In this document: positions 1 through 64,000 of the stretch, piece after piece
Numbering within the stretch: the first letter of the stretch is position 1
How the letters are laid out: every line of letters starts with the position of its first letter
Origin: a phage
Strand: one strand, 5' to 3'
Sequence record: PZ179880.1
DNA length: 64,000 nucleotides
Program-made: the position numbers and the translations under genes
The notes under the pieces: generated by a model
The model's database searches: none
What the model saw: the letters and a program-made list of their open reading frames with translations, nothing else
Told to the model about the DNA's origin: nothing

Positions 1-359
1 AAGGCACCGGGAAAAAGAGCATTCAAATTAAATTGACGATTCAACAGAGCGTCAATAGAATCACCCAATGCTGTAACAGCTACAAAATTATAATCTTCCT
101 TTAATTTGTTAATTACACACAGGGCATCTTTATACGGAGACAAGTAACGAATAAAATCTGAACGATTGTATTTTTCAATTAACTTGACGCCAAGTTCTTC
201 GTCACAATTAAAGAGTTTACCTGGAGAAATAAATTTCTCATCTTGGATCATTTTTAAAATATGTTCTAATGGAAGATTATATTTCTGAGCAAAATAAGGA
301 AGGCCTGATTGCCAGCTTAAACATACTCCATCAATATCAGTCAAAATAGTTGGCTTCAT
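1..359 (-). CDS. HAD-superfamily hydrolase-like protein, N-terminal part (3' end outside window)
   Basis: Minus-strand frame from ATG at 357-359 running off the window start; N-terminal LTDIDGV resembles HAD motif I; ATGA overlap with upstream stop. Confidence 0.4.
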   Translation of the reverse strand, partial: MKPTILTDIDGVCLSWQSGLPYFAQKYNLPLEHILKMIQDEKFISPGKLFNCDEELGVKLIEKYNRSDFIRYLSPYKDALCVINKLKEDYNFVAVTALGDSIDALLNRQFNLNALFPGA

Positions 360-820
360 AGAGAGTCTCTTAATAGGTTTAACACATCAATAAATTCAGC
401 TTCGGTTAATATTGTATCATCTTTTGTTAGACCACTAGCCATGCTGTGCTTCAAAACTTTTCCTTTCGAGGCTTGTAATGCATCACGAAAGCCCTTGTTT
501 TGGATCGCTGCTTCAAAGTATGCATTTGTGTATAATTCTTTCCACGCTGGAGAGTATCTTGAAAACGGAACTCCAAGCCAGAAGAGGGTCCCACGGTCTT
601 GAGCTCTAGCATAAGACCTTCCAGCTTGTTGGGCGGCAAGCCCGGATAACCCAAATATACGACGTTGTTGTTCAACATTTTTCACCTTACATCCTTGAAG
701 GAATCCTTCGAGACCTCCAAATTGGATACCATCCATAACGAAAGGCCATTGGGCGAAATTGCTTAATGCACATGATGGCCATCTAAAATTGCTTCTTATC
801 TCTAGCTCAGACATTTTCAA
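356..820 (-). CDS. NADAR (YbiA-like) domain protein
   Basis: 154-aa ORF; segment SNFAQWPFVMDGIQFGGLEGFLQGCKV resembles the NADAR/YbiA signature; by-eye assignment. Confidence 0.45.
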   Translation of the reverse strand: MKMSELEIRSNFRWPSCALSNFAQWPFVMDGIQFGGLEGFLQGCKVKNVEQQRRIFGLSGLAAQQAGRSYARAQDRGTLFWLGVPFSRYSPAWKELYTNAYFEAAIQNKGFRDALQASKGKVLKHSMASGLTKDDTILTEAEFIDVLNLLRDSL

Positions 821-1013
821 TACTTATAATTTCAACATCAGCCCAATGACCATAGCAAGGAAGACGAAATTCAACTGGCCAGTTAGGGTCCTTTTCTAAT
901 ATAATAGACTTAACTTGTGGTTCTTCATGTTCATCGGTATACGGACCTTTATACGTTACTTTATATGTGACCTTAATGTACTGAATTCCAAAAATCTTAT
1001 TAATTATATTCAT
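807..1013 (-). CDS. hypothetical protein (68 aa)
   Basis: ORF in tightly packed minus-strand array, overlaps neighbours by a few nt. Confidence 0.4.
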   Translation of the reverse strand: MNIINKIFGIQYIKVTYKVTYKGPYTDEHEEPQVKSIILEKDPNWPVEFRLPCYGHWADVEIISIENV

Positions 1014-1207
1014 ACTAATTCCTTTAATCCATAGATAGGAGATAATTCATCACCCATACGAAGGTCTTCATTTCCATCTACCCAGGAAACAATATAAGCT
1101 TCTTTTATTTGAACGTCTCTCCATTTAAATGCAGGCAAAACCTTAGAAATTAATCCAGGTATACCGACTCCCTTTAATTCAACAGTTTGACCTAAAAAGA
1201 ATTTCAT
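1010..1207 (-). CDS. hypothetical protein (65 aa)
   Basis: ORF, ATGA-type overlap with upstream gene. Confidence 0.4.
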   Translation of the reverse strand: MKFFLGQTVELKGVGIPGLISKVLPAFKWRDVQIKEAYIVSWVDGNEDLRMGDELSPIYGLKELV

Positions 1208-1545
1208 TAGAACCTCATCTGAAAACCATGCGATTTAACATTACCACCACCAATGTCAGAAATGTTAATTTCACGCGCAATTGAAGGGTCAATGTCAATT
1301 TCACGGTTGAGTTTAGTGATAGCTAGAGTATCACGCCCATTTACAGTACGGAACTCTAAAGGGCAGACTACATTAACGTAGTTTTTAATCGATTCACTGG
1401 TAGGTTGCAAATGAGCAGGAAGGCCTTTAGGCGCCTTTGAGAAAACCACTTCACAGAAATTTTTGCGGGTATCAAAATAAGTAGTCATAAACATAGTATT
1501 TTCCTCAGTAAGGGGCCGAAGCCCCTGTTTTATTTTAAATATCAA
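1207..1545 (-). CDS. hypothetical protein (probable start at internal Met near 1500)
   Basis: ORF; GAGGAAAA Shine-Dalgarno precedes the internal ATG (MFMTTYF...); UUCG hairpin just upstream. Confidence 0.4.
   Translation of the reverse strand: MIFKIKQGLRPLTEENTMFMTTYFDTRKNFCEVVFSKAPKGLPAHLQPTSESIKNYVNVVCPLEFRTVNGRDTLAITKLNREIDIDPSIAREINISDIGGGNVKSHGFQMRF
1512..1525 (-). other. intercistronic UUCG-tetraloop hairpin
   Basis: GGGGC-UUCG-GCCCC 10 nt before SD of next ORF; T-run follows on plus strand. Confidence 0.45.
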
Positions 1546-1900
1546 ATTCGTTAAGAACTACATCAAAGATTGCTTCAAGATGCTCAGGTTTAGCTCTGTT
1601 ACTCAAAATATGACGAATCCAAGTTTTAACTAGAAGCTTACGATTGACGCCATTCCAGCAAGGATGAGTCCCTAAATCACGTTGACGAAAATCATCATCC
1701 AGAGCGATTTTGAAAGAAGAACCTTCTTTCGTGATTGAAACCGTGATGCCATTTTCAAATCGCATATAAACGTAGTTAGGAGTCATATACTGTTCAATTT
1801 CGCATACTGATCCATTTTGATGTTTCCAAAGGCAAATAGTATCAATAGAACCTGCAATACCGTTAGAAACATATTTACGTTCAAAGTTGATGTAGTTCAT
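1535..1900 (-). CDS. hypothetical protein (121 aa)
   Basis: ORF downstream of early promoter at ~1935-1966. Confidence 0.45.
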   Translation of the reverse strand: MNYINFERKYVSNGIAGSIDTICLWKHQNGSVCEIEQYMTPNYVYMRFENGITVSITKEGSSFKIALDDDFRQRDLGTHPCWNGVNRKLLVKTWIRHILSNRAKPEHLEAIFDVVLNEFDI

Positions 1901-1934
1901 TTTTATTCTCCAAGATGTTTAATTGCGGTACAGG

Positions 1935-1966
1935 TATATAATATCATATCCTGTACCAAAGTAAAC
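1935..1966 (-). promoter_or_regulatory. early promoter with stem-loop (PeSL-type)
   Basis: Minus-strand GTTTAC -35, 17-bp spacer, TATTAT; 8-bp inverted repeat GGTACAGG/CCTGTACC spans the -10. Confidence 0.5.
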
Positions 1967-1968
1967 AA

Positions 1969-2301
1969 TTATTTTACTACTTTCCAGTGCTGCATGTCAA
2001 GTTTGCCAACTTTTTTCATCTTCTCAATTAAGCGTTCTGCACGTTGGCGAGCTGTAACATAATACCATTCACCTAATTCATTTTGTTCAATTTTTCCAAC
2101 GATTACTGTATTCAATTCATAAATCCAACCAGTAAAGAAATTATGAACTTGGATTGTAAAGGTGAAATCTGTTCCCATACCTTCTGTTGTTTCTACTTCA
2201 ATAATATCACCTTCAACTGCCATTAAGAACCACATAGTTTCATCATATTTACCATTGAAGCATTTAGTTTTAACTGTAGCGTTCAGATTAATCGTTTTCA
2301 T
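1969..2301 (-). CDS. hypothetical protein (110 aa)
   Basis: ORF downstream of early promoter at ~2322-2358. Confidence 0.45.
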   Translation of the reverse strand: MKTINLNATVKTKCFNGKYDETMWFLMAVEGDIIEVETTEGMGTDFTFTIQVHNFFTGWIYELNTVIVGKIEQNELGEWYYVTARQRAERLIEKMKKVGKLDMQHWKVVK

Positions 2302-2321
2302 TTTATTCTCCTTTGTTTGTG

Positions 2322-2358
2322 TAAGATAATACTATCACAAAGGAACTATACTGTAAAC
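2322..2358 (-). promoter_or_regulatory. early promoter
   Basis: GTTTAC -35 and TAGTAT/TATTAT -10 on minus strand. Confidence 0.45.
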
Positions 2359-2382
2359 AACTTTGTGCAATCTTTGGAAAAT

Positions 2383-2406
2383 AAAAAAGGACTCCCGAAG
2401 GAGTCC
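2383..2406 (-). terminator. intrinsic terminator (UUCG tetraloop hairpin + U-run)
   Basis: mRNA GGACUCC-UUCG-GGAGUCC followed by UUUUUU; identical to 55795-55818. Confidence 0.65.
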
Positions 2407-2411
2407 TCAAC

Positions 2412-2588
2412 TTATGCTTTCTGCTTACCAAAACGAGAAGCATCATCTCGAAGAACCGCACGTGCTCGGCGCATGATCTTCTCAACAGTTTGATTGATAC
2501 GAGAGTTCGACCCACGCTTGTAACCAGCGCGTTTAGAATCACCAACTTTCTTTTCAACTGCTTTCTTTGCTTTAGCTTGTTTTGCCAT
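2412..2588 (-). CDS. small highly basic protein (58 aa from MAKQAK; ORF track extends to 2630)
   Basis: Lys/Arg-rich ORF followed by UUCG-hairpin terminator at 2383-2406. Confidence 0.4.
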   Translation of the reverse strand: MAKQAKAKKAVEKKVGDSKRAGYKRGSNSRINQTVEKIMRRARAVLRDDASRFGKQKA

Positions 2589-2827
2589 TATAAATTCTCT
2601 TTTAAATGAAAATGCAGGACTTATTGGCATTGCCTGCGAAAGCCCTCAAGGGGGTACTTAGGTTTTGAATATTTACCGACAGGATAACCATAAACCTCGT
2701 CAACATTCAAGAGGTACACCGTAAAACTGCCGGGGTCTTAAAACTATAATGATTCGCAAATCATTAATCAGACAGTTCGACGGCTCCTCGATTTTAGCTC
2801 ACACTAAGGCAGTGAATCTCCAATAAA

Positions 2828-3076
2828 TTACTTCAGTGTTACCACAAAGTGACGAACTGCTTTTCGTGCAGCAGAAGCCAGAGGCTTAGCATACTTAAGT
2901 TCATCTTTTTCCTGGAGCTCAGCAGCTAATGCAGTTTGAGCAGGATTCAGATGTTTGAAATAACGCAGGATTTCAAGAGCTTCGGCTTCAACATCAATAG
3001 ATGCGCCATAGTTTTCGTGACCATTATTCCATGCGTTTCGTTGCAGTTCAAGAGCGTGTTGTAATTGTTTAATCAT
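2828..3076 (-). CDS. rIII: lysis-inhibition accessory protein rIII
   Basis: 82 aa, position immediately downstream of gene 31 as in T4. Confidence 0.7.
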   Translation of the reverse strand: MIKQLQHALELQRNAWNNGHENYGASIDVEAEALEILRYFKHLNPAQTALAAELQEKDELKYAKPLASAARKAVRHFVVTLK

Positions 3077-3215
3077 TTAAAAATTCTCGTTAGAGATTAA
3101 AACTCGGTAGTCACGTTCTTCTGAATTTCATCTTCTTTCGACAGATCTCTCAGTTGTAGACTACCACATAGAATTGTTCGGTTAACTTATTATTCCGACA
3201 CCCAATTCATATTAT

Positions 3216-3223
3216 TATTTATA
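3216..3223 (-). promoter_or_regulatory. late promoter-like TATAAATA upstream of rIII
   Basis: Exact TATAAATA on minus strand abutting gene 31 stop. Confidence 0.4.
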
Positions 3224-3559
3224 TCACTTATAAAGACATGGAATAGCTTTATAGTGACAGGTAACGAATTTTTGTTTAATTTCTTTTGGCTGCTTAAGAC
3301 CCAGAGCTACAAAAGGATGCGGAACGTTTCGAATTTGACCAACTGGAAGAGAAGTCAAATCACCAACTTCGCAGAAACCTTCAGGAACATCAGGACCAAC
3401 AGAGTGAATTACACACAGTTCAGGAACTTCACCTTGAACACGTTTACCGATAATAAGTCCTGATTCTGTAACTTCTTCATCACCGGCTTGTGCAGGTTCA
3501 GAAACTAAAATAACATATTCACCGACAGCACGAATTGGTAGCTGTTGTACTTCAGACAT
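3224..3559 (-). CDS. 31: co-chaperonin gp31 (GroES-like) for capsid folding
   Basis: 111 aa; sequence matches remembered T4 gp31; synteny cd-31-rIII. Confidence 0.85.
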
Positions 3560-3589
3560 CGTTTTTCCTTTTTGTTAACAGATGAATTA

Positions 3590-3616
3590 ATAATAACAAA
3601 TAATTCTTAAAGCATT
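3590..3616 (-). promoter_or_regulatory. MotA-dependent middle promoter for gene 31
   Basis: Minus-strand AAATGCTTTA, 12-bp spacer, TATTAT; ~30 nt before ATG. Confidence 0.5.
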
Positions 3617-3924
3617 TATTTACCAATAAATTGAAGCAAATGCTCAACTTTCATACCATTAACGGAAATCAATTTGTCAATAGAAAAACCTCGCCATGCA
3701 CCAAGCTCAACATCAAATACTGGAATCATATCAGTAGATTCTTTCCGAGTAGATTCAGTCAATTTACCAGTTTGCATGGTTGGCATAAAGTCAGCATCAC
3801 GAGTACCTTTCATAGTACGAATAGTACCATCAGACTTTTCAAAAACCACGTTTGAAATACCCATGGACAATTTAGTTTTCAAAATTTCACGAATTGCTAC
3901 TTTTTGTTCAGTCGTCAGTTTCAT
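3616..3924 (-). CDS. hypothetical protein (31.1-like position)
   Basis: 102-aa ORF between cd and 31. Confidence 0.45.
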   Translation of the reverse strand: MKLTTEQKVAIREILKTKLSMGISNVVFEKSDGTIRTMKGTRDADFMPTMQTGKLTESTRKESTDMIPVFDVELGAWRGFSIDKLISVNGMKVEHLLQFIGK

Positions 3925-4161
3925 TTATTTACCTATCACAGTTTTAATATGAGTTGTTCCACGTTCTTTAAGAGTGGAAAGCAATTTTTGGCATTTTTCT
4001 AAATCAGATTTCCAACTATGCGGTCTATCAATACAAACCCAGTTTGACTTATAATACTGCCTCCATTTAGAGAAAAAATACTTCTTATACTCTACAACAA
4101 ATGAAATGTTCTCGTTGGAATAAGAACTAATTGCTGTAAGTTGTACCAAACGAAATTTCAT
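3925..4161 (-). CDS. hypothetical protein (31.2-like position)
   Basis: 78-aa ORF, abuts cd stop. Confidence 0.45.
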   Translation of the reverse strand: MKFRLVQLTAISSYSNENISFVVEYKKYFFSKWRQYYKSNWVCIDRPHSWKSDLEKCQKLLSTLKERGTTHIKTVIGK

Positions 4162-4742
4162 TATTCACCACAGAATTCGTTGATATTTTCCCAGTTTAAC
4201 TTATTCAAGTTTTTCTTAGGAACATTAAACACTTCAATACCCGCATTTCGCAGAATATCATCCCAGCCAGGTTTATTTTTATCGTATGTTTCGCAATAAA
4301 CCAGCTTTTTAATTCCAGATTGAGCTATCGCTTTTGCACAATCTGGGCAAGGAGAAAGTGTTACATACATAGTAGCACCTTCAATTGAAGAACCATTTCG
4401 TGCAGCAAACAAAATCGCATTTAGTTCAGCATGAATTTCATTTTTAGACGACCATTCAGAGTGAGCGCTACGGTGTTCTTTCGCCAAGACAAAACGATCA
4501 GTTGAACCAAATGATACACATTCGGGCTTATGACCTTGAATGATAGTATGTTTAGGCTTATTCAGCAACCAACCTTGCTCGGCAGCATAATCACAGCAGT
4601 TCACACCACCTGCAGGTGAACCATTATATCCAGTAGAAATAATACGTCCATTCTTTTCAATTACTGCTCCTACTTTCCAGGAGCAACATTTTGATTCTTG
4701 TGATACTAAATATGCAATTTGAAGTACTGTACTCGCTTTCAT
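4161..4742 (-). CDS. cd: dCMP deaminase
   Basis: 193 aa; zinc-binding deaminase motifs HAELNAI and SPCPDCAKAI. Confidence 0.9.
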   Translation of the reverse strand: MKASTVLQIAYLVSQESKCCSWKVGAVIEKNGRIISTGYNGSPAGGVNCCDYAAEQGWLLNKPKHTIIQGHKPECVSFGSTDRFVLAKEHRSAHSEWSSKNEIHAELNAILFAARNGSSIEGATMYVTLSPCPDCAKAIAQSGIKKLVYCETYDKNKPGWDDILRNAGIEVFNVPKKNLNKLNWENINEFCGE

Positions 4743-5077
4743 TTCATAATCACCAGATAAGCAGATTTAGCAGTTTCAACACGATAAATTTCGTGACGAA
4801 GTTTAGTTATACTTTTAATAACAGAACTAATTATATTCTGCCCATCTTTAAAGCGGTTTTTCTTATCAATAAAAATTGCGCCAACCATCTTTTTGTGAAG
4901 CTCAACCGGATACTTCGTCACAATAATAGCATCATACACAGAAGGATGAATACTATTCACCAGAGTATCATTCATTAAAGTTATTCTAATGAACTGTGCT
5001 GTTTCAGAATCAAGCGCTCTATGATCGCCAGTATCATTTTCAAGACAATTATCAAATATATCAGTTAAATTCATCAT
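4739..5077 (-). CDS. hypothetical protein (112 aa)
   Basis: ORF, ATGA overlap with cd. Confidence 0.45.
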   Translation of the reverse strand: MMNLTDIFDNCLENDTGDHRALDSETAQFIRITLMNDTLVNSIHPSVYDAIIVTKYPVELHKKMVGAIFIDKKNRFKDGQNIISSVIKSITKLRHEIYRVETAKSAYLVIMK

Positions 5078-5313
5078 AGTACGCCATACACCCTTTGTGC
5101 TTCAACTAATCCATCAAAATCCAATTTGAGATGTGTTATTTGGTCACCATCACCTGGATTCACAATTACTAATGCAGAATCGATTGGAGTTTCGGTAATA
5201 ACACGAACCGACGTTTCAGGAAATCGTTCAGAAACCTTATTTACCAATTCTTGAGCAAATAGTTTAACTTTTTCTTGGAATTCTTTAACAGTAATTGGTT
5301 TTTCGCTTAGCAT
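5074..5313 (-). CDS. hypothetical protein (79 aa)
   Basis: ORF in overlapping array. Confidence 0.45.
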   Translation of the reverse strand: MLSEKPITVKEFQEKVKLFAQELVNKVSERFPETSVRVITETPIDSALVIVNPGDGDQITHLKLDFDGLVEAQRVYGVL

Positions 5314-5834
5314 GTTGATCCTAGCTCCTTACTTTCAACATTTTTAACTAATTTGACAGAAACTAATTCAGCATCTTGGGTAATCATTACCGGACCTTCT
5401 TCATACTCTTCAAGATATTCTAGAGCTTTCTTTTTAGCTTCTTCCTTCGTATCAGTTTGAGCATAGATATAAAACATACAACCAGTAATACCTACTACTT
5501 TCCACTTAATTTCTTTATCAGTTTTAATTTCAAATTTACTTACAGAATCATCTTTTTGAACTTCTTCGAAAAAAGAATATTCTAACATATAAGCAATTGA
5601 AAATAACGGGCTAACTTTATAGGATTCACCCATTACATCAACAGCTTTATACCAACAATCATCAATTTCACGTTTAATGCTAATAACATTTTTCGCAGGA
5701 TCTATTTTTACTTTAAATGAATTTTCCCCAATAAACTGGGCAATTCGTTTATTAGCCCCGCAAGTTTCATTAAAAATATCTTTATACCCAGTTTTAAAGC
5801 GATAAACCTTATCTTCTTCAAACCATTCGCTCAT
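5307..5834 (-). CDS. hypothetical protein (175 aa)
   Basis: ORF downstream of early promoter ~5856-5894. Confidence 0.45.
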   Translation of the reverse strand: MSEWFEEDKVYRFKTGYKDIFNETCGANKRIAQFIGENSFKVKIDPAKNVISIKREIDDCWYKAVDVMGESYKVSPLFSIAYMLEYSFFEEVQKDDSVSKFEIKTDKEIKWKVVGITGCMFYIYAQTDTKEEAKKKALEYLEEYEEGPVMITQDAELVSVKLVKNVESKELGSTC

Positions 5835-5855
5835 TTCAATTTCCTCGTTTGTTTT

Positions 5856-5894
5856 GGTAGAGCTATAATATCACAACTCTACCGTAAAGTAAAC
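5856..5894 (-). promoter_or_regulatory. early promoter
   Basis: GTTTAC, 18 bp, TATTAT. Confidence 0.45.
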
Positions 5895-5895
5895 T

Positions 5896-6201
5896 TTAAA
5901 TTGCTTTGAATTCTGATGTCTGTGATTCAAAGCGAATATCGCCTTTGATGACTAGCTCAGCATCAAGACCGAATACGACAATGATATGCGCGGAACCTGG
6001 ATACAACGTGATGGCAACAGAATCCACCTGGTCTGGAAGCAAAGTGTTCAATACATGAGTCACTTGAGCATGGATTCGAAGCTCAGCTGCGTTATCAAGT
6101 TTTTCAAACATATTATTAGCGATAATTTGGCTAAACACTACTTCTACGATTTTAGAGTAAGTCGGAAACATATTTACCTCACATAATTTTCTTCGAGCCA
6201 A
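5896..6201 (-). CDS. hypothetical protein (101 aa)
   Basis: ORF. Confidence 0.4.
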   Translation of the reverse strand: MARRKLCEVNMFPTYSKIVEVVFSQIIANNMFEKLDNAAELRIHAQVTHVLNTLLPDQVDSVAITLYPGSAHIIVVFGLDAELVIKGDIRFESQTSEFKAI

Positions 6202-6374
6202 TCAATAACATCCAAAGCGTTATCAAAAGTTGCGCCATCTACTTTGTCTTCTGTTTCATAATCAAGAACATCTAGGCCTACTCTTCCGTCAACAATAGGC
6301 CATAGACAAAATAGATATTTCTTTTCTTTTTCAATTTTATCACAAAGACGATAAATCTTTTCTAGGTTATTCAT
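6174..6374 (-). CDS. hypothetical protein (66 aa)
   Basis: ORF. Confidence 0.4.
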   Translation of the reverse strand: MNNLEKIYRLCDKIEKEKKYLFCLWPIVDGRVGLDVLDYETEDKVDGATFDNALDVIDWLEENYVR

Positions 6375-6563
6375 ACGTTTTCCATGGTAAAGGCAGTTTA
6401 GTTTTCTTTACTACTAGTTCAACATCAGGATTCTTTTCTCTTAATTTAAGGCATTCCTCCCATGCTCTATTTTCACTAGTAAATACACAAAATTGCCCAT
6501 TACTAGTACCAACTAAACCGCTATTTACAATAACAATAGCCCAAGTTTCATGATGTAAAGCCA

Positions 6564-6564
<1 letters not shown>
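6367..6564 (-). CDS. hypothetical protein (65 aa)
   Basis: ORF, abuts pseT stop. Confidence 0.4.
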
Positions 6565-7785
<1,221 letters not shown>

Positions 7786-7789
<4 letters not shown>

Positions 7790-8016
7790 TTATTTTTCTC
7801 AACCAATGATTGAATATAATCATGCAGATCTTTAGATGCTTTACCCCACTTATTTTGGTATTCATTTTTAAGATTAGCACGCGATTGAGCTAATAAAACA
7901 TCATTAGTTGGAGGTAAAGATTCTAATCGTTGAATCTGGCGTCCATAAATCATTGCAGCCATCTCGGATTCATAAATCAATCCTTTGAGATGTTCAAATT
8001 GATGCCATGAAATCAT
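7786..8016 (-). CDS. hypothetical protein (76 aa)
   Basis: ORF in overlapping array. Confidence 0.45.
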
Positions 8017-8312
8017 TTACATTTATCCTCTTTTAGCTCTTGACGATAATAACATATCATAGTTTTTTGGTCATGTACATATCGTTTTACATCATTAAGC
8101 CAAATACGAAATTCCTGGGAATCTTCAAATGGCATACCGACCCAAGCTTTACCATCAATAACTTTAACTTGCCAAGATAGTTTAGCTTCATCATATGACT
8201 TTATTTGTACAGGCCAATTAGGATGAACTGTTTCTTTCTTTACTTCTAAAGGCTTTGTCGAACAACCAACTAGAAGACCAATAGATAATATTACTGCCGA
8301 TAGTTTAATCAT
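8013..8312 (-). CDS. outer-membrane lipoprotein, probable o-spanin
   Basis: Signal peptide ending in lipobox LVGC; immediately downstream of TM/coiled-coil protein; matches T4 pseT.2 slot. Confidence 0.55.
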   Translation of the reverse strand: MIKLSAVILSIGLLVGCSTKPLEVKKETVHPNWPVQIKSYDEAKLSWQVKVIDGKAWVGMPFEDSQEFRIWLNDVKRYVHDQKTMICYYRQELKEDKCK

Positions 8313-8662
8313 TTAGAAAGGTCCTGGATGTCTTCTGCGAACTTGTTGAAGGAGTTGTTGATTTGTTTTTCAACCAATCCTGGCTTATGAGCCACCACAT
8401 CCGCCTTCTTTGCATCTTTGCGCAGTTTTTCATTTTCACGCTCAATAGCAGCAATTGCCTCACGATTTTTATTATTCATCGCATCAATATAATTATACTG
8501 AATTCGCAAATTATCTAATGCTAAAGCGTTTTCATTGGCTGTTTTTGTAATTTCAGTAACTGATGTTTCTAATCTTTCTACCTTATTTTTTAAAATAATA
8601 GATGTTCCGCCAAATGCTATTACAAGTAATAGCAATCCAGCTGTAAAATTACTTACATGCAT
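8309..8662 (-). CDS. N-terminally anchored coiled-coil protein, probable i-spanin
   Basis: N-terminal TM helix then charged helical region; paired with lipoprotein; matches T4 pseT.3 slot. Confidence 0.55.
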   Translation of the reverse strand: MHVSNFTAGLLLLVIAFGGTSIILKNKVERLETSVTEITKTANENALALDNLRIQYNYIDAMNNKNREAIAAIERENEKLRKDAKKADVVAHKPGLVEKQINNSFNKFAEDIQDLSK

Positions 8663-9159
8663 AAAGTTTTAATAACCTCTACAATATCGTCTTGAGAAAG
8701 ACCGTTAATTAAAATATGATGTTCAGCTGGAGATTTAGAAATTTTAAAGCATGCCTCAACATCTTCTGCCATATCCGATGCGCTACGATTTGGATTACTA
8801 ATTCCAAGACGATGTTTTCCCGTCAAAGGATTAACGATGATGTAGCATTTACAGCTATTAATGTGAACATTAGGTTGAGTCTGATTAATGAACACATCAC
8901 AATCGTATTTCGCAAGCTGATTTTCTAAAAAGACTTTCATCTCCTCAACCGCATCAGGAAGCATATCACGGGCTTGCTCAAGACGACGATTTCGATATTC
9001 TTTAATGGTCGTTTTCCGTTTGACTTGCTTAGCTAAATCTTTCTTAAGATCGGTGATATATCCAACTCGACGATTTCCTTTAAATACAGAAATCCCATCT
9101 GTAGTATCACCATATGCTTCAACGACCATCTCAGTAGTAATAAGCTGTAAATCCATCAT
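8653..9159 (-). CDS. alc: Alc, inhibitor of host transcription on cytosine DNA
   Basis: 168 aa; position between rnlA and pseT as in T4. Confidence 0.7.
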   Translation of the reverse strand: MMDLQLITTEMVVEAYGDTTDGISVFKGNRRVGYITDLKKDLAKQVKRKTTIKEYRNRRLEQARDMLPDAVEEMKVFLENQLAKYDCDVFINQTQPNVHINSCKCYIIVNPLTGKHRLGISNPNRSASDMAEDVEACFKISKSPAEHHILINGLSQDDIVEVIKTLCM

Positions 9160-9187
9160 AAAGTCCTCATGTTATGTCAGTAAGTCT

Positions 9188-9217
9188 ACTATAACACAAC
9201 ACGAGGGACTTGTAAAC
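9188..9217 (-). promoter_or_regulatory. early promoter upstream of alc
   Basis: GTTTAC, 18 bp, TATAGT. Confidence 0.45.
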
Positions 9218-9220
9218 AGC

Positions 9221-10808
<1,588 letters not shown>

Positions 10809-10816
10809 AATAAAAT

Positions 10817-10830
10817 GGGCCTTGCGGCCC
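10817..10830 (-). promoter_or_regulatory. hairpin between Shine-Dalgarno and start codon of denA (split RBS)
   Basis: mRNA AAGGAG-GU-GGGCC GCAA GGCCC-AUUUUAUU-AUG; hairpin would shorten a 23-nt SD-AUG spacing. Confidence 0.45.
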
Positions 10831-10835
10831 ACTCC

Positions 10836-12005
10836 TTAAAAATATTTTTTAAAACTCATCATAACTTTATCATCAACATCATTATCAATCTGTGCTACAA
10901 GGTAAGATGACAGTTCTACTTCTTGTGGTGCGGATTGAACATTATCAGAATTAAGGTATTCACGAATCCAAGGATATGGATGTTTAACCGGAGCATCGGT
11001 AATTGGGCATGGAAGACCACACTGTTTCATACGAGATACAGTTAAGTAATCAATAAAGCTCCACATGCTATTTGTATTTAATCCAGGAACATCACCATCT
11101 TTAAATAAATGAACCGCCCAGTCTTTTTCTTGGCGGTTAACTTCCATGAAAATATCAACTGCTTCTTGTTCACACTCTTGAGCAATTTTAACCCATTCAT
11201 CACCATCAGTGCCAAGTTGAAGTTGACGAATAATATATTGGGTGCCTTTAAGGTGAAGTTGCTCATCACGAGCAATGAACTTCATAATCTTGGCATTACC
11301 TTCCATGATTTCCATGTTCTTATGGAAGTTAAAGGTACATGCGAAAGATACATAAAAACGAATAGCTTCCAATGCGTTGATTACGTGCAGGCAGAGGTAA
11401 AGAGATTTCATTAGTGCTCGTTTAGTACATTCAACAACTTTGCCTAACTCTTCTTTACGAAATCCTTCTGATAAAATTCCTTCATAATCTTCAACCGCAT
11501 TCTGATATTCACGAGTCTTAACTAGAACGTCATCATAATAACGACCAATAGATTCAGCACGTTTCATGATAGCTTCATCTAGTACAATCTCATCAAATAC
11601 CTTCGATGGATCAGTATAAAGATTTCGCATGATATGGGTATATGAACGGCTATGAATAGTTTCACTAAAAGTCCATGTAGCAACCCATGTATCAAGACTT
11701 GGGTCTGAAATTAATGACATAAGTACTGCAGACGGTGCACGACCCTGAATGCTATCTAGAAGTGATTGATACTTCAGGTTGTTAGTAAAAATATCTTGCT
11801 GATACTGAGGAAGCTTGTTAAATTGTGCAGCATCCATCATTAAGTTTACTTCTTCAGGACGCCAGAAAAATGACAACTGCTTTTCGGTTAAATCTTCAAA
11901 AACTTTATGACGTTGAATATCATAACGCGCAATACCAAGACCTGAACCGAAGAACATAGGTTCTTTTAAAACATCAACTGGGTTTGTATTAAAAACTGTA
12001 GACAT
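10836..12005 (-). CDS. nrdB: ribonucleotide reductase small subunit
   Basis: 389 aa from MSTVFNTNP; di-iron/tyrosyl radical family; contiguous (no intron). Confidence 0.9.
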   Translation of the reverse strand: MSTVFNTNPVDVLKEPMFFGSGLGIARYDIQRHKVFEDLTEKQLSFFWRPEEVNLMMDAAQFNKLPQYQQDIFTNNLKYQSLLDSIQGRAPSAVLMSLISDPSLDTWVATWTFSETIHSRSYTHIMRNLYTDPSKVFDEIVLDEAIMKRAESIGRYYDDVLVKTREYQNAVEDYEGILSEGFRKEELGKVVECTKRALMKSLYLCLHVINALEAIRFYVSFACTFNFHKNMEIMEGNAKIMKFIARDEQLHLKGTQYIIRQLQLGTDGDEWVKIAQECEQEAVDIFMEVNRQEKDWAVHLFKDGDVPGLNTNSMWSFIDYLTVSRMKQCGLPCPITDAPVKHPYPWIREYLNSDNVQSAPQEVELSSYLVAQIDNDVDDKVMMSFKKYF

Positions 12006-12736
12006 TAATTTTTCCTCTTTAAAATTCTGCCGTGTTTCCAACCTGGCGGTATAATATCATCTTTACCTATAAGCGTGCATTCACTTCCATTATTAATCCA
12101 TTTCTTACCGCGGATTCCTTTATAATCTCTTGGTTTTATTTTGTCAAACTTTGCATCAAGTTGATATGACCATCTAAATCCATAAGCATATTGAAATTTA
12201 CCCTCGGCACAATATTTGATATTTGACCCGTTTCCATTAACTGACCGGGACGCTGCCGCAATAGAGTGAAAGGTTTCTATGAAATCCCCATCTAATGAGA
12301 ATTTATGTATTTCTATAGATGGGCATGCATATCTATTCACGTTTGATACATGCTGTTTAGTTTCGCTTTTATGGTGCTTGCCTAACATTCCTTTAGGATG
12401 AGGATTATTTTTCCAATATTTCTTAAAGAACTCAGAATTAGCTTTAGCAAATAATTTTCTGTGTAAGCTGTACAATCTGTTATTAATTCTATTGCCAGCT
12501 TTATCTGTTGCCATTAACGTTAACGCAGAGGCAAGCCCAAAATGGCCTTCATTTATCTTACATAGTAGTAAATGAGCTATAAAATGTTCTCTGGCTGTTA
12601 ATTCAACTAAATTTTCCTTATCATCAGAACCTCCCATACATCTAGGGATTATATGATGTGTCTCTTTATATTCTGATAAAGATTCCCGAGCCTGAGCTCG
12701 GGAAATTAGGTCATTATAGATTTTTTGATAATTCAT
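12005..12736 (-). CDS. HNH homing endonuclease with NUMOD-type DNA-binding modules (MobE-like position)
   Basis: 243 aa; HNH core HHIIPRCMGGSDDKENLVELTAREHFIAH; NUMOD3-like GMLGKHHKSETK; free-standing between nrdA and nrdB. Confidence 0.7.
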   Translation of the reverse strand: MNYQKIYNDLISRAQARESLSEYKETHHIIPRCMGGSDDKENLVELTAREHFIAHLLLCKINEGHFGLASALTLMATDKAGNRINNRLYSLHRKLFAKANSEFFKKYWKNNPHPKGMLGKHHKSETKQHVSNVNRYACPSIEIHKFSLDGDFIETFHSIAAASRSVNGNGSNIKYCAEGKFQYAYGFRWSYQLDAKFDKIKPRDYKGIRGKKWINNGSECTLIGKDDIIPPGWKHGRILKRKN

Positions 12737-15000
12737 TACAATTTACACGCTGCGCAATCATCGGCTTTTGGAGTTTCTATTTCGTAATCATCAGTACCGG
12801 AACCATCACGAGTATTATGATAATAGAAGTTTTTAATGCCATAATACCATCCGTATAGCATGTCATCAATCATTACAGACATTGGAACCTTTCCTTTTGG
12901 AAAAATCTGCGGGTCATAATATGTATTCGCTGAAGCTGATTGACATACCCATTTCAGCATAATAGCTACCTGCGTAAGATAAGGTTTATTGCCTTTCTTA
13001 GCTAATTTCCACGTATAATCATAGAGGTCTATGTTATGCTCAATATTGGGCACGACTTGATTAAAGGAACCCTCTTTTGATTCTTTAACAGAGACTGGTC
13101 CACGTGGAGGCTCGATACCGTTTGTACTGTTAGAAACTTGGGAAGATGACTCACATGGCATAAGTGCTGATAATGTGCTATTACGGATGCCAAAGAGCTT
13201 AAGGTCTTCCCGCAGCGACGACCAGTCACAAACGTATTTTGGAGCTGCGATTTGGTCAATCTTTTTATTGTACCAGTCGATAGGTAATTCGCCTCGAGAC
13301 CAACGAGTGTCTGAATAATATTCGCAAGGTCCTTTTTCTTTGGCGAGCTTAATGGATGCTTTAATGAGCCCATACTGTAATCTCTCAAATAGTTCATGTG
13401 TTAAATCGTTAGCATCTTCATAAGAAGCAAAGTTACTTGCCAGCCAAGCTGCATAGTTCGTAACACCAACACCGAGATTACGACGCTTTTTAGCTTTTAA
13501 AGCTTCTGGAACCGGATAATCTTGATAGTCTAACAGGTTATCAAGTGCACGTACTTGAACTTCTGCTAATTCATTAATTTTATCTTGGTCTTGCCAATCG
13601 AAGTTATCCAACACAAATGCAGATAACGTGCACAATCCAATTTCAGCATCAGGACTATTCACATCATTTGTTGGAATAGCAATTTCACAACACAAGTTAC
13701 TCTGGCGAATAGGCGCCTTTTCACGAATAAACGGAGTATAGTTATTCGTATTATCAATGAACTGCACATAAATCCTTGCTGTTCCTGATCGTTCAGTCAT
13801 GAGTAATTCAAATAGTTCACGGGCTTTAATACGCTTTTTGCGAATATTAGGGTCTTTTTCTGCTGCTTCGTATAATTCGCAGAAACGGTCTTGGTCTTTA
13901 AAATAAGAATAATAAAGCTCACCACCCATTTCATGCGGACTGAACAAAGTAATGTAATCGTTCTTTCCAAAACGTTCCATCATCAAATCATTCAACTGGA
14001 CGCCATAATCCATATGACGGATACGGTTTTCTTCTACACCTTTGTTATTTTTCAAAACGAGAAGATTTTCAACTTCCAAATGCCAAATAGGATAATAAGC
14101 AGTAGCAGCGCCGCCACGAATTCCGCCCTGTGAACATGATTTAACAGCAGTCTGAAAATGTTTCCAAAAAGGAATAACACCAGTATGACGCACTTCACCC
14201 ATGCCAATCTTAGAACCTTCGGCACGAATCATACCAACGTTAATACCAATTCCAGCACGTTTGGAGATATATTCAACAATTGAAGCAGAAGCCTTATTAA
14301 TAGACTTTAATGAATCACCTGCCTCAATAACAACGCATGAACTAAACTGCCGAGTTGGAGTACGGCAACCAGCCATAATAGGAGTTGGTAATGAAATCTG
14401 TCGAGTAGATACTGCTTCATAAAAACGAATAACATGTTTTAATCTATCAACAGGTTCATCTTGATGCAATGCCATTCCAATAGTCATAAATGCAAACTGA
14501 GGAGTTTCATAAATTTGACCAGTGGTTTTATCTTTAACGAGATATTTTTCTTTTAATTGCATCGCCCCGGAATAAGTAAATTCCATATCCCGCTCATGCT
14601 TAATTTTTGATTCTAAAAATGTAATTTCTTCTGCTGAATATTTTGACAACAATTCAGGGTCATATTTACCTTCATTTACGCAGTAAGAAATATGGTCAAT
14701 AAATGAACGTGGTTCATACTGCCCATAAACATGCTTACGAAGAGCGAACATTAAACAGCGCGCAGCTACGTATTGATAATCAGGCTCTTCAACTGAAATA
14801 GAATTCGCAGCAGCCTTAATGACAATAGTCTGAATGTCATCAGTTGTCATTCCATCACGGAGATATGATTTAATATTTTCATATAATTCATAAGGATCTA
14901 CAGATGTTCCTTCAGCTGCCCAAGATAAAACTTTAATAATTTTTTGCGGGTCAAAGCTCTGAGAAACACCACTACTTTTGATAACATTAATTAATTGCAT
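12736..15000 (-). CDS. nrdA: ribonucleotide reductase large subunit
   Basis: 754 aa; ATP-cone N-terminus and class I RNR catalytic motifs. Confidence 0.95.
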   Translation of the reverse strand: MQLINVIKSSGVSQSFDPQKIIKVLSWAAEGTSVDPYELYENIKSYLRDGMTTDDIQTIVIKAAANSISVEEPDYQYVAARCLMFALRKHVYGQYEPRSFIDHISYCVNEGKYDPELLSKYSAEEITFLESKIKHERDMEFTYSGAMQLKEKYLVKDKTTGQIYETPQFAFMTIGMALHQDEPVDRLKHVIRFYEAVSTRQISLPTPIMAGCRTPTRQFSSCVVIEAGDSLKSINKASASIVEYISKRAGIGINVGMIRAEGSKIGMGEVRHTGVIPFWKHFQTAVKSCSQGGIRGGAATAYYPIWHLEVENLLVLKNNKGVEENRIRHMDYGVQLNDLMMERFGKNDYITLFSPHEMGGELYYSYFKDQDRFCELYEAAEKDPNIRKKRIKARELFELLMTERSGTARIYVQFIDNTNNYTPFIREKAPIRQSNLCCEIAIPTNDVNSPDAEIGLCTLSAFVLDNFDWQDQDKINELAEVQVRALDNLLDYQDYPVPEALKAKKRRNLGVGVTNYAAWLASNFASYEDANDLTHELFERLQYGLIKASIKLAKEKGPCEYYSDTRWSRGELPIDWYNKKIDQIAAPKYVCDWSSLREDLKLFGIRNSTLSALMPCESSSQVSNSTNGIEPPRGPVSVKESKEGSFNQVVPNIEHNIDLYDYTWKLAKKGNKPYLTQVAIMLKWVCQSASANTYYDPQIFPKGKVPMSVMIDDMLYGWYYGIKNFYYHNTRDGSGTDDYEIETPKADDCAACKL

Positions 15001-15317
15001 AAGTCCTCAACTTGAAAATCGTCTTTAAACAATCGGTTAACTATATGAGCTATTATATCACCATGACACGGCTTTGGTTTACATGTGCATCCTAGCCTCA
15101 TTCCACGTAAAGGCTCTAAATGTGCTTTAGTTATTTCTCCGGATTTAATTCGACGTATAAAATCTTTTTTGAATAATTCAATGGCAGCCTCCCGGCTGCC
15201 AGCATCTTTACCGACGTAATTTCCCCAAAATGTACCACGGTGAATATTAACATCAAAGTCGGATTTATATTTATTCACTACCTGGCATAGACGGCCCGCG
15301 CGGTGATAATTCGTCAT
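14991..15317 (-). CDS. hypothetical protein (nrdA.1-like position)
   Basis: 108-aa ORF between td and nrdA. Confidence 0.5.
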
Positions 15318-15534
15318 ATTGTTTTTCCGTTAAAACAGTAATATCATAGTAACAATCTGAAGAAGTTTTAACTGTAGAAATTTTATTATCAAAATACTCA
15401 CGAGTCATTTTATGAGTATAATATTTTTTGCCGTAAATGATAATAGGCTGATTTGGTCCTGGAACTTCTAACTCACTTGGATTAGGAAGTGTAAAAAGAA
15501 CTGCACCAGAAGTATCTTTAAATCGTAAAATCAT
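15271..15534 (-). CDS. hypothetical protein (nrdA.2-like position)
   Basis: 87-aa ORF. Confidence 0.45.
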
Positions 15535-15557
15535 ATATCCTCACAATTAATAATTAA

Positions 15558-16418
15558 TTACACCGCCATTTTTCCTTTAATAGGAGGGTGTGATTCGTAA
15601 CCTTTAAGAACGAAATCTTTAGGCCTGAGTTTAAGAACATATTCCAATTGTTCTTTAGTAGAAAGATAGCGGAATTTATAAGGCAATCCGCCTATTACCA
15701 GTTCACAAAGCTCTTTAGGTTCACGACGCAAAATTTCTTTACATTGTTCTACGTGATTCATATAGATATGAGTATTACCGCCAGAAAATATCAAATCTCC
15801 TGGAATAAGATTACACATCTTAGCTACAATATGAACTAATGCAGCATATGATGCAATATTAAATGGAAGACCGAGGAAAACATCTACCGAACGTTGATAC
15901 CACTGCAAATCCAAATAGCCATTACGCACATTAAACTGATAGAACATATGACAAGGCGGTAATGCCATATATTTAAGTTCAGCTGGATTCCACGCCGACA
16001 CAATTTGTCGCCTATCATTTGGTAGTTTTTTAATACGATCAATAACTTCTACAATTTGGTCTACACCGCCAAAATCACGCCATTGTTTTCCGTAAATTGG
16101 ACCAAGTTCACCACTATGATATCCTAAATCTTTTGCTTGGTTTTCGTAATTTTCATCCCAGACTGTTTTGCCTTGAATTAATGAATCGTGTTGAATTAAT
16201 CGTAAATCATTGACATTTGTGCTTCCTGATAAAAACCAAAGTAGCTCAGCAATGCAAGCTTTCCAGGCGAGCTTCTTAGTTGTTACTGCAGGAAAACCTT
16301 TACTTAAATCCCAGCGCAATTTAGTACCGAACAAAGCAATTGTTCCTGTGCCTGTTCGGTCATCAGTTTCATAGCCATTTTCCAGGATATCTTTAATTAA
16401 AAATTGGTATTGTTTCAT
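15558..16418 (-). CDS. td: thymidylate synthase
   Basis: 286 aa, contiguous (no intron); ThyA active-site region ALPPCH. Confidence 0.95.
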   Translation of the reverse strand: MKQYQFLIKDILENGYETDDRTGTGTIALFGTKLRWDLSKGFPAVTTKKLAWKACIAELLWFLSGSTNVNDLRLIQHDSLIQGKTVWDENYENQAKDLGYHSGELGPIYGKQWRDFGGVDQIVEVIDRIKKLPNDRRQIVSAWNPAELKYMALPPCHMFYQFNVRNGYLDLQWYQRSVDVFLGLPFNIASYAALVHIVAKMCNLIPGDLIFSGGNTHIYMNHVEQCKEILRREPKELCELVIGGLPYKFRYLSTKEQLEYVLKLRPKDFVLKGYESHPPIKGKMAV

Positions 16419-16426
16419 TAGTTCAT

Positions 16427-17447
<1,021 letters not shown>

Positions 17448-17455
17448 ATTATCTC

Positions 17456-17791
17456 CTAATATAAAGGATCAGGAACATATCCACTGGCTTTAATCATTTT
17501 AATTAACGTTAACATTCCTTTATTAACTGCTCGTGAAATTTCATCAAAAACTTCATCACTAAAAAGTTCTAACACGCCCTTCTGAACTTTTAATTTACAG
17601 CCAACAATTTCGTCATCGCCTATAGTAAATTCGTTTCCGCCAATTCCGCCGAAAAACTTAATTGCACCAGTCAACTGCCTTCCACGAGAATATGGGTCGT
17701 GTGATAAAGTAATATGAGTCACCCCAGGTACAGTTTTAAATTGGCAGCGAATGTTTACTTGGGAAATTCCAGTTACATGAATGTCAGACAT
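17456..17791 (-). CDS. hypothetical protein (frd.2-like)
   Basis: 111-aa ORF. Confidence 0.45.
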   Translation of the reverse strand: MSDIHVTGISQVNIRCQFKTVPGVTHITLSHDPYSRGRQLTGAIKFFGGIGGNEFTIGDDEIVGCKLKVQKGVLELFSDEVFDEISRAVNKGMLTLIKMIKASGYVPDPLY

Positions 17792-17801
17792 AATATTTTC
17801 C

Positions 17802-18101
17802 TCAGACGGACTTTTTCACAATTTTCCAATCGGCTTTAAACTGTTCAACGTCAGAATGGTAAATCCAGAATCCTGCGCTTTCTCCATCCTCATAAAGAGG
17901 GCATCCATCACATTCATCTTCCCACCCCATGTCACGTAAAAGATGTTCAGCTTTTTCAACAAGTTCAGAATCTTTACCGATGATATTAAAATACCATTTA
18001 CCTTTAACTTCTGAATCTTTGATGCTCTGACGTTGTAATCTCATTTTATTCTCCTTAGTTGATAAGGCTATAGTATCACTACCATAGCCCGTTGTAAACA
18101 A
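17802..18101 (-). CDS. hypothetical protein (frd.3-like)
   Basis: 99-aa ORF downstream of early promoter ~18070-18099. Confidence 0.45.
   Translation of the reverse strand: MFTTGYGSDTIALSTKENKMRLQRQSIKDSEVKGKWYFNIIGKDSELVEKAEHLLRDMGWEDECDGCPLYEDGESAGFWIYHSDVEQFKADWKIVKKSV
18070..18099 (-). promoter_or_regulatory. early promoter with stem-loop
   Basis: GTTTAC, 18 bp, TACTAT; imperfect inverted repeat across the -10. Confidence 0.45.
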
Positions 18102-18404
18102 TTATTTTTGAATTTTATCGAGCCACTTACCAAGCTTAATCATTTCTTTAGTAGCCTTTTCCATACTTCTGAACTTAACCAATAGAGGATAGGTATCGAC
18201 ACCCATAACTAAACTGGTTACAAGACTGTGTTCACCCACAAGCCATAACGAATACGTTTGAATATCGAGTCCGTAATTTCTGTCTTTATGGACCCGTACA
18301 CCCATCACTTCAAATTTCTCACTAGCTTTTTCTACCGCATCCAGGAAATCATCTTTAGTCATATTAGGCCTTAAAAGTTTTTCGCAAAAGTTCAATGATT
18401 TCAT
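18102..18404 (-). CDS. hypothetical protein (100 aa)
   Basis: ORF. Confidence 0.4.
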   Translation of the reverse strand: MKSLNFCEKLLRPNMTKDDFLDAVEKASEKFEVMGVRVHKDRNYGLDIQTYSLWLVGEHSLVTSLVMGVDTYPLLVKFRSMEKATKEMIKLGKWLDKIQK

Positions 18405-18765
18405 CTACATTGTTTTCGTCTACAATGCAGTGAATTTTTGTTACGCCAGAAACCTTGTCTTCGACTTCATCTTCTTCAGAAGTCGGTTCTTTATACTCGC
18501 GGAAACAATAAAACTCTTCTTCACTAAGTTCAAAATAATCATCACCTATGCCATCATTATAATAGATTTCGCCATTAGCACAAATGATTTCGGTTACATA
18601 ATCAAAGCCATCTAAACTTGATATTGATTTAACTTCAAACCAACCGCCATTTTCTTGAATGATGCTGACCATATTAGCATTTGATGAACTAATATCAATG
18701 AAAGATTTAATACGGTGTGGATTTAACTCATATTTTTTGCCGATTTCCATTTTGATTTTCCTCAT
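18364..18765 (-). CDS. hypothetical acidic protein (start may be internal Met)
   Basis: 133-aa ORF. Confidence 0.4.
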   Translation of the reverse strand: MRKIKMEIGKKYELNPHRIKSFIDISSSNANMVSIIQENGGWFEVKSISSLDGFDYVTEIICANGEIYYNDGIGDDYFELSEEEFYCFREYKEPTSEEDEVEDKVSGVTKIHCIVDENNVDEIIELLRKTFKA

Positions 18766-18795
18766 TTTAACGGGACTGTAATAGCCCCTTGATAA

Positions 18796-19023
18796 TTATT
18801 GTTCAATCAGTCCCATATAAAATTCTGCGTCTTCAGAATCCATGCCATCACAGTATTCATTAGCCATAAAGCGGGTGAGGTCTTCAAGAGGACCTTCAAT
18901 AACGATTTGAATACTCCAAAACTTAGAATCTTGCACATTTGTGATTCTAAGTTCAGGATAACGATTACGAATAATTTCTTCAATATATTCAAAATCAACG
19001 ATGTCAATATCAACTTTAGCCAT
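18796..19023 (-). CDS. hypothetical protein (75 aa from MAKVDID)
   Basis: AGAGGAAA SD precedes ATG at 19021-19023. Confidence 0.4.
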
Positions 19024-19057
19024 GTTATTTTCCTCTTTAATCATCAGCAGTATTGCC

Positions 19058-19096
19058 GATAGTTGTATAGTACCATAGAAGAGCAAGGATGTAAAC
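19058..19096 (-). promoter_or_regulatory. early promoter cassette (PeSL-type), copy A
   Basis: GTTTAC -35, TGGTACTAT -10, conserved leader CAACTATC; ~80 bp near-identical to 35380-35448. Confidence 0.55.
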
Positions 19097-19120
19097 CATT
19101 TTGTGAAAAAATTTTGAAAT

Positions 19121-19149
19121 AAAAAAAAAGGGGGACCTCTAGGGTCCCC
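19121..19149 (-). terminator. intrinsic terminator downstream of gene 32
   Basis: GGGGACC/GGUCCCC stem followed by U9. Confidence 0.7.
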
Positions 19150-19171
19150 AATTAATTAGTAATATAATCTA

Positions 19172-20080
19172 TTAAAGGTCATTCAAAAGGTCATCCAGGT
19201 CCGTGTCATCAGCACTAGATGAACTGTCAGAGCTTGAGCTCATAAAATCATCTTCAGTTTTTGTTTTGAAGTCATCAACATTGAATGCATCCAAATCATC
19301 AGCAACTTTATCAGCTTTCTTAGCGGCAGTTGCTGCGGCACCACCCATAGCAGCAGTTCCCATAACTTGACTGAACTTAGTGCTCAGTTCTTCAAACGAT
19401 TTGAATTTATCTTTAGAAGTCATTTCAGAAAGGTCAACCATTTGTTCGAACAGTTCTTTCTGGAAAGATTCATCATCAATGTTTGGAATCGCAGATTGAT
19501 TCAGGAATTTAGATTCGTCGTAGTTACTAAAACCAGAAACTTGTTTAACTTTCAGTACAAAGTTAGCACCTTCCCACGGACAAGTTACATCAACCGGAGT
19601 TTCACCCATTTCAACATCAACTGCAATCATTGCATTGATTTTATCCCAAATTTTCTTACCGAAACGGTATTTAAATACTTTACCTTCATTTTCTGGAGCA
19701 GCTGGGTCTTTTACTACAAGAATGTTAGCCCAGTAAGAAGTTTTACGTTTAACAAGACCATACTCTTTATTGTCAGTGTTGTACAAATCATTTTTACTGA
19801 TGTACTGACATACTGGACAAGAATCGTAATCACCGTGGGTAGATGAACAGTTTTCAATATACCATTTACCATTTTTCTTGAAACCGTGATTTACAAGAAT
19901 TGCGAATGGTGCTTGTTCATCATTTTTAGACGGAAGAAAACGAATTACTGCTTGACCGTTACCCGCATTATCGAGTTTCAGTTTCCACTCGCCTTTATCT
20001 TCAGAAGAAAAACCACCTTTATTTCCAGCCAGTTTAGCCATTTGTGCAGCGAGTTCAGCAGTAGATTTACGTTTAAACAT
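19172..20080 (-). CDS. 32: single-stranded DNA-binding protein gp32
   Basis: 302 aa; acidic C-terminal tail ending LDDLLNDL; UUAAA-repeat operator in leader; strong terminator downstream. Confidence 0.95.
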
Positions 20081-20112
20081 TTTTATTTCCTTTTTAATTT
20101 AATTAACAGTTG
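20081..20112 (-). promoter_or_regulatory. gene 32 translational operator (autoregulatory leader)
   Basis: mRNA leader ...UUAAUUAAAUUAAAAAGGAAAUAAAAAUG with reiterated UUAAA elements. Confidence 0.6.
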
Positions 20113-20154
20113 GTGCTATGACGATGTATGACCTCATAGCTGGTCAGTGAGATA

Positions 20155-20181
20155 ATTATAATCTATTTATAATAAGCAATT
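20155..20181 (-). promoter_or_regulatory. MotA-dependent middle promoter for gene 32
   Basis: Minus-strand AATTGCTTAT (MotA box), 12-bp spacer, TATAAT. Confidence 0.55.
20164..20171 (-). promoter_or_regulatory. late promoter-like TATAAATA upstream of gene 32
   Basis: Exact TATAAATA on minus strand inside the gene 32 middle-promoter spacer. Confidence 0.45.
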
Positions 20182-20833
20182 AATACTTACAAGATTTCAC
20201 AGTTTCAATGAAAACACTTTTGGCTTTCTGCGAATCAATATTTAAAATTTTTCTATAAGCCTTTAACTTTATAGAATAATTATTCCAGACTAAATTATCA
20301 GTCTGTTCATCATGTTTATCAATTATATTTAAAAACGAATCAAGCAAGATAAACGTCTCAAACGAAATTATATTCGATTGAAGTAGTTTAAAAATATAAC
20401 TTGATTGAACTTTTGGATTATACTCAAAGATTTCTTTAAAAGCAGAAACTTCAACTTTTTTACTAAAATAGTAAATATTGCGAATATCTTCTTCAAACTT
20501 AAATTTAATTTGCTTTAAGCGTCCGATATATTCACGATAAAACACAAGTGCATCAGCGTCAGAGATGTCACCAATCCAAGCATCTTGGTTAGCAACAAGA
20601 TTGCTTATAAAGATTAAAGCAAGTTCCTTTAATTTATATTTTTCTGATAACTTCTGGAAAAAATACTTATCCCTTCGCTTTTGATAAGCGGCATCAGACA
20701 CCCGCATGCACCAATTATACTTAATTACGTCATACTTTCCATTCATATGTTGTTTTATCATTAAGTATAATTTATAAACTGATTTACCATCAATATATCT
20801 TTCACCACCAGCAGGCATGCGGAGTTTAATCAT
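20180..20833 (-). CDS. 59: helicase loader gp59
   Basis: 217 aa, synteny 33-59-32. Confidence 0.85.
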   Translation of the reverse strand: MIKLRMPAGGERYIDGKSVYKLYLMIKQHMNGKYDVIKYNWCMRVSDAAYQKRRDKYFFQKLSEKYKLKELALIFISNLVANQDAWIGDISDADALVFYREYIGRLKQIKFKFEEDIRNIYYFSKKVEVSAFKEIFEYNPKVQSSYIFKLLQSNIISFETFILLDSFLNIIDKHDEQTDNLVWNNYSIKLKAYRKILNIDSQKAKSVFIETVKSCKY

Positions 20834-21168
20834 AGCAGAAAATCTAAGGTATTAGTTTTTTCACAACGAACAACAGAAGGACGTAAAAGATTTTCGTCAA
20901 TAGCTTCTGACTGAATTTTTTCAATTATACCCGAAGGAATAAATTTAGCAAATTGAGTTTCAGGAATAGAATTTTCTTCCAAGAATGCTGTTGTAGCTTC
21001 AAGATAACTCATTCCAAACTCTTCTACCATTTTTTCAATAATAAATCCATTTTCTTGACGGTCAAGAAGCTTTGCAATTTCATCCTTTTCTTTCTTAATT
21101 GAAAGTTCTTTTTCTGAAAGACCGGTCTCATCGACCGGACGAATATCATTTAGAGAAAACTGTGTCAT
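20830..21168 (-). CDS. 33: late transcription accessory protein gp33
   Basis: 112 aa from MTQFSLN; ATGA overlap with gene 59. Confidence 0.8.
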   Translation of the reverse strand: MTQFSLNDIRPVDETGLSEKELSIKKEKDEIAKLLDRQENGFIIEKMVEEFGMSYLEATTAFLEENSIPETQFAKFIPSGIIEKIQSEAIDENLLRPSVVRCEKTNTLDFLL

Positions 21169-21415
21169 AAAGTTCAACTACCTCTTCGGTTTCAGCTTCA
21201 AACACATCACGGTTATCTTTATGATACAAAGCTAATAGACGATTAAACATCTTACCATCAACACCAAGTTCATCTTTGGCACGAATTCGAATGTCTTTAA
21301 TCAATTCATTATAACCAGAAATTTTCAGTTTATGATCAGATGCTTCTTTGATAAATTTGGCCAAGTCTTCGCTATGAATAGCTTCGTCAAATTCAACCAT
21401 TTCTTTTTTAGCCAT
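21146..21415 (-). CDS. dsbA: dsDNA-binding protein DsbA
   Basis: 89 aa; synteny rnh-dsbA-33. Confidence 0.75.
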   Translation of the reverse strand: MAKKEMVEFDEAIHSEDLAKFIKEASDHKLKISGYNELIKDIRIRAKDELGVDGKMFNRLLALYHKDNRDVFEAETEEVVELYDTVFSK

Positions 21416-21423
21416 TATTCACC

Positions 21424-22341
21424 TCAAAATTCATTAATGCTATTAGTTAATTTAGAAAGACCCGCTTTTACAAAATATGAATAAATTTTGCCACGCGGTG
21501 GTAATTTATATGAATTATAGTAATTCACAATGTTTGAAGCAATATTATCAGGAATATAATCAAAGTCAATTAGAACTAAATTTTCTTTATATCGATTATA
21601 TTCAGATTCAGTGAGAAGCACCTTAGCTTGCTCACGGTCATTAGCAATAGCTTCAACAATAGATGTTTTCATTGAAGGAGTTCGTTCACCTTCAACTCTG
21701 GTAAACCAAAAGTCAGATCGTACTTTAACTGAAGCAACGTTATCCTTTTTGTCGCCTTTAAGGATTTTAGTCATGCAATCAATTTCAGCAGAACCGCTTT
21801 TAATTTTAACCCATTTCTTATGCATCGGTGACCATTGCTTAACATTTGGATACTTGTGAAGTTGAGTAAAGTCACCATCCGATGAAATGATTAAAATTTT
21901 ATGTCCTTCTAAAGAGAACTTTTTAACAAGCACAGCAATGTGGTCATCTGCTTCATACTTATCAATATCCATAACAATGTATGGCATATAAGCTTTCAAT
22001 TCATCTATAACTTTATGACTGGATTCAAAATAACCTTCCCAGTCCCAAGTAGATTCTTCTCGTGCTTTTCCACGGTTTTTCTTATAATAATAAGCAAAAT
22101 CACGACGCCAGTATCCGGATTTTGCGTTATCGATACACAATACAATTTTAGTGTATCCAAGAGTTTTTGCTTTTTTGACATTAAACTTAATTGAGTTCAA
22201 TATCAAATGACGAACCATTGATAAGTTAATTTTTTCTTTATCTGGAAAGTTTACTAAAGCAGTTGAAAGCGCAATTTGACTAAAGTCAATTAAGCAAATT
22301 CCTTCTTTGTAATCTTCATCCAGCATCATTTCTAAATCCAT
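21424..22341 (-). CDS. rnh: RNase H / 5'-3' exonuclease (FEN family)
   Basis: 305 aa from MDLEMMLDEDYK; divergent from gene 34. Confidence 0.9.
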   Translation of the reverse strand: MDLEMMLDEDYKEGICLIDFSQIALSTALVNFPDKEKINLSMVRHLILNSIKFNVKKAKTLGYTKIVLCIDNAKSGYWRRDFAYYYKKNRGKAREESTWDWEGYFESSHKVIDELKAYMPYIVMDIDKYEADDHIAVLVKKFSLEGHKILIISSDGDFTQLHKYPNVKQWSPMHKKWVKIKSGSAEIDCMTKILKGDKKDNVASVKVRSDFWFTRVEGERTPSMKTSIVEAIANDREQAKVLLTESEYNRYKENLVLIDFDYIPDNIASNIVNYYNSYKLPPRGKIYSYFVKAGLSKLTNSINEF

Positions 22342-22370
22342 ATGAACCTCGTTCAATTAGTGAGATTTCT

Positions 22371-22400
22371 ATTATATACTATCCAAATCTTAAAGTAAAC
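22371..22400 (-). promoter_or_regulatory. early promoter for rnh operon
   Basis: GTTTAC, 16 bp, TATATAAT. Confidence 0.5.
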
Positions 22401-22403
22401 AAG

Positions 22404-22411
22404 TATAAATA
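22404..22411 (+). promoter_or_regulatory. late promoter TATAAATA for gene 34
   Basis: Exact TATAAATA ~35 nt upstream of gene 34 ATG. Confidence 0.7.
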
Positions 22412-22445
22412 CTTATTATTGAAAACACAATAGGAGCCCGGGAGA

Positions 22446-25400
22446 ATGGCCGAGATTAAAAGAAAGTTCAGAGCAGAAGACGGTCTGGACGCAGGTGGCG
22501 ATAAAATAATCAATGTAGCTTTAGCTGATCGTACCGTAGGAACTGACGGTGTTAACGTTGATTACTTAATTCAAGAAAACACAGTTCAACAATATGATCC
22601 AACTCGTGGATATTTAAAAGATTTTGTAATCATTTATAATAATCGTTTTTGGGCAGCAACGGATAATATTCCAAAACCTGCTGGAAGTTTTAATAGAATT
22701 CGTTGGAAAGCATTACGTACTGATGCCGTATATACAACCGTATCATCTGGACCATATCAATTAAAATCCGGAGAAGCAATTTCAGTAGATACATCAGTTG
22801 GTAATGACATTGAGTTTAATTTACCGCCTTCTCCGCTTGATGGAGAAACCGTAATAATTCAAGATATTGGTGGAAAACCTGGTATAAATCAGGTTAAAAT
22901 AAATTCTTCAAATCAGAGTATTGTTAATTTTAGAGGTGAACAAGTACGTTCAGTTCTAATGACTCATCCAAAGTCACAGATGATATTCATTTTTAATAAT
23001 CGTTTGTGGCAAATGTATGTTGCTGATTATAGCAGAGAAGCTGCGATTGTTACTCCATCGACTGCATATCAAGCACAATCTAATGATTTTATCGTGCGTA
23101 GATTTACTTCCGCTGCGCCGATTAATATTAAACTTCCGAGATTTGCTAATCATGGCGATATTATTAATTTCGTTGATTTAGATAAATTAAATCCACTTTA
23201 TCATACAATTGTCACGACATATGATGAAACAACTTCAGTACAAGAAGTTGGAACTCATTCTATTGAAGGCCGTACATCGATTGACGGTTTCTTGATGTTT
23301 GATGATAATGAAAAATTATGGAGATTGTTTGACGGGGATAGTAAAGCGCGTTTACGCATTATAACAACTAATTCTAATATTCGTCCAAATGAAGAAGTTA
23401 TGGTATTTGGAGCGAATAACGGAACAACCCAAACAATTGAACTTCAGCTTCCAACTGATATTTCCATTGGTGATACTGTTAAAATTTCCATGAATTACAT
23501 GAGAAAAGGACAAACAGTTAAAATCAAAGCTGCTGGTGAAGATAAAATTGCTTCTTCAGTTCAATTGCTGCAATTCCCAAAACGCTCAGAATATCCACCT
23601 GAAGCTGAATGGGTGACTGTCCAAGAATTAGTTTTCAATGGTGAAACTAATTATGTTCCGGTTTTACAACTTGCTTATATAGAAGATTCTGACGGAAAAT
23701 ACTGGGTTGTACAACAAAACGTTCCAACGGTTGAAAGAGTCGATTCTTTAAATAATTCTACTAGAGCAAGATTAGGCGTAATTGCTTTAGCTACACAAGC
23801 TCAAGCAAATGCTGATTTAGAAAATTCTCCGCAAAAAGAATTAGCAATTACACCAGAAACATTAGCTAACCGTACTGCTACAGAAACTCGTAGAGGTATC
23901 GCAAGAATAGCAACTACTGCTCAAGTAAATCAGAACACTACATTCTCTTTTGCTGATGACCTTATCATCACTCCTAAAAAGCTGAATGAAAGAACTGCTA
24001 CAGAAACTCGTAGAGGCGTTGCTGAAATTGCCACGCAACAAGAAACTAATACAGGTACTGATGATACTACAATCATCACTCCTAAAAAGCTTCAAGCTCG
24101 TCAAGGTTCTGAATCATTATCTGGTATTGTAACCTTTGTATCTACTGCAGGAGCTACTCCAGCTTCTAGTCGTGAATTAAATGGTACAAATGTTTATAAT
24201 AAAAACACTAATAATTTAGTTGTTTCGCCTAAAGCTTTGGATCAGTATAAAGCTACTCCAACGCAACAAGGTGCAGTAATTTTAGCAGTTGAAAGTGAAG
24301 TAATTGCTGGACAAAGCCAAGAAGGATGGGCAAATGCGGTTGTAACGCCAGAAACGTTACATAAAAAGACATCAACTGATGCAAGAATTGGTTTAATTGA
24401 AATTGCTACGCAAAGTGAAGTTAATACAGGAACTGATTATACTCGTGCAGTCACTCCTAAAACTTTAAATGACCGTAAAGCAACTGAAAGTTTAAGTGGT
24501 ATAGCTGAAATTGCTACACAAGTTGAATTCGACGCAGGCGTCGACGATACTCGTATCTCTACACCATTAAAAATTAAAACCAGATTTAATAGTACTGATC
24601 GTACTTCTGTTGTTGCTCTATCTGGATTAGTTGAATCAGGAACTCTCTGGGACCATTATACCCTTAATATTCTTGAAGCAAATGAGACACAGCGTGGTAC
24701 ACTTCGTGTGGCTACGCAAGTTGAAGCTGCTGCAGGAACATTGGATAATGTTCTAATAACTCCTAAAAAGCTTTTAGGTACTAAATCTACTGAAGCGCAG
24801 GAAGGCGTTATTAAAGTTGCAACTCGGTCTGAAACTGTAGCTGGAACGTCAGCAAATACTGCTGTATCTCCAAAAAATTTAAAATGGATTGTGCAGAGTG
24901 AACCTACTTGGGCAGCTACTACTGCGATAAGAGGTTTTGTTAAAACCTCATCTGGTTCAATTACGTTCGTTGGTAATGATACAGCTGGTTCTACGCAGGA
25001 CTTAGAACTATATGAGAAAAATAACTATGCAGTATCACCATATGAATTAAACCGCGTATTAGCAAATTATTTGCCGTTAAAAGCAAAAGCTGTAGATAGT
25101 AATTTATTAGATGGTTTAGATTCACTCCAGTTCATTCGTAGGGATATTGCGCAGACGGTTAATGGTTCACTAACCTTAACACAGCAAACGAATCTGAGTG
25201 CCCCTCTTGTATCATCTAGTACTGCTACATTTGGTGGATCAGTTTCAGCAAATAGTACATTAACTATTTCTAATACTGGAACGGCAACTCGTCTGATTTT
25301 TGAGAAAGGACCTCAAACTGGAACAAACCCGGCTCAAACGATGACAGTCAGAGTGTGGGGAAATCAATTTAGTGGGGAGTCAGACACAACACGTTCTACT

Positions 25401-26315
25401 GTATTTGAAGTTAGTGATGAAACTTCTAGTCATTTTTATTCTCAGCGTAATAAAGCTGGTAATATAACATTTAATATCAACGGTACAGTAACACCGATAA
25501 ATGTGAATGCTTCAGGAACATTGAATGCGAATGGCGTTGCAACATTTGGTAATTCAGTCACTGCAACTGGTGAAATTATTTCTCGAAGCGCAAATGCTTT
25601 CCGTGCTATTAATGGAAATTACGGTTTCATTATTCGTAATGACGGGTCAGTAACGAATTTTATGCTTACTGCATCAGGCAATCAAACTGGTGGATTTAAT
25701 GGATTGCGTCCATTGTCCATTAATAATCAATCTGGGCAGGTCACAATTGGTGAAAGCTTGATCATTGCTAAAGGTGCTACTATAAATTCAGGTGGTTTAA
25801 CTGTTAACTCGAGAATTCGTTCTCAAGGTGTTAAAACATCTGATTTATATACCCGCGCTCCGACATCTGATACCGTAGGATTCTGGTCAATCGATATTAA
25901 TGATTCAGCCACTTATAACCAGTTCCCGGGTTATTTTAAAATGGTTGAAAAAACTAATGAAGTTACTGGACTTCCATACTTAGAACGTGGCGAAGAAGTT
26001 AAATCTCCTGGTACATTGACTCAGTTTGGTAACACACTTGATTCACTTTACCAAGATTGGATTACTTATCCAACGACTCCAGAAGCACGTACCACTCGCT
26101 GGACACGTACATGGCAAAAAACTAAAAACTCTTGGTCAAGTTTTGTTCAGGTATTTGACGGAGGTAACCCTCCTCAACCTTCAGATATAGGAGCGATCCC
26201 ATCTGATAATGGAATAATAGGTAATCTTACTATTCGTGATTTCTTACGAATTGGTAATGTTCGCATTATTCCTGACCCAGTGAATAAAACTGTTAAATTT
26301 GAATGGGTTGAATAA
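22446..26315 (+). CDS. 34: long tail fibre proximal subunit gp34
   Basis: 1289 aa; repeated tail-fibre motifs (ITPKKL..TATETRRG..IAT); late promoter TATAAATA upstream. Confidence 0.95.
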   Translation: MAEIKRKFRAEDGLDAGGDKIINVALADRTVGTDGVNVDYLIQENTVQQYDPTRGYLKDFVIIYNNRFWAATDNIPKPAGSFNRIRWKALRTDAVYTTVSSGPYQLKSGEAISVDTSVGNDIEFNLPPSPLDGETVIIQDIGGKPGINQVKINSSNQSIVNFRGEQVRSVLMTHPKSQMIFIFNNRLWQMYVADYSREAAIVTPSTAYQAQSNDFIVRRFTSAAPINIKLPRFANHGDIINFVDLDKLNPLYHTIVTTYDETTSVQEVGTHSIEGRTSIDGFLMFDDNEKLWRLFDGDSKARLRIITTNSNIRPNEEVMVFGANNGTTQTIELQLPTDISIGDTVKISMNYMRKGQTVKIKAAGEDKIASSVQLLQFPKRSEYPPEAEWVTVQELVFNGETNYVPVLQLAYIEDSDGKYWVVQQNVPTVERVDSLNNSTRARLGVIALATQAQANADLENSPQKELAITPETLANRTATETRRGIARIATTAQVNQNTTFSFADDLIITPKKLNERTATETRRGVAEIATQQETNTGTDDTTIITPKKLQARQGSESLSGIVTFVSTAGATPASSRELNGTNVYNKNTNNLVVSPKALDQYKATPTQQGAVILAVESEVIAGQSQEGWANAVVTPETLHKKTSTDARIGLIEIATQSEVNTGTDYTRAVTPKTLNDRKATESLSGIAEIATQVEFDAGVDDTRISTPLKIKTRFNSTDRTSVVALSGLVESGTLWDHYTLNILEANETQRGTLRVATQVEAAAGTLDNVLITPKKLLGTKSTEAQEGVIKVATRSETVAGTSANTAVSPKNLKWIVQSEPTWAATTAIRGFVKTSSGSITFVGNDTAGSTQDLELYEKNNYAVSPYELNRVLANYLPLKAKAVDSNLLDGLDSLQFIRRDIAQTVNGSLTLTQQTNLSAPLVSSSTATFGGSVSANSTLTISNTGTATRLIFEKGPQTGTNPAQTMTVRVWGNQFSGESDTTRSTVFEVSDETSSHFYSQRNKAGNITFNINGTVTPINVNASGTLNANGVATFGNSVTATGEIISRSANAFRAINGNYGFIIRNDGSVTNFMLTASGNQTGGFNGLRPLSINNQSGQVTIGESLIIAKGATINSGGLTVNSRIRSQGVKTSDLYTRAPTSDTVGFWSIDINDSATYNQFPGYFKMVEKTNEVTGLPYLERGEEVKSPGTLTQFGNTLDSLYQDWITYPTTPEARTTRWTRTWQKTKNSWSSFVQVFDGGNPPQPSDIGAIPSDNGIIGNLTIRDFLRIGNVRIIPDPVNKTVKFEWVE
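23860..24110 (+). repeat. ~120-bp tandem repeat units within gene 34
   Basis: actgctacagaaactcgtagagg at ~23875 and ~23995; atcatcactcctaaaaagct at ~23960 and ~24075. Confidence 0.6.
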
Positions 26316-26323
26316 GAGGTATT

Positions 26324-27439
26324 ATGGAAAAATTTATGGCAGAGTTTGGACAAGGATATGTCCAAACGCCATTTTTATCGGAAAGCAATTCAGTAAGATA
26401 TAAAATAAGCATAGCGGGCTCTTGCCCGCTTTCTACTGCAGGGCCATATGTTAAATTTCAGGATAATCCCGTTGGAAATCAAACATTTAGTGCAGGTCTT
26501 CATTTAAGAGTTTTTGACCCTTCTACGGGAGCATTAGTTGATAGTAAGTCATATGCTTTTTCTGCTTCAAACAATACAACATCTGCCGCTTTTGTCAGTT
26601 TTATGAATTCTTTGTCAAACAATAGACTTGTTGCTATATTAACTAGCGGAAAGGTTAATTTTCCTCCTGAAGTGGTATCTTGGTTAAGGGGAGCAGGAAC
26701 TTCAGTTTTTCCATCAGATTCAGTATTGTCAAGATTTGACGTATCATATGCTGCTTTTTATACTTCTTCTAAAAGAGCTATTGCATTAGAGCATGTTAAA
26801 CTAAGTAATAGAAAAAGCACAGATGATTATCAAACTATTTTAGATGTTGTATTTGATAGTTTAGAAGACGTCGGAGCTACGGGATTTCCTAAAAGAACAT
26901 ATGAAAGTGTCGAGCAATTTATGTCAGCGGTTGGTGGAACTAACAACGAAATTGCGCGATTGCCAACTTCAGCTGCTATAAGTAAACTATCTGATTATAA
27001 TTTAATTCCTGGTGATGTTCTTTATCTTAAAGCACAGTTATATGCTGATGCTGATTTACTTGATCTTGGAACTACAAATATATCTATCCGTTTTTATAAT
27101 GCATCAAATGGATATATTTCTTCAACACAGGCTGAGTTTACTGGGCAAGCTGGGTCATGGGAATTAAAGGAAGATTATGTAGTTGTTCCTGAAAATGCAG
27201 TCGGATTTACTATATATGCGCAGAGAACTGCTCAAGCTGGTCAAGGCGGAATGAGGAATTTAAGCTTTTCTGAAGTATCAAGAAATGGCGGCATTTCAAA
27301 ACCTGCCGAATTTGGCGTCAACGGTATTCGTGTTAATTATGTCTGTGAATCGGCTTCACCTCCAGATATAATGGTACTTCCTACACAAGCCTCTTCTAAA
27401 ACTGGCAAAGTGTTTGGGCAAGAATTTAGAGAAGTTTAA
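26324..27439 (+). CDS. 35: long tail fibre hinge/connector gp35
   Basis: 371 aa; follows gene 34 by 8 nt; terminator downstream. Confidence 0.9.
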   Translation: MEKFMAEFGQGYVQTPFLSESNSVRYKISIAGSCPLSTAGPYVKFQDNPVGNQTFSAGLHLRVFDPSTGALVDSKSYAFSASNNTTSAAFVSFMNSLSNNRLVAILTSGKVNFPPEVVSWLRGAGTSVFPSDSVLSRFDVSYAAFYTSSKRAIALEHVKLSNRKSTDDYQTILDVVFDSLEDVGATGFPKRTYESVEQFMSAVGGTNNEIARLPTSAAISKLSDYNLIPGDVLYLKAQLYADADLLDLGTTNISIRFYNASNGYISSTQAEFTGQAGSWELKEDYVVVPENAVGFTIYAQRTAQAGQGGMRNLSFSEVSRNGGISKPAEFGVNGIRVNYVCESASPPDIMVLPTQASSKTGKVFGQEFREV

Positions 27440-27444
27440 ACTGA

Positions 27445-27470
27445 GGGAGCCTTCGGGTTCCCTTTTTCTT
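27445..27470 (+). terminator. intrinsic terminator downstream of gene 35
   Basis: GGGAGCC-UUCG-GGUUCCC followed by UUUUUCUUU. Confidence 0.65.
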
Positions 27471-27478
27471 TATAAATA
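27471..27478 (+). promoter_or_regulatory. late promoter TATAAATA for gene 36
   Basis: Exact TATAAATA directly after gene 35 terminator. Confidence 0.65.
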
Positions 27479-27501
27479 ATATTAAAATAAAGGGGCATAT
27501 A

Positions 27502-28152
27502 ATGGCTGATTTAAAAGTAGGTTCAACTGTGGGTGGATCTGTCATTTGGCATCAAGGAAATTTTCCATTGAATTCAGCCGGTGACGATGTACTCTACAAA
27601 TCATTTAAAATATATTCAGAATATAATAAACCACAGGCAGCTGATAACGATTTCGTTTCTAAAGCTAATGGTGGTACTTACACCGGTCCAATTACTATTA
27701 ATTACGGGGTAAATAGTTATCTTCAATTAAGTAATAATGAAACCCCTATCCGAATTCGTTCTGGTGGCGGCACCGGTAATACTCTTGTAATCGGTGGCTC
27801 TTCTGGTGGTATTAGTTTTAGACCTGCAGGTAGTGAAATCACTACTGGACAAATTACTATTACGCCAGAAGGTTTGACAACATTCACTAAAGCTGTAAAG
27901 GCTCCATCTGTAACTGTTACATCTACTCCTTCCGCAGCATCAGATGCTACTCGTAAAGATTATGTTGATGGAGCAATAAATACTGTTACAGCAAATGCAA
28001 ACTCTAGAGTGTTACGATCTGGTGACACCATGACAGGAAATTTAACTGCGCCAAACCTTTTTTCACAGAATCCTGCATCTCAACCTTCACACGTTCCACG
28101 ATTTGACCAAATCGTAATTAAGGATTCTGTTCAAGATTTCGGCTATTATTAA
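27502..28152 (+). CDS. 36: long tail fibre distal connector gp36
   Basis: 216 aa; late promoter TATAAATA at 27471-27478. Confidence 0.9.
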   Translation: MADLKVGSTVGGSVIWHQGNFPLNSAGDDVLYKSFKIYSEYNKPQAADNDFVSKANGGTYTGPITINYGVNSYLQLSNNETPIRIRSGGGTGNTLVIGGSSGGISFRPAGSEITTGQITITPEGLTTFTKAVKAPSVTVTSTPSAASDATRKDYVDGAINTVTANANSRVLRSGDTMTGNLTAPNLFSQNPASQPSHVPRFDQIVIKDSVQDFGYY

Positions 28153-28160
28153 GAGGACTT

Positions 28161-31112
28161 ATGGCTACTTTAAAACAAATACAATTTAAAAGAAGCAAAA
28201 CCGCAGGTCAACTTCCTGCTGCTTCAGTATTAGCCGAAGGTGAATTGGCTATTAATTTAAAAGATAAAACAATTTTCACAAAAGATGACTCAGGCAATGT
28301 TATAGAATTAGGTTTAAAATATGGAGGAACAATTGATGGTTCTTTAACTGTTAATGGAAATATAATTGGAAATTTAACAGGTAACGCTGCAACTGCAACG
28401 AAATTAAAAACAGCACGAAAAATTAATGGTATATCCTTTGATGGGTCAAAAGATATCACGCTAACTCCATCTGACATAAATGTCAATAGCACAACATTTA
28501 TAAAAAATAACGGCGAATTACCTGTTGATGCTAATTTAGATGAGTACGGGCCTGTTGAAGAATATCTTGGAGTTTGGTCGAAAGCAACTTCAACCAACGC
28601 TCAACCAGCAAATAAATTTCCAGAAGAAAATGCTGTAGGTGTGCTAGAAGTATTTGTAGCCGGTCAATTTGCTGGTACTCAGAGATATACAACTAGATAC
28701 GGAAATGTTTATATTCGTTCCTTGACTGCTACATGGAACGGAGTAAATGGTCCGTGGAGTGTGTGGCGAAATATTCAATCCGGTACTCGTCCACTGTCAA
28801 CAACAATTGATCTTAATGATCTAGGAGGCGCTGAACACTTTGGTTTGTGGCGAAATAGTTCAAATTCCATTGCTACCTTTGACAGAAATTTCCCAGAAGA
28901 GGGGTCGTCAGCTAAAGGTCTTTTGGAAGTATATGAAGGGGGAAGCTATTCTCGTACACAAAGATATACAACCATGTTTGGTGTTGTTTATACTCGCTGT
29001 CTTACTGCTGCGTGGGATGCTTCTGCGCCTAAATGGGGACCGTGGCAACAAGTCGGTAATGTCACACCAGCGACTTTTTATGATGGAGATCTGAATGATT
29101 TTAAAACTCCTGGGTTATATAATATTTTAGGCACTGATGCCGTTATTAATTGTCCTACAGGCGAAGGTTTACCAGCCGTTATTGTTGGTTTGCTGGAAGT
29201 TAAACAGCGTGCTTCTGGCGGTGCTATTTTCCAAAAATTTACTACTGCCGGAACAGGTGCAACTACTCGCGATCGTATTTTTGAGCGTGCATATACTGGT
29301 GGTGCGTGGGGTGCATGGAACGAAGTATATACATCTTATTCTCTGCCAATTACTTTGGGTATGGGTGGCATTAAAGCTCAATTAGCGGAGTTAGATTGGC
29401 AAACCTTTGATTTTGTCCCTGGTAGTATGTTTAGCGTTCCTTTGAATAAAATAAAGAACATGCCAGCAAATATGAATTGGGGGACGATTGATGGAAACTT
29501 GGTTATGTTTTCTGTCGGTCCTAGCGAGCATACTGGCACAGGGCGTACTGTTCAGGTTTGGCGTGGTACTGTATCCCAGACAAACTACCGTTATTTTGTC
29601 GTTCGTGTATTCGGTAATTCAGGAAATAGAACTTGCACAGTTCGTCGTGTTGTTCTTGAAGACGGATCACATACTTGGACTGCTCAACAAAACTTTAGAG
29701 GATTGTTGAATATCACTGCTGTTGTTAATCTTGGCGCTAATCAGAAAATTTCACTTGCTCCAGGAGCATATATTCAAGCCCCTGCTAGCGGTTCTGGTTC
29801 TAATACTTACGCAAATCAGAATACTACTATTGCGCCATTATATCAGGCCATTGACGATTCAAATAAAAACCAGTTTGCTCCTATTGTAAAACAGAAAAAC
29901 ACTGTAACAAATATTACTATGGCTTCTGGTATGGATATTGCTAGTTCAGAATATCGTATCATTGCTCAAGGTGATTTATCCGCTACTGGAACTACAGCTA
30001 ATGAATTAGCTACATGGCGTTTCTTGCCGTCTGGCCGATTCATGTCACAAAGCCGAGTTTATGCTGGCGCAGCATTCTTGAACACTGATGGTAACATTGC
30101 TGGTTCAATCTGGAAGAAATACAACAATGCAACCAACTTAGACGCTGCTTTGAATACTCGCGTAGGTAAAAGCGGTGATACGATGACAGGTCGGTTAACA
30201 ATCAATGCACCTAATGATGTTATTGTATTATCAACAACTGCTAGTAATTCTTTGTATATTCGCGGTGATATAGACGGGACTGGTAACTGGTATATTGGTA
30301 GGGGTGGTGGTGATGATAATGGATTAGCGTTCCATAGTTATGCTAATAATGCTGGTGTATACATTACAAACAATGGTGAGATTGCGTTAAACCCGCAAAA
30401 TACCGCAATGGTTAACGTTAACCGTGACCGTGTACGCATTAACGGTTCTGGATGGATTGCTAGACAACCGGGTGATTGGGGCAACCAATGGCGAGTAGAA
30501 GCTCCATTATTCGTTGATCATGGTTATGTTTCACCGGATTGTTATTATCCAATTATTAAAGGAAGAAGTGTAATCACCAATCAAGGATATAGCACCGCTG
30601 TTGACTTTGGTATGCGTCGTATTCCATCACAGTGGGGGCAAGCAATCATTCGTGTCGGATCCACGGAGGCTTCTCCTGATGCTGGACACCCACAAGCTGT
30701 GTTTGAATTCCATCATGATGGATTCTTTTATACACCAGGAAATGGTAGCTTTAGCGATGTGTATATTCGTTCTGACTCCCGTCTCAAGATTAATAAAGAA
30801 GAATTAGAATATGGAGCAGTCGAAAAAGTTTGCCGACTGAAAGTTTATATTTACGATAAAGTTAAGTCTATTAAAGACCGTAGTGTTATTAAACGTGAAG
30901 TTGGTATTATTGCTCAGGACCTTGAAAAGGAATTACCGGAAGCTGTATCTAAGGTTGAAGTTGATGGATCTGATGTTCTGACAATTTCTAACTCTGCTGT
31001 GAATGCTCTTTTAATTAAGGCTATTCAGGAAATGAATGAAGAAATTAAAGAATTGAAAACGCCTCTCTTTACTAAAATTGCTCGCAAAATTAGTAAATAT
31101 TTTAAATTCTAA
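28161..31112 (+). CDS. 37: long tail fibre distal subunit gp37 with C-terminal intramolecular-chaperone (S74-like) domain
   Basis: 983 aa; three internal ~60-aa repeats; C-terminus SDSRLKINKEELEY... typical of auto-cleaving chaperone domains. Confidence 0.9.
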   Translation: MATLKQIQFKRSKTAGQLPAASVLAEGELAINLKDKTIFTKDDSGNVIELGLKYGGTIDGSLTVNGNIIGNLTGNAATATKLKTARKINGISFDGSKDITLTPSDINVNSTTFIKNNGELPVDANLDEYGPVEEYLGVWSKATSTNAQPANKFPEENAVGVLEVFVAGQFAGTQRYTTRYGNVYIRSLTATWNGVNGPWSVWRNIQSGTRPLSTTIDLNDLGGAEHFGLWRNSSNSIATFDRNFPEEGSSAKGLLEVYEGGSYSRTQRYTTMFGVVYTRCLTAAWDASAPKWGPWQQVGNVTPATFYDGDLNDFKTPGLYNILGTDAVINCPTGEGLPAVIVGLLEVKQRASGGAIFQKFTTAGTGATTRDRIFERAYTGGAWGAWNEVYTSYSLPITLGMGGIKAQLAELDWQTFDFVPGSMFSVPLNKIKNMPANMNWGTIDGNLVMFSVGPSEHTGTGRTVQVWRGTVSQTNYRYFVVRVFGNSGNRTCTVRRVVLEDGSHTWTAQQNFRGLLNITAVVNLGANQKISLAPGAYIQAPASGSGSNTYANQNTTIAPLYQAIDDSNKNQFAPIVKQKNTVTNITMASGMDIASSEYRIIAQGDLSATGTTANELATWRFLPSGRFMSQSRVYAGAAFLNTDGNIAGSIWKKYNNATNLDAALNTRVGKSGDTMTGRLTINAPNDVIVLSTTASNSLYIRGDIDGTGNWYIGRGGGDDNGLAFHSYANNAGVYITNNGEIALNPQNTAMVNVNRDRVRINGSGWIARQPGDWGNQWRVEAPLFVDHGYVSPDCYYPIIKGRSVITNQGYSTAVDFGMRRIPSQWGQAIIRVGSTEASPDAGHPQAVFEFHHDGFFYTPGNGSFSDVYIRSDSRLKINKEELEYGAVEKVCRLKVYIYDKVKSIKDRSVIKREVGIIAQDLEKELPEAVSKVEVDGSDVLTISNSAVNALLIKAIQEMNEEIKELKTPLFTKIARKISKYFKF

Positions 31113-31116
31113 CAGC

Positions 31117-31137
31117 AAGGGGGAAATTTCCCCCTTT
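31117..31137 (+). terminator. stem-loop downstream of gene 37 (weak terminator)
   Basis: GGGGGAAAUUUCCCCC palindrome followed by UUUGG. Confidence 0.4.
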
Positions 31138-31149
31138 GGAGTATAAATT

Positions 31150-31932
31150 ATGGCAGTAGTTGGAGTTCCTGGCTGGATTGGAAGTTCAGCCGTAAATGAA
31201 ACGGGACAGCGCTGGATGAGTCAAGCGGCTGGTCAATTAAGATTGGGTGTTCCTTGCTGGATGAGTCAATTTGCAGGTCGCTCACGAGAAATTATTCACA
31301 CGCTTGGAGCAGACCATAACTTCAATGGTCAATGGTTCCGAGATAGATGTTTTGAGGCAGGTAGTGCACCTATAGTGTTTAATATCACTGGAGATTTAGT
31401 ATCATATTCTAAAGATGTTCCTTTATTCTTCATGTACGGAGATACACCGAATGAATATGTTCAGTTGAACATACATGGTGTAACGATGTATGGCCGTGGC
31501 GGGAATGGCGGTAGCAATAGTCCTGGCTCAGCTGGGGGTCATTGTATTCAAAATGATATTGGTGGGAGACTAAGAATTAATAATGGCGGAGCTATTGCTG
31601 GCGGCGGTGGCGGTGGCGGCGGCGGGTATTATTCTCCTTTTTCACAAATGAGATTGACCTTTGGCGGTGGCGGCGGTCGTCCGTTTGGCGCACCGGGCGG
31701 ATCTATTGATATGCAATCAGGAGCAACTGCTGGTACTATTTCTTCGCCAGGCGCAGGGTCTGTGAACGGTATCTACAACGGCGGGTCTGGTGGTGAAGTT
31801 GGCTCCGCAGGAGGTAGATGTAATATTCGTGGTCAAGGATATGAATACGATGGCGGAGCTGCTGGTTATGCCGTCATAGGGTCTACACCGACATGGCAAA
31901 ACGTTGGAGCAATATATGGTCCAAGAGTATAA
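31150..31932 (+). CDS. 38: T2-type tail-fibre adhesin gp38 (glycine-rich motifs)
   Basis: 260 aa; poly-Gly blocks [10 protein letters not shown] and [13 protein letters not shown] separated by variable segments. Confidence 0.85.
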
Positions 31933-31962
31933 TTTGAATAAATATCCTTAAAAGGAGGGTCT

Positions 31963-32619
31963 ATGGCAGCACCTAGAATATCATTTTCGCCCTCTGATAT
32001 TCTGTTTGGTGTTCTAGATCGCTTGTTCAAAGATAATGCTACCGGGAAAGTTCTTGCTTCCCGGGTAGCTGTCGTAATTCTTTTGTTTATAATGGCGATT
32101 GTTTGGTATAGGGGAGATAGTTTCTTTGAGTACTATAAGCAATCAAAGTATGAAACATACAGTGAAATTATTGAAAAGGAAAGAAATGCACGCTTTGAAT
32201 CTGTCGCCCTGGAACAACTCCAGATAGTTCATATATCATCTGAGGCAGACTTTAGTGCGGTGTATTCTTTCCGCCCTAAAAACTTAAACTATTTTGTTGA
32301 TATTATAGCATATGAAGGAAAATTACCTTCAACAATAAGCGAAAAATCACTTGGAGGATATCCTGTTGATAAAACTATGGATGAATATACAGTTCATTTA
32401 AATGGACGTCATTATTATTCCGACTCAAAATTTGCTTTTTTACCAACTAAAAAGCCTACTCCCGAAATAAATTACATGTACAGTTGTCCATATTTCAATT
32501 TGGATAATATCTATGCTGGAACAATAACCATGTACTGGTATAGAAATGATCATATAAGTAATGACCGCCTTGAATCAATATGTTCTCAGGCGGCCAGAAT
32601 ATTAGGAAGGGCTAAATAA
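31963..32619 (+). CDS. t: holin T
   Basis: 218 aa; single N-terminal TM (VAVVILLFIMAIVW) plus large periplasmic domain. Confidence 0.9.
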   Translation: MAAPRISFSPSDILFGVLDRLFKDNATGKVLASRVAVVILLFIMAIVWYRGDSFFEYYKQSKYETYSEIIEKERNARFESVALEQLQIVHISSEADFSAVYSFRPKNLNYFVDIIAYEGKLPSTISEKSLGGYPVDKTMDEYTVHLNGRHYYSDSKFAFLPTKKPTPEINYMYSCPYFNLDNIYAGTITMYWYRNDHISNDRLESICSQAARILGRAK

Positions 32620-32892
32620 TTATTTGTTTGTATACATCTCTAGATATCGATATACACCCTCAAAACCCTCGTTGAATTCGTCGATGAGGGTTTTCTTATC
32701 TTCTTGAGTTAATTCAGAAACAATTTTACGGAATGAATTCTGATTTAACTTTCTACCTTCATGCGTTACTCCAATCTCATTCAGAAATGCGATAAAATTA
32801 GCACGATTCTCAACAATATCTTCTCTGGAAAATTTAATCAAAATAGACGCAACAGTAATAATTTCACGAACTGTATCAATGTTTTTATTCAT
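32620..32892 (-). CDS. asiA: anti-sigma-70 factor AsiA
   Basis: 90 aa; sequence matches remembered T4 AsiA (MNKNIDTVREIITVASILIKF...). Confidence 0.9.
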   Translation of the reverse strand: MNKNIDTVREIITVASILIKFSREDIVENRANFIAFLNEIGVTHEGRKLNQNSFRKIVSELTQEDKKTLIDEFNEGFEGVYRYLEMYTNK

Positions 32893-32920
32893 TAACTATA
32901 CCACTCAATTAGTTGACTTT

Positions 32921-32953
32921 ATTATAATATCATCAGACACTTGATTTGTAAAC
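32921..32953 (-). promoter_or_regulatory. early promoter for asiA
   Basis: GTTTAC, 18 bp, TATTATAAT. Confidence 0.5.
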
Positions 32954-33053
32954 TGGTCTGTGTTATTTTCTTCAAAAATTTTTTCTACGAATTCCTTGAA
33001 CGACTCACGTTCCTGAGCTACATTATGCTCGATTACCTTTTCAAGATTATGAC

Positions 33054-33332
33054 TCATTCAAAATAATCTTCAATTTCGTAATCATGGACATAAATCATTA
33101 TAGTTTTTAATACATCATCAATACTTTTTCCTGGAGCTGGAATTACGTAAAAATATCCTGCTTTTGAGAGGTCTTTATAAGTTCCAACCAAGAAATCATT
33201 ATTCTCGAGATGTAGTTCTTCAACTAATTCATTAACAATTGAGTGGTATAAATTTGGTAGAAGCTTATATAGCTTTTCTAGAATATCAATTTTGATTGTA
33301 TATTGAACCACAGATTGAGAATCAATAATCAT
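33054..33332 (-). CDS. arn: anti-restriction nuclease Arn (McrBC inhibitor)
   Basis: 92 aa, acidic; position between asiA and motA. Confidence 0.7.
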   Translation of the reverse strand: MIIDSQSVVQYTIKIDILEKLYKLLPNLYHSIVNELVEELHLENNDFLVGTYKDLSKAGYFYVIPAPGKSIDDVLKTIMIYVHDYEIEDYFE

Positions 33333-33415
33333 AGACCTTCCCCTTATGTTTCTGTTTGCGATTAGATTCTTTAAACGCTTTCTTCTTATCCTTATGGACA
33401 GAAGCTTTATTAAAA

Positions 33416-33634
33416 TTATGTTTTGCGACTAAATTGTTCATAGTGCTGAATTACCTCTCTTAAACATTTGCATGTGAATGAAAACTTTTTAGCTACACCA
33501 CATTCAAATATATGTTCTCTTAAATCACGCGTGTCAGTATATCCCATCTCAACAATAAAATGCCGTATTAGATTTTTATCTTTATCGTTGAGGGAATTAA
33601 AATAATCGGATTTTGAATTAATTTCCCTGGCCAA
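33416..33634 (-). CDS. hypothetical Cys-containing small protein (72 aa)
   Basis: ORF (arn.x slot). Confidence 0.4.
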   Translation of the reverse strand: MAREINSKSDYFNSLNDKDKNLIRHFIVEMGYTDTRDLREHIFECGVAKKFSFTCKCLREVIQHYEQFSRKT

Positions 33635-33914
33635 ATTGAATCACCTTCAGTTGACGTTTTAGTTCTTTTATCATTTCTTCGTTCATCGCAATATAAAGAT
33701 CACGTAAAGCAGGTTTTAGCATTCCATTTATTGGGGAACTAAATGGACATACATAATCTTTTCCTACGAGCTTTTTAGTTAATTCCATATCGCAAAACTG
33801 AAATGCAGGTTCATTAGCATAAATTCCCCAATTAGTTGACATCATTTTATTGGCATATTCCAACGCCTGGATTTGATTAGTAATTCCATCAATTTGAAAC
33901 TTTTTAATATTCAT
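33618..33914 (-). CDS. hypothetical protein (98 aa)
   Basis: ORF. Confidence 0.4.
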   Translation of the reverse strand: MNIKKFQIDGITNQIQALEYANKMMSTNWGIYANEPAFQFCDMELTKKLVGKDYVCPFSSPINGMLKPALRDLYIAMNEEMIKELKRQLKVIQFGQGN

Positions 33915-34375
33915 TAGTAAAGGTCCTCAGAGTAAAGTTCTTTTTCACTACCACCACGTTCAATACGTACTTGTCCAGCGTAAGTTGCAATAATCATTGC
34001 TTCTTCACGTGTCCAATAATTACTATATTGGTCAATAAACCCTTGATCATCATCACAAACTTGCTGAGTAACTAATTGAGGTTTAACTACATCTAAAACT
34101 TCTGCCATATCTTTAGAATAATGACGAGCACCCGGAATAATAAGAGTTCGTCCATCTTTTAATTTAAAACGGTTGGCTGCGCAAACAATTCGTCGTTGAT
34201 ACTTTTGGTTTTCGTCCCAATATGCGGTCTGCCAACAGATTTCAGGAACTTCTTTTAGAATATCTTCTTCTGTGCATTTATAACCATGTGCTTTAAATTT
34301 TTCAACAAGACTTTCTGGAGTTTCACGAGATAAAGGAACATTCAACATTTTTAAACGATTAATAAATGGATTCAT
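33914..34375 (-). CDS. hypothetical protein (153 aa)
   Basis: ORF. Confidence 0.45.
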
Positions 34376-34701
34376 TTAAACCATCCTTTAATACGCTGCC
34401 ACAAAGTTTTCTGCTGAGCTTTGTTAACACCAATTGAGCGAATAACTGGTTGAGATTCCTGGAATTCTTTATAATCAGCAAGGTAAATTTCGTAAGCTGA
34501 ATCTGTAAAGGAACTTATAGCTGCCATGAAATTATTGCGAATACCTACTGGAGCATCTTTACTTTCACGAATAATCATGTATTTACCAGTCTTAATCTTT
34601 ACAATAGTTCCAAGATAAGCTCCGTGGTACCAGATGTCCCATCCCTCTTGAGTGGGTTCTGCACAACGACGAAGTTCATTGATAATTTCTAACTTGTTCA
34701 T
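34372..34701 (-). CDS. hypothetical protein (109 aa)
   Basis: ORF, ATGA overlap. Confidence 0.45.
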
Positions 34702-34711
34702 TATTTATTCC

Positions 34712-35347
34712 TCATAGTTCAGATGCTACGGTGATTACAGCTTCAATGTTTTCTGCTGAGCGTTTAATGTCAAGATACACATTACCGTTTTTAGCGATTT
34801 TACATGACATTCCGATATCAATAAATTTCTGAATATGATGTTCCATCATTTTGTATCCAAAAATTCGCATATTTCCATTGTTGTTAATTTCAAAATTACG
34901 AATTCCGTGAGTGCGTTTTTCTAAAATAGCGAGATAGTTACTACGATAAGTTTCAACCTTTTTAAGAACAAATCCATTTTCATCTAAAAGTTTTAACATA
35001 AAGTCTTTATCTTCTTCCATATCAGAAGTAATCTCGCGAGCTTTACGAGTTGCTCGTTTTTTCAGCAGTTCAGGAGCGTTTTCCTGTGCGTATAAAGTTG
35101 CTGCATTTGAAATAATATCCTGAGCTTCACCAGTAATGATTAATCCATCACCAGATTTCTCTACTAGGCCTTTTTTAATCAATACCCCAATATTACTATT
35201 AACTACTGCATTACCTAAATCTGGATGCACCTCACGAACTTCTGCAGCTGCAATGAAATCTTTCTTAGCAATGGTAATTAAAATCGCAGCAGTTTTTTCA
35301 TTCAGAACATCGTTAGAAGCTTTGATGATGTAAGTTACTTTAGACAT
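34712..35347 (-). CDS. motA: middle-transcription activator MotA
   Basis: 211 aa; sequence matches remembered T4 MotA N-terminus; early promoter and terminator upstream. Confidence 0.9.
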   Translation of the reverse strand: MSKVTYIIKASNDVLNEKTAAILITIAKKDFIAAAEVREVHPDLGNAVVNSNIGVLIKKGLVEKSGDGLIITGEAQDIISNAATLYAQENAPELLKKRATRKAREITSDMEEDKDFMLKLLDENGFVLKKVETYRSNYLAILEKRTHGIRNFEINNNGNMRIFGYKMMEHHIQKFIDIGMSCKIAKNGNVYLDIKRSAENIEAVITVASEL

Positions 35348-35379
35348 TTTCTAATCTCCGTAATTCTGTATCAGTAGTT

Positions 35380-35418
35380 GATAGTTGTATAGTACCACAG
35401 TATGCTTTGGTTGTAAAC
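35380..35418 (-). promoter_or_regulatory. early promoter cassette (PeSL-type), copy B, for motA
   Basis: GTTTAC -35, TGGTACTAT -10, conserved leader; A/T-rich UP region and terminator immediately upstream. Confidence 0.55.
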
Positions 35419-35442
35419 CGTTTTGTGAAAAAAATTTTGAAA

Positions 35443-35469
35443 TAAAAAAGGGAGAGCCGAGGCTCTCCC
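35443..35469 (-). terminator. intrinsic terminator downstream of gene 52 / small membrane ORF
   Basis: 9-bp stem GGGAGAGCC/GGCUCUCCC followed by UUUUUUAUUU. Confidence 0.7.
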
Positions 35470-35477
35470 TAAAATTA

Positions 35478-35624
35478 CTACATGACTGTGATAACTGTCA
35501 TGATAACACGTTGAATTCCGAACGCAAGAAGACCTCCTGCTACGGCAGGAACAACACCTAAACCCGCCAGTAAAATGCTACCGGATACTAATGCAGCGCT
35601 TGTAATACCTATGAATGGACTCAT
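35478..35624 (-). CDS. small hydrophobic membrane peptide (48 aa)
   Basis: Not in ORF track (<60 aa); ATGA overlap with gene 52 stop; Gly/Ala/Val-rich TM sequence; terminator directly downstream. Confidence 0.45.
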   Translation of the reverse strand: MSPFIGITSAALVSGSILLAGLGVVPAVAGGLLAFGIQRVIMTVITVM

Positions 35625-36949
35625 TTGATTTCCTCTAAATCTTTGGTGTATTCTGTAACTACATCAGTAGTTTTCCAATATTCGTTTTCTTCTTTTTTAG
35701 CTTTAGCTTCTTCAGCAAGTTTCTTTGCTTCGTCGGAAGTCATATGAAAAATGTTCATTCCAACTAGTTTATCAACATAAGAAGAATACATCTCAATTTT
35801 AGAAAGTTCTTCGGTCAGTTCTTTACGAGTTTTACCCTGCACCACAATTTCACCTGAAATTACTTTCTTAATGAAATGTGCCTTGGCAAAGGCTAGACGA
35901 AATGCTGATTCAGTTTCTTTGATTTTGTTATCAATTCGTTTTTGGACATAAGTTTTACGAACTTCAACGAAGTCTTTGATTAAATCAACTACGTTGTCGT
36001 AAACTTGCAGCTTTCCTTTCTCATTAATAACGGTAATATTCTGGGAACGACGCTCAATCAACCCGAAGTCTTTCATAATTTTCGCGTGACGTTCTTCTTC
36101 GTTATCGCTCAAAGAGTATTCTTTGCGGAATTTAACTTTAAAGCCAAAGCCATGCTCACCACAAGCATCATCCCATGTAATGAAGCCTTTATCTTCAAGC
36201 GGGTCTAAGATTTTACTCACATAAGTTTCACGATCATACTTATATGGAATCTCAGTGATATGCATTTGGGTTCGTGAAGTAAACTTGTACGTTCCACGAA
36301 TTTCATATTGGCCATCAATTTCAACGACTTCACCACGAAATTCTGGGAATTCTACCTTCGGTTTAGTTACTTTCTTTCCTTGAAGAGCTTGTAGTACAGC
36401 TTTCTTGACAGAAGAAACACTATGAGGAAGAATGTAAGTTGCATAACCAGTTGCAATACCGGAAACACCATTAAGAAGAACAGTAGGAATAATAGGCAAA
36501 TAGAAAGCAGGAGGAATGTGTTCTTTATCTTGATGTACCGGAGCATATTCAGTATCTTTATATACGTTATAGAAATTTTTACTTACACGAGCAAAAATAT
36601 AACGACTTGCCGCTGCTTTTTGAACAGTACGAGAACCAAAGTTTCCTTGACCATCTAACAAAGGAAAGTTATTATTCCAAGTGTTAGCCATCAAAGCCCC
36701 CGCATCTTGTGCGGAGTTTTCGCCATGATGATATCCAAGGTCAGCTACACCACCTGCAATAGAAGCGAGTTTGTGAAACTTATCTTTATTTCCCCGTGCC
36801 AAATCAAGAGCTCGAGCGATAACAAATCGTTGAACTGGCTTAAATCCATCAATCATATTTGGAATAGCACGATTTTCAACCGTGTACATAGCATAAGCCA
36901 ATGCTTCATTATCAATGATACTTTTTAAATCACGATTATTCAGTTGCAT
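35621..36949 (-). CDS. 52: DNA topoisomerase II medium subunit gp52
   Basis: 442 aa; GyrA/ParC-like N-terminus with DNA-breakage region. Confidence 0.95.
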   Translation of the reverse strand: MQLNNRDLKSIIDNEALAYAMYTVENRAIPNMIDGFKPVQRFVIARALDLARGNKDKFHKLASIAGGVADLGYHHGENSAQDAGALMANTWNNNFPLLDGQGNFGSRTVQKAAASRYIFARVSKNFYNVYKDTEYAPVHQDKEHIPPAFYLPIIPTVLLNGVSGIATGYATYILPHSVSSVKKAVLQALQGKKVTKPKVEFPEFRGEVVEIDGQYEIRGTYKFTSRTQMHITEIPYKYDRETYVSKILDPLEDKGFITWDDACGEHGFGFKVKFRKEYSLSDNEEERHAKIMKDFGLIERRSQNITVINEKGKLQVYDNVVDLIKDFVEVRKTYVQKRIDNKIKETESAFRLAFAKAHFIKKVISGEIVVQGKTRKELTEELSKIEMYSSYVDKLVGMNIFHMTSDEAKKLAEEAKAKKEENEYWKTTDVVTEYTKDLEEIK

Positions 36950-36953
36950 AAAT

Positions 36954-37094
36954 TTACCATACTAGTGAATGTAGTGCCATAATAACATCAGAAATGAAAA
37001 GCACGACTTGAATTAATCCGAACATTACTCCATAATATAGCGCTATCAATAAAATAGCAAGGGCTACCGAGTAGCCCAAGATTTTCTTAATCAT
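36954..37094 (-). CDS. small hydrophobic peptide (46 aa, 52.1 slot)
   Basis: Hand-translated MIKKILGYSVALAILLIALYYGVMFGLIQVVLFISDVIMALHSLVW. Confidence 0.45.
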   Translation of the reverse strand: MIKKILGYSVALAILLIALYYGVMFGLIQVVLFISDVIMALHSLVW

Positions 37095-37245
37095 TAGTAG
37101 ATAACAACACAAATGTTAAATATGCACACATACCCTGGGCTAAAGCTTGTGAAAACACACTGCTAGCATCGATACAGATAGTTAAAACACATGCTACTAT
37201 CCAACAAATAAATGAAATAACTCCTAATAATTTTGCAATATTCAT
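37087..37245 (-). CDS. ac: small membrane protein Ac (acriflavine sensitivity)
   Basis: 52-aa hydrophobic ORF between stp and gene 52, as in T4. Confidence 0.55.
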   Translation of the reverse strand: MNIAKLLGVISFICWIVACVLTICIDASSVFSQALAQGMCAYLTFVLLSTND

Positions 37246-37252
37246 ATTTTCC

Positions 37253-37333
37253 TCACTGGCGTCCGAAGACGCCTTTAGTTTTAAGATTGTTACGATAGAA
37301 CTGCATCACGTGTTCGTTATGGAAATTACTCAT
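37253..37333 (-). CDS. stp: Stp peptide (activator of host PrrC anticodon nuclease / restriction alleviation)
   Basis: Hand-translated 26 aa [26 protein letters not shown], matching remembered T4 Stp. Confidence 0.8.
37262..37277 (-). other. UUCG-tetraloop hairpin within stp 3' coding region
   Basis: GGCGUC-UUCG-GACGCC encoding GVFGR, 6 nt before ac SD. Confidence 0.45.
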
Positions 37334-37788
37334 TAATATGCCTGCAAAACAAATTTAAAGTTATCAGCCAACATACGGTTCATTTCTTCAAGTGTTTGAT
37401 ACTCAGAATGATGATTACGAGTAAACGCTAAAGCTAACTGACCTTTTCCAAATCCCGTCGTCAGAGGTTTCATCTTAGAAGCAGGTAGATAAAATACTGT
37501 GTATGGAACATTGTTATTTGCAATAGTACGCGCGAGCTGGGACCGACGCTGACGAATATGACTTAGAACTGCACTGAATCCTTGCTTAGAACGCTGATTA
37601 CCTACATAAAATCGCGCAGATACACACGGACTATCAAATGGACCACCAAATTTACTCACTAAAAAGTAAAATCCAGGGTTAGATAAAATATCTTTATGCG
37701 GAGTTCCCAAAAACCACTCACCACCCTTGATTGTACCAATAACAGTAGCGCCTGCATTATTCAGATCAGTAACAGTCATGTATTTCAT
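37333..37788 (-). CDS. ndd: nucleoid disruption protein Ndd
   Basis: 151 aa from MKYMTVTDL (ORF track adds 16 codons); position upstream of stp. Confidence 0.7.
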
Positions 37789-37848
37789 ATTAATTTCCTC
37801 TAAATTATTTTCTACTCCAAGGCCACATGAATACACGCGGCCATTAAA

Positions 37849-38064
37849 TTAATCGTCGCAGTCGACGCTCAATTCCCAAAACTCTTCTACGGTATAAGTT
37901 TCAGTATCATTTTCAATACAGAAACGTTCATTACTGTTATTTGCTAAAGTAGCATTAACTGTCATTTTTTCGCTAGTGCTCTTAAGAGGTGAAATACGAA
38001 TTAACTGATCACCATTATCTAAACAGAAAATTTCACCAACTTTTACATCTTTAAAAATTTTCAT
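37849..38064 (-). CDS. hypothetical protein (71 aa)
   Basis: ORF. Confidence 0.4.
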   Translation of the reverse strand: MKIFKDVKVGEIFCLDNGDQLIRISPLKSTSEKMTVNATLANNSNERFCIENDTETYTVEEFWELSVDCDD

Positions 38065-38072
38065 AATTCACC

Positions 38073-38180
38073 TCAGGGAGTATAAAATCCAAATGCAGTT
38101 GTTGACCATCCCATCCAATATGGGATATTTGCGCCAATGTAAAATACAAGAATATAAAACCAAATGCTTAGTAAATTCAT
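38073..38180 (-). CDS. small hydrophobic peptide (35 aa)
   Basis: Hand-translated MNLLSIWFYILVFYIGANIPYWMGWSTTAFGFYTP; TAATG overlap. Confidence 0.35.
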   Translation of the reverse strand: MNLLSIWFYILVFYIGANIPYWMGWSTTAFGFYTP

Positions 38181-38398
38181 TATTTTACACCATTCCAAAT
38201 TGTTTCAACCACAGATTTCAAACCATTTTGGTGAATATCCATTCCGACAACTGCCATCAAATAGATTCCAACCACAACTGAAACCAAGGCGAAAATCAGC
38301 ATGAAAATGAATAAAGCTGGAAAAATATTATCGAAAAACCATTCCATAAATGTAAAAGCACTGCGTTTACGCTTCATATTTTCCTCACATAAATCCAA
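38180..38398 (-). CDS. small membrane protein (72 aa)
   Basis: Two hydrophobic helices. Confidence 0.45.
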   Translation of the reverse strand: MDLCEENMKRKRSAFTFMEWFFDNIFPALFIFMLIFALVSVVVGIYLMAVVGMDIHQNGLKSVVETIWNGVK

Positions 38399-38498
38399 AG
38401 TAAGCGTTTAATACATCAATCATTAAAACAATTGGGAATATACTCAAAACTACTAGTATTATAACTACATTCCATATAGCTTTAACAATCTTTTTCAT
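38385..38498 (-). CDS. small hydrophobic peptide (37 aa)
   Basis: GGAGGAA SD before ATG at 38496-38498; MKKIVKAIWNVVIILVVLSIF... Confidence 0.35.
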   Translation of the reverse strand: MKKIVKAIWNVVIILVVLSIFPIVLMIDVLNAYFGFM

Positions 38499-38524
38499 TT
38501 TCTGTTCCTCCGTAGTTGATAGGG

Positions 38525-38556
38525 TAATAATACCACAGAGGAACAGTCTTGTAAAC
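38525..38556 (-). promoter_or_regulatory. early promoter
   Basis: GTTTAC, 18 bp, TATTAT preceded by TGG. Confidence 0.45.
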
Positions 38557-38563
38557 AACTTTT

Positions 38564-38662
38564 TTAAAAATATTCGTAATAAATGTGAATGCCAATCACT
38601 ACTGCCGAAACTTGCGCAACCCACCATGCACAAGCAATAAGTACAGAATTCAAAATTTTCAT
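38564..38662 (-). CDS. small hydrophobic peptide (32 aa)
   Basis: Hand-translated MKILNSVLIACAWWVAQVSAVVIGIHIYYEYF. Confidence 0.35.
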   Translation of the reverse strand: MKILNSVLIACAWWVAQVSAVVIGIHIYYEYF

Positions 38663-38741
38663 AATAACCTCATCACAAAAGTAAATGTTAAACAAATTAA
38701 TGGAATACTAATTAACCAAATAAAACACCACCATAATGAAC

Positions 38742-39014
38742 TCATAGTTCAATCTCAGCGATTTTCATTTCATTACTATTAATAGCCGCTTTAAGACTAT
38801 CTGAAAGAATTACATTCCAGTGGTCATTCATATGACCATTAACCAAGCGTGTAATTTCTTCGGGAGTTGAAAAATAAGGCGTATCAGACTCCCAATGCGA
38901 TAGTCCCAAGCGAGTATAAATCATACCTTCATCATCGCTAGAATATTCAACTGACACAAACTCATCAGTTATTTTATGTTTAGCGTAATAAAATTTAAAT
39001 TTCATTTTACTCAA
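38742..39014 (-). CDS. hypothetical protein (90 aa)
   Basis: ORF. Confidence 0.45.
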   Translation of the reverse strand: MSKMKFKFYYAKHKITDEFVSVEYSSDDEGMIYTRLGLSHWESDTPYFSTPEEITRLVNGHMNDHWNVILSDSLKAAINSNEMKIAEIEL

Positions 39015-39217
39015 TAATCCGCTAAAAGATCGACGATTGCATCACGAAGACACTTATTCGCAATACGCTTAAGAGCAATTTCAGTTTCTGGAGCATTTTG
39101 AATAATCATTGAATTCAATTCAGCCTCAGCAAACTGAAGTTCTTTAACTAATTCAGCTTTATATTTTCCTTGCCCTTTCTTAGCTTTTGCTCGTTTTAAT
39201 TCAGCTGTAGTAAACAT
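39011..39217 (-). CDS. hypothetical basic protein (68 aa from MFTTAELKRAK)
   Basis: Early promoter at 39252-39291 lies inside the longer ORF-track version, so the internal start is preferred. Confidence 0.4.
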   Translation of the reverse strand: MFTTAELKRAKAKKGQGKYKAELVKELQFAEAELNSMIIQNAPETEIALKRIANKCLRDAIVDLLADY

Positions 39218-39242
39218 TTTATTCTCCAAATCCGTATCAGTT

Positions 39243-39291
39243 GATAGTTGTATAGTACCACAGTCCTTGTGGTATGTAAACTGTTTTGTGA
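39243..39291 (-). promoter_or_regulatory. early promoter cassette (PeSL-type), copy C
   Basis: GTTTAC, TGGTACTAT, conserved leader CAACTATCAACTGATAC; 7-bp hairpin TACCACA/TGTGGTA. Confidence 0.5.
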
Positions 39292-39297
39292 AAATTT

Positions 39298-39855
39298 TTA
39301 AATGGAAAGATACCATCCGTTGTAGTTGCTTTTTCTTACAACCTTACGAAGGTCTTCTCTATCACCGATGAACTTCGGAGTGTACTGGATGACACCTGGA
39401 TGAATTTCTTTAGTGTTGAATATAATTATACAGTCAGCGACTTGATGATTTAGAATGGGCCCTAGATTTATTCCAGAACCGTATGGATACTCTCCGCTGC
39501 ATCCGGTTGTTACCGAAATCCAACGTGAGTCAGTTTGATGTGTTTTGACTTCTACACGAAGCCCGCAGTATTTTGGATGCGCCAGTACATCCCACGCATA
39601 TGTATACGGGTCATTAACATCCTCTTGGCCTTTGTTAACGTACCCGCTTAGCCAATCTGCTACAAAAAATTCTGCGTACACAGCGATACGACATCTTTCA
39701 ATAACTTCTGCTTTATCCTGATTAGGATTTTGTTTTAAAGAGTATCTTGCTGTATCAGCAATTTTGACCTTCATTTCACTAGTCAAATCATTGTTCGATA
39801 GGGTAAATGTCGGAATCTGAAATAGTCTCTGTAAACCCGGATTCGTTTTCTGCAT
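39298..39855 (-). CDS. denB: endonuclease IV (cytosine-DNA specific)
   Basis: 185 aa; synteny rIIB-denB-ndd. Confidence 0.75.
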   Translation of the reverse strand: MQKTNPGLQRLFQIPTFTLSNNDLTSEMKVKIADTARYSLKQNPNQDKAEVIERCRIAVYAEFFVADWLSGYVNKGQEDVNDPYTYAWDVLAHPKYCGLRVEVKTHQTDSRWISVTTGCSGEYPYGSGINLGPILNHQVADCIIIFNTKEIHPGVIQYTPKFIGDREDLRKVVRKSNYNGWYLSI

Positions 39856-40117
39856 TTAGACTTTCCTTTTTACCGCTGAGATAAGCGTTATATACTTTAA
39901 GAGTACCATAATAAATTCTGTCATTTTCATCTAAAGACTCACGGTCGAGTTCATCGAGTTCCTTTTTATCCATGACTATAACATCATTACAGTAAAGAAA
40001 CCCAAGTTTTTCGTGACCAAACTCAAATTTATTGCAGTACACAATATTAGCGTGATGATTTCCGTGTAGATTAATCTCTTTTATGTCGGAATCACCGATA
40101 TTCATACAATAAATCAT
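39788..40117 (-). CDS. hypothetical acidic protein (109 aa)
   Basis: ORF, overlaps denB start. Confidence 0.4.
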   Translation of the reverse strand: MIYCMNIGDSDIKEINLHGNHHANIVYCNKFEFGHEKLGFLYCNDVIVMDKKELDELDRESLDENDRIYYGTLKVYNAYLSGKKESLNAENESGFTETISDSDIYPIEQ

Positions 40118-40127
40118 AATTTCCCTT

Positions 40128-40150
40128 AAAACAAAAGGGCCGAAGCCCTT
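40128..40150 (-). terminator. UUCG hairpin flanked by U-runs on both strands
   Basis: AAGGGC-UUCG-GCCCUU then UUUGUUUU on mRNA. Confidence 0.45.
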
Positions 40151-40153
40151 ATT

Positions 40154-40348
40154 TTATTTGAATTGTGCAATTCTTTTCTCTAAACAATCTGCGTAAGATT
40201 TCATTGAGATAAATTGTGAAAGCAACAGTTCTTGTTCAACTTCATTAATCGTTAGAAACTTTGTGCTTTCTAAAAATTTGCTCAGTGCATTAATTTTGAG
40301 CATTAATTGATCGTATTCTTCTTTTACTCGTGCTTGATAACCTAACAT
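40154..40348 (-). CDS. hypothetical protein (64 aa)
   Basis: ORF flanked by two UUCG hairpins. Confidence 0.45.
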   Translation of the reverse strand: MLGYQARVKEEYDQLMLKINALSKFLESTKFLTINEVEQELLLSQFISMKSYADCLEKRIAQFK

Positions 40349-40361
40349 AATTTTCCTTAGT

Positions 40362-40379
40362 TAAGGGCCGAAGCCCTTA
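40362..40379 (-). other. intercistronic UUCG-tetraloop hairpin at rIIB 3' end
   Basis: UAAGGGC-UUCG-GCCCUUA immediately before next gene's SD. Confidence 0.45.
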
Positions 40380-41315
40380 TTTAAATTGTTCAGTAACGTC
40401 TTCAACTACTTCGTATTGACAGGTACGCATTTTAGCATCGTTATAATCAATCGGAATTGATACTACATCACGCGGATGTACTTTAACTTTTACAACTCGA
40501 CTGGTTGAACTGCCAAAGTGACGAATATAAGATTTAGAACACACATGCAGACCACGAGAACAAGTTTGTGTATCATCGTCATTCACACGAGTACGTGGCA
40601 TTTTAACTACTTTACCAGGACTGTTATCAAAGGTATTTGAGTGACAGTCAAAGTAATTGCTGCGAACTACTTTCCAAGCATAGAAGTAACCGTCTTCTGT
40701 AATTTCAATATCGTTTGCTACCAAGAAATCAAAGAGTCGAGATACCGCTTTTTGGCTCGGGTTTTCCAGCAGATTTTCCAAGAACGGAAAATAAAATTCA
40801 AAGTTTTCACCTTTTTCCATCGAATCGAGAATACGATCAACTAAACCAGACCGCAATTCAATATTTTGATAGAACAGGCTTCCACCTTCAATTCGAACAT
40901 CACCGGAAATATATTTTTCAACTGCGCGACGAACATTAATTTTTTGTGCCGCTTCTTCCAATTTATCTGCAACAAGCAGATTAAGAATTTCCTGGAAGTT
41001 TGAATGAGTATTAGGAGTTGCGTTGTAAGTTACGCCATCAACAGTAATTGAAATGAATTTTTTAGATGCATTCCAAATAATGTCAGATTTAGCAACTGAA
41101 GCAATAGCTACATCACTCTTAACTTCAACTGTAATGTCACCGCTAATGGTAACTTTGGAACGCTCAGCTTCTTCAGCATTTTTCAAAACACGACGGATTG
41201 TGTCAACCGATACACCTTGCCAATCAGCCAATTCCTGTTGGGTATAATTACCACTTGAATACAGTTTAACAATTTCAGCTTGTTCGTTTTTGGTCAGGCA
41301 TTTAATATTGTACAT
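40377..41315 (-). CDS. rIIB: rIIB protein
   Basis: 312 aa; immediately downstream of rIIA. Confidence 0.9.
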   Translation of the reverse strand: MYNIKCLTKNEQAEIVKLYSSGNYTQQELADWQGVSVDTIRRVLKNAEEAERSKVTISGDITVEVKSDVAIASVAKSDIIWNASKKFISITVDGVTYNATPNTHSNFQEILNLLVADKLEEAAQKINVRRAVEKYISGDVRIEGGSLFYQNIELRSGLVDRILDSMEKGENFEFYFPFLENLLENPSQKAVSRLFDFLVANDIEITEDGYFYAWKVVRSNYFDCHSNTFDNSPGKVVKMPRTRVNDDDTQTCSRGLHVCSKSYIRHFGSSTSRVVKVKVHPRDVVSIPIDYNDAKMRTCQYEVVEDVTEQFK

Positions 41316-41320
41316 AATTT

Positions 41321-41335
41321 TCCTTATTAGGCCGC
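41321..41335 (-). other. stem-loop at rIIA/rIIB junction
   Basis: GGCC-GCAA-GGGCC palindrome in the 11-nt intergenic space. Confidence 0.35.
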
Positions 41336-43504
41336 AAGGGCCTTCATAGTTTTAGCGATTTGGGAAACTTCATCATCACTTAAAGAGTTGCGATAACCGA
41401 TGAAGTCGGAAACAATACGGAATTTCTTGGTAAACTCAGCAACCATTTTATCACTGTTTTTTGAAGCATTATTTGATAATACATCAAAAAGATTAGTTAC
41501 TGTCCAGATGTCATGACCGATGGTATCTTTTCCACCGTTGAAATATACACCCTGTAATGAACTAACCATATTAGCGAGTCGTGTATATTCTTCAGAAACT
41601 TCATCTACACTGAAGTACTTCATCATAAAATCTAGTTCAGGATACTTGATAATTTTATCAATATATCGTTTAGCTGAACTTGAATAACCTACATACTTAT
41701 CATAATCTACATCATCAAAAGCATCTACATATAAATCACGCAAAGTTTCAAAAATACATTGGCACTGACCGAGTTCTTTTACCTTTTTCTGCAAAAGCGG
41801 ACGAATAACATAAAACTCATTAATGCCAATAAGATTAGCCATACGAATCAAAATATTCATAGATGGATGACAAAGAGATGTAGTACCATCCATAGAGAAA
41901 ATATCAGAACGATGCATATACGCTACATACCCAGTAATTTCATCTGCTTCTGATGTGAGCGTAAATAATTCCTCTTTTTCCCAGCGCCCGTCTTTAATTT
42001 CAAACTTAAATGCTGTAGCAGCTTTAGGACGAGGAGCTTTACTTTTAACTACCTTTGGAATATAGCTTTTAACTAAAGCTTCAATTTCTGACAAATAATG
42101 AATGTTAACTTCATCACTTTCAAACATCGCCATAATATCAGGAAGCAAATCAATCTGCGATTCTACTTCTGGATTAATAAACAGAAGGCGTTCGTTGTGA
42201 TGAATATTCAAAGTGTTATTAAATTCACTATCATCTAACGCATGTGCTAATCCACGGACAATATTAACACGATTTTTAATATTATCAATAACGATATTAA
42301 TTTTTGTTGCATTAATACCAAACAGACGATAACTTGATGCAACGGCTGAAGTTTCATGACTTTGCTTAATGCGCTTCAGTCGAGGGTCAAGATTTACTTC
42401 ATACACAACTCCTGCATTGCATAACTTACTATCAGGTTCAAACATGCTTTGCATCTTCTTATATGACAGATTTTTAGTCGTAAATTTGACTGAATTACTA
42501 ATCATATAATCTCGAGCAGAATACCCCATCTTCATCAATTCACGATATGTATGACGGGGAGATGTGGATTCTTTAAATCGTTTTACATCTTCATTAAATG
42601 CTTTCTCACTGAGTTCTTTAACTCGTTCAATAATATTTTTACGAGTACGATCATCCAGTGAAAGAGCCTCGCGAGATGGAGCAATATCAAGTGAACCCAT
42701 TGGAAACTTAATGTAATTCACTTCATTGCGGATGCTTAACCAGTTACGGTCTCTAATGACACCATCAATAGGATAAACAATACCACCATAGATAGCATAC
42801 AATCCACCACGATCTGGCCAGTATCTTTCTGGATTTACGCCGTAATAATCATCAAAATCCGGAAAATAATCAATTTCGCGGTCAAGACCATTAATGATAG
42901 CCAAATCTTTGAATGGTCGCATGATATAGGAAACTTCATAAGCAAAGTTTCTAAAGTCTTTTTCTTCAACTGGAACTACGATTTCAATACCAGTTTTATC
43001 GTCTGGACCCATTTCTTTTACGAATGTAGGTTTAATCTGCGGACCGTCACCATCCATATAAGCTACATAACCGCGAATTTCACCTTTATGGTACGAAGTA
43101 ATACTAAACGTATCAGTATAACTAAACGGAGATTTAGAACCTAAACCAAATCCACCAATGAAATCGTTAGATTCAGCCTTAGATGAACTGAAGTATGAAT
43201 TATACAACCCAGGAGAATTATCATCACCCTGAATATCAAAATCGCTCATACCCGGACCAAAATCTCGGCAAACAAATCGCGGATCTAATCGTCCTGGAAC
43301 TTGAATGATAAATTTTTCAGGATTTCCATTGAGAGCATGGGCATCAATCATGTTGGTAATCAATTCACGTACTACTGCGCGAATCTTGTTTGTGTACAAA
43401 TCAGATGATAGAATTTTAAATACTTTAGGAGATGCTGTGATGCTAAATGCTTTTGATTTAGAACCATTACCAAGAATTGTTTCTTTTTCAGTGGTGATAA
43501 TCAT
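41327..43504 (-). CDS. rIIA: rIIA protein
   Basis: 725 aa; ATPase-like N-terminal region. Confidence 0.9.
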
Positions 43505-43514
43505 AATTTCCTCA

Positions 43515-43718
43515 TTAATTCATATTGCGTTTAATAACTTCAGCAACTTCTAGTAGTTCATCTTTAGTTGCGGTGTCGGATTGAATTTTATCTCTAATAT
43601 CCTTAAAGCGGTTTTTAAACTCTTCGGCTTCTCCCATATCGAAAAAGCGTTGAATGATTCTATATTCTCGATGAACTGCTTTATCAAAAAGTTCTAAATT
43701 TACTTTATATGATTTCAT
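43515..43718 (-). CDS. hypothetical protein (rIIA.1 slot)
   Basis: 67-aa ORF downstream of early promoter ~43741-43773. Confidence 0.5.
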
Positions 43719-43740
43719 TTCAATATCCTCATTTACCCAA

Positions 43741-43773
43741 TTAATTATACCACATCCTTGTGGTAAAGTAAAC
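43741..43773 (-). promoter_or_regulatory. early promoter between gene 39 and rIIA.1
   Basis: GTTTAC and TATAAT with CCACA/TGTGG hairpin in spacer. Confidence 0.45.
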
Positions 43774-45593
43774 TATTGGCTCATCCATTCTTTACGAAGG
43801 TCAGCGTTATCTCCCATGAGCATTTCAAAAAGCTCTTTCCAGTTCTCAGGAAGTTTAACAACATCATATACTGGGTTTTGAATCATCTCACGATATTCAG
43901 ATTTTTCCAAAGAGCCAAGTCCCTTAATATAACGGATGCTATGTTTAGGTAGAGCATCTTTGGCACTCTCATATTCAGCGACTGTATAAAACCATTCTTG
44001 TTTTTTACCGACCTGAGCGATGATTACAGGAGTTTTGACGAAGCGAATTCTTCCTTGTTCAAACAGTTCTGGCCAATTACTAAAAAATCCGAGCAGAGAA
44101 GGATAAATGCTTCCTAGACCATCATGGTCAGCATCGGTCATAATAGCAATATTATGATAATTCAAGTTTTCGGCTTTTTCACCAAGAACTAATCCAGTGA
44201 TTGCGCAAATATCAAACAGTTCTTTGTTTTTAAGCATATCAGCATATGACATACCCCAACTGTTGAGAACTTTACCACGTAATGGATAACCACCATGAAG
44301 TTCTTTATCACGAACATCAATAAGATATCCGATAGCAGAATCGCCCTCAGTCAAGAAAAGAGTAGTATCAGCATCTTTACCACAAAGATTCGCTTTAATA
44401 TGTTTATGAACCTTAGCTTTAGAAGCCTTTTTAGCTGCTTTAGTTTCTGCTGCTTTTTCTGCCGCCAATTTACGAGCCAAAGCAGCTTCAATAATTGGCA
44501 TTAAAATTGCTTCATTATTTAAAATAGCGCGTGAAATCTTTTTAGCATCAAGCTGAATATGACTACGAATTTCACCAAATGGAGAAGTCAAACGCTCTTT
44601 AGTTTGAGAATCAAATCGCATGTTTTTCATATCACGAACAAACATGACGATAGTCAAACATTCTTTAACACGTGCTTTAGTTACATCAATTTTGAACTTA
44701 CGTTTGATTTGTGGAATAAGGTCTTCACAAATATCATCCATAACACAGTCAATATGATGGCCACCATTCTTAGTATGAATGTTATTGACGTATGTTAATT
44801 GACGAAAACCATCCGGTGAACGACCAACCGCAATAGAACAATTTTCTTGTTCTTGAACGATAGCATGCTCATCATATTGGCGTGCATATTTCTTAAAATT
44901 ACCCTGAACCTTTTTACCATTAAAGGTAAATTGAATATCAGGATAAACTACTGCAAGTGTCTGGAGACGATCCAGTGTAATGTCAAGATAAACCTGAGAC
45001 AGCTCATTAGTTTCAAATGACATAAAATCAGGAATGAAAGTAACACGAGTTCCTTTCCATTTTCCAGGAATATCTTCCCATGATTTATTTTCCATGCCAT
45101 TTGAACAACGAACTACAATATTATTTTGACCGTCGCCAGTTTCACCGACAAACATCACAGAAAAAATGTTAGTTAAACTAGAACCAACACCGTTCATACC
45201 ACCAGTGACGCGTTCTTTGTCATCACCAAAGTTACCACCTGCTTTTGGAATAGTCCAGGCAGCAACAGGACCAGGAATTTCTTCACCAGTAGGTGTTTTA
45301 ACCATTGCCTGTGGAATACCACGACCGTTATCTTCAACTGTTACTTGGTTGTTTTTGATAGTAACATTAATTTTATTTGCGAATTTAAACTTAGTACGAA
45401 TACCTTCATCTACTGAGTTATCGATAATTTCATCAATAAGCTTAACAAGACCAGGTACATACTGAACACTTTCCCATTTACCAAACAGAAAGCGCTCATG
45501 CATTTCATTAGCAGAAGAGCCAATATACATGCCGCTACGCTTTTTGATATGTTCAATATCGCTCAGAATTTTAATTTCATTCTTAATCATCAC
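43773..45593 (-). CDS. 39: DNA topoisomerase II large subunit (fused gp39+gp60 equivalents)
   Basis: 606 aa; GHKL ATPase N-terminus and Toprim (EGDSA, DADHDG) in one continuous frame. Confidence 0.9.
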   Translation of the reverse strand: MMIKNEIKILSDIEHIKKRSGMYIGSSANEMHERFLFGKWESVQYVPGLVKLIDEIIDNSVDEGIRTKFKFANKINVTIKNNQVTVEDNGRGIPQAMVKTPTGEEIPGPVAAWTIPKAGGNFGDDKERVTGGMNGVGSSLTNIFSVMFVGETGDGQNNIVVRCSNGMENKSWEDIPGKWKGTRVTFIPDFMSFETNELSQVYLDITLDRLQTLAVVYPDIQFTFNGKKVQGNFKKYARQYDEHAIVQEQENCSIAVGRSPDGFRQLTYVNNIHTKNGGHHIDCVMDDICEDLIPQIKRKFKIDVTKARVKECLTIVMFVRDMKNMRFDSQTKERLTSPFGEIRSHIQLDAKKISRAILNNEAILMPIIEAALARKLAAEKAAETKAAKKASKAKVHKHIKANLCGKDADTTLFLTEGDSAIGYLIDVRDKELHGGYPLRGKVLNSWGMSYADMLKNKELFDICAITGLVLGEKAENLNYHNIAIMTDADHDGLGSIYPSLLGFFSNWPELFEQGRIRFVKTPVIIAQVGKKQEWFYTVAEYESAKDALPKHSIRYIKGLGSLEKSEYREMIQNPVYDVVKLPENWKELFEMLMGDNADLRKEWMSQ

Positions 45594-45642
45594 TTATCCT
45601 CGTTTGGTTTCGGGAATATTATACTCCGGTAATCATAAAGCT

Positions 45643-45656
45643 AAAGGCCCGAAGGC
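45643..45656 (-). other. UUCG-tetraloop hairpin upstream of gene 39
   Basis: GGCC-UUCG-GGCC overlapping lipoprotein ORF end; T-run on plus strand. Confidence 0.4.
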
Positions 45657-45659
45657 CTT

Positions 45660-45920
45660 TTATTTAAAACGGATAGTCGAATCCTTGAAGAATAGACCAG
45701 AACATACGGTTCCTTCTACTTTCTGCCCAGTAGGTCCAATAGCACGAAATCCAGTATGTTGGAAATCATTTTCAGAGCAACCGAACCAATTGTATCCAGT
45801 GATTTCAATATTAGTAAAACCGCTTGAAGACAAAACTTTGGTTGCGTTATCAGCATCAGTACATCCTACTAAAGATACTGCTAATACTAATGCCGCGATA
45901 GAACGATTAACATATTTCAT
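45660..45920 (-). CDS. putative lipoprotein
   Basis: Signal peptide with lipobox LVGC; start taken at ATG 45918-45920. Confidence 0.5.
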   Translation of the reverse strand: MKYVNRSIAALVLAVSLVGCTDADNATKVLSSSGFTNIEITGYNWFGCSENDFQHTGFRAIGPTGQKVEGTVCSGLFFKDSTIRFK

Positions 45921-45925
45921 AATTT

Positions 45926-46081
45926 TCACTTAAATTTAATGGCTTGAAGAAGACTAATAACTCTCAAACGACTTCTTTCATCTTTAACCGTAAAAGAAAG
46001 AGGGTCACCAGATTTCATAGTGATAGTGCATTCAAAATCAAAATCTTCGCGAATGCGATATTTCTTACTGATTTTAAACAT
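45926..46081 (-). CDS. hypothetical small protein (51 aa)
   Basis: Hand-translated ORF below track threshold. Confidence 0.3.
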   Translation of the reverse strand: MFKISKKYRIREDFDFECTITMKSGDPLSFTVKDERSRLRVISLLQAIKFK

Positions 46082-46083
46082 AA

Positions 46084-46260
46084 TTACCCTTTAAGTAAGT
46101 CGTAAAATCCACCATTCACATGCTTAGGAGCGGAAACTAACCGAATAGCAATCCGATGACAATCAGGACATACATCAGTATCCCTTTCAGAAATTTTCTT
46201 GATTTTTTCGTATTCTTTTGCGCAGTCTTTGGATTGGCATTTATAATCATAAAGCGGCAT
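46084..46260 (-). CDS. zinc-ribbon small protein (58 aa)
   Basis: Hand-translated; two Cys pairs (CQSKDC ... CPDC). Confidence 0.4.
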   Translation of the reverse strand: MPLYDYKCQSKDCAKEYEKIKKISERDTDVCPDCHRIAIRLVSAPKHVNGGFYDLLKG

Positions 46261-46262
46261 AA

Positions 46263-46676
46263 TTATTCCTTAAAGTGAGCTTTCAACATCTGATACAAAG
46301 ACCATGCCTGTTCATTATTTTCAATAGTAACTTTCATTACAGGGAATTCTGTAAAATCTTCTATTTGTTCTTGCTCTTCCTGCTCTTGCTCTTCGGCTGC
46401 CTGGTATGGATTTTCCACTTCATCAAAGAACTTTGCATCGTCCGCTAAAAGACAAATATAATTTTCATCGCAAATATCTTTATATAAAAATAATGTTCTG
46501 CTAGATGTCATAATTTTAATTGGAGTTTGAAGAGAATCAACATCCAAGATTTTAAAAGGTTGCATATCTAAACGTTGTGCATAAATTTTATTCTCAGTAT
46601 GGTCTTCAATAAAAGCTTCTTGAGCTTGTTTATTTTTAAATTGATACCATTTATTAACTTCAAATTTAATAGCCAT
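46263..46676 (-). CDS. hypothetical acidic protein (goF-like position)
   Basis: 137-aa ORF with [10 protein letters not shown] tract. Confidence 0.45.
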
Positions 46677-46891
46677 TAATAAATTTCCTTCCAGTAAGTT
46701 GTACCGCCTTCAGTGATTTCACGGAATACACCGTAAATTGGTTGTTTATCACCGACTTTCTCATACACATAAACCGAAGTTAAGTGAGTAAACTTGCTAG
46801 TATGTTCCTTTTGAACTACTACCAAATCTGGATCGAATAATACATCTTCAAATTCGTTATTAGTGCAGTTCTGAACAATTTTACGTTTCAT
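46676..46891 (-). CDS. hypothetical protein (cef-like position)
   Basis: 71-aa ORF. Confidence 0.4.
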
Positions 46892-46976
46892 TACAATTTC
46901 CTCATTAATTGAACATTGGAGTGATGCGTTTCAGAAGAGTAGTAGCACCTTTGGCAAATTTTCCATTTTATTCTCC

Positions 46977-47063
46977 AAGTTGTTTTCTGTATCAGTAGTT
47001 GATATTGATATAGTACCATAATCAACTACTGATGTATATAGTTTTATGAAAAAATTTTAAACT
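46977..47063 (-). promoter_or_regulatory. promoter-like element with perfect 13-bp inverted repeat flanking the -10
   Basis: ATCAGTAGTTGAT (46981-46993) and ATCAACTACTGAT (47011-47023) flank TGGTACTAT; A/T-rich UP region upstream. Confidence 0.4.
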
Positions 47064-47552
47064 TTATGCATAGAGAGCTTTGCTATAGTGTTTAATCCAG
47101 CTTTCAGGAATGACTTTGTATGTTCCTAAAAATACCACATTATACAGCTTAACACCGTCTTCTACCCACTGATCGGTAATGTATGCGCACATAGCACGAG
47201 TATAAACAGCCGCACCATCATCTTTGATAAATTTAAATTCACAAGGAGCAATGAACTTAATAGCCTGACCGAGTTTCCACTTAAAGTCTACACCTACGTG
47301 CGAAGTATCAATCGTTTCAATTCCTTTAGCAGGAACAGCTTTCAAAAACGCAGACTCAAGAAATTTCGCGCGAACATAGCCAAACTGGGGTTTAGACTTT
47401 CCATCTTTAGGAATGATACGCACTTTTACTTCAGAATCTTCATCTTTAACACCATGTTTAAGCTGAATGCTTACAATTTCAACCAATTTTCCTGCTGCTT
47501 TAGAACGGGATTTATCAGATACACGAGCAATTTCACCAATATTAATAATCAT
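47064..47552 (-). CDS. motB: MotB-like protein
   Basis: 162 aa; position as T4 motB; paralogous to next ORF. Confidence 0.55.
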   Translation of the reverse strand: MIINIGEIARVSDKSRSKAAGKLVEIVSIQLKHGVKDEDSEVKVRIIPKDGKSKPQFGYVRAKFLESAFLKAVPAKGIETIDTSHVGVDFKWKLGQAIKFIAPCEFKFIKDDGAAVYTRAMCAYITDQWVEDGVKLYNVVFLGTYKVIPESWIKHYSKALYA

Positions 47553-47589
47553 AGTTATCTCTCACTTGTTAAAAAGATTTTATACTCCA

Positions 47590-47626
47590 CGGGACCATTA
47601 TACTCTGGTCCCAAGAGTTTGTAAAC
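47590..47626 (-). promoter_or_regulatory. early promoter with -10 in hairpin loop
   Basis: GTTTAC, then GGGACCA-GAGTATAAT-GGTCCC. Confidence 0.45.
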
Positions 47627-47628
47627 TA

Positions 47629-48168
47629 TTAATTCAAAATAGCTACCACTGCACTACGAGGTACTACGCTAAAATCACCTGCATGAACAACGTTCAGAAG
47701 TTCAACACCATCTTCAATCCACTGGTCTGTTACCCAACCACAGACCGAAATAAATGGGGTCTTAATAGCTACTGCACGAGTCAAAAGGTCAGTAGGATCG
47801 CATTCTTGGAAGAGGATAAGCTCTGCTTCAAAAACTATAGTTTTAATTACTTCATCATTATCTAAACGGTGCACTCGAATCACGTAAGCTTTATTCTTAT
47901 CATGCCAATTACTTTTTGAAAAACTTTTAACCACGAACTCGCCTTCACCAAAAACGCTAGTCAATGCTTTATAACCCAAATCTAGTTCAGTAGTTTTAAT
48001 TTCAGTTTCAACCAGTTTGTAGGTTTTGCCGATTTCAATAGCGGTAGTCATAGTAGGTTCCTTAATTTCCAGTGGTTTAACAGGGCATACATAAGTGCTT
48101 ACAACATCAAAATCAATCAGTTTAGCTACCGGATTTGGTGTGTATTCAGGATTATAATTAAATTTCAT
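47629..48168 (-). CDS. MotB-family paralog
   Basis: 179 aa; shares C-terminal motif (TDQW[IV]EDGV.L.NVV) with 47064-47552. Confidence 0.5.
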   Translation of the reverse strand: MKFNYNPEYTPNPVAKLIDFDVVSTYVCPVKPLEIKEPTMTTAIEIGKTYKLVETEIKTTELDLGYKALTSVFGEGEFVVKSFSKSNWHDKNKAYVIRVHRLDNDEVIKTIVFEAELILFQECDPTDLLTRAVAIKTPFISVCGWVTDQWIEDGVELLNVVHAGDFSVVPRSAVVAILN

Positions 48169-48169
48169 A

Positions 48170-48709
48170 TTATCTCATTTCAATAAAATCTACGAGTTCA
48201 GCATGTGATTTGCGGAACATTACTTGGTGCCCGCCAATGATAACTTCATCTTCAGGAACTTCATATACAGCGAGATAAAATCCTTTAGAAGATAATTCTT
48301 CGCGTTCTTCTCGCGTGAACCATCTCATCATATCATATTCGCTAGCGAAAGCAAAATGATAAAGAGCTATAAACCATCCTGGAATATGATATTCTACTCC
48401 AACATAATCTTTCTTGAACTTAGTATTAATTACTATATTAGCGTTTTTAACTAATAGTTTATCTTCGTGTGGTAAAGGAATTCTTTTATTATTATCGCTA
48501 TGATGCATAAAATTAGGTCTATCATAACCTACGTGTAATAACCACTCTTCGCTCCATGAATCTATTATACTCCTGTATGGTGTTATTTGAACACAAAGAT
48601 TTCGACGCATTGTTATAGCATCTTCATAATCAAGAATGCTAAACGATGATTCAACACGATAAATTTTCATTTTATTATCCTCAGTAGCTATGATGTTATA
48701 ATACCACAA
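48170..48709 (-). CDS. hypothetical protein (179 aa)
   Basis: ORF. Confidence 0.45.
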   Translation of the reverse strand: MWYYNIIATEDNKMKIYRVESSFSILDYEDAITMRRNLCVQITPYRSIIDSWSEEWLLHVGYDRPNFMHHSDNNKRIPLPHEDKLLVKNANIVINTKFKKDYVGVEYHIPGWFIALYHFAFASEYDMMRWFTREEREELSSKGFYLAVYEVPEDEVIIGGHQVMFRKSHAELVDFIEMR

Positions 48710-48727
48710 CTAACCGAGGAAGTAAAC
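48695..48727 (-). promoter_or_regulatory. early promoter upstream of motB.2-like ORF
   Basis: GTTTAC and TATTATAAC on minus strand. Confidence 0.4.
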
Positions 48728-48733
48728 AACTTT

Positions 48734-49417
48734 TTATCGTTTTGTTGGAAGAGATAGAGGATCGCACTCTTCCTCTGACGGAGCATCTTCAAGACCCATA
48801 GCATATCGCAAAGCATACTTCATCATCAGGATGTCTTTCGCACAGTCATGAATAGAATCATGTGCAACGAATCCATCCAAAGTTCCCTTTGGAAGAGGAC
48901 ACGTGGTCATATCACGAACAAGCAGAAGTGCTTCAATTCTGGTACGAATATCACGCTGATTCCAGAATTTACAAGGTTCTAACTTAAATGTGTCAAGCTC
49001 ATTCTCGGAAACGCCGTTAAGACGTTGAATATCGCGAATGAGATCAACTAAAATTGGAAAATCAAACGACATTCCACGGCACCAGCCCTGAGATTTCCAA
49101 GGATCGATATTATGCGCATTGATGTAATCATTAAATTTTGCAATACCATCGATAGTGCTTACATCTTCATTTGATGGTGCAATATTTTTTCGAGCTTCAG
49201 GAGACTGATTTTTCCACCATTCGATAGTGCTTTTAGTAAAAAGACGATGTCCTTTTTGGCTTTTTAAATCAAATTTGATTTTAATGCCGCGTGAAACTAA
49301 TTCATCAAATGTTTCAACTACTTCTGGATTAGGGTCAAAGGCAATAACAGCCAAATCAATAACAGCTGCCTTTTCACCGCTTCCCATTGTTTCAAAATCT
49401 ATAATAAAATCAAACAT
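48734..49417 (-). CDS. dexA: exonuclease A (DnaQ-like 3'-5' exonuclease)
   Basis: 227 aa from MFDFIIDFETMG; DEDD exonuclease-like N-terminus. Confidence 0.7.
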   Translation of the reverse strand: MFDFIIDFETMGSGEKAAVIDLAVIAFDPNPEVVETFDELVSRGIKIKFDLKSQKGHRLFTKSTIEWWKNQSPEARKNIAPSNEDVSTIDGIAKFNDYINAHNIDPWKSQGWCRGMSFDFPILVDLIRDIQRLNGVSENELDTFKLEPCKFWNQRDIRTRIEALLLVRDMTTCPLPKGTLDGFVAHDSIHDCAKDILMMKYALRYAMGLEDAPSEEECDPLSLPTKR

Positions 49418-49670
49418 TAATAATCGCCTTATAAAGATGGCTAATTTCACCTAAAATATAATCACTGATTGTGACAGTTTTCACTCTACCACAAAAGAAT
49501 TCTAACGCAGTCAAATCTCGTTCAATTTCTTCCAATTGAAGCATTAACTTACTAGACTCAATTTTTACAGTTTCATAATTTTTACTATAAGATATTTCAT
49601 AAATTTCGCTTACTTTATCTTGAAGAAGATAAAACTGATCTTTAGTTATTTCCACGAATAGCTTCCTCAA
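49410..49670 (-). CDS. hypothetical protein (dexA.1 slot)
   Basis: 86-aa ORF. Confidence 0.45.
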   Translation of the reverse strand: MRKLFVEITKDQFYLLQDKVSEIYEISYSKNYETVKIESSKLMLQLEEIERDLTALEFFCGRVKTVTISDYILGEISHLYKAIINV

Positions 49671-49902
49671 ATTTAATCAGCAGCTTACAGACACTTTCAT
49701 CTAGCGTAATTACCGTGTCTGTATTACTATGATATGATTGTTTTTCAATTCGTTTAATTGCTAGTATAGTATCACTTATAAGATTAAGCTTATAAAGGAG
49801 CTCAGCTCCTGTTATCATAACACTGAGGTTATCTTGCTTGTCAGTATGCTTCTTTATACCATCTATTAGACGATTTAAATATTTTGAATTGATGTTAATC
49901 AT
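49642..49902 (-). CDS. hypothetical protein (dexA.2 slot)
   Basis: 86-aa ORF. Confidence 0.45.
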   Translation of the reverse strand: MININSKYLNRLIDGIKKHTDKQDNLSVMITGAELLYKLNLISDTILAIKRIEKQSYHSNTDTVITLDESVCKLLIKFEEAIRGNN

Positions 49903-49908
49903 ATATCC

Positions 49909-51228
49909 TCACACATAAAACACATCATAACGACCACGAGTGACACCAACATAAAGAAGCTGCTGAGCCAATTCAGCGTCTGCATAATGAATACAAGGCG
50001 TATAGATGAAAGCACGATCTACAGACATGCCCTGAGCTTTGTGGAATGTTGATGCAGGAAGTGCTTTCACTTTACTAAACTGTGATTTAGCATCCCAAAA
50101 ATCACTCCATGGAGCTTTTCCACCTTTATTCCAATTTTTATAAGTTTCTGCCGTTTTACCTAAAAATAAGTTAAACTTATACAGCTCTTCATCAGATGAA
50201 ATTATTTTAATCTTTTCACGATAATATTCATCATCGCCGTAAGTTTCTACTGTTAAATCCCAATGACGAATTAAATATTCTCCAGGAATACCACGAGCTT
50301 TAACAAATGTTGATGTATACTCTGCTTCTATAATACGAACTAATTGTCCGTTATTAAAAATAATTTCTGACACAGGCTTTCCATCAATTTTATATGTTTT
50401 AATTAATGGTTCCTGCATTACAATAATTTCACCGACAATAAAATCTTTATCAGTTTCAAAAATCTTTTTACGAATAATGCTATTTAACTTGTCAACAGAT
50501 TTATTTGTAAATGCCATTACACGATTTTCAAACAAATCATCTAGTGATTTAACGATTGAAAAATAATTTACCATAAAATCGCGTAAAGCGGTATCACCAG
50601 TAAATCCACGTACTCCATGCCCGTCAATAATTTTATCATAAATCCACTTACCGTTACGAACATCAGTAGCTACATCAATAATAGGAGCATTACTGCGTTT
50701 AACTTCGGTGAGTTCACACTGATAAAAATCTTTGTGCGTAAAGAATGGACTGATATAAGCAGTGTTTTCTCCCGGGTCAACAGGTCTAATTTGCTTATTA
50801 TCACCTATTCCAATTATAGTACACCACGGTGGAATAGTTGAAAGCAGAATTTTAAATAGCTTTCTATCATACATTGACACTTCGTCACAGATTAATACTC
50901 TACATTTAGCCAAATCTGGCACTTCTTTTTGCTCAAAAAGAACGTTTTCTTCGTATGTTACTGGGTTAATTTTAAGAATACTGTGAATAGTACTCGCTTC
51001 TTTCCCTGATAGTTTTGAAAGAATCTTTTTAGCTGCATGAGTAGGAGCTGCTAAAATAATGCCAGTTTCGCCTGTAGATATTAAAGCTTCAATGATGAAC
51101 TTAGTAAGAGTAGTCTTACCAGTACCAGCAGGTCCATTAATAGTTACATGATGTTTCTTTTCTTTAATAGCCCTCATAACGATGTTAAAGGCATTTTTCT
51201 GGCCTTCGGTCAAATCATCAAATGTCAT
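49909..51228 (-). CDS. dda: Dda DNA helicase (SF1B)
   Basis: 439 aa; Walker A GPAGTGKTT. Confidence 0.9.
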   Translation of the reverse strand: MTFDDLTEGQKNAFNIVMRAIKEKKHHVTINGPAGTGKTTLTKFIIEALISTGETGIILAAPTHAAKKILSKLSGKEASTIHSILKINPVTYEENVLFEQKEVPDLAKCRVLICDEVSMYDRKLFKILLSTIPPWCTIIGIGDNKQIRPVDPGENTAYISPFFTHKDFYQCELTEVKRSNAPIIDVATDVRNGKWIYDKIIDGHGVRGFTGDTALRDFMVNYFSIVKSLDDLFENRVMAFTNKSVDKLNSIIRKKIFETDKDFIVGEIIVMQEPLIKTYKIDGKPVSEIIFNNGQLVRIIEAEYTSTFVKARGIPGEYLIRHWDLTVETYGDDEYYREKIKIISSDEELYKFNLFLGKTAETYKNWNKGGKAPWSDFWDAKSQFSKVKALPASTFHKAQGMSVDRAFIYTPCIHYADAELAQQLLYVGVTRGRYDVFYV

Positions 51229-51536
51229 CGTAAATTCCCTGCAATTGGTATACTAACAATACGCCCAGTATCTAAAATTCGCCGATATAATCTTTGCGTG
51301 TCTACATCAGGCTTAACATGTTTAACTTCTATTTTATTAAACCAAAACTTACGTGGAGTCTCAACTAATCTCGGAATTCCCATACCTAAAGCTAGTCGAT
51401 ACTGATCTTTAAGAGTGGTAAATACTTTATCAGCAATCTCCCTTTCAAAAAATACAGCAGGGTGGTGTTCATCAAGAGGAACAGGCACTGCAAATCCATC
51501 TTTGTCTCTATACACTATCGCATATACATAAAACAT
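51225..51536 (-). CDS. hypothetical protein (dda.1 slot)
   Basis: 103-aa ORF, ATGA overlap. Confidence 0.5.
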   Translation of the reverse strand: MFYVYAIVYRDKDGFAVPVPLDEHHPAVFFEREIADKVFTTLKDQYRLALGMGIPRLVETPRKFWFNKIEVKHVKPDVDTQRLYRRILDTGRIVSIPIAGNLR

Positions 51537-51537
51537 A

Positions 51538-52284
51538 TTATCCTCGGATAAGTTTAAAAATTGAACAATTTAGCGGGTATCCTCTTTTTAGTTTAAGTTT
51601 ATCAATAAAAGACAAGTTTTGATACCGCTCTACACCTTGAATAATTTTATCACACATATCATATTGCATTTCTGCTTCTGACAACTTTTTCACAGTTTTC
51701 CAATCAGAGCCTTTAAGAAGAACGTTCAATTTAACAACTTCAGTTCCTTCTGCTATACGAGAACCATCAATACGAGCTTTGAGTGCTACAATCGTTAGCT
51801 TAATATCAGAGGTTTGTTTTGATTTAGAAAGCTGAGAAATGTGCTCAATTCGGTTTTCACGTTTTTTCTGTATAGCTTTAATTTGATTATAAGTCTTTTT
51901 GATTTTAGCCCATTTCTTTTCATCTAAATTTAGTTTATGAACTTTTTTCGCAGATGAACGACCAATTCGCAAAGCAAATAAATCACGCTTTTCAATCAAC
52001 TCTTCTAAAGTATAATCAGAACGAAATGTATTGTACTTTTTCTTTACTGCAATAACATTCCCTTTAATGTATCCAACGTTATTATCAAAACGTTCTAATG
52101 ATAATTTCTCTCCTTCAATACGATTATCAAAAGGTTCTCCCGAGTAAGCGCAAACTTTCTGATCTAAAATGTTCTTAATGTAATTGAAGTCTAAGTTAAA
52201 ATCTTTAGAACGTCTTTTAGCGGATGCCTGAGTGTGCTCTAGACGACGTGTAATTTTACGAATTTGATTTTTAGACAGTTTCAT
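51538..52284 (-). CDS. srd: basic protein at srd position (putative anti-sigma/sigma-like Srd)
   Basis: 248 aa, Lys/Arg-rich; synteny modA-srd-dda.1. Confidence 0.5.
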   Translation of the reverse strand: MKLSKNQIRKITRRLEHTQASAKRRSKDFNLDFNYIKNILDQKVCAYSGEPFDNRIEGEKLSLERFDNNVGYIKGNVIAVKKKYNTFRSDYTLEELIEKRDLFALRIGRSSAKKVHKLNLDEKKWAKIKKTYNQIKAIQKKRENRIEHISQLSKSKQTSDIKLTIVALKARIDGSRIAEGTEVVKLNVLLKGSDWKTVKKLSEAEMQYDMCDKIIQGVERYQNLSFIDKLKLKRGYPLNCSIFKLIRG

Positions 52285-52307
52285 ATTTTTCTCACGGACG
52301 GGTTAAC

Positions 52308-52344
52308 TACTTATACTATAACATTTTTACTTCAGCTTGTAAAC
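52308..52344 (-). promoter_or_regulatory. early promoter for srd
   Basis: GTTTAC, 18 bp, TATAGT. Confidence 0.45.
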
Positions 52345-52353
52345 AACTTTATG

Positions 52354-52384
52354 AAAAATGCTTTAAAACTTTCATGGTATAATG
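52354..52384 (+). promoter_or_regulatory. plus-strand MotA-box promoter-like sequence (antisense to modA)
   Basis: AAATGCTTTA, 12 bp, TGGTATAAT on the plus strand; no plus-strand ORF downstream. Confidence 0.3.
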
Positions 52385-52400
52385 AATCTAAGTCCTTCCA

Positions 52401-53003
52401 TTATAGATTAAATCCTTCAAAGTCAAGAGTATAGATAGTGTATGTTGAATACTTTTTATATTCATATCTATCAGCAATTCTAAATACACTTCCAGCTGGT
52501 ATCATTACTTCTTGTTCATCTGAAACTAATTCCATATTACGATAGCGATGGCTATCTGGAAACTTAAAACTCGGACTATATTCTTTACAACGTAGAGCTT
52601 TTATAGCATACTCCTGGAAATTGAATACCATAGGAGCTTTGAATTCAAAAATAACTTGTGTGTTATATTCTAAACCGGAAGCAAAGTGTAGAGCTATATT
52701 TTTATCATATGAAGCTGATACGACTTTATCAAATGTAATAATATCAATTCCTTGATTTAATACTTGTTTAGTCTCAGCTGGAACACCTCTCCAAAGAGGT
52801 TTATCGTTTGGAACCAAACGAGATTTGATTATTTCATTTAACCAAGAGTGGTCATCTGGCTTATTAGTAATACAATGAATTAAAAGTTCAATTTCAGATA
52901 AATTAAATCCTTCAGAAAGTAATTCTTCACGAATAGAAGCACGCACCGATGCATCCATTGATTTTATTTTAAAATCTTTTAATTGCATTGCCGAATATTT
53001 CAT
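52401..53003 (-). CDS. modA: ADP-ribosyltransferase ModA
   Basis: 200 aa; R-S-E type motif (LWRG ... SASYD ... E). Confidence 0.7.
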   Translation of the reverse strand: MKYSAMQLKDFKIKSMDASVRASIREELLSEGFNLSEIELLIHCITNKPDDHSWLNEIIKSRLVPNDKPLWRGVPAETKQVLNQGIDIITFDKVVSASYDKNIALHFASGLEYNTQVIFEFKAPMVFNFQEYAIKALRCKEYSPSFKFPDSHRYRNMELVSDEQEVMIPAGSVFRIADRYEYKKYSTYTIYTLDFEGFNL

Positions 53004-53635
53004 TCAACTACCTCAATATCATACACTTTAAATGTTCCAAATGAATCGTGTAATTTTTCTTTTGAAATAAAAGTTATTTTATACTTTCCAATTGGAATCA
53101 TCCATTCTTGTTCACGTACAATCATCATTAAGTTATCAGTACGTTCTGAATCTAGCCCATCAGTATCTTCATATGTGTACTTGAACTCAGTATTAGGAGA
53201 AGAAAGTATAATATCGCTGATATGGTCAGAATAATTAAAAGCTTTATCAGTTTTTAAGCGAAGTATTATTTTAGTAAAATATTCAGCATAAGAAAAAGAA
53301 CATGCTGTGAGTAAACTAGTAGTAAATGAATCTACCCTGTTCGTTGAAAACACTTCTCCAACTTGTAAATCTTTAATAAGTTCTTTTGTCGATTTTGATA
53401 TACCACGATATAACTGATAAGGCGATTTAGTTAAATGCTTTTTAATGATTTTATTCAATTGCCGATGAAGAGCTTCATTCTTTTTGGCTTCCATACATTG
53501 CCAAAGAATTGACTGTTCAAAGTCAGTAAATTTTTCACAGACCTTTTTATACATATCATATTGAAAATCAACGCTTTCAGCTTTTATAGATAACTGTTCA
53601 ACATCTGCAAGATTAATAATCATGATAGCCTCCAT
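53000..53635 (-). CDS. modB: ADP-ribosyltransferase ModB
   Basis: 211 aa; paralogous ART motifs (LYRG ... FSTNR). Confidence 0.7.
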   Translation of the reverse strand: MEAIMIINLADVEQLSIKAESVDFQYDMYKKVCEKFTDFEQSILWQCMEAKKNEALHRQLNKIIKKHLTKSPYQLYRGISKSTKELIKDLQVGEVFSTNRVDSFTTSLLTACSFSYAEYFTKIILRLKTDKAFNYSDHISDIILSSPNTEFKYTYEDTDGLDSERTDNLMMIVREQEWMIPIGKYKITFISKEKLHDSFGTFKVYDIEVVE

Positions 53636-53644
53636 ATACTTCAG

Positions 53645-53679
53645 AAGCTATCATATCATTGTTAGGAAGGAAAGTAAAC
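53645..53679 (-). promoter_or_regulatory. early promoter for modB
   Basis: GTTTAC, 18 bp, TATGAT. Confidence 0.45.
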
Positions 53680-53690
53680 AACTTTTTGAA

Positions 53691-53873
53691 TTATTTTGCC
53701 CAGGGAGCCCAGGGCGGAGGGTCAAGATGGTATGAAGCTAGTTCTTCTAGAAGAGCATCTGGGGCTTCAATTCCATAATTCTGTAATACTATACGGTACT
53801 CTTTCTTATAATCACTAGAATCATTCTGGATATTCGTAGAATGATTATCTTCTAACATCTCAAATAAATCCAT
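53691..53873 (-). CDS. hypothetical protein (60 aa)
   Basis: ORF. Confidence 0.35.
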   Translation of the reverse strand: MDLFEMLEDNHSTNIQNDSSDYKKEYRIVLQNYGIEAPDALLEELASYHLDPPPWAPWAK

Positions 53874-53881
53874 ATTAATTC

Positions 53882-54352
53882 CTAGCGATAAAAACCAAAA
53901 TAACGATTAGTTTCAATAATCTTTCTTTCTTCTTCGGACATTCTCCAGCGTAGTCCAACATCAAAATGAGCCCAGACCATCTTAACAAATGCATTTATAT
54001 CTTTAATATCTTCAATAATGAATGTTTTACTTTTAGAAGGTTGACTCGCTAATTTAACTTTATCGTCTTCAAATAGGTCAAAAAGACCATATTCATGAGC
54101 TCTTTTATAGCCTTTGATAGTTAAAGCCTCAGAAGAAGAAAATGGTGAATCAGTATGCTGCAAAATATCTTCAGTATGCTTTATAATTAGAATAACATCT
54201 TCTGGATATTTTCTTTCTTTTATATCTTTAATTAAAATATCCGGATTTTCTGCTAAAGGAATAATTAATGAACACTTTTTATCAAGTGTATTTACTGATT
54301 TACCTTCTTTAGACATAAATTCTATTGAATAATGTTTTGCTACTTCAATCAT
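53882..54352 (-). CDS. hypothetical protein (156 aa)
   Basis: ORF in modB-soc accessory cluster. Confidence 0.4.
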
Positions 54353-54505
54353 TCGATTTCCTCTTGCCTACTAATGGACCGTCAGGAATTTTGTTTTCCT
54401 GGATATATTTCTCATTTTCTTCCATCATTTTACTGCCAATTTTAAGAAGCAAATCCAATGCTTCATTTGCTTTAGCCTTGGCCTCTTCTAACGTTATATC
54501 TCTGT

Positions 54506-54709
54506 TCATGATTTATCCCCATAGATGTCTCTCATCAATTTAAGCGCTGAGCGTTCTAATTTCTTTTCTTTCTCAACGCTAATCATTGATTTCATCCATT
54601 CTTCTGATTCGTTCTGCATTTCTTTATTTGCTTGTTCAACCCAACCATCGTCAAGGTACATTGAGTTTGGTCTATTGAACCATTCAAGTATTTTCTTCAG
54701 AACTTTCAT
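54506..54709 (-). CDS. hypothetical protein (67 aa)
   Basis: ORF. Confidence 0.4.
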
Positions 54710-55181
54710 TTGTTTTACCTAAAACAACAGTAGGAGCATCGTCAAATTCATGAATTTTTAGCAAATTTGGATGTAAACTATTCCATACAGAAGAAATAAA
54801 ATATGATAAAGCATCTTCACTCGCAATTATAAATTTGTTTCCTTTATCTATTTTCCAGTTATATAATGAATCGTACGAATAGAAAGATAAAGGTTTATCA
54901 TTATATTGTTCTGCGCTAACATTAATGTATTCGGATTTAGTAAATGCTTCAATTGCTCTAAATGGAATATTTGGTACAGTTTCAATAATTCCGATCTTTT
55001 TAAGTTTTATTTCAGCATCTTCTGGAACTGGCATTGAAACGAAATTTTCTACGAGATACATTGGGTCACAATAACCCTTATCAATCATTACTGCTACGGT
55101 AATTGGAACATCTTTAGCAAATGACATGCTATTACTGCTAATATACATTTCAAACAAAATCGCTTCCATAATTTTCCTCAA
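54684..55181 (-). CDS. hypothetical protein (165 aa)
   Basis: ORF. Confidence 0.45.
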
Positions 55182-55561
55182 TCACAAGATGTAGATGAAC
55201 AACTAGAATCACAAGAACTTCCACATGAATCGCCCGTCCACACATGAACAGGAACATTAGTATCATATGAATCAGAACTAGACTGTGTATTCTGCGTATT
55301 AGATGATGTAGGTGTTGACCAACGCCAAGGATTTTTATAATATTCCTGGGCTTCTTCATAAGTCATAGTAACTGCTTCTACTGTTCCATCTCCCATATAA
55401 ACATATTCAACTACAGTTAAAGGAAGGTAGTCATTTGAAATAGGAACTACACCTTCTCCGGGAGTTGTAGAGAAAAAATCCGTAAAGAAACTTTTAAACC
55501 AATTAAAGATAAACATTACAAAAAGCCTCTTTGAAATTCGACTCTTTGAAATCCACCCCAA
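55178..55561 (-). CDS. hypothetical protein with hydrophobic N-terminus and Ser/Cys-rich C-terminal tail
   Basis: 127 aa; C-terminus ...[20 protein letters not shown]. Confidence 0.45.
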
Positions 55562-55728
55562 TCAGTGTATCGCATTTCAGCATTGAACTCGACTGAACCA
55601 TCTGCATGCATCATGAATGAATGCGTGACGATATCACAATCCCAGCTTTTCATACCCCATTTATCAGAGATAGCTTTATCAAGAACCTTCTGGAGGTCTT
55701 CATTTGGTTTAATCCAGCGATTTAACAT
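55516..55728 (-). CDS. hypothetical protein (70 aa)
   Basis: ORF. Confidence 0.4.
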   Translation of the reverse strand: MLNRWIKPNEDLQKVLDKAISDKWGMKSWDCDIVTHSFMMHADGSVEFNAEMRYTDWGGFQRVEFQRGFL

Positions 55729-55749
55729 AGTGCTCTCCTCTATAAGATA

Positions 55750-55784
55750 ATTTTATTATACCATACTCATTTTGGAAAGTAAAC
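55750..55784 (-). promoter_or_regulatory. early promoter
   Basis: GTTTAC and TGGTATAAT on minus strand, just downstream of soc terminator. Confidence 0.4.
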
Positions 55785-55794
55785 CGGTAAAATG

Positions 55795-55818
55795 AAAAAA
55801 GGACTCCCGAAGGAGTCC
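55795..55818 (-). terminator. intrinsic terminator downstream of soc
   Basis: Same GGACUCC-UUCG-GGAGUCC hairpin + U6. Confidence 0.65.
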
Positions 55819-55824
55819 TTGAAT

Positions 55825-56070
55825 TTATTCACCAGTTACTTTCCACAAATCTTCGTTTGCAGTAATCCATTCAGTACGTTGATTTTCTTCATATACTGTA
55901 GAATATGCTGCTTTTTCTGAAGGGAATATCTGATAATGAGCGCCAGAAATTTTGTGAACGTCAGAATAAAGAGGGAAAGCTACAGAAATTTCCTTTCCTT
56001 CAATTTTCTTATTTCCATCTAATTTTTGCTCAAATGTTTTAATATTAACATAACCGCGAGTACTAGCCAT
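55825..56070 (-). CDS. soc: small outer capsid protein Soc
   Basis: 81 aa; late promoter TATAAATA 30 nt upstream; terminator downstream. Confidence 0.85.
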   Translation of the reverse strand: MASTRGYVNIKTFEQKLDGNKKIEGKEISVAFPLYSDVHKISGAHYQIFPSEKAAYSTVYEENQRTEWITANEDLWKVTGE

Positions 56071-56085
56071 GTAATTCTCCTTTAT

Positions 56086-56295
56086 TTAAATTACATGACT
56101 ATTTATAATAAATTCTTGTGGAACGTTAAAATACCCAATTTTAGTTAATATAACAACATCACCGTTAATAATTACCGGAGAATAATCGGCTGGAGCATTA
56201 AACTTCCAATGAGCTCTAATATTATATCCATCAGAACCAAATGCTCAACTAGCCGGTCTCCCGGCTTTTTGCCATGCATAAAAATCAAATTTCAT
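56086..56295 (-). pseudogene. 70-codon frame interrupted by in-frame TGA (codon 17)
   Basis: ATG at 56293-56295 overlaps upstream stop (ATGA); TGA at 56245-56247; frame continues 52 codons to TAA at 56086-56088. Confidence 0.4.
56100..56107 (-). promoter_or_regulatory. late promoter TATAAATA for soc
   Basis: Reverse complement is TATAAATA, 30 nt upstream of soc ATG. Confidence 0.65.
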
Positions 56296-56492
56296 TTTGA
56301 ATGCTCTATAATTAATTTTAAGGCTTCTTCATGCACCTTACCTAATTGTATATGTCCAGTTTTAATTGTGTAAGCTTTGTGGAGCTGATTAGATAGGAGC
56401 TCGTATGTGAGCTCCTTGTCATAATTTTTAAATAGCTGGTCAATACGTTTCTTGTGGGCTTTCTTAAGTTGACGTTTATTTAAACGAGCCAT
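56292..56492 (-). CDS. hypothetical basic protein (66 aa)
   Basis: ORF abutting gene 56 stop. Confidence 0.45.
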   Translation of the reverse strand: MARLNKRQLKKAHKKRIDQLFKNYDKELTYELLSNQLHKAYTIKTGHIQLGKVHEEALKLIIEHSK

Positions 56493-57010
56493 TAATAACC
56501 TCGGTCTTGACGAGCGAAGTTTTCAGCATTTTTCAGATAATAAAGTTTAAAGATTTCTTCAGCCGTAAGACCGAGACCTTGGAACATGTTCAGAACGAAA
56601 TGAAGAATATCAATCATTTCGAATTTAATTTCCAACTGGTCTTGTGGAGACAAATCAGTAATCAGAGTTTCACGTCGTTCACCATGTTGAGCTTTCCAAG
56701 GCTTCCATACAGCAGATGCATCTTTTTCACCATTGCTCATACCACCAAGAGAAGTCAATAGTTCGCGGAATTCATCATCAATATAATCTTTCTGATTACG
56801 CAGCCAATCAACAACTTCACCCGCAGTAGCCAAATCATCAGGATGACGGTTATATTCAGGTTTATCTTTAGCTAAACGAACCTGTAGAGATTTCTGCATA
56901 TCAAGCATAACCTGCAGCGGGTCTTTTTCATCACCGAGAATATCCCAGTATTCATTTTGAGCTTTATCAGCGCCTTCGATCAGTTGACTACATTCGTTAA
57001 AGTAAGCCAT
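56492..57010 (-). CDS. 56: dCTP pyrophosphatase gp56 (MazG-like)
   Basis: 171 aa from MAYFNECSQ; middle promoter upstream. Confidence 0.85.
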   Translation of the reverse strand: MAYFNECSQLIEGADKAQNEYWDILGDEKDPLQVMLDMQKSLQVRLAKDKPEYNRHPDDLATAGEVVDWLRNQKDYIDDEFRELLTSLGGMSNGEKDASAVWKPWKAQHGERRETLITDLSPQDQLEIKFEMIDILHFVLNMFQGLGLTAEEIFKLYYLKNAENFARQDRGY

Positions 57011-57044
57011 TATTTTTCCTTTCAATTCATTAATAAGTTAAATA

Positions 57045-57070
57045 ATTATATCATTTGAGTATGTAAGCAA

Positions 57071-57071
<1 letters not shown>
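57045..57071 (-). promoter_or_regulatory. MotA-dependent middle promoter for gene 56
   Basis: Minus-strand AATTGCTTAC, 13-bp spacer, TATAAT. Confidence 0.5.
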
Positions 57072-58410
<1,339 letters not shown>

Positions 58411-58435
58411 TATATCATCCTCAGCAATTTATTTT

Positions 58436-58465
58436 ATAATACCATAACAAGCTGAGAAAGTAAAC
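58436..58465 (-). promoter_or_regulatory. early promoter for nuclease-like ORF and dam
   Basis: GTTTAC, 18 bp, TATTATAAAA. Confidence 0.45.
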
Positions 58466-58509
58466 AAATTTATGAAATTTGTGATAAATATTAATTTAAA
58501 GGAGGACAT

Positions 58510-58710
58510 ATGGCACAAAAATTAATGGCACTTGTTAATGCCATCAAAGGTAATAAGAAACGTATAGCTTTTACTATTTCTGCTATGGTAGGAATTTTAC
58601 TCTGGAACTTTATTTTATCACCAATTGCAATTGCGCATGGTGTTAATATTCCAGTAGTTACTCTTGATACATTCGTAGATCTAGCATTTGCTTTAGTTGG
58701 GTTAATTTAA
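58510..58710 (+). CDS. small two-helix membrane protein (66 aa)
   Basis: Plus-strand ORF in a gap with no minus-strand ORF; strong SD AAAGGAGGA 5 nt before ATG; hydrophobic. Confidence 0.4.
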   Translation: MAQKLMALVNAIKGNKKRIAFTISAMVGILLWNFILSPIAIAHGVNIPVVTLDTFVDLAFALVGLI

Positions 58711-59735
58711 ATCTTGGCATATTTAGATAACCGCATTTTAGCCATTAACCCCTGGGCAATATTATTTTTCATATATTCCATAATTTGTTCAGGGGTTGCA
58801 CCTTCCTTTCTAATCATATCATTAACATCTTTTGATTTCCAGGGAGATTTATCCCAAAACATAACCCTTTCTCCTGCATCAACTAATTTAGTCATTCGCT
58901 TGATAGTGTCAGGGTGACGAGGTTCATTATCTAAAACCCACACTCGTCTATCTTTAAATGGAACAACTTCTAGGTCTAATTGACCACCCGTAATAGCTAT
59001 ACCATTTTCAATAAAAAGCGAATCTATAGGTCCTTCTAGAACATATACATCACCATCTTTGACTCGTTCGACTCCATAGATTTTTGTTGCCTCAGGATAA
59101 GCTTTGATGGTGATATATTTTTGAGGAGCATCTTTCTTTAATGCACGTCCTTGAAAAGACTCAGCTTTTCCGTTAGCATTATAAATTGGAATAACAAGAC
59201 GAGGCTCAGGTGTTTCCTTTTTATATGTTCCTGGAGCTATACTATTAACTAATTTAGGCCATTCAGTTGTAAACCAAAGATATTTCCATTTATCCTTTGG
59301 AATACAACGAGCTTTTACATATTTTATAATTGGATGGTCTTCCGCCAATTTATCTAATCTGATGCATGACGGAAGAGATTTAATTATTTTCTTCTCAGGT
59401 TGTTTAGGAAGTTCTTTAGGTTTTTCTACTGGACGACTTTTACCTTTTTCTTTTCTTATTTCAAAGATATACTCACGATATAAATCAGGTTCAAACTCCT
59501 TTAAATATATTCCGATTGGTGCATGATAGTTACAGTTATAACAATGAATATTTCCTTCATTATTATCACCGTAATACCATCCACGGGCTTTATTTTGGTC
59601 GGTTTTTGAATCTCCACAAACAGGGCATCTAAACCTTAATTTAAAAGTTGAACTATTATTTACTTGTGTGAATTTAGGTAAATGAGCTAATGCACGATAT
59701 GCAAACTCATTATCAATCCAAGGTATTGATGACAT
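58707..59735 (-). CDS. 61: DNA primase gp61
   Basis: 342 aa; N-terminal zinc ribbon (CPVCGDS ... CYNCNYH), Toprim-like core. Confidence 0.9.
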   Translation of the reverse strand: MSSIPWIDNEFAYRALAHLPKFTQVNNSSTFKLRFRCPVCGDSKTDQNKARGWYYGDNNEGNIHCYNCNYHAPIGIYLKEFEPDLYREYIFEIRKEKGKSRPVEKPKELPKQPEKKIIKSLPSCIRLDKLAEDHPIIKYVKARCIPKDKWKYLWFTTEWPKLVNSIAPGTYKKETPEPRLVIPIYNANGKAESFQGRALKKDAPQKYITIKAYPEATKIYGVERVKDGDVYVLEGPIDSLFIENGIAITGGQLDLEVVPFKDRRVWVLDNEPRHPDTIKRMTKLVDAGERVMFWDKSPWKSKDVNDMIRKEGATPEQIMEYMKNNIAQGLMAKMRLSKYAKI

Positions 59736-59737
59736 TT

Positions 59738-59902
59738 TTACTCTTCTTTTTCTTTAGATTCCTCTTTTTTCTTTTTAGGAATCTGTTCAGGGCCTTTATT
59801 TACTACAGCACCTGACGTTGTTCCAGTAGAGATATTTTCAGGATTACCACCTGAATCTCCAGCTACCATATCTTCTTTAATAAATTCTTTATATGTTTTC
59901 AT
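59738..59902 (-). CDS. hypothetical small protein with Lys/Glu-rich tail (54 aa)
   Basis: Hand-translated; GAGG SD; fills the 61/61.1 gap. Confidence 0.3.
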   Translation of the reverse strand: MKTYKEFIKEDMVAGDSGGNPENISTGTTSGAVVNKGPEQIPKKKKEESKEKEE

Positions 59903-59903
59903 A

Positions 59904-60260
59904 TTAACCTCTATTCATAAAAGCATTAAAAATTTGGTCATCAATCGATGGAATAGCAATCTTTTCTGCGTCATTTAGCAAATCATTAATTTCATCAGAT
60001 AGCATAACACATGTACCTTTATTTCCTGTAATTGTTACTGCACAATTACGAACGTTTTCTTTATCAAATTTTAGGTTAATATTTTCGTAATGAAAATCCT
60101 TTAATGCCGAATATATTTTTAAAATGAAATTGTCTTTTACTACAATAAAACCGACTTCACTGTTAAAACGCGGCTCATGAAAACTGTAATAAACCTTTTC
60201 ATCTATAAAATCGTATGAAATTTTTTCCATTTTTAAATAAGAAAATTCAGAACTATACAT
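59904..60260 (-). CDS. hypothetical protein (61.1 slot)
   Basis: 118-aa ORF. Confidence 0.45.
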   Translation of the reverse strand: MYSSEFSYLKMEKISYDFIDEKVYYSFHEPRFNSEVGFIVVKDNFILKIYSALKDFHYENINLKFDKENVRNCAVTITGNKGTCVMLSDEINDLLNDAEKIAIPSIDDQIFNAFMNRG

Positions 60261-60272
60261 ATTAACCTCTAA

Positions 60273-60566
60273 TTACTCACCTACCACTTCAGCGATGATA
60301 TTTTTATTATTGAAGTTTTTATCGCAATACAGAACATAATTATACTGCATTACACCACCAGACTTAAGTTGTTTTTGCACTTCAGCTTTCATTTCAGGAC
60401 GATCACGCTCAACGATATTCATAATATCTGCTTCAATCTGAGTTTCAACCTCAGTCTGATCTGCAGTCATAGACCATTCGCACAAATCTTTATCATAACC
60501 TGCCATAGCAGGCTGAGCAGCACAAGAAGCTAAAGCAAAAATTGCAGCAAAAACAAATTTTTTCAT
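60273..60566 (-). CDS. sp: Spackle periplasmic protein (superinfection immunity / lysozyme inhibitor)
   Basis: 97 aa; cleavable signal peptide (ALASCAAQPAMA). Confidence 0.65.
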   Translation of the reverse strand: MKKFVFAAIFALASCAAQPAMAGYDKDLCEWSMTADQTEVETQIEADIMNIVERDRPEMKAEVQKQLKSGGVMQYNYVLYCDKNFNNKNIIAEVVGE

Positions 60567-60626
60567 GATAATCTCCTCAGTAGTTTATGTTTATATAATA
60601 TCTCAATTTTCAATAAAAGTAAACAC

Positions 60627-60929
60627 TTATTTTAAAACTTTTGCATAATCACATGTTACAAACTGTTTCTCTAACTTGACGATTTTACGAAAGTATCTTT
60701 TGCATTGACGAATCTGTCGCTTCGTAGGACGCACAGCAAACTTAATAGATTCCACTCGACCAAATGGAGGACTTTCTTCTGCTGAAATATCTAACACCAA
60801 TTCCCACGTATCCGCAATAAGTGCTTTGAATTGTGTATTTTTCCTGATGTTATACGGAGTAGGTTTAAATAAAACCGTATGCATATTACCCTCGCCAATC
60901 AGATTCAAAAACTTTTTTATCATTAACAA
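60627..60929 (-). CDS. hypothetical basic protein (61.2-61.4 slot; start may be internal MHTVLF)
   Basis: 100-aa ORF overlapping dmd 3' end. Confidence 0.4.
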   Translation of the reverse strand: MLMIKKFLNLIGEGNMHTVLFKPTPYNIRKNTQFKALIADTWELVLDISAEESPPFGRVESIKFAVRPTKRQIRQCKRYFRKIVKLEKQFVTCDYAKVLK

Positions 60930-61068
60930 ATGCTTTAACTAGTGCTTTATTAACTTCAGCATATTGAGTAGTAGCCCATTGAACGTCATCTTTCATCATT
61001 GTGGTCTCTTTAGTAAACATGCTTTCATTCTTAAACCACCCCATAAAAACTACCTTTACCAATTCCAT
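60886..61068 (-). CDS. dmd: Dmd (antitoxin against host RnlA/LsoA RNase toxins)
   Basis: 60 aa; adjacent to gene 41; matches remembered T4 Dmd. Confidence 0.6.
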   Translation of the reverse strand: MELVKVVFMGWFKNESMFTKETTMMKDDVQWATTQYAEVNKALVKAFVNDKKVFESDWRG

Positions 61069-61099
61069 AACAATCTCCTCATTTAACCAACAAGACTAC

Positions 61100-61127
61100 T
61101 ATACCATAGTCTTGTCAGCTTGTAAAC
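61100..61127 (-). promoter_or_regulatory. early promoter with 8-bp inverted repeat across -10
   Basis: GTTTAC; CAAGACTA/TAGTCTTG inverted repeat around TGGTATAG. Confidence 0.45.
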
Positions 61128-62554
61128 TAAAATTTTAATTCATTCGCCAAAGCATCTAACTGAGCTCGAGTGGATTCATTTCTTTGATAGCGATTCTGCT
61201 CAGCTTGTATCTGTTGTGAACCTGCTACCTCACTCACTTCAGTTGGAGTAGAATCTTGTTCAATTTCTACCCATTTCTGATTTCCTTTTTGAACACCCAT
61301 CAAAAACTTATTCCATTTATTCTTATCACCATATCGTGATTTGATTTGCTTAATAAGTTGTTGTTCAGCAGCTGCTAACTCCTCGGTTTCAATGACCGCA
61401 AGCATAAAATCAGCTGTTGCTGGAAGACCGGCAGATTCTGCAATATCGCTCATGTTAACATCAGAAGAATCCCAAGCTTGCTTACCAACCTGTGCTGCGG
61501 TCCAAAGAACAGTTTCGGTTTCAACAGCCAGAGCACGCAATTCCTCTGCGATAGCTTTAACAGTTGTGTAACTATTTTCTGAATACACTCTGATGCGGCA
61601 AGATTTACAAATACCTAGATAGTCGACAATAATGATTGTTGGAACAAAATTCTTCTTGAGTTTCAATTCATTTAAAAGAGATCGAAATGTATTAGCGTCT
61701 GCTCCACCAGTAGGATACTGTTTAACGATTAAACGACCGAGAGTAGATTTCTCACGCCATTTTTCCATTTTTCCTTTATACTCAGCGTAAGAAATATGCC
61801 CATCATCAATGTCATCAAGAGAAACATCAAGCATATTAGCGTCAATACGTTTAGCACAGACTTCTTCTGCCATTTCCATGGAAATGTAAAGAACATTATG
61901 TCCGAGCTGCAAATAATCTGCTGCCAATGAACACAATCCTAATGACTTACCAACGTTAACACCAGCCATTAAAACATTCAGTGTTCCAGTTTCAGCTCCA
62001 CCTTTAGTAATTTTATTTAGAATTTTGAGTTTAAATGGAACCTTACGCGCTTTATTCATATAAGATAGCCAACGTGCTTCATAGTCATCCATCCAATCAT
62101 GACCAACGTAACTATCAAATGAAATTGATAATGCTTGACGCATGATGTCAGGAATAGCACCTACATCTGGCATTTTCTTATTTCGTTTTTCCGGAGGAAG
62201 CTCAGCATTAGTTTGAATTTCAATTATTTTAGATGTGGCATTAAACATCGCCCTTTGCTGAACATATTTTTCTGTTTCTTTTACTAACCAGCTGTGGTCT
62301 TCTGGAGAATCGGCTAGTTTTGAAATAAGTGTTTTTACACCAGAATATTCTGTTTCAGTAAATGAACTATTTTCTAATGCAACATTTAACGCATTAATAG
62401 ATGGAACGCTATGGTACTCATTAACATGAGACTTAATTAATTTGAATGTATTTTTAGCTGGACCACTTTCAAAATATTCTGAATCCATATATGGCCAAAC
62501 TTTTGAAAAATAAGCTTGATCAAATATGAGATGAGAAAGAATAATTTCTACCAC
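61127..62554 (-). CDS. 41: replicative DNA helicase gp41 (DnaB family)
   Basis: 475 aa; Walker A GVNVGKS. Confidence 0.95.
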   Translation of the reverse strand: MVEIILSHLIFDQAYFSKVWPYMDSEYFESGPAKNTFKLIKSHVNEYHSVPSINALNVALENSSFTETEYSGVKTLISKLADSPEDHSWLVKETEKYVQQRAMFNATSKIIEIQTNAELPPEKRNKKMPDVGAIPDIMRQALSISFDSYVGHDWMDDYEARWLSYMNKARKVPFKLKILNKITKGGAETGTLNVLMAGVNVGKSLGLCSLAADYLQLGHNVLYISMEMAEEVCAKRIDANMLDVSLDDIDDGHISYAEYKGKMEKWREKSTLGRLIVKQYPTGGADANTFRSLLNELKLKKNFVPTIIIVDYLGICKSCRIRVYSENSYTTVKAIAEELRALAVETETVLWTAAQVGKQAWDSSDVNMSDIAESAGLPATADFMLAVIETEELAAAEQQLIKQIKSRYGDKNKWNKFLMGVQKGNQKWVEIEQDSTPTEVSEVAGSQQIQAEQNRYQRNESTRAQLDALANELKF

Positions 62555-62563
62555 ACTTACTCC

Positions 62564-62926
62564 TTAAAAGAATTTAAATTTTTTCTTTGACCTTTTATTA
62601 AATGCATCTTGCAGTTGCATTGTAATACATTTTTCTACATGAGGAGCTAACTCAGCTTTTCTTTCTTGGTCAAGAACAGCAAAGTCCATTACGACTTTTC
62701 CATCAACCCAATCTAATTTTGTCACATACACAATGTGTGTAGAACCATCTTCTAGTTTAATGACAATCTCCTGGATAACATTTTCCATAGCAGATTTAAT
62801 TATCTTAAGAGATTCATTAAAAAGACGTTCTTTTCTTTCTTCTTCCCCCTCCGAAGAGGGGGATTCGTCGATAATTTCTAGATCTAAATCTAAATCATCT
62901 TTATTCATTAAATTCTTCCATATCAC
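62564..62926 (-). CDS. 40: gp40 head-assembly accessory protein
   Basis: 120-aa ORF between uvsX and 41. Confidence 0.5.
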   Translation of the reverse strand: MIWKNLMNKDDLDLDLEIIDESPSSEGEEERKERLFNESLKIIKSAMENVIQEIVIKLEDGSTHIVYVTKLDWVDGKVVMDFAVLDQERKAELAPHVEKCITMQLQDAFNKRSKKKFKFF

Positions 62927-64000
62927 TTAACTGATCTAGGTCAGTTTCTAAATCAGCTGCTGATTTGTTTTTACTTTCTGGAGATTTAAATTTTTCAACC
63001 TTTGAGTTAATCAATTCATCAACTTCAGCTTCAACAATTTCATTACTATCAATAGCACCTAACTGATAAGCACGTTTAATAGCATCTCGGAATGGTTGAT
63101 GCTTAAATAAAGGACCCCAGAATGTAGTGCAATTGGTATCTTTTGCACGCCAAGATTTTTCTTCGCGAATCATCTCACCGGTTTCTTCATCAAGAAATTC
63201 ACGGGCATACCAGCCATTTTTAGGTTTTACTACAAATCCTAATTCTAGAGCCATATCTAACAATCCAGAATAAGGATCGATACCACCGTCAAATTTAACA
63301 TCAATAAAGAATTTACTTTTTTCTTTGACGGTACGAGATTTTTCTACATTTAGAACAAATTGATACCCCTGAAGATCAGAACCATCTTTAATTTGACGTT
63401 TACCGATAATGAATACAGTATCAGCCGAATACATTACGCCTGTACCACCTGTCATCACGGTTTTACTAAACATTTCAATTGTTTCAATTGTATGGTTAAC
63501 CGCAACACATGGAATATTTTTAATGCTAAAATAAGGAGTAACAATACGGAATAATGACTTCAGTGATTTAGCACGAGTCATATCTGCCACAGATTTTTCA
63601 TTCAAGGCATCTTCCGTTTCTTTCTTAGAAGCCATATTACCGATTGAGTCGATGAATACAATAACTTTTTCACCGCGCTCAATAGCTTCAAGCTGATTCA
63701 CCATATCAATTTTCAGTTGTTCAACTGACTGAATTGGCGTATGAATTACTCGTTCCGGGTCAACTCCCATGGATCGCAAATAAGCTGGAGTAATACCAAA
63801 TTCGCTATCATAGAATAGACAAACCGCGTCAGGATATTTGTTCAAATATGCCGCAACCATAGTCAAAGACATATTTGATTTAAAGTGTTTAGAAGGCCCT
63901 GCAAAAATAGTTAAACCAGACTGCATACCGCCATCAATCGCACCAGAAATAGCAATATTCAGCATTGGAATTTTTGTACGGATTACATCCTTTTCATTAA
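62901..64000 (-). CDS. uvsX: UvsX recombinase (RecA-like), C-terminal ~370 codons; 5' end outside window
   Basis: Frame stays open to window edge (upstream reads ...NEKDVIRTKIP-MLNIAISG); Walker A GPSKHFKS; acidic C-terminus. Confidence 0.9.
   Translation of the reverse strand, partial: NEKDVIRTKIPMLNIAISGAIDGGMQSGLTIFAGPSKHFKSNMSLTMVAAYLNKYPDAVCLFYDSEFGITPAYLRSMGVDPERVIHTPIQSVEQLKIDMVNQLEAIERGEKVIVFIDSIGNMASKKETEDALNEKSVADMTRAKSLKSLFRIVTPYFSIKNIPCVAVNHTIETIEMFSKTVMTGGTGVMYSADTVFIIGKRQIKDGSDLQGYQFVLNVEKSRTVKEKSKFFIDVKFDGGIDPYSGLLDMALELGFVVKPKNGWYAREFLDEETGEMIREEKSWRAKDTNCTTFWGPLFKHQPFRDAIKRAYQLGAIDSNEIVEAEVDELINSKVEKFKSPESKNKSAADLETDLDQLSDMEEFNE

Follow-up and report, generated by a model that had tools for sequence, protein, structure and literature searches.

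Promoter and stem-loop cassettes are already known in T4-like phages, where they have been described as promoter-early stem-loops, or PeSLs (Arbiol et al. 2010, PMC2839356; Comeau et al. 2014, PMC4122927). As described for RB49/phi1, the stem-loop usually lies in the stretch that separates the -35 from the -10 or over the -10, and one stem-loop that was tested cut downstream expression about as strongly as rrnB T1 (PMC2839356). PeSLs have also been reported in the T4/PST pair (PMC4122927). A second kind of arrangement is found at the T4 genes e, soc, 49 and I-TevI, where a promoter is placed inside a hairpin and translation is controlled, according to a review passage that names a late promoter for I-TevI only (PMC3014915).

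Here, we describe an element between motB and cef in a 64,000-nt stretch of phage DNA (the whole stretch is called the window below). An earlier reading, made from the letters alone (the sequence-only reading), had noticed a perfect inverted repeat around a -10 and proposed that it was either a repressor operator or a structure that sequesters the promoter. With a probability of roughly 0.6, we read the repeat as the stem of a 43-nt stem-loop that lies over a T4-type sigma-70 early promoter and acts as RNA, in transcripts that read through from motB.

The window comes from a Tequatrovirus (T4-like phage), and the genes around the element are on the minus strand, in the order motB, a 172-bp gap, cef, goF and gene 39. 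A 261-nt query around the repeat matched 507 phage records at 80-99% identity. In T4 (NC_000866) the intergenic sequence is identical, and its arms lie at 6612-6624 and 6582-6594. Gene 39 (topoisomerase large subunit; 43773-45593, minus strand) is listed as a 606-aa ORF with a GTG start; T4 gene 39 is much shorter at 516 aa, so the window represents a relative of T4 and not T4 itself. The GenBank and RefSeq records of T4 annotate no promoter feature in the motB-cef stretch, the searchable literature yielded no 5' or 3' ends of motB-cef transcripts in T4, and the MotB paper mentions neither cef nor terminators nor hairpins. An Rfam scan of 46700-47300 on both strands gave no match at E <= 1. 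In the direction of transcription, the parts of the locus are as follows.

47064-47552, minus strand: motB, an ORF matching phrog_1671 (MotB-like, E = 3.5e-77) and annotated in T4.
47041-47060, minus strand: A/T-rich UP-like element TTAAAATTTTTTCATAAAAC, near-identical upstream of the promoters at 35397, 19075 and 39260.
47034-47039, minus strand: predicted -35 hexamer ATATAC, a degenerate GTTTAC (4/6) in register with eight other early promoters.
47021-47033, minus strand: 5' arm ATCAGTAGTTGAT of the repeat, occupying the promoter spacer (alignment and repeat search).
47006-47018, minus strand: hairpin apex TGGTA / CTA / TATCA, from the RNA and DNA folds and the promoter alignment.
47018-47017, minus strand: predicted extended -10 TG, in the hairpin apex.
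47015-47010, minus strand: predicted -10 TACTAT, in the hairpin apex.
46991-47003, minus strand: 3' arm ATCAACTACTGAT of the repeat, a leader motif found also at other promoters and, by prediction, +1 to +13 of the transcript.
46973-46976, minus strand: GGAG, the putative Shine-Dalgarno (SD) sequence of the 11-codon ORF.
46931-46966, minus strand: the 11-codon ORF MENLPKVLLLF*, whose intact gene in relatives is phrog_3720.
46676-46891, minus strand: cef, an ORF matching phrog_1354 (cef, E = 7.4e-37).

Read along the minus strand, the element runs TTAAAATTTTTTCATAAAAC t ATATAC ATCAGTAGTTGAT ta TGGTACTAT atcaat ATCAACTACTGAT acagaaaacaactt GGAG aataaa ATG. UP elements have a role in the T4 early-promoter consensus (PMC1524935). 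An alignment of nine early promoters from the window, anchored on TGGTAnnAT, places ATATAC exactly in the -35 column and the upstream arm in the variable spacer, with a gap of 18 nt, containing TGG, between ATATAC and TACTAT. The upstream arm had been taken to replace the usual GTTTAC -35; it is instead a spacer sequence, next to a degenerate hexamer in the proper column. The downstream arm had been recognised, correctly, as the leader motif of other early promoters: the early promoter near 35397 has it letter for letter, and those at 39260 and 38535 have part of it. The UP tract, TGGTACTAT and the leader are all common to the promoters at 35397, 39260 and 19075, and a 104-nt query finds two to five matching places per genome. 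Altogether, the proposal of an early-promoter variant stands as a prediction, with its parts in register with those of the eight other promoters. A generic sigma-70 scan did not call the predicted promoter; our own count gives it a score of 8/12, aided by the extended -10 and the UP tract. Transcription would start at the A at 47003, the first base of the 3' arm, because the usual distance from the -10 is 7 nt. The first intact gene that this predicted promoter would serve is cef.

Two further regularities of these promoters were observed. In many T4-like early promoters (in the window and in the Mosigvirus SF locus L070), the -10 is followed at a distance of 5-6 nt by a conserved motif, (T)ATCAAC, which presumably marks the transcription start and the initial transcribed sequence. 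In addition, a mini-hairpin CCACAAGGA(C)TGTGG recurs between the -35 and the extended -10, namely at the gene 39 promoter and a second promoter of the window (43752 and 39260, minus strand) and at the cef promoter of some Klebsiella-type phages (L054-L056).

The arms ATCAGTAGTTGAT and ATCAACTACTGAT form a perfect 13-bp inverted repeat with 17 bp between them, and enclose TGGTACTAT (minus strand) within the motB-cef gap. The repeat and its spacing were thus real as first described, but the positions given for them (46981-46993 and 47011-47023) need a shift of +10, to 46991-47003 and 47021-47033. The complementarity continues inwards, so that the full repeat has 20-nt arms (85% complementarity) around a 3-nt centre. 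As RNA, this sequence is predicted to fold into a hairpin of 20 positions per side with the -10 at its tip (-20.2 kcal/mol, z = -5.3; 0/200 shuffles equally stable). The hairpin consists of a 13-bp stem in which 4/13 pairs are G-C (counted from the sequence), a 2x2 internal loop, a 5-bp stem (UGGUA/UAUCA) and a CUA triloop, the apex having five pairs (one G.U) and the triloop. The fold prediction retains the hairpin in a 141-nt read-through context and adds a weak UUUUUCA/UGGAGAA closing helix outside it. As single-stranded DNA, the fold reaches -11.5 kcal/mol (z = -5.1), again with 0/200 shuffles equally stable.

How surprising is such a structure? In the 64-kb window it is the sole perfect inverted repeat of at least 13 bp with a loop of at most 30 nt. 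Of 200 dinucleotide shuffles, 5% contain at least one such repeat (mean 0.08), which makes the repeat alone only borderline significant. By comparison, the fold stands out more, as the z values set against this 5% indicate, and the suspicion that the palindrome was no accident is borne out by both the RNA and the DNA fold. Some of the pairing has a simpler source. The extended -10/-10 consensus (TG...AT) already sets the innermost pairs, and to that extent the promoter by itself gives the appearance of structure.

Within Tequatrovirus, the 47-nt core of the element is identical in 476/500 records. The equivalent stretch of two hairpin-less paralogous promoters, which are the only two controls for this comparison, is identical in 320/534 and 35/531 records. 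The strong conservation could stem in part from promoter constraint or from gene conversion among promoter cassettes. Directly 3' of the stem the leader varies (e.g. gatacagaaaacaac vs gatatagaaaataat), and in the one arm variant that was examined, ATCGGTAGTTGAT of vB_SsoM_113, an A-U pair becomes G.U on the sense strand. A scan for a DNA pattern with the SD as its anchor mostly gave unrelated matches.

Beyond Tequatrovirus, cef-upstream regions were gathered from INPHARED and IMG/VR. A locus search with the Cef protein alone gave 5 close loci only, and an alignment-based search reached other genera. In nearly every lineage, cef is preceded by an early promoter with an inverted repeat of different sequence around the -10, and at least six T4-like lineages besides this one have a hairpin that brackets the -10 of the orthologous promoter. 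The arms read GGTAGGGTA...TACCCTATC in the Dhakavirus type, GGTCTAT gatact ATAGACC in the Mosigvirus type and GGTGTAGG...CCTACACC in the Kanagawavirus type, with GGTGTAGGAG/CTCCTACACC and GTGTAGGAACA/TGTTCCTACAC at the Kanagawavirus-related loci L046 and L052. Marfavirus has GGTAGGAGC gtgatactat GCTCCTACC, and Moonvirus and similar loci have AGGGCTAT/ATAGCCCT and AGGGTTAT/ATAACCCT. Across the genera, the sequence, the length (6-13 bp) and the spacing of the arms all vary, and compensatory substitutions are present. The expectation that related phages would conserve the element therefore holds for the Tequatrovirus core and for the presence of a hairpin in other genera, but not for the arm sequences, which differ there.

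The covariation was quantified in 20 distinct non-Tequatrovirus T4-like cef-upstream promoters, aligned without gaps from the -35. In the helix formed by columns 10-23 and 28-41, 77% of the cells are paired, and the cells changed on both sides number 38, against 14.3 +/- 3.3 in shuffles (0/500 reach 38) and 3-16 in slid controls in which the partner was moved by 1-3 columns. RNAalifold recovers the core helix independently. Columns 13-20, whose letters the -10 does not dictate, hold 7 G.T pairs vs 2 A.C pairs, an excess that points to the sense strand as the one on which pairing is maintained. Relative to the helix of the other genera, the centre of the Tequatrovirus hairpin is shifted downstream by about 2.5 nt (i+j = 56 vs 51). 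Its stem appears to be a rebuilt analogue, made from the shared leader motif and not column-homologous to the other stems, and by its sequence it is longer and more A/T-rich than they are.

One lineage keeps the hairpin without the promoter. At the VR20-type loci (L057, L058), a hairpin GATAGGGTAattttGCCCTATC is retained between motB and cef, and neither a GTTTAC-like -35 nor TGnTAnnAT was found there. At a dexA-cef junction of another lineage (L060:616-650), the corresponding position is taken by a terminator-like hairpin with a T-run, AAAAGAGGtttacaagaCCTCTTTT, and the loop of this hairpin contains the -35 of the cef promoter. Both cases suggest a need, at the site upstream of cef, for something that acts on transcripts coming in.

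These comparisons bear directly on the idea that the palindrome is the operator of a dimeric DNA-binding protein, which would repress the early promoter by covering its -10. The perfect dyad symmetry across the -10 and the strong sequence conservation within Tequatrovirus are what such an operator would have, and the neighbouring motB encodes a DNA-binding protein, although its binding is reported as tight but non-specific (PMC7827196). Against this, the sequence of the arms, their length (6-13 bp) and their centre-to-centre distance differ between genera and only their complementarity is kept; G.T pairs are tolerated on one strand; the VR20-type phages keep the hairpin where there is no promoter to repress; and the downstream half-site occurs at the promoter at 35397 without a partner half-site. 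Compensatory changes in arms that otherwise vary indicate a nucleic-acid structure rather than a conserved protein-binding sequence, and the operator put forward by the sequence-only reading is, on this evidence, very improbable. No repressor that recognises single T4 early promoters by their sequence is known to us. An RNA-level structural explanation that fits published promoter/stem-loop cassettes thus takes the place of an unsupported 'new repressor operator'.

Could the structure act as DNA? A cruciform or hairpin extruded from the duplex might occlude or modulate the promoter, or might form a signal for recombination or replication. The element is a near-perfect 43-bp palindrome with an A/T-rich centre, its single-stranded DNA fold is as unusual as given above, and PeSL stem-loops are reported to block sequencing polymerases on a single-stranded template (PMC2839356). 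The stems of the other genera, however, are only 6-12 bp. Stems of this length are short for cruciform extrusion. Moreover, the excess of G.T over A.C implies that pairing is kept on one strand only, positions -9 to -7 of the -10 are paired in the hairpin, which would hinder recognition by sigma-70, and the VR20-type hairpin is retained without a promoter. We regard a DNA-level function as scarcely probable. In the suggestion of a cruciform or hairpin that sequesters the promoter, it is the hairpin that comes closer to the evidence, probably in read-through RNA and not as a DNA cruciform. A role through regulation of the element's own promoter, in either form, fares no better, given the G.T pairs tolerated on the sense strand and the persistence of the VR20-type hairpin without promoter hexamers. 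Put together, changing sequence with kept complementarity, wobble on one strand and promoter-less persistence speak against both an operator and a promoter-regulating device. What matters more widely is the comparative case itself: many genera keep a -10-bracketing hairpin at one and the same junction by compensatory changes, and one lineage does so without the promoter.

Under the preferred reading, an RNA stem-loop on read-through transcripts, the origin of a transcript would decide its structure. The two arms are present together only in RNA that reads through from motB, the upstream gene. Transcripts entering from motB would therefore contain both arms and fold the hairpin, whereas those begun at the element's own predicted promoter would lack the 5' arm and could not fold it. 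Most likely, the hairpin would mark where the motB message coming from upstream ends. Read-through transcription may be attenuated or paused there, and the hairpin may protect the 3' end of the motB RNA once the A-rich, GGAG-containing leader downstream is cut. The GGAG at 46973-46976 is a possible RegB cleavage motif; the reported RegB target is an intergenic GGAG with an A-rich 3' context (PMC3014915). The element would be the stem-loop half of a PeSL-type cassette, with the downstream ribosome-binding site largely outside the stem.

Conventional termination does not account for the hairpin. There is no U-run 3' of the stem in T4 (tail ACAGAAAACAAC) or in the other genera, and a terminator scan of the locus gave 0 sites, which makes canonical intrinsic termination unlikely; the element has neither the G+C-rich stem nor the U-run of an intrinsic terminator. 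RNase III processing was considered and rejected, as the T4-type stem is long enough for it and those of the other genera (9-14 bp) are too short. A replication origin was set aside, since to our knowledge no mapped T4 origin lies at the position of the element.

Instead of marking the end of a message, the hairpin could switch translation according to transcript origin, as at e, soc, 49 and I-TevI. Ribosome access to the downstream ORF would be lowered in read-through RNA by the hairpin, helped by the U-rich sequence upstream of it, and only transcripts from the element's own promoter would be well translated. The geometry of the locus does not favour such a switch. The 3' arm ends at 46991, about 15 nt before the GGAG (a distance that includes CAGAAAACAACTT, 46990-46977, 14 nt) and about 24 nt before the AUG (ATG at 46966), and the hairpins of most genera also end 8-12 nt short of the SD. 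The predicted accessibility of the SD does fall, from 0.32 to 0.11 in read-through RNA, but the change is small and depends on the weak long-range UUUUUCA/UGGAGAA helix. Furthermore, the first downstream ORF in the window and in T4 is a decayed 11-codon remnant. Some relatives are closer to a switch. Moon/Karam-type cef promoters have an outer TTTCC/GGAAA helix around the hairpin, and a Mosigvirus SF hairpin with identical core arms covers the SD (TTCTCCAGTAGTTG/CAACTACTGGAGAA). In this Mosigvirus SF element (L070:6927), the core CAGTAGTTG/CAACTACTG is that of the T4 element and the SD is included in the arms; the T4 leader resembles its leader with about 16 nt inserted between ACTG and GAGAA.

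The case for a switch is stronger at neighbouring early promoters, where a like layout is predicted to mask the SD (58444, 38535 and 48706). At the window promoters 48706, 38535, 58444 and 55763 (minus strand), the 5' arm is the spacer, the -10 falls in the loop and the 3' arm, from the leader, lies over the SD of the next gene, with hairpin z-scores of -5.5, -5.0, -2.4 and -2.0, respectively. From own transcript to read-through RNA, the predicted unpaired probability of the SD drops from 0.87 to 0.01 at 58444, from 0.73 to 0.00 at 38535 and from 0.39 to 0.00 at 48706. At 55763, the minimum-energy fold pairs the spacer with the SD, yet the predicted accessibility is not lowered (0.63 to 0.72). 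Spacers also pair best with their own leaders. The mean duplex energy with own vs other leaders is -10.6 vs -6.7 kcal/mol in the window (permutation p = 0.00075) and -8.9 vs -6.2 at the 16 predicted promoters of Mosigvirus SF (p = 5e-5). At the motB.2 promoter, the SD-masking complementarity is kept in three genera with covarying stems (TTCTCCTCATG/CATGAGGAGAA, TTCTCCTCTGGT/ACCAGAGGAGAA and TCCTCGGT.../...ACTGAGGA; loci L066/L068 of Dhakavirus, L069 and L070:19632 of Mosigvirus, and 48706 of the window). For the motB-cef element itself, all this leaves a translational switch unlikely, and we favour the boundary role over SD masking.

Taken jointly, the promoters suggest a broader idea, which we offer as tentative and with the odds somewhat against it: T4-like phages may, as a general design under selection, nest their early promoters in hairpins. 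The otherwise free spacer would encode an anti-leader or anti-SD sequence, and the fold, translation and decay of early mRNAs would depend on where they start. The motB-cef element would then be a variant uncoupled from the SD, with its hairpin kept for its own sake, even where the promoter is gone. If this is true, the classic e/soc/49/I-TevI mechanism extends to much of the early transcriptome, and T4-like phages routinely tie early expression to the transcript start site. Such a pattern would bear on immediate-early vs delayed-early control and on the engineering of T4 promoters.

The surroundings of the cassette have been rearranged repeatedly. Relatives carry an additional 208 bp or 654 bp at the motB-cef locus, which appears to be an indel hotspot, as PeSL loci are. 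The 11-codon ORF is a remnant, frameshifted, of an 89-aa gene of which many Tequatroviruses have an intact copy (e.g. L001:1345-1614); the T4 remnant lies at about 2021-2056 of L002 (minus strand). In T4 and the window, most of this gene was taken by a 208-bp frameshifting deletion between short AAAAyTT repeats. No function is assigned to the 89-aa product (phrog_3720). On the other side, in Citrobacter phage CrRp10 (L071:340-800), motB and the promoter cassette are separated by an additional motB-like paralogue (139 aa). A direct repeat of 13 bp, GCATAAAGTTTAA, bounds this insertion and puts an indel junction at the upstream edge of the cassette.

With a locus so active in recombination, the perfect 13-bp form might have no selected function at all. 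Cassette recombination, gene conversion or the correction of a quasi-palindrome by template switching could have copied the complement of the shared leader motif into an otherwise free spacer. Several observations would fit: the 3' arm is a module repeated at other promoters, the spacer is the least constrained part of a promoter, a perfect repeat is a 5% event per window, and the T4-type stem and the stems of the other genera are not homologous column for column. A mere by-product, however, would hardly explain why the orthologous promoters of many genera keep a hairpin through compensatory changes. Nor does it sit well with a 47-nt core that is invariant in 95% of the 500 Tequatrovirus records while the adjoining 3' leader varies, or with the vB_SsoM_113 arm variant, which keeps its pairing as G.U. 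We consider a by-product distinctly unlikely, and continue to prefer an RNA stem-loop acting on read-through transcripts.

We close by comparing this element with the known systems. At the e, soc, 49 and I-TevI genes of T4, as at the motB-cef element, the promoter lies in a hairpin that upstream-initiated RNA can fold; promoter-initiated RNA lacks the 5' arm in the T4 cases and, from its predicted start, would lack it at motB-cef. The e/soc/49/I-TevI cases use late promoters, and their 3' arm sequesters the SD and/or the AUG; the motB-cef promoter is an early one, its SD lies about 15 nt outside the stem, and the 3' arm does not sequester the SD or the start codon. The neighbouring early promoters at 48706, 38535 and 58444 do fit that model by prediction. 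The overlapping intrinsic terminator of L060 is alike in that its hairpin lies over an early promoter upstream of cef and faces incoming transcripts, but there a T-run follows the stem and the -35 is in the loop, whereas the T4-type element lacks a T-run and has the -10 in its loop. With the palindromic operators of dimeric repressors, the element shares perfect dyad symmetry near a -10; unlike in such operators, half-site sequence and spacing are not conserved among the orthologues and complementarity is.

The closest likeness is to the PeSL cassettes. In both, a sigma-70-like early promoter lies in an intergenic space, with an A/T-rich tract upstream of it and a stem-loop, and the space ends in the SD/ATG of the next gene; in both, too, the cassettes are repeated in the genome, share sequence and lie beside indels. 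At motB-cef, the predicted promoter comprises the UP-like tract, ATATAC, TACTAT, GGAG and ATG in register with eight promoters; a stable fold lies over it, with orthologous hairpins that covary; extended sequence is common to other promoters of the window; and there is a gene loss directly downstream and a paralogue insertion directly upstream. The differences lie in the details. The published T4/PST stem-loops are just upstream of the promoter, whereas the motB-cef stem brackets the -10 and its 3' arm is the predicted transcript start; the stem is A/T-rich instead of poly-G/poly-C and has no U-run; and terminator activity and mini-circle recombination are published features of PeSLs, while the motB-cef copy is known from its sequence, where indel junctions hint only indirectly at recombination. 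Most likely, then, the motB-cef element is a PeSL-type, promoter-embedded RNA stem-loop that matches the published cassettes.

Follow-up and report, generated by a model that had tools for sequence, protein, structure and literature searches.

The window, meaning the whole 64,000-nucleotide stretch of phage DNA analysed here (sequence record PZ179880.1), comes from a Tequatrovirus and is ~96% identical to T4 over srd-modA-modB. All three genes are encoded on the minus strand, and the spacer that separates srd from modA holds two sets of promoter elements facing away from one another. One is an early promoter that serves srd, and the other, on the plus strand, has the form of a T4 middle promoter and points into modA. 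T4 middle transcription is a textbook case of sigma appropriation, and both phage proteins on which this promoter class relies are encoded in the window. The relevant features are as follows.

32623 to 32892, minus strand: asiA, co-activator, 100% identical to T4 AsiA
34715 to 35347, minus strand: motA, trans-acting activator needed by the promoter class, 96.7% identical to T4 MotA
51538 to 52284, minus strand: srd, on the other side of the spacer from modA
52315 to 52343, minus strand: srd early promoter (-35 TTTACA at 52343->52338, 17 bp, TGn, -10 TATAGT at 52320->52315)
52356 to 52365, plus strand: MotA box AAATGCTTTA, with core TGCTTTA at 52359-52365 and AAA before the core, centred at ~-30 from the predicted start
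52366 to 52377, plus strand: 12-bp spacer AAACTTTCATGG, the last three bases of which (TGG, 52375-52377) are the TGn of an extended -10
52378 to 52383, plus strand: sigma-70 -10 hexamer TATAAT, a perfect consensus
52384 to 52410, plus strand: discriminator GAATCT, predicted +1 at A52390 and conserved transcript start AAGTCCTTCCATT...
52390 to 53635, plus strand: predicted transcript, non-coding and antisense to modA, possibly also to modB, drawn from the geometry
52401 to 53003, minus strand: modA, RNA polymerase ADP-ribosyltransferase, the gene into which the candidate fires
53000 to 53635, minus strand: modB, ADP-ribosyltransferase, lying upstream of modA in the early operon that they share
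53650 to 53678, minus strand: early-type promoter of the modB-modA operon (TTTACT, 17 bp, TGn-TATGAT)

Middle promoters of T4 carry a MotA box of consensus (a/t)(a/t)(a/t)TGCTTtA near -30, separated from the -10 by 12 +/- 1 bp, and about half of those known have a TGn (Hinton 2010). The box AAATGCTTTA is a perfect match to this consensus, and its spacing of 12 recurs in 34 of the 58 T4 middle promoters published. The element is base-for-base identical in T4 (NC_000866.4), with 11897 as the counterpart of window position 52390. The first-pass annotation had described a plus-strand MotA box, a 12-bp spacer and an extended -10, oriented antisense to modA/modB and back-to-back with the srd early promoter. 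Inspection of the sequence finds the promoter elements exactly as described, the orientation agrees with the minus-strand placement of srd, modA and modB, and the srd early promoter lies where it was said to, its predicted start site 82 bp from that of the candidate. The same annotation had seen no plus-strand reading frame downstream, and this too holds, in that the ORFs found there are short ones with no Shine-Dalgarno sequence and no conservation in other lineages. Of the two options that it offered, a middle-type promoter is supported by the presence of every defining sequence feature and of MotA and AsiA in the window; the other, a chance match, is taken up below.

Both minus-strand promoters have annotated counterparts, the srd early promoter in phages SA21RB and JB75 and the modB-modA promoter in SA21RB, in each case as a T4-type early promoter. 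The latter is oriented head-on toward the plus-strand candidate. In the T4 RefSeq record and two annotated relatives, the spacer annotation consists of the minus-strand early promoter only. A further match seen by eye, TTGACT and TATAAT separated by 15 bp on the minus strand (52400-52426), overlaps the modA stop just upstream of the srd early promoter; it resembles a sigma-70 promoter with a short spacer and was not returned by the promoter scan.

Rank in the genome and similarity to PuvsY

The strength of the candidate was gauged with a weight matrix that was derived from the T4 middle promoters mapped by experiment (58, listed in Table 1 of Hinton 2010) and that covers the MotA box, the spacing and the TGn plus -10. 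All 58 training promoters fit on the minus strand, with the -10 ending ~7 nt ahead of the listed start. When both strands of the window are scanned, the candidate ranks first at 22.9 bits, and the identical T4 site ranks first in the whole T4 genome with the same score, above every promoter on which the matrix was trained. Second in the both-strand ranking of T4 is another plus-strand site, near 76000 (21.8 bits), followed by PuvsY in third place (21.5 bits); the next plus-strand site stands 37th, at 15.9 bits. Among 200 T4 genomes simulated with a first-order Markov model and scored on either strand, the best score averaged 17.4 bits and the largest was 21.2, so that 0/200 reached the 21.8 bits of even the second site. 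Every one of the 58 mapped middle promoters is counter-clockwise, yet the two best consensus matches in T4 are clockwise, serve no gene and are kept across several genera, which implies at least one conserved job for MotA beyond the activation of middle genes. The candidate is both the best consensus match in its genome and a member of a PuvsY subfamily, and the first-pass annotation understated the case.

The scans additionally returned minus-strand sites of 16-18 bits that resemble middle promoters and fall outside the published list, namely window ~4823 (equivalent to T4 ~132780) and T4 148338, 90518 and 84118. At the listed Pcd start (T4 132839) neither a box nor a -10 can be recognised, and an 18.3-bit site lies 59 nt away, a mismatch that suggests either a coordinate discrepancy or an unlisted promoter.

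PuvsY, the promoter of oriF, resembles the candidate in its MotA box, in a spacing of 12-13 bp, in the sequence TGGTATAAT and in a run of 21 identical nucleotides from -15 to +6 (TGGTATAATGAATCTAAGTCC), which extends to 27/29 over a longer stretch. It differs in lying on the minus strand and expressing uvsY, whereas the candidate is on the plus strand, has no ORF and faces modA. Within the shared 21 nt, transcription from PuvsY has been mapped to the A in TCT[A]AG (T4 115371), and the start of the candidate is therefore placed by homology at A52390, 11 nt short of the modA stop codon on the opposite strand. A start-region motif, (A/G)AG(G/T)YC..TTCC, is common to the candidate, a second ORF-less plus-strand site and PuvsY of both T4 and RB69; in RB69 the motif reads GGTTTTAGGTCCTTCC, and the promoter runs on the minus strand of the contig from 701 (locus L077). 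An earlier candidate for the RB69 counterpart, Pm:112073, turned out to be the rnlB region.

An HMM of the sequence that follows the hexamer in orthologs of the plus-strand sites, run against all of T4, places PnrdC.7 and PuvsY among its top six matches, and the four matches at the two plus-strand sites, PnrdC.7 and PuvsY all fall directly after TGGTATAAT. These promoters point to a subfamily of middle promoters with a motif beyond the class consensus, TGGTATAAT-G[GA][ATG]TCT-AAG[TC]CC, which could reflect common descent, properties of open-complex formation or initiation, or a link to R-loops. Its minus-strand members in T4 are as follows.

115383->115366, minus strand: PuvsY
53337->53320, minus strand: PnrdC.7
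46453->46436, minus strand: PnrdD

The second plus-strand site, referred to here as the sister site, occupies T4 NC_000866.4 75966-76005 (~25966-26005 in contig L017), between genes 3 and 2, with a start at ~76000. Like the candidate it is clockwise and ORF-less, and at 21.8 bits it is directed antisense into the late genes 2 and 4; the two share the start sequence AAGTCC(C)TTCCATT. The sister site is kept in Tequatrovirus contigs, in Dhakavirus MX01 (L071, 2153-2200), in RB69 (L074, 960-1010) and in loci L058 and L060 (minus strand, from 990).

Conservation, geometry and predicted product

Related loci were gathered from GenBank phages and IMG/VR contigs with Srd as the anchor, at Srd identities from 99% down to 28%; searches of viral contigs with ModA alone or gp3 alone had returned only close or very distant relatives, and the Srd alignment was used instead. 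The resulting set comprises 36 loci (30 distinct sequences) from ~10 lineages with 34-99% Srd identity, among them Tequatrovirus, Mosigvirus/RB69, Dhakavirus, Gelderlandvirus, Marfavirus, the Pectobacterium PM2 type and the Serratia CBH8 type. At every locus with a full-length Srd and an upstream mod gene, the best antisense site in ~3 kb scores 15-23 bits. Across the 36 loci the orthologous sites are placed 10-60 nt beyond where the last mod gene ends and point back into mod, and an equivalent site is present in all of the MotA-encoding lineages examined that have a mod gene at this place.

Within these orthologs TATAAT is invariant and the distance from box to hexamer is always 12 or 13, while the sequence of the spacer and of the flanks differs. 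An alignment of the whole mod-srd spacer from 9 lineages has TATAATG as its sole invariant block, against a mean column identity of 45%. Among Tequatrovirus records, the 51-nt element is 100% identical in 255/443, as compared with 85/331 for the neighbouring 51 nt. That ~10 lineages retain an invariant -10 amid a diverged spacer points to selection for promoter activity. Marfa-type phages have dmd interposed between modB and srd, and their site remains next to modB, so that synteny, together with what is essentially one rearrangement, suggests that the site travels with mod rather than with srd.

Two absences fit an association with MotA and mod. The site is missing from Krischvirus JEP8, where a mod-like gene and srd are both present, and from phage Muldoon, in which a search of 15 kb turned up no mod gene. 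RB49, the type phage of the Krischvirus genus, yielded no motA (Nolan 2006), an observation that concerns RB49 and not JEP8 itself. In the lineages that have the site, phages with MotA homologues were found.

The arrangement of the candidate and the srd early promoter takes only two forms across the lineages compared. In the back-to-back form, seen in 5 lineages (T4, RB69-type, Dhakavirus, L043-type and PM2-type), the predicted starts are 67-84 bp apart. In the interdigitated form, seen in 4 lineages (the S16, L040, L037 and CBH8 types), they coincide (0, 0, -4 and -1 bp). The recognition elements of each interdigitated promoter lie inside the transcribed DNA of the other, and only one polymerase could therefore be bound at a time.

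Downstream of the start, no conserved ORF or Shine-Dalgarno sequence was found in 11 lineages, and the next plus-strand gene in T4 is >60 kb away. The predicted transcript is by its geometry fully complementary to mod mRNA, an arrangement present in all examined lineages with both mod and the site. The product of the candidate, if it has one, is thus predicted to be an RNA that is non-coding and antisense to modA, perhaps to modB as well. A search of Rfam assigned it to no family and gave just two matches, with E-values above 1, inside modA, and the first 150 nt of the predicted RNA have no more structure than shuffled sequence (z = 0.12). No strong terminator was found downstream. Weak hairpin and T-tract candidates occur at ~+400 to +540 in several lineages (~+400 to +470 in the window), and these are unconvincing because A-rich codons of the sense strand readily yield them; with a clear terminator missing, no defined RNA species can be predicted. 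Two adjacent hairpins with T-rich tails at 52785-52821 on the plus strand, inside modA, were flagged as terminator-like by a scan that gave 3 such sequences in 3 kb against 1.0 expected, and several other lineages have similarly weak candidates ~440-540 nt after the antisense start. The two hairpins are possibly the 3' end of the antisense RNA, or just a product of codon composition.

Possible functions of the site

The candidate genuinely belongs to the T4 middle-promoter class and is conserved; it is unusual in its orientation and in expressing no gene, and it very probably functions as a MotA-class promoter. An RNA is predicted to be made from ~52390, and its synthesis to depend on MotA. 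Five explanations were weighed for the role of such a site. That with least to commend it is the chance match in AT-rich intergenic DNA raised by the first-pass annotation, or a variant in which the sequence belongs to an UP element of the srd early promoter. The MotA box does lie at ~-48 to -57 of that promoter, the usual place of A/T-rich UP elements, and a loose pattern (TGCTTNA-N11-13-TANNNT) is not enriched in the window, with 8 occurrences found and 4.85 expected. Chance is nevertheless excluded by the genome-wide first rank, by the scores of the simulated genomes and by conservation of the MotA box, its 12-13 bp spacing and the TATAAT, always antisense, in ~10 diverged lineages amid a diverged spacer. 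The UP-element variant is ruled out by spacing: the box keeps a fixed 12-13 bp from the plus-strand -10 and a variable distance from the early -35 (8, 14 and 16 bp), and it therefore belongs with the former; in four lineages, moreover, it lies on the other side of the early promoter. The explanation as a whole is left with a vanishingly small probability. A gene for a trans-acting small RNA, the 5' end of which (AAGUCCUUCCAUU) is rich in pyrimidines and would base-pair with Shine-Dalgarno-like, purine-rich sequences in other mRNAs, would account for the conservation of the first 15-20 nt beyond what a promoter needs and for their recurrence at the second ORF-less site. This is nonetheless highly improbable given the lack of a terminator, of stable structure and of an Rfam match, the patchy conservation between lineages past ~+10, and the use of the same motif to begin the ordinary uvsY and nrdC.7 mRNAs. 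The site might instead be a real and conserved place of MotA and polymerase binding whose RNA is irrelevant, serving as a boundary or roadblock or representing a very strong promoter module retained through descent. Four T4 promoters have the -10 and start-region module in common, which suggests a copied strong cassette, and both plus-strand sites have a divergent minus-strand middle promoter 600-760 bp away (Pdda.1 at 11138 and P1 at 75393). The invariant -10 in ~10 lineages with otherwise diverged spacers, however, speaks for selection on activity and not on mere presence, and this explanation is judged quite unlikely; it overlaps with that of a cis-acting switch, from which it is hard to separate by sequence.

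The main rival to such a switch, unlikely but to be taken seriously, is that an unrecognised R-loop origin of the oriF/oriG type has the candidate as its promoter; a MotA-dependent transcript would then stay hybridised to A+T-rich downstream DNA and be processed to prime clockwise leading-strand synthesis. In T4, oriF and oriG each consist of a middle promoter and a downstream unwinding element (Kreuzer and Brister 2010). The promoter of oriG sets a precedent, being ORF-less and antisense inside gene 34. This promoter, P34i of ori(34), resembles the candidate as a middle promoter that runs antisense to the local gene and serves none; in the window it lies on the minus strand at 24648-24690 (start 24648) and scores 20.6 bits, the third best there. 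It differs in being counter-clockwise and inside a late-gene coding region, whereas the candidate is clockwise, intergenic and in a fixed arrangement with an early promoter. Also in favour of an origin are the 21-nt identity to the oriF promoter and the start-region motif that it shares with the candidate and the sister site, and the fact that all annotated T4 origins prime in the minus direction. Duplex stability has been counted on the same side, since the least stable 40-bp window within +1..+120 has -43.2 kcal/mol, as compared with -43.3 at oriG and -44.2 at oriF, and falls at the 2.5th percentile of the genome, but ~20 ordinary middle promoters are equal or lower and the measure is therefore non-discriminating. 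The motif likewise occurs at PnrdC.7, an ordinary gene promoter. A classic plasmid screen for T4 origins reportedly recovered only ori(uvsY) and ori(34), which counts against an origin here, although fragments with the toxic modA may have been unclonable in it. No origin is annotated or reported at ~11.9 kb (NC_000866; Kreuzer and Brister 2010), the nearest being oriA at 16.76 kb, 4.9 kb off. The sister site, which faces the late genes 2 and 4, fits an origin or a general boundary better than a role specific to mod. A broader form of the proposal, that candidate and sister site make up a conserved clockwise, ORF-less pair of unrecognised R-loop primer promoters or origins that launch rightward forks in T4-like phages, is rather doubtful. 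Were replication priming to prove correct, a classic replication model would gain new origins.

The preferred explanation, held tentatively at somewhat less than an even chance, is that the candidate is a genuine MotA/AsiA promoter that acts in cis to down-regulate the early modB-modA/srd unit. At ~2-4 min after infection, MotA and AsiA would accumulate and recruit RNA polymerase to the candidate, and the polymerase would transcribe clockwise from ~A52390, antisense through modA and probably modB. Three effects could ensue, namely production of an RNA complementary to mod mRNA, head-on collision with polymerases arriving from the modB early promoter, and competition with the adjacent srd early promoter for overlapping DNA. 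Their net outcome would be to help switch off the mod-srd early region as middle transcription begins, with reduced expression of mod and srd as the predicted consequence. A cis-acting switch is favoured because the site always lies just past the mod stop and fires into the operon, because in every case it overlaps or adjoins the srd early promoter, with just two fixed arrangements, because MotA would time it to the end of early expression, and because early shut-off is admitted to lack a known mechanism.

Cis-antisense or convergent interference is familiar from other phages, in the lambda oop RNA against cII and the P22 sar RNA against ant. As in the arrangement at the present locus, the promoter is positioned at the 3' end of a gene or past it and is directed back into that gene, in those cases lowering its expression. 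The oop and sar RNAs are, however, short, terminated and experimentally shown, whereas the RNA of the candidate is predicted and lacks a clear terminator; the candidate also differs in its expected dependence on a phage activator that would time it to the middle period. Several considerations weigh against the cis-acting switch. The site does not figure among the 58 mapped T4 middle promoters, no defined RNA species can be predicted for want of a clear terminator, and the association with the 3' end of mod draws on synteny and essentially one rearrangement. The sister site faces late genes and not a toxic early gene, so that a rationale specific to mod does not explain both sites, and the -10 and start-region motif held in common with the oriF promoter points towards an origin. 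Since the sister site is better accommodated by other models, confidence in the switch is kept guarded. In T4 the mechanism by which early promoters are shut off is unknown, and neither modA nor asiA mutations abolish the shut-off (Hinton 2010); silencing of modB-modA/srd, if true, would supply a concrete mechanism for part of it.

Earlier records and neighbouring leader sequences

The candidate is undescribed in the literature searched. Neither it nor the sister site is among the T4 middle promoters identified by experiment (58 in Table 1 of Hinton 2010), and an antisense modA/modB transcript receives no mention in the literature searched, including Uzan and Miller 2010 and Wolfram-Schauerte 2022. 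A T4 dRNA-seq preprint covering 4, 10 and 20 min (bioRxiv 10.1101/2024.04.04.588121) reports 22 antisense start sites, and the modA-modB circNC primers given there target the sense mRNA, as read from the primer sequences. The sole earlier trace found is in RB69, where Pm:12081(+), the ortholog of the candidate in the srd-modA spacer, and Pm:79256(+), the ortholog of the sister site, appear in a supplementary table of HMM hits with scores of 7.9 and 16.3, as table lines without discussion or test (Nolan et al. 2006, Additional file 4).

The leaders of the neighbouring minus-strand genes hold features of their own. The true start of modB is likely the ATG four codons into the listed 211-aa ORF, as the T4 annotation has it. 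The modB leader (53615-53665, minus strand) can fold into a hairpin (-17.3 kcal/mol) in which upstream sequence pairs with both the GGAGG Shine-Dalgarno sequence and the modB ATG, and which may provide translational masking of a toxic gene. In the srd 5' UTR, at window 52290-52300 (plus strand ..CACGGACG..), the motif TCTTACGGACG, which reads CGTCCGTAAGA on the srd mRNA, stands just upstream of the ribosome-binding site. The window differs from T4 by a 7-bp deletion at this motif, which is kept in T4, RB69-type, L025-type and Dhakavirus phages despite a diverged leader.

Follow-up and report, generated by a model that had tools for sequence, protein, structure and literature searches.

A conserved Ser-Cys-Asp tail on the T4-type early protein Mrh.1 and its counterparts in two further phage groups

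Flexible C-terminal swinging arms with two thiols are known, for example, from E. coli ribonucleotide reductase NrdA (Cys754/Cys759) and from mercuric reductase MerA, which likewise has a Cys pair at its C-terminus; both tails are part of large enzymes and pass electrons or metal to the active site of the same protein. Short basic/aromatic amphipathic helices at a protein terminus, such as those of MinD, FtsA and MreB, are in turn used for membrane targeting. Features reminiscent of both are found in Mrh.1, a small protein encoded in the phage DNA analysed here (64,000 nucleotides of record PZ179880.1, hereafter the window). By an analogy for which no sequence similarity is claimed, Mrh.1 is like the NrdA and MerA tails in carrying two nearby conserved cysteines in a Ser/Gly/acidic extreme C-terminus that is predicted to be disordered, and unlike them in that it is without a catalytic domain. 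At its other end it starts, like MinD, FtsA and MreB, with a short terminal amphipathic helix, an analogy in which the membrane attachment of Mrh.1 is putative; relative to those three helices, the T4-type one has greater hydrophobicity and is less basic.

The gene was flagged in an initial annotation, made from the sequence alone, as a reading frame not recognised from T4. It is in fact T4 mrh.1 (gene T4p027, NP_049642.1, UniProt P20706), with the same neighbours, and the window protein is identical to T4 Mrh.1 at 110 of 112 residues, differing by a linker with one Thr fewer (TPTSS vs TPTTSS in T4) and by a Thr for an Ala (WTGDS vs WAGDS). The Pfam family DUF7206 is matched with 98.9 bits (cut-off 25.6), residues 3-112 covering profile positions 1-107 of 107, and PHROG 2031 with 116 bits (E 1.5e-33). 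The family invariants, namely the YxYMGDG hairpin and the C-terminal Cys-Asp, are present. About 500 phage records hold mrh.1 at 90% DNA identity or more, at least 22 Tequatrovirus records are 100% identical over the gene, and the family is kept across Tevenvirinae genera down to about 30% identity, with the tail invariant. What was flagged is thus no chance frame but a genuine protein-coding gene, and it is already catalogued as DUF7206 / PHROG 2031 under the annotation 'unknown function'. A full-text literature search returned no paper treating Mrh.1 or DUF7206 in its main text, the mentions being confined to supplementary tables. In T4, mrh.1 RNA has been classed as early (PMC9697503, Table S2).

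The surroundings of the gene are likewise those of T4: soc, mrh.2, mrh, srh, modB and modA are all neighbours, and the order soc - mrh.2 - mrh.1 - mrh recurs in distant T4-like contigs. As in the window, mrh.1 of T4 lies between mrh.2 and mrh, overlaps its upstream neighbour by stop and start codons, and ends in a four-Cys tail. The upstream neighbour mrh.2 (55516..55728, minus strand, 70 aa; ORF list and T4 annotation) has homologues in three of the loci compared (L003-L005) that match Pfam Phage_T4_Y01J. The downstream neighbour mrh (54684..55169, minus strand, 161 aa from its ATG; ORF list and T4 annotation) begins 8 nt past the mrh.1 stop, with the ribosome-binding site GAGGAAAA. Of the 24 loci in which mrh.1 is intact, 19 have a start/stop overlap of 1 or 4 nt between mrh.2 and mrh.1 and none has a gap, and mrh.1 is probably translationally coupled to mrh.2. 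A metal site shared between Mrh.1 and Mrh.2 was considered and rejected, as Mrh.2 offers a single broadly conserved His (in HSFMMH) and its Cys31 is not widely kept. Both genes are preceded by an early-type sigma-70 promoter-like site with an upstream TG (55755..55783, minus strand; TTTACT-17-TATAAT, 10/12 in a consensus scan), and a promoter is annotated at this place in phage NBG2. A stem-loop terminator follows soc (55799..55820, minus strand; 9 bp with 5 G-C pairs and a T-run, from a terminator scan). It is also annotated in NBG2, and separates the late gene soc from the early mrh.2-mrh.1 unit.

The frame originally flagged (55178..55561, 127 aa from a TTG codon) does exist as quoted, but the real gene is shorter and lies on the minus strand, at 55178..55516, with 112 aa and a stop codon; this extent is backed by the ORF listing, the translation, the T4 annotation and the Pfam and PHROG matches. 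More specifically, mrh.1 almost certainly starts at the ATG at 55516 and not at the TTG at 55561, because this ATG overlaps the mrh.2 stop codon (TAATG), because a Shine-Dalgarno-like AGAGG (55526..55530, minus strand, read from the sequence) stands 9 nt 5′ of it, and because the upstream frame is unconserved. The 15-codon TTG extension (55517..55561, minus strand) lies in another frame inside the 3′ end of mrh.2 and is probably left untranslated; it is interrupted or different in three of the loci (L007, L008 and L010), and in distant relatives all that stands in its place is 'TRFPM'. GAGG/AGGA elements occur at the equivalent mrh.2/mrh.1 junction in relatives, the annotations of T4 and NBG2 use the same ATG as mrh.1 start, and every distant homologue has an N-terminus that aligns with it. 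The 14-residue hydrophobic N-terminal stretch described for the longer frame is accordingly present in the DNA, with three of its residues probably untranslated.

The Mrh.1 product is an acidic protein of 12.5 kDa that can be divided into several short segments. Residues 1-15 (55472..55516, minus strand) form an N-terminal amphipathic helix, modelled by AlphaFold2 at residues 3-15 and recognisable in the alignment by the motif M-[IF]-x-[WF]-[LI]-K-x-[LF]-F. Residues 19-26 (55439..55462, minus strand) read PGEGVVPI, a motif that is invariant in the closer homologues (alignment A1) and of which P19 and P25 are nearly invariant family-wide (alignment A2). A beta-hairpin and short helix follow at residues 34-61 (55334..55417, minus strand; pLDDT about 77-85), with strands at 34-40 and 46-52 and the helix at 53-61, and this is the sole confidently modelled part; Y40, G42, G44 and E47, together with C111 of the tail, are invariant in 29 sequences. 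Residues 62-92 (55241..55333, minus strand; pLDDT <50) make up a disordered Ser/Thr/Gln/Asn-rich linker confined to the T4 lineage, and the Ser/Thr/Gln-rich stretch of 15 residues noted at the outset is indeed present in the translation. Residues 93-112 (55181..55240, minus strand) are the C-terminal tail with Cys98, Cys102, Cys106 and Cys111.

Most other family members differ at the linker. The long-form DUF7206 proteins (Dhakavirus, Kanagawavirus-type PEi20, Klebsiella/Edwardsiella T4-like phages and a 164-aa Tequatrovirus variant, P0003) have the N-terminal motif and PGEG-VPI in common with Mrh.1, as well as the YxYMGDG hairpin and the twin S-C-D C-terminus; they too are syntenic with mrh.2, and they have only two Cys. 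Unlike the T4 type they contain PLNSxxLKxxLxxRR, a segment that is helical/basic, and the hydrophobic DTTPIVxAAAVSSW patch (seen in alignment A2 and in the long-form model), both of which are replaced by the Ser/Thr/Gln linker in the T4-type form of 112-113 aa. The model of a long-form relative is non-globular too (pTM 0.28), both models are of low confidence overall (mean pLDDT 59.5 and 65.2), and the tail is below about 55 in both (about 45-51 in the AlphaFold2 model of Mrh.1). Outside the N-terminal helix and the hairpin-plus-helix core, Mrh.1 is predicted to be disordered. With the model as query, Foldseek retrieved no PDB structure below E 1.8, as expected of a mostly disordered model, and a PDB sequence profile search gave one spurious capsid match only (E 0.0026).

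The tail is kept throughout the family. Five cysteines had been reported for it; four are counted (residues 98, 102, 106 and 111, all with TGT codons), and two of them are conserved family-wide. Homologues without the Cys-rich tail, named in the initial annotation as a refutation, did not turn up: every homologue among the 29 members retains it. Its core reads ...S-C-D-(4-9 Ser/Gly)-S-C-D-COOH: the penultimate residue is Cys in 29/29 members, the last residue is Asp in 28/29, all 29 end in Cys-Asp or Cys-Asn, and a further Cys stands at a distance of 6-12 residues from the chain end. Nowhere is the family more invariant than at the two Cys-Asp pairs, with C111 invariant and D112 and the internal Cys-Asp nearly so. 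Four cysteines are found in the T4 lineage only, members from outside it having two to three; the spacing is C-x3-C-x3-C-x4-C in the window protein and C-x5-10-C in the rest of the family. The two extra cysteines of the T4 lineage may sit where its relatives have Tyr, the alignment being ambiguous at these positions. At the DNA level, the tail codons interchange (TGT/TGC, GAT/GAC, TCN/AGY) while the residues are unchanged; since this variation is synonymous, selection acts on the peptide. Selection on the Cys-bearing tail is thus supported by the sequence comparison. The spacing does not fit a zinc ribbon or knuckle (two CxxC or CxxH) and no Pfam zinc domain is matched; the high cysteine density with CxC/CxxC clusters of a metallothionein is lacking as well, with four Cys in 112 residues.

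The same tail is found on proteins of Vequintavirinae and of Salmonella phage 7-11-like phages that are otherwise undetectably related to Mrh.1. A search with a 42-aa tail profile led to P0035 and the 7-11 family. Specifically, Mrh.1 of the Kanagawavirus PEi20 and the phage 7-11 protein AEK81956.1 are identical at 20/20 C-terminal residues and at only 35/63 nucleotides, with many serines switched from TCN to AGY codons; because of the low nucleotide identity and the codon switches, a recent horizontal DNA transfer was rejected as the source of the shared tail. The Vequintavirinae carriers include BIS47_14 of a Klebsiella phage (ARB12518.1), a protein of Escherichia phage 4MG and gp034 of Salmonella phage PVP-SE1 (YP_004893841.1), and the last 17-20 residues of the Vequintavirinae and 7-11 (Grimontviridae) tails are identical to Kanagawavirus Mrh.1. 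Tails were compared as plain strings, against shuffled sequences and with hhalign. Among 200,000 composition-preserving shuffles, not one had 20 identical terminal residues (best 7), and hhalign profile-profile comparison matched the tail alone (probability 97%, E 6e-11, 20 columns). BLASTP of P0023 against P0037 found no match, because low-complexity regions are masked. When viral contigs were scanned for a tail of the Dhakavirus type, only the three known T4-like contigs were recovered.

Outside the tail the three sets of proteins have little in common. The Vequintavirinae proteins resemble Mrh.1 in a similar amphipathic start, RKFFKWLLxLF, and in the 7-11 protein the N-terminus is instead knuckle-like, with CxxC...H...C. 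Both are without the PGEG/YMGDG core and lie in different gene neighbourhoods, and DUF7206 matches them below threshold and over the tail half only (15.7-20 bits vs 25.6). Hosts from the Enterobacterales are common to all three phage groups.

Several explanations that would give the protein a different role can be weighed against these data. The initial annotation had proposed a membrane-tethered protein, and a signal anchor or transmembrane segment at the N-terminus would place the Cys tail outside the cytoplasm, where it could form disulfides. With the TTG extension the N-terminus does look superficially like a signal anchor, and the Vequintavirinae counterparts, which start MNKIRKFFKWLLGLFSTTTVVSIG, are somewhat signal-like, but the extension is unconserved, and the highest 19-residue Kyte-Doolittle mean is 0.84 from the ATG, 1.19 with the extension and 0.93 at most in the family, all below the value of about 1.6 customarily taken, over some 19 or more residues, for a transmembrane segment. 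The hydrophobic stretch corresponds to an amphipathic helix of 9-15 residues that includes Lys and Asp, and judged from its sequence it has neither the length nor the apolar character needed to cross a membrane; in most T4-like members it amounts to MIxWLKxLF, about nine residues, followed by K/T-PGEG. A Sec signal, in which a basic n-region would be followed by 7-15 uninterrupted h-region residues and an AxA-like site for cleavage, was looked for by eye; no such arrangement is seen in the T4-like members (MIxWLKxLFK-TPGEG), the Vequintavirinae proteins are slightly more signal-like, and no signal-peptidase-like site is visible. An anchored, exported tail is consequently very improbable, and that the gene is T4 mrh.1, starts at this ATG and encodes a protein that does not span the membrane can, as a joint statement, be held with high confidence. 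The helix has a hydrophobic moment of 0.41-0.73 across most family members, similar to the control values of the MreB and FtsA peptides (0.51-0.57); that of MinD is 0.27. A modified-peptide precursor had also been suggested, namely a RiPP (lanthipeptide, thiazole/oxazole or thioether) in which the Ser/Cys tail would be the core peptide. The Ser/Cys/Asp-rich C-terminus is compositionally like such cores, and residues 94-108 weakly match the FxLD lanthipeptide precursors of NCBIfam (E 0.034), the sole match in that collection, but this match (TIGR04363) is compositional, is limited to the tail and reaches 14.2 bits against a cut-off of 30. Co-located modification enzymes in related phages, proposed as a check, were searched for and none was found in the 7-11, PVP-SE1, BIS47 or distant T4-like loci: the T4-like, 7-11-like and Vequintavirinae loci hold unrelated small proteins and no dehydratase, cyclase, YcaO protein, peptidase or exporter, and no CxxxCxxC radical-SAM motif occurs in the ORFs of at least 120 aa in the window. 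The well-studied T4 gene set is not known to contain RiPP maturation enzymes. The conserved structured modules of Mrh.1 are furthermore atypical of leader peptides, and this proposal is extremely unlikely. Even less credence can be given to the view that the tail is neutral low-complexity sequence or the ORF not a functional gene. In its favour, T4 Mrh.1 was undetected by LC-MS in published T4 proteomics, and disrupted alleles occur occasionally (P0006 of phage ERS-1, L011 and P0005), which indicate either that mrh.1 is dispensable at least sometimes or that there are sequencing errors. However, the predicted tryptic peptides are of 8, 53, 4 and 47-48 residues, and because none is of a size normally identified, the non-detection is weak evidence. 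Against this view stand the Tevenvirinae-wide conservation, the synonymous codon turnover of the tail and its occurrence in two further phage groups, by which it is largely refuted as far as sequence conservation can tell. In addition, translational knock-down of T4 mrh.1 was scored 'Semi-Fit' (0.79, statistic 0.069, borderline; PMC11879866), one of only five genes of unknown function so scored in that genome-wide screen, with mrh.2, mrh, srh and soc all Not Fit; the mrh.1 guide RNAs also span the 3′ end of mrh.2 (PMC11879866).

It is then probable that the tail is a functional, specifically recognised module, and the question becomes whether its cysteines do chemistry. A role related to metal or disulfides is the most natural chemical reading of the sequence, yet the two Cys are separated by a variable gap of 5-10 residues that is not a canonical zinc or Fe-S motif, and the exact conservation of Ser, Phe and Gly across phage families favours recognition of the whole peptide over two metal ligands; that the tail does more than dock, and works by thiol or metal chemistry, is a tentative proposal that falls somewhat short of an even chance. 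The competing explanation is that the tail is a docking or decoy short linear motif for a host protein (such as a protease/adaptor, a chaperone or a defence sensor, perhaps one belonging to the sigma-32/heat-shock circuit that mrh and srh address), with cysteines that are recognition residues and not chemically active. The retention of non-ligand Ser, Phe and Gly in three unrelated phage groups despite codon turnover, the predicted disorder of the tail and the place of mrh.1 within the T4 early host-takeover cluster are consistent with it, as would be an interchange of Cys and Tyr at two T4-lineage positions, if the ambiguous alignment is right. The two Cys-Asp pairs are nevertheless the most invariant positions of the family, and the T4 lineage has gained Cys and lost none, so that plain docking appears somewhat unlikely. 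With respect to defence systems, PADLOC gave no match at E <= 1 for Mrh.1 or Mrh.2, which excludes little, as PADLOC covers defence and not anti-defence.

The best explanation overall, offered as a possibility and held with less than even confidence, is that Mrh.1 takes part early in host takeover as a disordered protein and that its tail docks, by means of two thiols, on a host factor that is conserved. On the evidence given here or published, mrh.1 is a non-structural early gene whose transcription starts from the early promoter just past the terminator of soc and whose translation is probably in tandem with that of mrh.2. Its product is a small, presumably cytoplasmic protein built from short conserved modules. 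The N-terminal amphipathic helix may bind either the surface of the inner membrane or a partner's hydrophobic groove; the PGEG-VPI motif comes next, followed by the YxYMGDG beta-hairpin and helix; and the third module is the flexible Ser-rich tail with two Ser-Cys-Asp units, the last at the very C-terminus. The tail would be the effector end, a sequence-specific short linear peptide docking on a factor conserved in Enterobacterales hosts. Its chemistry might be soft-metal chelation by a Cys2Asp2-type site, possibly shared with the partner, or that of a dithiol/disulfide swinging arm. A bolder and rather unlikely version is that the twin Ser-Cys-Asp peptide (...SYDSGSSCDSGSSxSCD-COOH) is a previously undescribed, portable effector module that poisons or captures one conserved host factor via thiol chemistry; this would involve hijacking of metal or Fe-S, or dithiol exchange with thioredoxin/glutaredoxin, and the T4 lineage would have a reinforced four-Cys version.

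For an uncharacterised T4 early gene, the analysis newly provides a start codon, an anatomy in modules and a C-terminal peptide of 20 residues. This peptide is kept residue-for-residue in three unrelated groups of virulent Enterobacterales phages, the T4-like Tevenvirinae, the Vequintavirinae and the 7-11-like Grimontviridae. Amino-acid conservation accompanied by codon turnover usually marks direct contact with a conserved host component; the tail could reveal a host vulnerability common to E. coli, Salmonella and Klebsiella, and is a possible route to the function of a widespread phage protein module.

The window is a segment of a Tequatrovirus (T4-like) genome with soc, mrh, srh, modB, modA, gene 56 and dam as neighbouring ORFs, and the ORF under study is, by sequence, the orthologue of T4 mrh.1 (T4p027, NP_049642.1), the two proteins being the same apart from the absence of one Thr and the replacement of one Ala by Thr. 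At least 22 GenBank phage records match the 384-bp query with 100% identity, and 502 do so at 90% or more; the protein itself is a member of Pfam DUF7206 (98.9 bits, the cut-off being 25.6) and of PHROG 2031, both families without assigned function. Therefore, the remark in the initial annotation that the protein was not recognised from T4 was mistaken, and its finding, concerning a gene already known and catalogued, is no discovery. No main-text discussion of mrh.1 was found in the full-text literature searched and, as far as could be checked, the modular anatomy of the protein and the sharing of its twin-Cys tail across lineages are undescribed.

The open frame containing the stretches quoted in that annotation is indeed present (55178..55561, minus strand, 127 codons from TTG), but the TTG is merely its first possible start. 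The true start is almost certainly the ATG at 55516, because it shares bases with the stop codon of the preceding gene (TAATG), has AGAGG 9 nt to its 5′ side, is the annotated start in T4 and in phage NBG2 and corresponds to the Met at which all distant homologues begin, and because the frame 5′ of it is broken or different in close relatives and reduced to 'TRFPM' in distant ones. The protein thus has 112 aa (12.5 kDa, calculated pI ~4.05), and its Ser/Cys-rich tail, the last 20 residues, contains four cysteines, each encoded by TGT, rather than the five originally counted.

The gene mrh.1 is conserved, transcribed early and linked to mrh.2 through its start codon. After a first search by word index, an HMM was run exhaustively against 1.84 billion representative proteins; only 28 proteins were found at E <= 0.001, and all members traced to a genome or contig sit in T4-like phages, where the order soc, mrh.2 (Pfam Phage_T4_Y01J), mrh.1 is kept, with mrh and the mod genes further downstream. 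In none of the 24 loci where mrh.1 is intact does a gap separate its start from the mrh.2 stop, and in 19 of them the two overlap, by 1 or 4 nt, which suggests that translation of the two genes is coupled. Ahead of both lies an early-type promoter-like site (TTTACT-17-TATAAT with an upstream TG; 55783..55755, minus strand), preceded by a stem-loop terminator after soc, found by a terminator scan (55820..55799, minus strand); both are also annotated in NBG2. The terminator hairpin, AAGGACTCC-TTCG-GGAGTCCTT, is a perfect palindrome and is called on both strands by the scan, a proper T-run following the minus-strand copy only.

Several features of the surrounding loci may be recorded here. The homing-endonuclease gene segF, located between soc and gene 56 in T4, is missing from this phage (window 56070-56492 versus 4607-5281 of the T4 locus, L001), and, as also in NBG2, its place is filled by one or two short ORFs, such as a 66-aa one at 56292..56492 (minus strand). 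Mrh.2 (55516-55728, minus strand) begins with MLNRWIKPN and Srh (54506-54709, minus strand) contains ILEWFNRPN, so that both carry W-[IF]-x-[KR]-P-N near the N-terminus, loosely recalling the W-L-K motif of Mrh.1; in another phage locus (L026), the ORF preceding the mrh.1 homologue begins ...NPLPWIKNW, much as family member P0026 does at its N-terminus.

For T4, mrh.1 RNA has been assigned to the early class, but LC-MS did not detect the protein (PMC9697503, Table S2). Little weight attaches to the missing detection, because trypsin is predicted to yield peptides of 8, 53, 4 and 47-48 residues. Translational knock-down by CRISPRi-ART scored mrh.1 as 'Semi-Fit' (0.79, statistic 0.069, 5 guides), and the authors named it as one of five Semi-Fit genes whose function is wholly unknown; in the same screen its neighbours mrh.2, mrh, srh and soc were Not Fit (PMC11879866).

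Mrh.1 is soluble and largely disordered, its conserved parts being three or four short modules. An alignment of 29 full-length members reveals five elements that are conserved or recur. The N-terminal motif M-[IF]-x-[WF]-[LI]-K-x-[LF]-F is modelled as a helix whose hydrophobic moment (~0.4-0.7 in most members) is similar to that computed for the membrane-targeting helices of FtsA and MreB as controls; it is followed by PGEG-x-VPI and by an invariant beta-hairpin, YxYMGDG(M/T)xEEV, which leads into a helix and is the sole well-modelled region (AlphaFold2, pLDDT 77-85). The variable middle consists in most genera of a basic helix (PLNSxxLKxxLxxRR) and a hydrophobic patch (DTTPIVxAAAVSSW), replaced in the T4 lineage by a Ser/Thr/Gln linker, although both are still present in a 164-aa Tequatrovirus variant (P0003). 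The tail is rich in Ser, Tyr and Asp and ends ...S-C-D-(Ser/Gly spacer)-S-C-D-COOH: the penultimate residue is Cys in 29/29 members, the last is Asp in 28 and Asn in one, and a second Cys lies 6-12 residues from the C-terminal end in all 29, four cysteines being confined to the T4 lineage. Two AlphaFold2 models are non-globular (pTM 0.26 and 0.28), with a tail pLDDT of about 40-55.

Variant alleles also occur. The longer allele of some Tequatroviruses, found in the P0003 cluster (Escherichia phage 235Ecol030PP and 16 other members) and in Shigella phage Sf22 (H105), joins a T4-type N-terminal half and a four-Cys tail with a Dhakavirus-type insertion of basic helix and hydrophobic patch, which points to recombination across genera or else to a deletion within the T4 lineage. 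Disrupted or truncated alleles are occasional (proteins P0004, P0005 and P0006; locus L011, 2074-2181), among them a frameshift after about residue 60 in Escherichia phage ERS-1 (P0006) and an earlier one in an IMG/VR contig; in phage Sa45lw the annotated protein has 70 aa and starts at an internal Met. Such alleles may reflect genuine loss of function or errors of sequencing or annotation. A 647-bp ENA metagenome contig encodes a chimeric predicted protein (P0009), in which an N-terminal part of 110 residues, seemingly out of place in a phage and by eye perhaps resembling a mammalian repeat, runs in frame into sequence immediately 5′ of mrh.1 and then into about the first 30 codons of the gene. 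An artefact of assembly is almost certainly the cause.

Comparison at the sequence level establishes that the C-terminal peptide is under strong, sequence-specific selection and recurs in several phage lineages. Among T4-like phages the amino acids of the tail stay the same and only the codons vary (TGT/TGC, GAT/GAC, TCN versus AGY serine families), and a profile of the C-terminal 42 residues matched a 71-aa protein with a different N-terminus. The relatives of the latter, 79-80 aa long, belong to Salmonella phage 7-11 and its allies (Grimontviridae); they have a CxxC...H...C N-terminus, and their genes have early and DNA-metabolism genes as neighbours. Kanagawavirus Mrh.1 (Edwardsiella phage PEi20, Klebsiella phage KLB31) ends in exactly the same 20 residues as the 7-11 protein, SSSDSYSSCDSSSSFSGSCD, yet the DNA identity is only 35/63, with many TCN-to-AGY serine switches; none of 200,000 composition-preserving shuffles gave 20 identical terminal residues, the best giving 7. 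A degenerate-codon scan of viral contigs also located the tail in Vequintavirinae (Klebsiella phage BIS47, Escherichia phage 4MG and related contigs), with a variant, ...SYSSGSCDSGSSSGGCD, in gp034 of Salmonella phage PVP-SE1. These proteins have an N-terminal amphipathic motif (RKFFKWLLxLF) similar to that of the Mrh.1 family, but otherwise no detectable relation to DUF7206, whose Pfam model gives below-threshold matches to their tail half only; the hhalign alignment is confined to the final 20 columns (probability 97%, E 6e-11). Since the same tail is kept on otherwise not detectably related proteins of three phage groups, the twin S-C-D tail is regarded as an autonomous module maintained at the amino-acid level; the common denominator of the groups is an Enterobacterales host.

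In Vequintavirinae, the gene 3′ of the tail gene encodes a small Cys-rich protein (CPNGH...CAKCG) in PVP-SE1 (gp035, L043 3016-3240) and a small two-helix membrane protein in BIS47 (BIS47_15, L044 3415-3633), and the 5′ gene is conserved between the two (MxxxERTGxKFVEMYEA...); these flanking genes may possibly encode functional partners. Elsewhere in the window, a 108-aa ORF (14991-15317, minus strand) also ends in Cys-Asn, probably by coincidence, having neither a Ser-rich tail nor likeness to Mrh.1.

The conservation pattern excludes a neutral low-complexity sequence. The membrane tether initially proposed, or any transmembrane or secreted topology, is disfavoured by hydropathy, the highest 19-residue Kyte-Doolittle mean among the 29 members being 0.93, with no membrane-crossing segment, and by the lack of conservation of the TTG extension. 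A modified-peptide precursor, also suggested at that stage, is disfavoured too: the family-model match reached 14.2 bits against a cut-off of 30, and no maturation enzyme was found near the tail gene in any of the three phage lineages, nor any radical-SAM motif among the ORFs of at least 120 aa in the 64-kb window. Canonical zinc-ribbon and metallothionein descriptions do not fit in Cys number or spacing.

The N-terminal helix may bind the membrane surface or a hydrophobic groove of a partner, the tail being the putative effector end, in contact with some host factor that is itself conserved. Its two Cys-Asp pairs, almost invariant in the family, might chelate a metal, in which case they and the free C-terminal carboxylate could supply S2O2-type ligands, or might form a dithiol/disulfide arm. 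Flexible C-terminal Cys pairs are present in ribonucleotide reductase R1 and MerA, to which that of Mrh.1 might be likened by analogy. Action through a thiol or metal step is a tentative proposal, rated somewhat below even odds, and a purely docking or decoy role of the tail is only a little less likely. Rather than a surprising new system, the analysis offers a solid lead on a widespread, uncharacterised early phage protein, which its twin-Cys tail and modular anatomy make amenable to experiment.

Follow-up and report, generated by a model that had tools for sequence, protein, structure and literature searches.

The interrupted reading frame between soc.2 and soc in this phage genome can be assigned, from its position and homology, to soc.1, which in T2-type Tequatrovirus phages is a small accessory gene of the early class. 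The TGA that breaks the frame at codon 17 is very likely a matter of ordinary gene loss and not of programmed stop-codon readthrough: the window, by which we mean the whole 64,000-nucleotide stretch of sequence record PZ179880.1 analyzed here, carries an inherited opal allele, very likely a young pseudogene. We found no evidence for new translation biology. The stop is best read as an ordinary inherited nonsense allele of a known accessory gene, and the covarying hairpin beside it is the only mildly interesting feature left.

The window comes from a T4-like phage of the genus Tequatrovirus, and the region is 99.9% identical to a Tequatrovirus group that includes ES19, ES21, ZN18, a51, phage 107, and DCP2. 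On the minus strand, the gene order is dam, gene 56 (dCTPase; 56492 to 57025), soc.2 (66 codons, phrog_5782; 56292 to 56492), the interrupted frame (56086 to 56295), soc (small outer capsid protein gene, PF16855; 55825 to 56070), and mrh.2. The interrupted frame occupies the annotated position of soc.1 in PP01, Shfl2, T2, and T6, with which it shares the order 56-soc.2-soc.1-soc, the length, and the ATGA start overlap. In T4, segF stands in place of soc.2 and soc.1. As far as the citation in PMC5931544 indicates, the names soc.1 and soc.2 trace to Belle, Landthaler and Shub (2002) and the T2 region that corresponds to segF in T4.

Translation of the frame yields MKFDFYAWQKAGRPAS*AFGS...SHVI*, with asterisks for stops. 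Sixteen sense codons (56248 to 56295), which are still translatable, are followed by TGA (56245 to 56247), 52 codons without a methionine, and TAA (56086 to 56088), all exactly where the first-pass annotation of this DNA had placed them. The ATG at 56293 to 56295 is coupled to the TGA stop of soc.2 by an ATGA overlap, and the 66 codons of soc.2 are thus the upstream open reading frame with which that annotation had described an overlap. Downstream, soc starts with the ATG at 56070. Thirty nucleotides upstream of it on the minus strand lies TATAAATA (56100 to 56107), which, from established knowledge of the T4 consensus, we take to be a T4-type late promoter box for soc; the late promoter had been correctly located within the 3' end of the interrupted frame. 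A canonical intrinsic terminator, with a 9-bp stem followed by TTTTTC, was called after soc on the minus strand (55799 to 55820), at the same place as an annotated terminator in GiZh.

With codon 17 read as arginine, the frame matched Pfam DUF7422 (PF24197) over residues 1 to 69 of 69 (E = 2.9e-46), with a score of 155.9 bits against a curated cutoff of 27 bits, and it also matched phrog_5773. Because the homology to DUF7422 extends over the full length once codon 17 is restored, the open frame is more than a chance occurrence. The same 210 nucleotides are annotated as an intact gene of 69 codons plus stop in PP01 and Shfl2. The window is identical to PP01 soc.1 at 207 of these 210 positions, and its conceptual translation has 98.6% identity to PP01 Soc.1. 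The difference from soc.1 of T2, T6, PP01, and Shfl2 is that codon 17 is TGA and not CGA, with the result that the phage does not make the 69-residue protein in that form. A functional member of DUF7422 would need an uninterrupted frame; that of the window is broken at this codon, which makes it a nonsense allele or pseudogene of the family.

Over the first 170 nucleotides of soc.1, TGA instead of CGA is the sole difference from PP01. Comparison of the alleles traces the stop to a single transition from C to T at 56247 of the coding strand, which converted CGA (Arg) to TGA. In the alignment, codon 17 was CGA in PP01, Shfl2, T2, T6, GiZh, Sf24, SHBML-50-1, fPS-65, one viral contig (L008), and one metagenome contig (L016). 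It was also CGA in the Mosigvirus-type phages SHSML-52-1 and phiEC1, AAA (Lys) in Mosigvirus moskry and TH58, and CCT or CCG in Karamvirus. Among the sampled alleles, TGA was confined to the relatives of the window. The alignment with T-even phages, which the first-pass annotation had proposed as a check, therefore turned up neither unrelated sequence nor a conserved stop: the relatives have a sense codon at position 17. Of the explanations that annotation had offered, a recently inactivated gene is the one borne out, by a single CGA-to-TGA change set against near-identical intact soc.1 alleles.

The stop is found in many independent records. An exact 57-mer with TGA was matched in 19 GenBank records, which represent about 17 different genomes if duplicate RefSeq entries are discounted. 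The corresponding CGA 57-mer was matched in 74 records, and a version in which TTT precedes TGA in 4 records of HP3 phages. Two independent assemblies, Logan SRR29703557 and ENA ERZ16268256, added further carriers; both were found via contigs that encode exactly the Soc.2 protein of the window. The carriers come from several laboratories and countries, among them the USA and South Korea. The survey relied on the GenBank phage set and exact-protein look-ups, and IMG/VR and metagenomes added little. Scans of IMG/VR for the TGA and CGA alleles returned one contig each, a related-locus search of viral contigs returned 7 loci, and of 15 matches in the metagenome scan L016 alone was soc.1, the others being chance matches.

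All sampled TGA carriers had a common haplotype in the 3' part of gene 56, with 0 to 9 differences from the window. All but one of the CGA phages in which this segment was fully covered had 56 to 59 differences over about 208 nucleotides. The carriers also had in common a derived synonymous C at 56396, within soc.2. The metagenome contig L016 combined the same gene 56 haplotype with CGA at codon 17 and T at 56396, a combination that fits the ancestral state of the TGA lineage. Because all carriers possess both the gene 56 haplotype and 56396C, a single origin of TGA followed by spread is the simplest history, and the comparison supports it. In YUEEL01, the TGA allele lay on a Shfl2-like downstream haplotype, which is best explained by recombination. 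The allele was found on at least three local haplotypes in total. We considered recurrent mutation as the reason; given the common gene 56 haplotype and 56396C, it is less likely than a single origin with later recombination.

The surroundings of gene 56 are mosaic. Gene 56 of the window (about 56493 to 57010) has, for the most part, only about 55 to 85% nucleotide identity to PP01; its last 40 nucleotides or so, together with all of soc.2, soc.1, and soc, are nearly identical to PP01, which places a sharp joint near 56560. This joint adjoins the region where T4 carries the homing endonuclease SegF. Upstream of gene 56 there is a presence/absence polymorphism, read from the first 620 nucleotides of the loci L050 to L059. 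The window (57071 to 57850) and most TGA carriers have dam at this place. PP01, UFV13, and the assemblies L051 to L053 have a 342-residue gene and a 66-codon reverse open reading frame instead.

Homologues of soc.1 were present in 243 phage records, which belong to Tequatrovirus, Mosigvirus, Karamvirus, and, with partial homology, Moonvirus. In a collection of 5.8 billion proteins, Soc.1 formed only 11 clusters at 90% identity. The ratio dN/dS of intact soc.1 was 0.15 among the copies of Tequatrovirus and 0.25 when these were compared with Mosigvirus-type copies, which indicates that the intact gene is under purifying selection. For codons 18 to 69 alone, the ratio was 0.23 to 0.25; the truncation therefore removes constrained sequence. 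In one carrier, the ENA assembly (ERZ16268256 scaffold_29, positions 1393 to 1640; L053), the stop was accompanied by a 1-nucleotide insertion after codon 40, outside any homopolymer run, and by a TTT-to-TCT change at Phe56 (F56S), a residue that is invariant in the family. These lesions suggest continued decay or, since they come from a single assembly, assembly errors. The only other change seen downstream of the stop among carriers was a synonymous one at 56119, and these substitutions are too few to measure selection. In all other sampled carriers, the 52 downstream codons were free of further stops and frameshifts. With only a few substitutions among the sequences, this intact frame has almost no power either way.

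The history that we propose is as follows. The C-to-T change made codon 17 opal, and translation from the soc.2-coupled ATG would end after 16 residues. It is the youth of the mutation alone that would leave the other 52 codons open to the eye. This opal allele would have arisen once, been inherited, and moved among isolates by recombination and ordinary descent, and full-length Soc.1 would be made only via ordinary, unprogrammed UGA leakiness in E. coli. The hairpin next to the stop would be older than the stop and unrelated to it. The comparisons show which gene this is, what the mutation was and from which codon it came, that many independent sequences carry it, and that recoding signals are absent. 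From them we infer that soc.1 with TGA has no functional product and that Soc.1 is dispensable, at least under the conditions that these phages meet. The wide geography of the TGA allele and its presence on at least three haplotypes mean that it is not strongly deleterious.

Nonsense and frameshift alleles of nonessential phage accessory genes provide the closest parallel, with a single disabling change in otherwise near-identical sequence, restriction to one lineage, and further lesions in one descendant (L053). Compared to a typical private mutation, the soc.1 stop is somewhat more widespread, occurring in about 20 distinct isolates. Other disrupted forms of soc.1 were also seen. The entries P0006, P0009, P0010, and P0011 are frameshift chimeras with the +1 frame; P0011 is the original T2 entry "ORF soc.1" (40 amino acids). 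Such broken alleles would fit a dispensable gene, and some may be sequencing errors. In ZJUN4 (L028, positions 389 to 598), the usual start of soc.1 is lost and a shorter soc.2 lies upstream.

Under programmed readthrough, the stop would be expected to be conserved among relatives that keep the extension. Here, codon 17 is CGA in the 74 records that matched exactly and in every Tequatrovirus sampled that is not a carrier, and the TGA is limited to one lineage. The in-frame UGA, the long open frame behind it, and the stable hairpin nearby recall the A1 protein of Qbeta, which is made by programmed readthrough of a UGA, and the selenocysteine insertion elements (SECIS) of the fdhF type. In soc.1, unlike these systems, the stop is not conserved, the hairpin lies upstream and is common to sense-codon alleles, no 3' stimulatory structure was found, and the downstream frame has decayed in one carrier. 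The suggestion of readthrough or recoding in the first-pass annotation thus found no support beyond the basal leakiness of UGA, the stop being restricted to one lineage, the hairpin lying 5' of it, and no suppressor tRNA having been detected.

The hairpin is the one part of the locus that may have a story of its own. The palindrome AGCCGG-TCTC-CCGGCT (56251 to 56266; 6-bp stem, 4-nucleotide loop, GAGA in the sense RNA) was confirmed immediately 5' of the TGA, as the first-pass annotation had described it. It occurs once in the 64-kb window, with 0 copies expected by chance. The sense-strand RNA folds stably, at -13.9 kcal/mol in a 36-nucleotide context (z = -3.2). The hairpin lies within codons 10 to 15 (K-A-G-R-P-A), in intact and TGA alleles alike. 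We considered whether the TGA extends or stabilizes it and rejected this, as the CGA allele folded at -15.0 kcal/mol and the TGA allele at -14.4 kcal/mol over 46 nucleotides. The same annotation had called the palindrome terminator-like in the opposite orientation, a claim that proved borderline. A T-run, TTTTTG, does follow the stem on the plus strand; however, T makes up only 4 of the 8 bases that come after the full 6-bp stem, and a scan for consensus terminators made no call at this hairpin on either strand. On the sense strand, the stem is followed by AGTTGAGC.

The Ala-Gly...Pro-Ala codons (GCN GG / CC NGC) leave no freedom at four of the six stem pairs. Each of the two remaining pairs links one third codon position to another, and each covaries via synonymous changes. 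One changes from GCC/CCG to GCT/CCA in GiZh, SHBML-50-1, fPS-65, and, in another genus, PG7; the other changes from AAA/GCT to AAG/GCC in CC31, RZH, and L038. These compensatory replacements, of C:G by T:A and of A:T by G:C, occur across Tequatrovirus and Karamvirus. The same codons were compared in the loci L024, L033, L048, L043, L026, L029, L038, and L044. In myPSH1140, only the outer pair was lost, and in Moon-like phages the stem was lost or degraded. Across 15 distinct sequences, 91% of cells were paired, 7 cells had changed on both sides, and none had changed on one side only; none of 500 shuffles reached the observed pairing or covariation score. This pattern is suggestive of a selected structure independent of the TGA and, coming from a small sample of related sequences, is not proof of one. 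The hairpin may be a conserved structural element.

The pattern leads to the possible, rather doubtful, reading that the stem is a selected RNA or DNA structure kept across Tequatrovirus, Mosigvirus, and Karamvirus, maintained by compensatory synonymous changes and serving as an intragenic attenuator, transcript-end, or processing element between the early 56-soc.2 unit and late soc; in the TGA lineage, freed from coding constraint, it would be turning into a full terminator, as the HP3 variant suggests. A weaker variant has low-level readthrough keep Soc.1 partly functional. As to what the hairpin might do, we would guess, with little confidence, that it serves the early 56-soc.2 transcripts, before late soc is reached, either as an attenuator within the gene or as an element that sets their end or their stability. 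In the HP3 phages (L006, positions 700 to 745, HP3.2, corresponding to 56245 to 56275 of the window), the codon before TGA is TTT and not AGT, through two substitutions. In the resulting hairpin, AAAAAGCCGG-GAGA-CCGGCTTTTT, the stem measures 11 bp, a U-run comes after it on the sense strand, and the predicted energy is -19.3 kcal/mol. It matches the rho-independent terminator pattern on that strand and has the form of a canonical bidirectional terminator inside the dead gene.

T4 offers a structure in an analogous position. In NC_000866 (L004, positions 1719 to 1734; about 16218 to 16233, minus strand), the 5' part of segF contains the hairpin GACGCC-GAAA-GGCGTC with TTTTGG directly behind it. 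This hairpin is intragenic and terminator-like, lies about 50 nucleotides after the gene 56 stop, and has been listed as a "56/segF" terminator (PMC5931544). The two have in common a 6-bp GC-rich stem and a 4-nucleotide loop in a small early open reading frame after gene 56. The hairpin of the window differs in having no U-run after the stem on the sense strand and no terminator call. A second structure lies in soc.2, where a perfect 8-bp inverted repeat, AGGAGCTC-6 nt-GAGCTCCT, occupies 56395 to 56416 of the minus strand. The TGA-linked C at 56396 is part of the 3' arm of this repeat, where it forms a G-C pair; all CGA phages would have G.U there.

The PeSL elements of T4-like phages are composite cassettes of a stem-loop and an early promoter (PMC4122927). 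The T4/PST consensus is TTTACW-N17-TAYWAT with the stem-loop AGNA-loop-TCNT (PMC4122927). We considered the soc.1 hairpin as a dispersed repeat of this type and rejected it, as it has a single copy in 64 kb. PeSL cassettes are repeated and intergenic, whereas the hairpin of the window is single-copy, lies in coding sequence, and resembles neither TTTACW-N17-TAYWAT nor AGNA-loop-TCNT.

Ordinary gene loss, as we read the locus, is compatible with some leakage through the stop. UGA is basally leaky in E. coli, where Trp-tRNA competes with RF2. In reporters in E. coli BW25113, basal UGA readthrough amounts to about 2% at 37°C and about 4% at 25°C (PMC10570021). By analogy, a trace of unprogrammed Soc.1 with tryptophan at position 17 is plausible, and the wide spread of the TGA allele could also mean residual function via such leakage. 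If a few percent of Soc.1(W17) made by the host Trp-tRNA were useful, the allele would be down-regulated rather than dead. Position 17 varies in the family (R, K, or P), so a product with tryptophan might fold; the downstream frame is still open in most carriers, and the allele persists in many isolates. We nevertheless consider it unlikely that the leakage is useful. No readthrough-promoting element specific to the TGA allele was found, the stop is not conserved outside one lineage, and L053 has both a downstream frameshift and F56S. In addition, the carriers have diverged so little that an open downstream frame is expected under neutrality.

The C-to-T change might instead have been selected for an effect on regulatory DNA or RNA, creating a stem-loop plus early promoter upstream of soc. 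Directly after the hairpin, TCGAGC becomes TTGAGC, which is closer to a good -35 hexamer, and the promoter scan listed TTGAGC-16-TATAAT at 56248 to 56221 on the minus strand (10 of 12 matches, with a perfect TATAAT). Cassettes of this general kind are described in T4-like phages (PMC4122927), and the HP3 phages, of the same lineage, have gone on to lengthen the stem, which there has 11 bp and a U-run behind it. However, this AT-rich region has no excess of promoter-like matches (11, compared to 7.4 ± 2.8 in shuffles), the motif fits neither the T4/PST PeSL consensus nor a dispersed repeat, having one copy in 64 kb, and the spacer is 16 nucleotides, not 17. Selection for a new promoter is thus highly improbable, and the -35-like hexamer may be due to chance.

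Decoding of the UGA by selenocysteine insertion, or by an opal suppressor tRNA that the phage itself encodes, has in its favor that the UGA adjoins a stable hairpin and that the tRNA-Arg of T4 is mutable to an opal suppressor, as is known from classical genetics. Bacterial SECIS elements are located immediately 3' of the UGA. The soc.1 hairpin is on the other side of the stop, the 5' side, and CGA alleles have it too, the 61 nucleotides downstream have no unusual fold (z = -1.7), and neither this fold nor an Rfam search revealed a SECIS hairpin immediately 3' of the UGA. The Rfam search gave no relevant match, its one hit being a chance IBV_D-RNA match at 56061 to 56107 (19 bits, E = 0.33). 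No tRNA gene was found within the 64-kb window; in the tRNA cluster of the carrier phage 107, none of the 11 tRNAs has a UCA anticodon, and the tRNA-Arg has UCU. Moreover, soc.2 itself terminates at TGA 48 nucleotides upstream of codon 17. Both forms of this decoding are already effectively refuted.

A sequencing error in this one genome, another option of the first-pass annotation, or an assembly error has nothing in its favor beyond the prior that single-base errors happen and is already refuted by independent records: the same TGA occurs in 19 + 4 GenBank records from different laboratories and in the two independent SRA/ENA assemblies, always linked to the same flanking haplotype.

The opal allele has consequences for annotation. 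In carrier genomes, the locus is either left empty or filled with a spurious 38-codon out-of-frame open reading frame. In the record of phage 107, this is a TTG-start frame in the +1 frame of soc.1, called a "putative transmembrane protein" (56172 to 56288 of the window, minus strand; L001, positions 533 to 649). It matched no PHROG family and looks like a gene-caller artifact that fills the space in which the nonsense mutation has left no gene to call. The locus should be marked as a soc.1 pseudogene (opal allele) in the roughly 20 Tequatrovirus genomes concerned that have been sequenced.

In the literature searched, we found no paper that assigns a function to Soc.1 or Soc.2. The RefSeq and PHROGs labels "head protein" and "virion structural protein" had no experimental support in the literature searched, and they may simply follow the gene name. 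An AlphaFold2 model of Soc.1, built from a 6-sequence alignment, had a mean pLDDT of 62.6 and a pTM of 0.42, too poor for fold searching. Natural loss is evidently possible for Soc.1 (DUF7422), even though more than 200 T4-like genomes conserve this protein and purifying selection acts on it there. Since Soc.1 has been lost in nature, the TGA phages are natural knockouts that can be compared with near-isogenic intact relatives such as PP01. Comparison of these knockouts with PP01-like phages could reveal what Soc.1 does.

Follow-up and report, generated by a model that had tools for sequence, protein, structure and literature searches.

The dam.1 locus

The window analysed here is a 64-kb stretch of phage DNA (64,000 nucleotides; PZ179880.1) and is a segment of a Tequatrovirus (T4-like) genome; within it, positions 57800-58800 have matches of 100% identity in Yersinia phage ZN18 and Escherichia phage a51. 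Between gene 56/dam and the primase gene, gene 61 (58707..59735, minus strand), the window contains a single plus-strand gene, an ORF of 66 codons plus a stop codon (58510..58710, ATG start, TAA stop; MAQKLMALVNAIKGNKKRIAFTISAMVGILLWNFILSPIAIAHGVNIPVVTLDTFVDLAFALVGLI). An earlier reading made without database searches (the sequence-only reading) had placed a 66-aa ORF at these coordinates among minus-strand neighbours, and we confirmed both the ORF and the orientation of its surroundings, since in near-identical phages every neighbouring gene with an annotation is a minus-strand gene. The ORF has the arrangement used as a feature of family membership: it is the sole opposite-strand gene, it lies downstream of the gene 56 region, and it meets gene 61 tail to tail. 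The stop codons of the two convergent genes overlap by 4 nt (58707..58710), and no plus-strand terminator is predicted between them downstream of the ORF. The same 4-nt overlap with the primase gene is present in ST0, VR25 (second copy), Bas37, L043, L044 and L045; the two genes do not overlap in L020 and L046.

The gap that contains the ORF holds only one minus-strand ORF, a 29-aa ORF with a TTG start codon (58429..58518), in agreement with the proposal that no minus-strand ORF of comparable quality is present. Describing the locus as the gap between dam and gene 61 is accurate only in part: the interval considered does start just past a 186-aa gene, but the space between dam and gene 61 also includes that minus-strand gene (57850..58410). 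Immediately upstream of the ORF start codon is a strong Shine-Dalgarno sequence, AAAGGAGGA (58498..58506, plus strand, read from the sequence; GGAGG core at 58501-58505). The spacer had been given as 5 nt; by direct count it is 3 nt (CAT), or 4 nt from the GGAGG core. A strong Shine-Dalgarno sequence precedes the ORF in every homologous locus compared, and the phage 107 record annotates a ribosome-binding site at this position. Further upstream, also read from the sequence, is GATAAATA (58483..58490, plus strand), which, as had been claimed, differs at one position from TATAAATA, the sequence of the T4 late (gp55) promoter; its last base is 19 nt before the ATG.

The sequence-only reading treated the ORF as a discovery. 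The gene is in fact already annotated in hundreds of records, has been named dam.1, and is a member of phrog_2024, a family of unknown function to which it has a full-length match (E=1.6e-31, residues 3-66 aligned to profile positions 2-65 of 65). The name dam.1 is used in T4T (HM137666.1, T4Tp032, ADJ39749.1) and, as a note, in RB33, where the 201-nt ORF is on the same strand and in the same position as the ORF described here, and likewise overlaps gene 61 by 4 nt; many GenBank records describe the product as a "hypothetical protein" or a "putative (trans)membrane protein". An intact copy is also found in T4 (NC_000866, 17738..17938, plus strand), and its product differs from that of this phage at only three residues. 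The ORF is not annotated in either of the classic T4 records, AF158101 and NC_000866, and the CRISPRi-ART and HIDEN-SEQ screens have T4 gene tables that lack dam.1; with the ORF missing from the reference T4 records, T4 dam.1 was never scored in these screens. A literature search found no paper that mentions dam.1 by name. The finding in itself is therefore a rediscovery of an annotated hypothetical gene.

The locus in this phage differs from that of T4 in the region between dam and the ORF. Here, the minus-strand 186-aa gene abuts dam, which encodes a GATC methylase. The product of the 186-aa gene resembles type II restriction endonucleases, with matches to phrog_8706, PADLOC REase_II (9.1e-5) and Pfam DpnII (0.0045), and one record names it "putative DpnII restriction endonuclease". 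A promoter scan placed an early-type sigma-70 promoter for this gene at 58436..58464 (minus strand; TTTACT, 17 nt, TATTAT with TG), and the JB75 record has an annotated promoter in the corresponding position. It is possible that the 186-aa gene and dam constitute a phage-borne GATC restriction-modification pair, with the former transcribed from its own early promoter. The predicted sigma-70 promoter is back-to-back with the putative late-promoter motif of dam.1, and is part of the context of dam.1 rather than of dam.1 itself. The 57800-58800 segment, in which the 186-aa gene lies, is covered to 80% or more in only 146 of 504 Tequatrovirus records. Relative to this phage, T4 (L004, 3116-3260) lacks 548 bp, corresponding to most of the restriction endonuclease-like gene together with its promoter, such that only a C-terminal remnant is left. 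The endpoints of the T4 deletion coincide with an 8-bp direct repeat, TTTGTGAT, at window positions 57930-57937 and 58478-58485.

Conservation of dam.1 and selection on its protein product

We used tblastn to determine the distribution of the dam.1 product, and found it in 693 phage records, always encoded beside the primase gene. At an identity of at least 80%, dam.1 is found in 503 records, the same number as for gp61 at that threshold; because the two counts are equal, we conclude that dam.1 is effectively universal in Tequatrovirus. Copies in Mosigvirus and Gaprivervirus are 50-55% identical and occupy the same slot, and homologues with about 20-30% identity occupy this slot in five more divergent T4-like lineages. 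The five distant members (P0108, P0109, P0111, P0112 and P0115; 22-27% identical in alignment A3) are each encoded by a single opposite-strand gene that is tail to tail with a gene for a ~340-aa primase, on T4-like contigs. An exhaustive profile (HMM) search of 1.84 billion representatives yielded matches to only 16 cluster representatives, indicating that the dam.1 family is small, and a metagenome scan with the single protein identified 3 loci.

Conservation of the reading frame in homologues had been named as a check on the gene. The frame is kept, and the pattern of substitution in it is that of purifying selection on the protein: in 17 distinct Tequatrovirus DNA versions, pN/pS in the ORF frame is 0.21, and the numbers of variable sites at the three codon positions are 11, 4 and 16. 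The other five frames of the segment all contain stop codons. Residues W32, N33, P38, G44 and P48 are nearly invariant (alignments A2 and A3), as is the presence of an acidic residue near position 53, which is D in this phage (D53) and D or E in nearly all members. Based on the record counts, the 50-55% identical relatives, the distant members in the same slot, the pN/pS value and the conserved residues, we conclude that dam.1 is a real protein-coding gene under purifying selection. It is one of few small accessory genes that both occur universally in Tequatrovirus and retain synteny in distant relatives.

One record has a disrupted dam.1 frame. In phage Shinka (L003, about 2211-2410), a 1-nt deletion, with AAGAAAC read as AAAAAC, leads to a frameshift after codon 16, and the Shinka record does not annotate the frameshifted ORF; the deletion may be a homopolymer sequencing error.

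A second type of dam.1-like gene, which we refer to as type B, is found in the Klebsiella T4-like phages Marfa and Potts1 and in Gaprivervirus VR25 and VR26. The type B paralogues have the same length and the same primase slot as dam.1, and share both the W-N...P...G...P...E motif and an upstream octamer, in this case AATAAATA; they differ in being only ~22% identical and in having another N-terminus (MGTLFYQIWKL). In VR25 and VR26, the type B gene is a second, divergent tandem copy, located between the first copy and the primase gene and preceded by its own Shine-Dalgarno sequence. Type B second copies are found at L006 2701..2901 and L013 1701..1901 and are broken in L007 and L015; the second copy is interrupted by an early stop codon in TH40 and another genome. 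The Klebsiella T4-like phages have type B only.

A putative late promoter upstream of dam.1

The octamer upstream of dam.1, GATAAATA, matches the late-promoter consensus TATAAATA (-13 to -6) at 7 of 8 positions, the difference being in the first base. From its position, transcription would start near 58496, leaving a ~14-nt leader. The ATAAATA core is roughly four-fold under-represented in the window, with 10 copies observed on both strands as compared to 38.2 +/- 6.7 expected under a first-order Markov model. Given this depletion, the presence of the octamer upstream of dam.1 is more than would be expected by chance. Half of the 10 copies precede a Shine-Dalgarno sequence and an ATG, namely those of genes 34, 36, soc, t and the dam.1 ORF; the exact consensus TATAAATA precedes genes 34, 36 and soc.

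One parallel to dam.1 in the window is the holin gene t (Pfam Phage_holin_T, 2e-117), which has the octamer AATAAATA 18 nt before its ATG. Each gene has a non-consensus octamer 18-19 nt before the start codon together with a strong Shine-Dalgarno sequence, and the product in each case is a membrane protein of N-in topology, a topology that for dam.1 is predicted from sequence and model. By contrast, the two proteins have no relationship in sequence or fold: T, which is required for lysis, has 218 aa, including a large domain in the periplasm, whereas the dam.1 product has 66 aa and the positional homologue in phage Bas37 (see below) is dispensable. The octamer of t in this phage (31937-31944, plus strand; gene from 31957) is AATAAATA, and that in T4 is the consensus TATAAATA. 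The gene 38 context upstream of t also differs between this phage and T4.

We compared the sequences upstream of dam.1 homologues in ten distinct T4-like contexts that are otherwise unrelated in sequence. All ten have [G/A/C]ATAAATA 12-22 nt before the ATG, and some of the intergenic spacers are ~34 nt, with room for only the octamer and the Shine-Dalgarno sequence. The octamer is absent upstream of the non-T4 homologues (0/3 contexts). In all ten T4-like contexts the first base is G, A or C, and the consensus T was never seen; the late promoters of T4-like phages have been reported to show little conservation of T at -13 (PMC1524935). Based on the retention of the octamer in ten contexts, the depletion of ATAAATA in the window, the parallel with t, the absence of the octamer from non-T4 loci and the published variability at -13, we consider it likely that a gp55-type late promoter lies upstream of dam.1. 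These data support the proposal of the sequence-only reading that dam.1 may be a late gene transcribed convergently with gene 61. The non-consensus first base may reflect selection for a weak promoter, and the consistent avoidance of T at -13 is a hint that the dose of a membrane protein is being controlled. We searched the literature on T4 transcription start-site mapping and ribosome profiling and found nothing relevant to the dam.1 ORF or its strand, and found no published transcript, 5'-end, ribosome-footprint or peptide evidence for the ORF.

Predicted topology and possible roles of the dam.1 product

Kyte-Doolittle analysis with a 19-residue window identified two peaks above 1.6 in the dam.1 product, of 2.02 at residues 23-41 and 1.86 at residues 47-65. 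An AlphaFold2 model built with the family alignment (pLDDT 82) has helices at residues 2-12, 16-42 (27 residues) and 52-65 (14 residues). Five K/R and no D/E residues are found in the N-terminal part of the protein; there are no K or R residues after residue 18, two Asp and no K/R after residue 42, and the C-terminus ends with ...LAFALVGLI. The hydropathy, the distribution of charge and the AlphaFold2 model all support the earlier suggestion of a small membrane protein. The accompanying suggestion of two hydrophobic helices holds insofar as two are predicted by hydropathy and AlphaFold2, but only the first would span the membrane fully. That predicted transmembrane helix corresponds to codons 19-42 (58564..58635, plus strand) and includes the family-invariant residues W32, N33 and P38. 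The second, at codons 52-65 (58663..58704, plus strand), is predicted from hydropathy, AlphaFold2 and the alignment to be a short helix of hydrophobic or amphipathic character at the C-terminus, starting with D53, the conserved acidic residue; distant members of the family have K, Q and E in their C-terminal segment, which in them does not resemble a membrane segment. We infer that the family consists of N-in, single-pass inner-membrane proteins with a short tail on the periplasmic side. Searches of Pfam, PADLOC and PDB sequences, and of viral structures with Foldseek, returned no functional homologue, only members of the family, and no Rfam family matched within 58200-58900.

Phage Bas37 has a gene, bas37_0144, that is a homologue of dam.1 by position and size rather than by sequence: it is 201 nt long, is on the plus strand, and overlaps the end of the primase gene by 4 nt. 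In the HIDEN-SEQ transposon study, this positional homologue had insertions at 20 of 24 TA sites and was classed as "Non-essential"; three host comparisons gave log2FC values of 0.33, 0.20 and -0.28 (q=1), indicating no conditional phenotype in them. The main text of that study does not mention bas37_0144. Judged by this positional homologue, dam.1 appears to be dispensable under laboratory conditions.

Taken as a whole, these observations favour, with a probability of about 75%, a real, conserved and already annotated gene, dam.1, that is probably expressed late and encodes a small membrane protein. We envisage that dam.1 would be transcribed late by gp55-RNA polymerase from the sub-consensus promoter [G/A/C]ATAAATA, giving an mRNA with a ~14-nt leader and a strong Shine-Dalgarno sequence; since no plus-strand terminator is predicted, this transcript should then continue antisense into gene 61. 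From the sequence and the model, the product would be an inner-membrane protein whose basic N-terminus stays in the cytoplasm; one transmembrane helix (~19-42) would be followed by a ~24-residue tail on the periplasmic side, the short helix of which would be embedded in the outer leaflet or rest on it. Residues W32, N33, P38, G44, P48 and D/E53, which are conserved across the family, would then form a face at the periplasmic end, through which the protein might act late in infection by self-association or by docking on another membrane protein.

We tentatively suggest that the dam.1 product is a low-copy, late accessory envelope factor connected with lysis, lysis inhibition or late protection. 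Similarly tentative is the broader notion of an overlooked late envelope factor that is common to enterobacterial T4-like phages and is kept at a low dose by a down-variant late promoter; such a factor could have been missed by classical genetics and by both T4 screens, with no gene in the reference annotation. Like the dam.1 product, T4 Imm, Ac and RI belong to the accessory set of the T-even phages and are small inner-membrane proteins. They differ from the dam.1 product in that we found no homology by Pfam or PHROG, and Imm is the product of an early gene and has two transmembrane segments, unlike the timing and topology predicted for dam.1. If a phenotype were found, dam.1 would add a component to the well-studied envelope and lysis biology of T4.

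We considered whether the ORF, its timing or its product might be explained in other ways. The first 13 codons of the ORF coincide with a terminator-like hairpin on the minus strand (58512..58547; 11 pairs followed by UUUUUG) that is stable on this strand only (dG -12.4 kcal/mol, z -3.8, as compared to -6.8, z -0.1, on the plus strand) and that could act as a terminator or provide a 3' end for gene 61 mRNA. This structure favours a reading of the segment as the 3' UTR or terminator region of the gene 61 transcript, with an incidental, unexpressed ORF. However, the hairpin, which is weaker in T4 (-8.9), is absent from Mosigvirus, Gaprivervirus, Klebsiella-type loci and L020, all of which conserve the protein. 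Being confined to Tequatrovirus, it is unable to explain conservation at the protein level, and we ruled it out as the main reason for conservation. Since the low pN/pS, the amino-acid conservation in the same slot down to about 20-30% identity and the strong Shine-Dalgarno sequence at every locus all argue for translation, we regard an unexpressed ORF as extremely improbable. A real gene might instead be expressed at early or middle times from an unrecognised plus-strand promoter, with NATAAATA being coincidental or serving another purpose; the octamer is never an exact match to the consensus, and there is a weak sigma-70-like match on the plus strand (58391-58418, 9 of 12 positions). That match lies within the segment of the 186-aa gene that is missing from T4 and RB33-type phages, whereas the octamer is kept at a spacing typical of late genes in every one of the ten contexts, including those with space for nothing besides it and the Shine-Dalgarno sequence, such that expression outside the late period seems unlikely. 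The main product of the gene could also be RNA, with a late antisense transcript into gene 61 helping to shut off primase mRNA and the peptide being secondary. The convergent genes with overlapping stop codons, the lack of a predicted plus-strand terminator and the conserved tail-to-tail layout are all consistent with this idea. Purifying selection on the amino-acid sequence is not, and neither are the lack of overlap between the genes in L020 and L046 and the existence of homologues outside T4-like phages that have no primase neighbour. We therefore view RNA as the main product as quite improbable; an added antisense role for the dam.1 transcript is possible, but is not needed.

The sequence-only reading had brought up superinfection exclusion and lysis timing as common roles of small membrane proteins in such slots, and none of our results shows either for dam.1. 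Two other functions have to be weighed for a protein of this kind. A role in superinfection exclusion or immunity, in which an Imm-like protein would block entry of DNA from a secondary phage, fits a predicted inner-membrane protein with a short conserved motif facing the periplasm, and fits the position of temperate-phage homologues at the prophage end past the tail genes, which is typical of accessory "moron" genes. Exclusion in T4 is achieved early, by Imm and Sp. With the predicted late promoter, expression would come too late for a classical early role in exclusion; moreover, Pfam searches detected no homology to Imm or Sp, and the Sp homologue of this phage is a separate ORF (60273..60566) at the spackle position of near-identical phages. 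We consider an exclusion function improbable. The UniProt entry for phage OE5505 labels the protein as a holin (UniRef name "Holin"), and a holin or pinholin would indeed be small, membrane-embedded and probably late. Some family members have weak similarity to holins, with three matching GTA_holin_3TM (E=0.03) and one distant member matching a holin PHROG (E=5e-4), but the dam.1 product itself has no significant match to a Pfam or PHROG holin. The same genome encodes a canonical T holin (Pfam E=2e-117), the C-terminus of the dam.1 product is hydrophobic rather than charged, and there is no adjoining endolysin gene, the neighbours being dam, the restriction endonuclease-like gene and the primase gene. 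We rejected the name "Holin" on the basis of the T holin, the uncharged C-terminus, the lack of linkage to an endolysin gene and the dispensability of the Bas37 positional homologue, in which insertions are tolerated, and consider a holin or pinholin function very improbable. A type I toxin of the Ldr or Hok type was also considered and rejected: the only indication was a match of one relative to Ldr_toxin at E=0.1, and the Rfam search of 58200-58900 was empty.

We also looked at the neighbourhoods of homologues outside the T4-like phages (the yegD prophage, L024 and L026), which gave no clear functional clue. The positions in temperate phages, at the end of the late/tail region, would fit an accessory role in the envelope or in immunity, but prove nothing. 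In the E. coli F8111-1SC3 prophage, which is located in yegD, the homologue (L038, 20442..20654) is the last gene before host yegD, and is present in 25 of 5426 genomes. The homologue at L024 6001..6210 follows the tail-tip and Endonuclease VII genes and precedes the integrase gene, and that at L026 129..308 is directly upstream of a gene for a 352-aa RelA_SpoT-domain protein.
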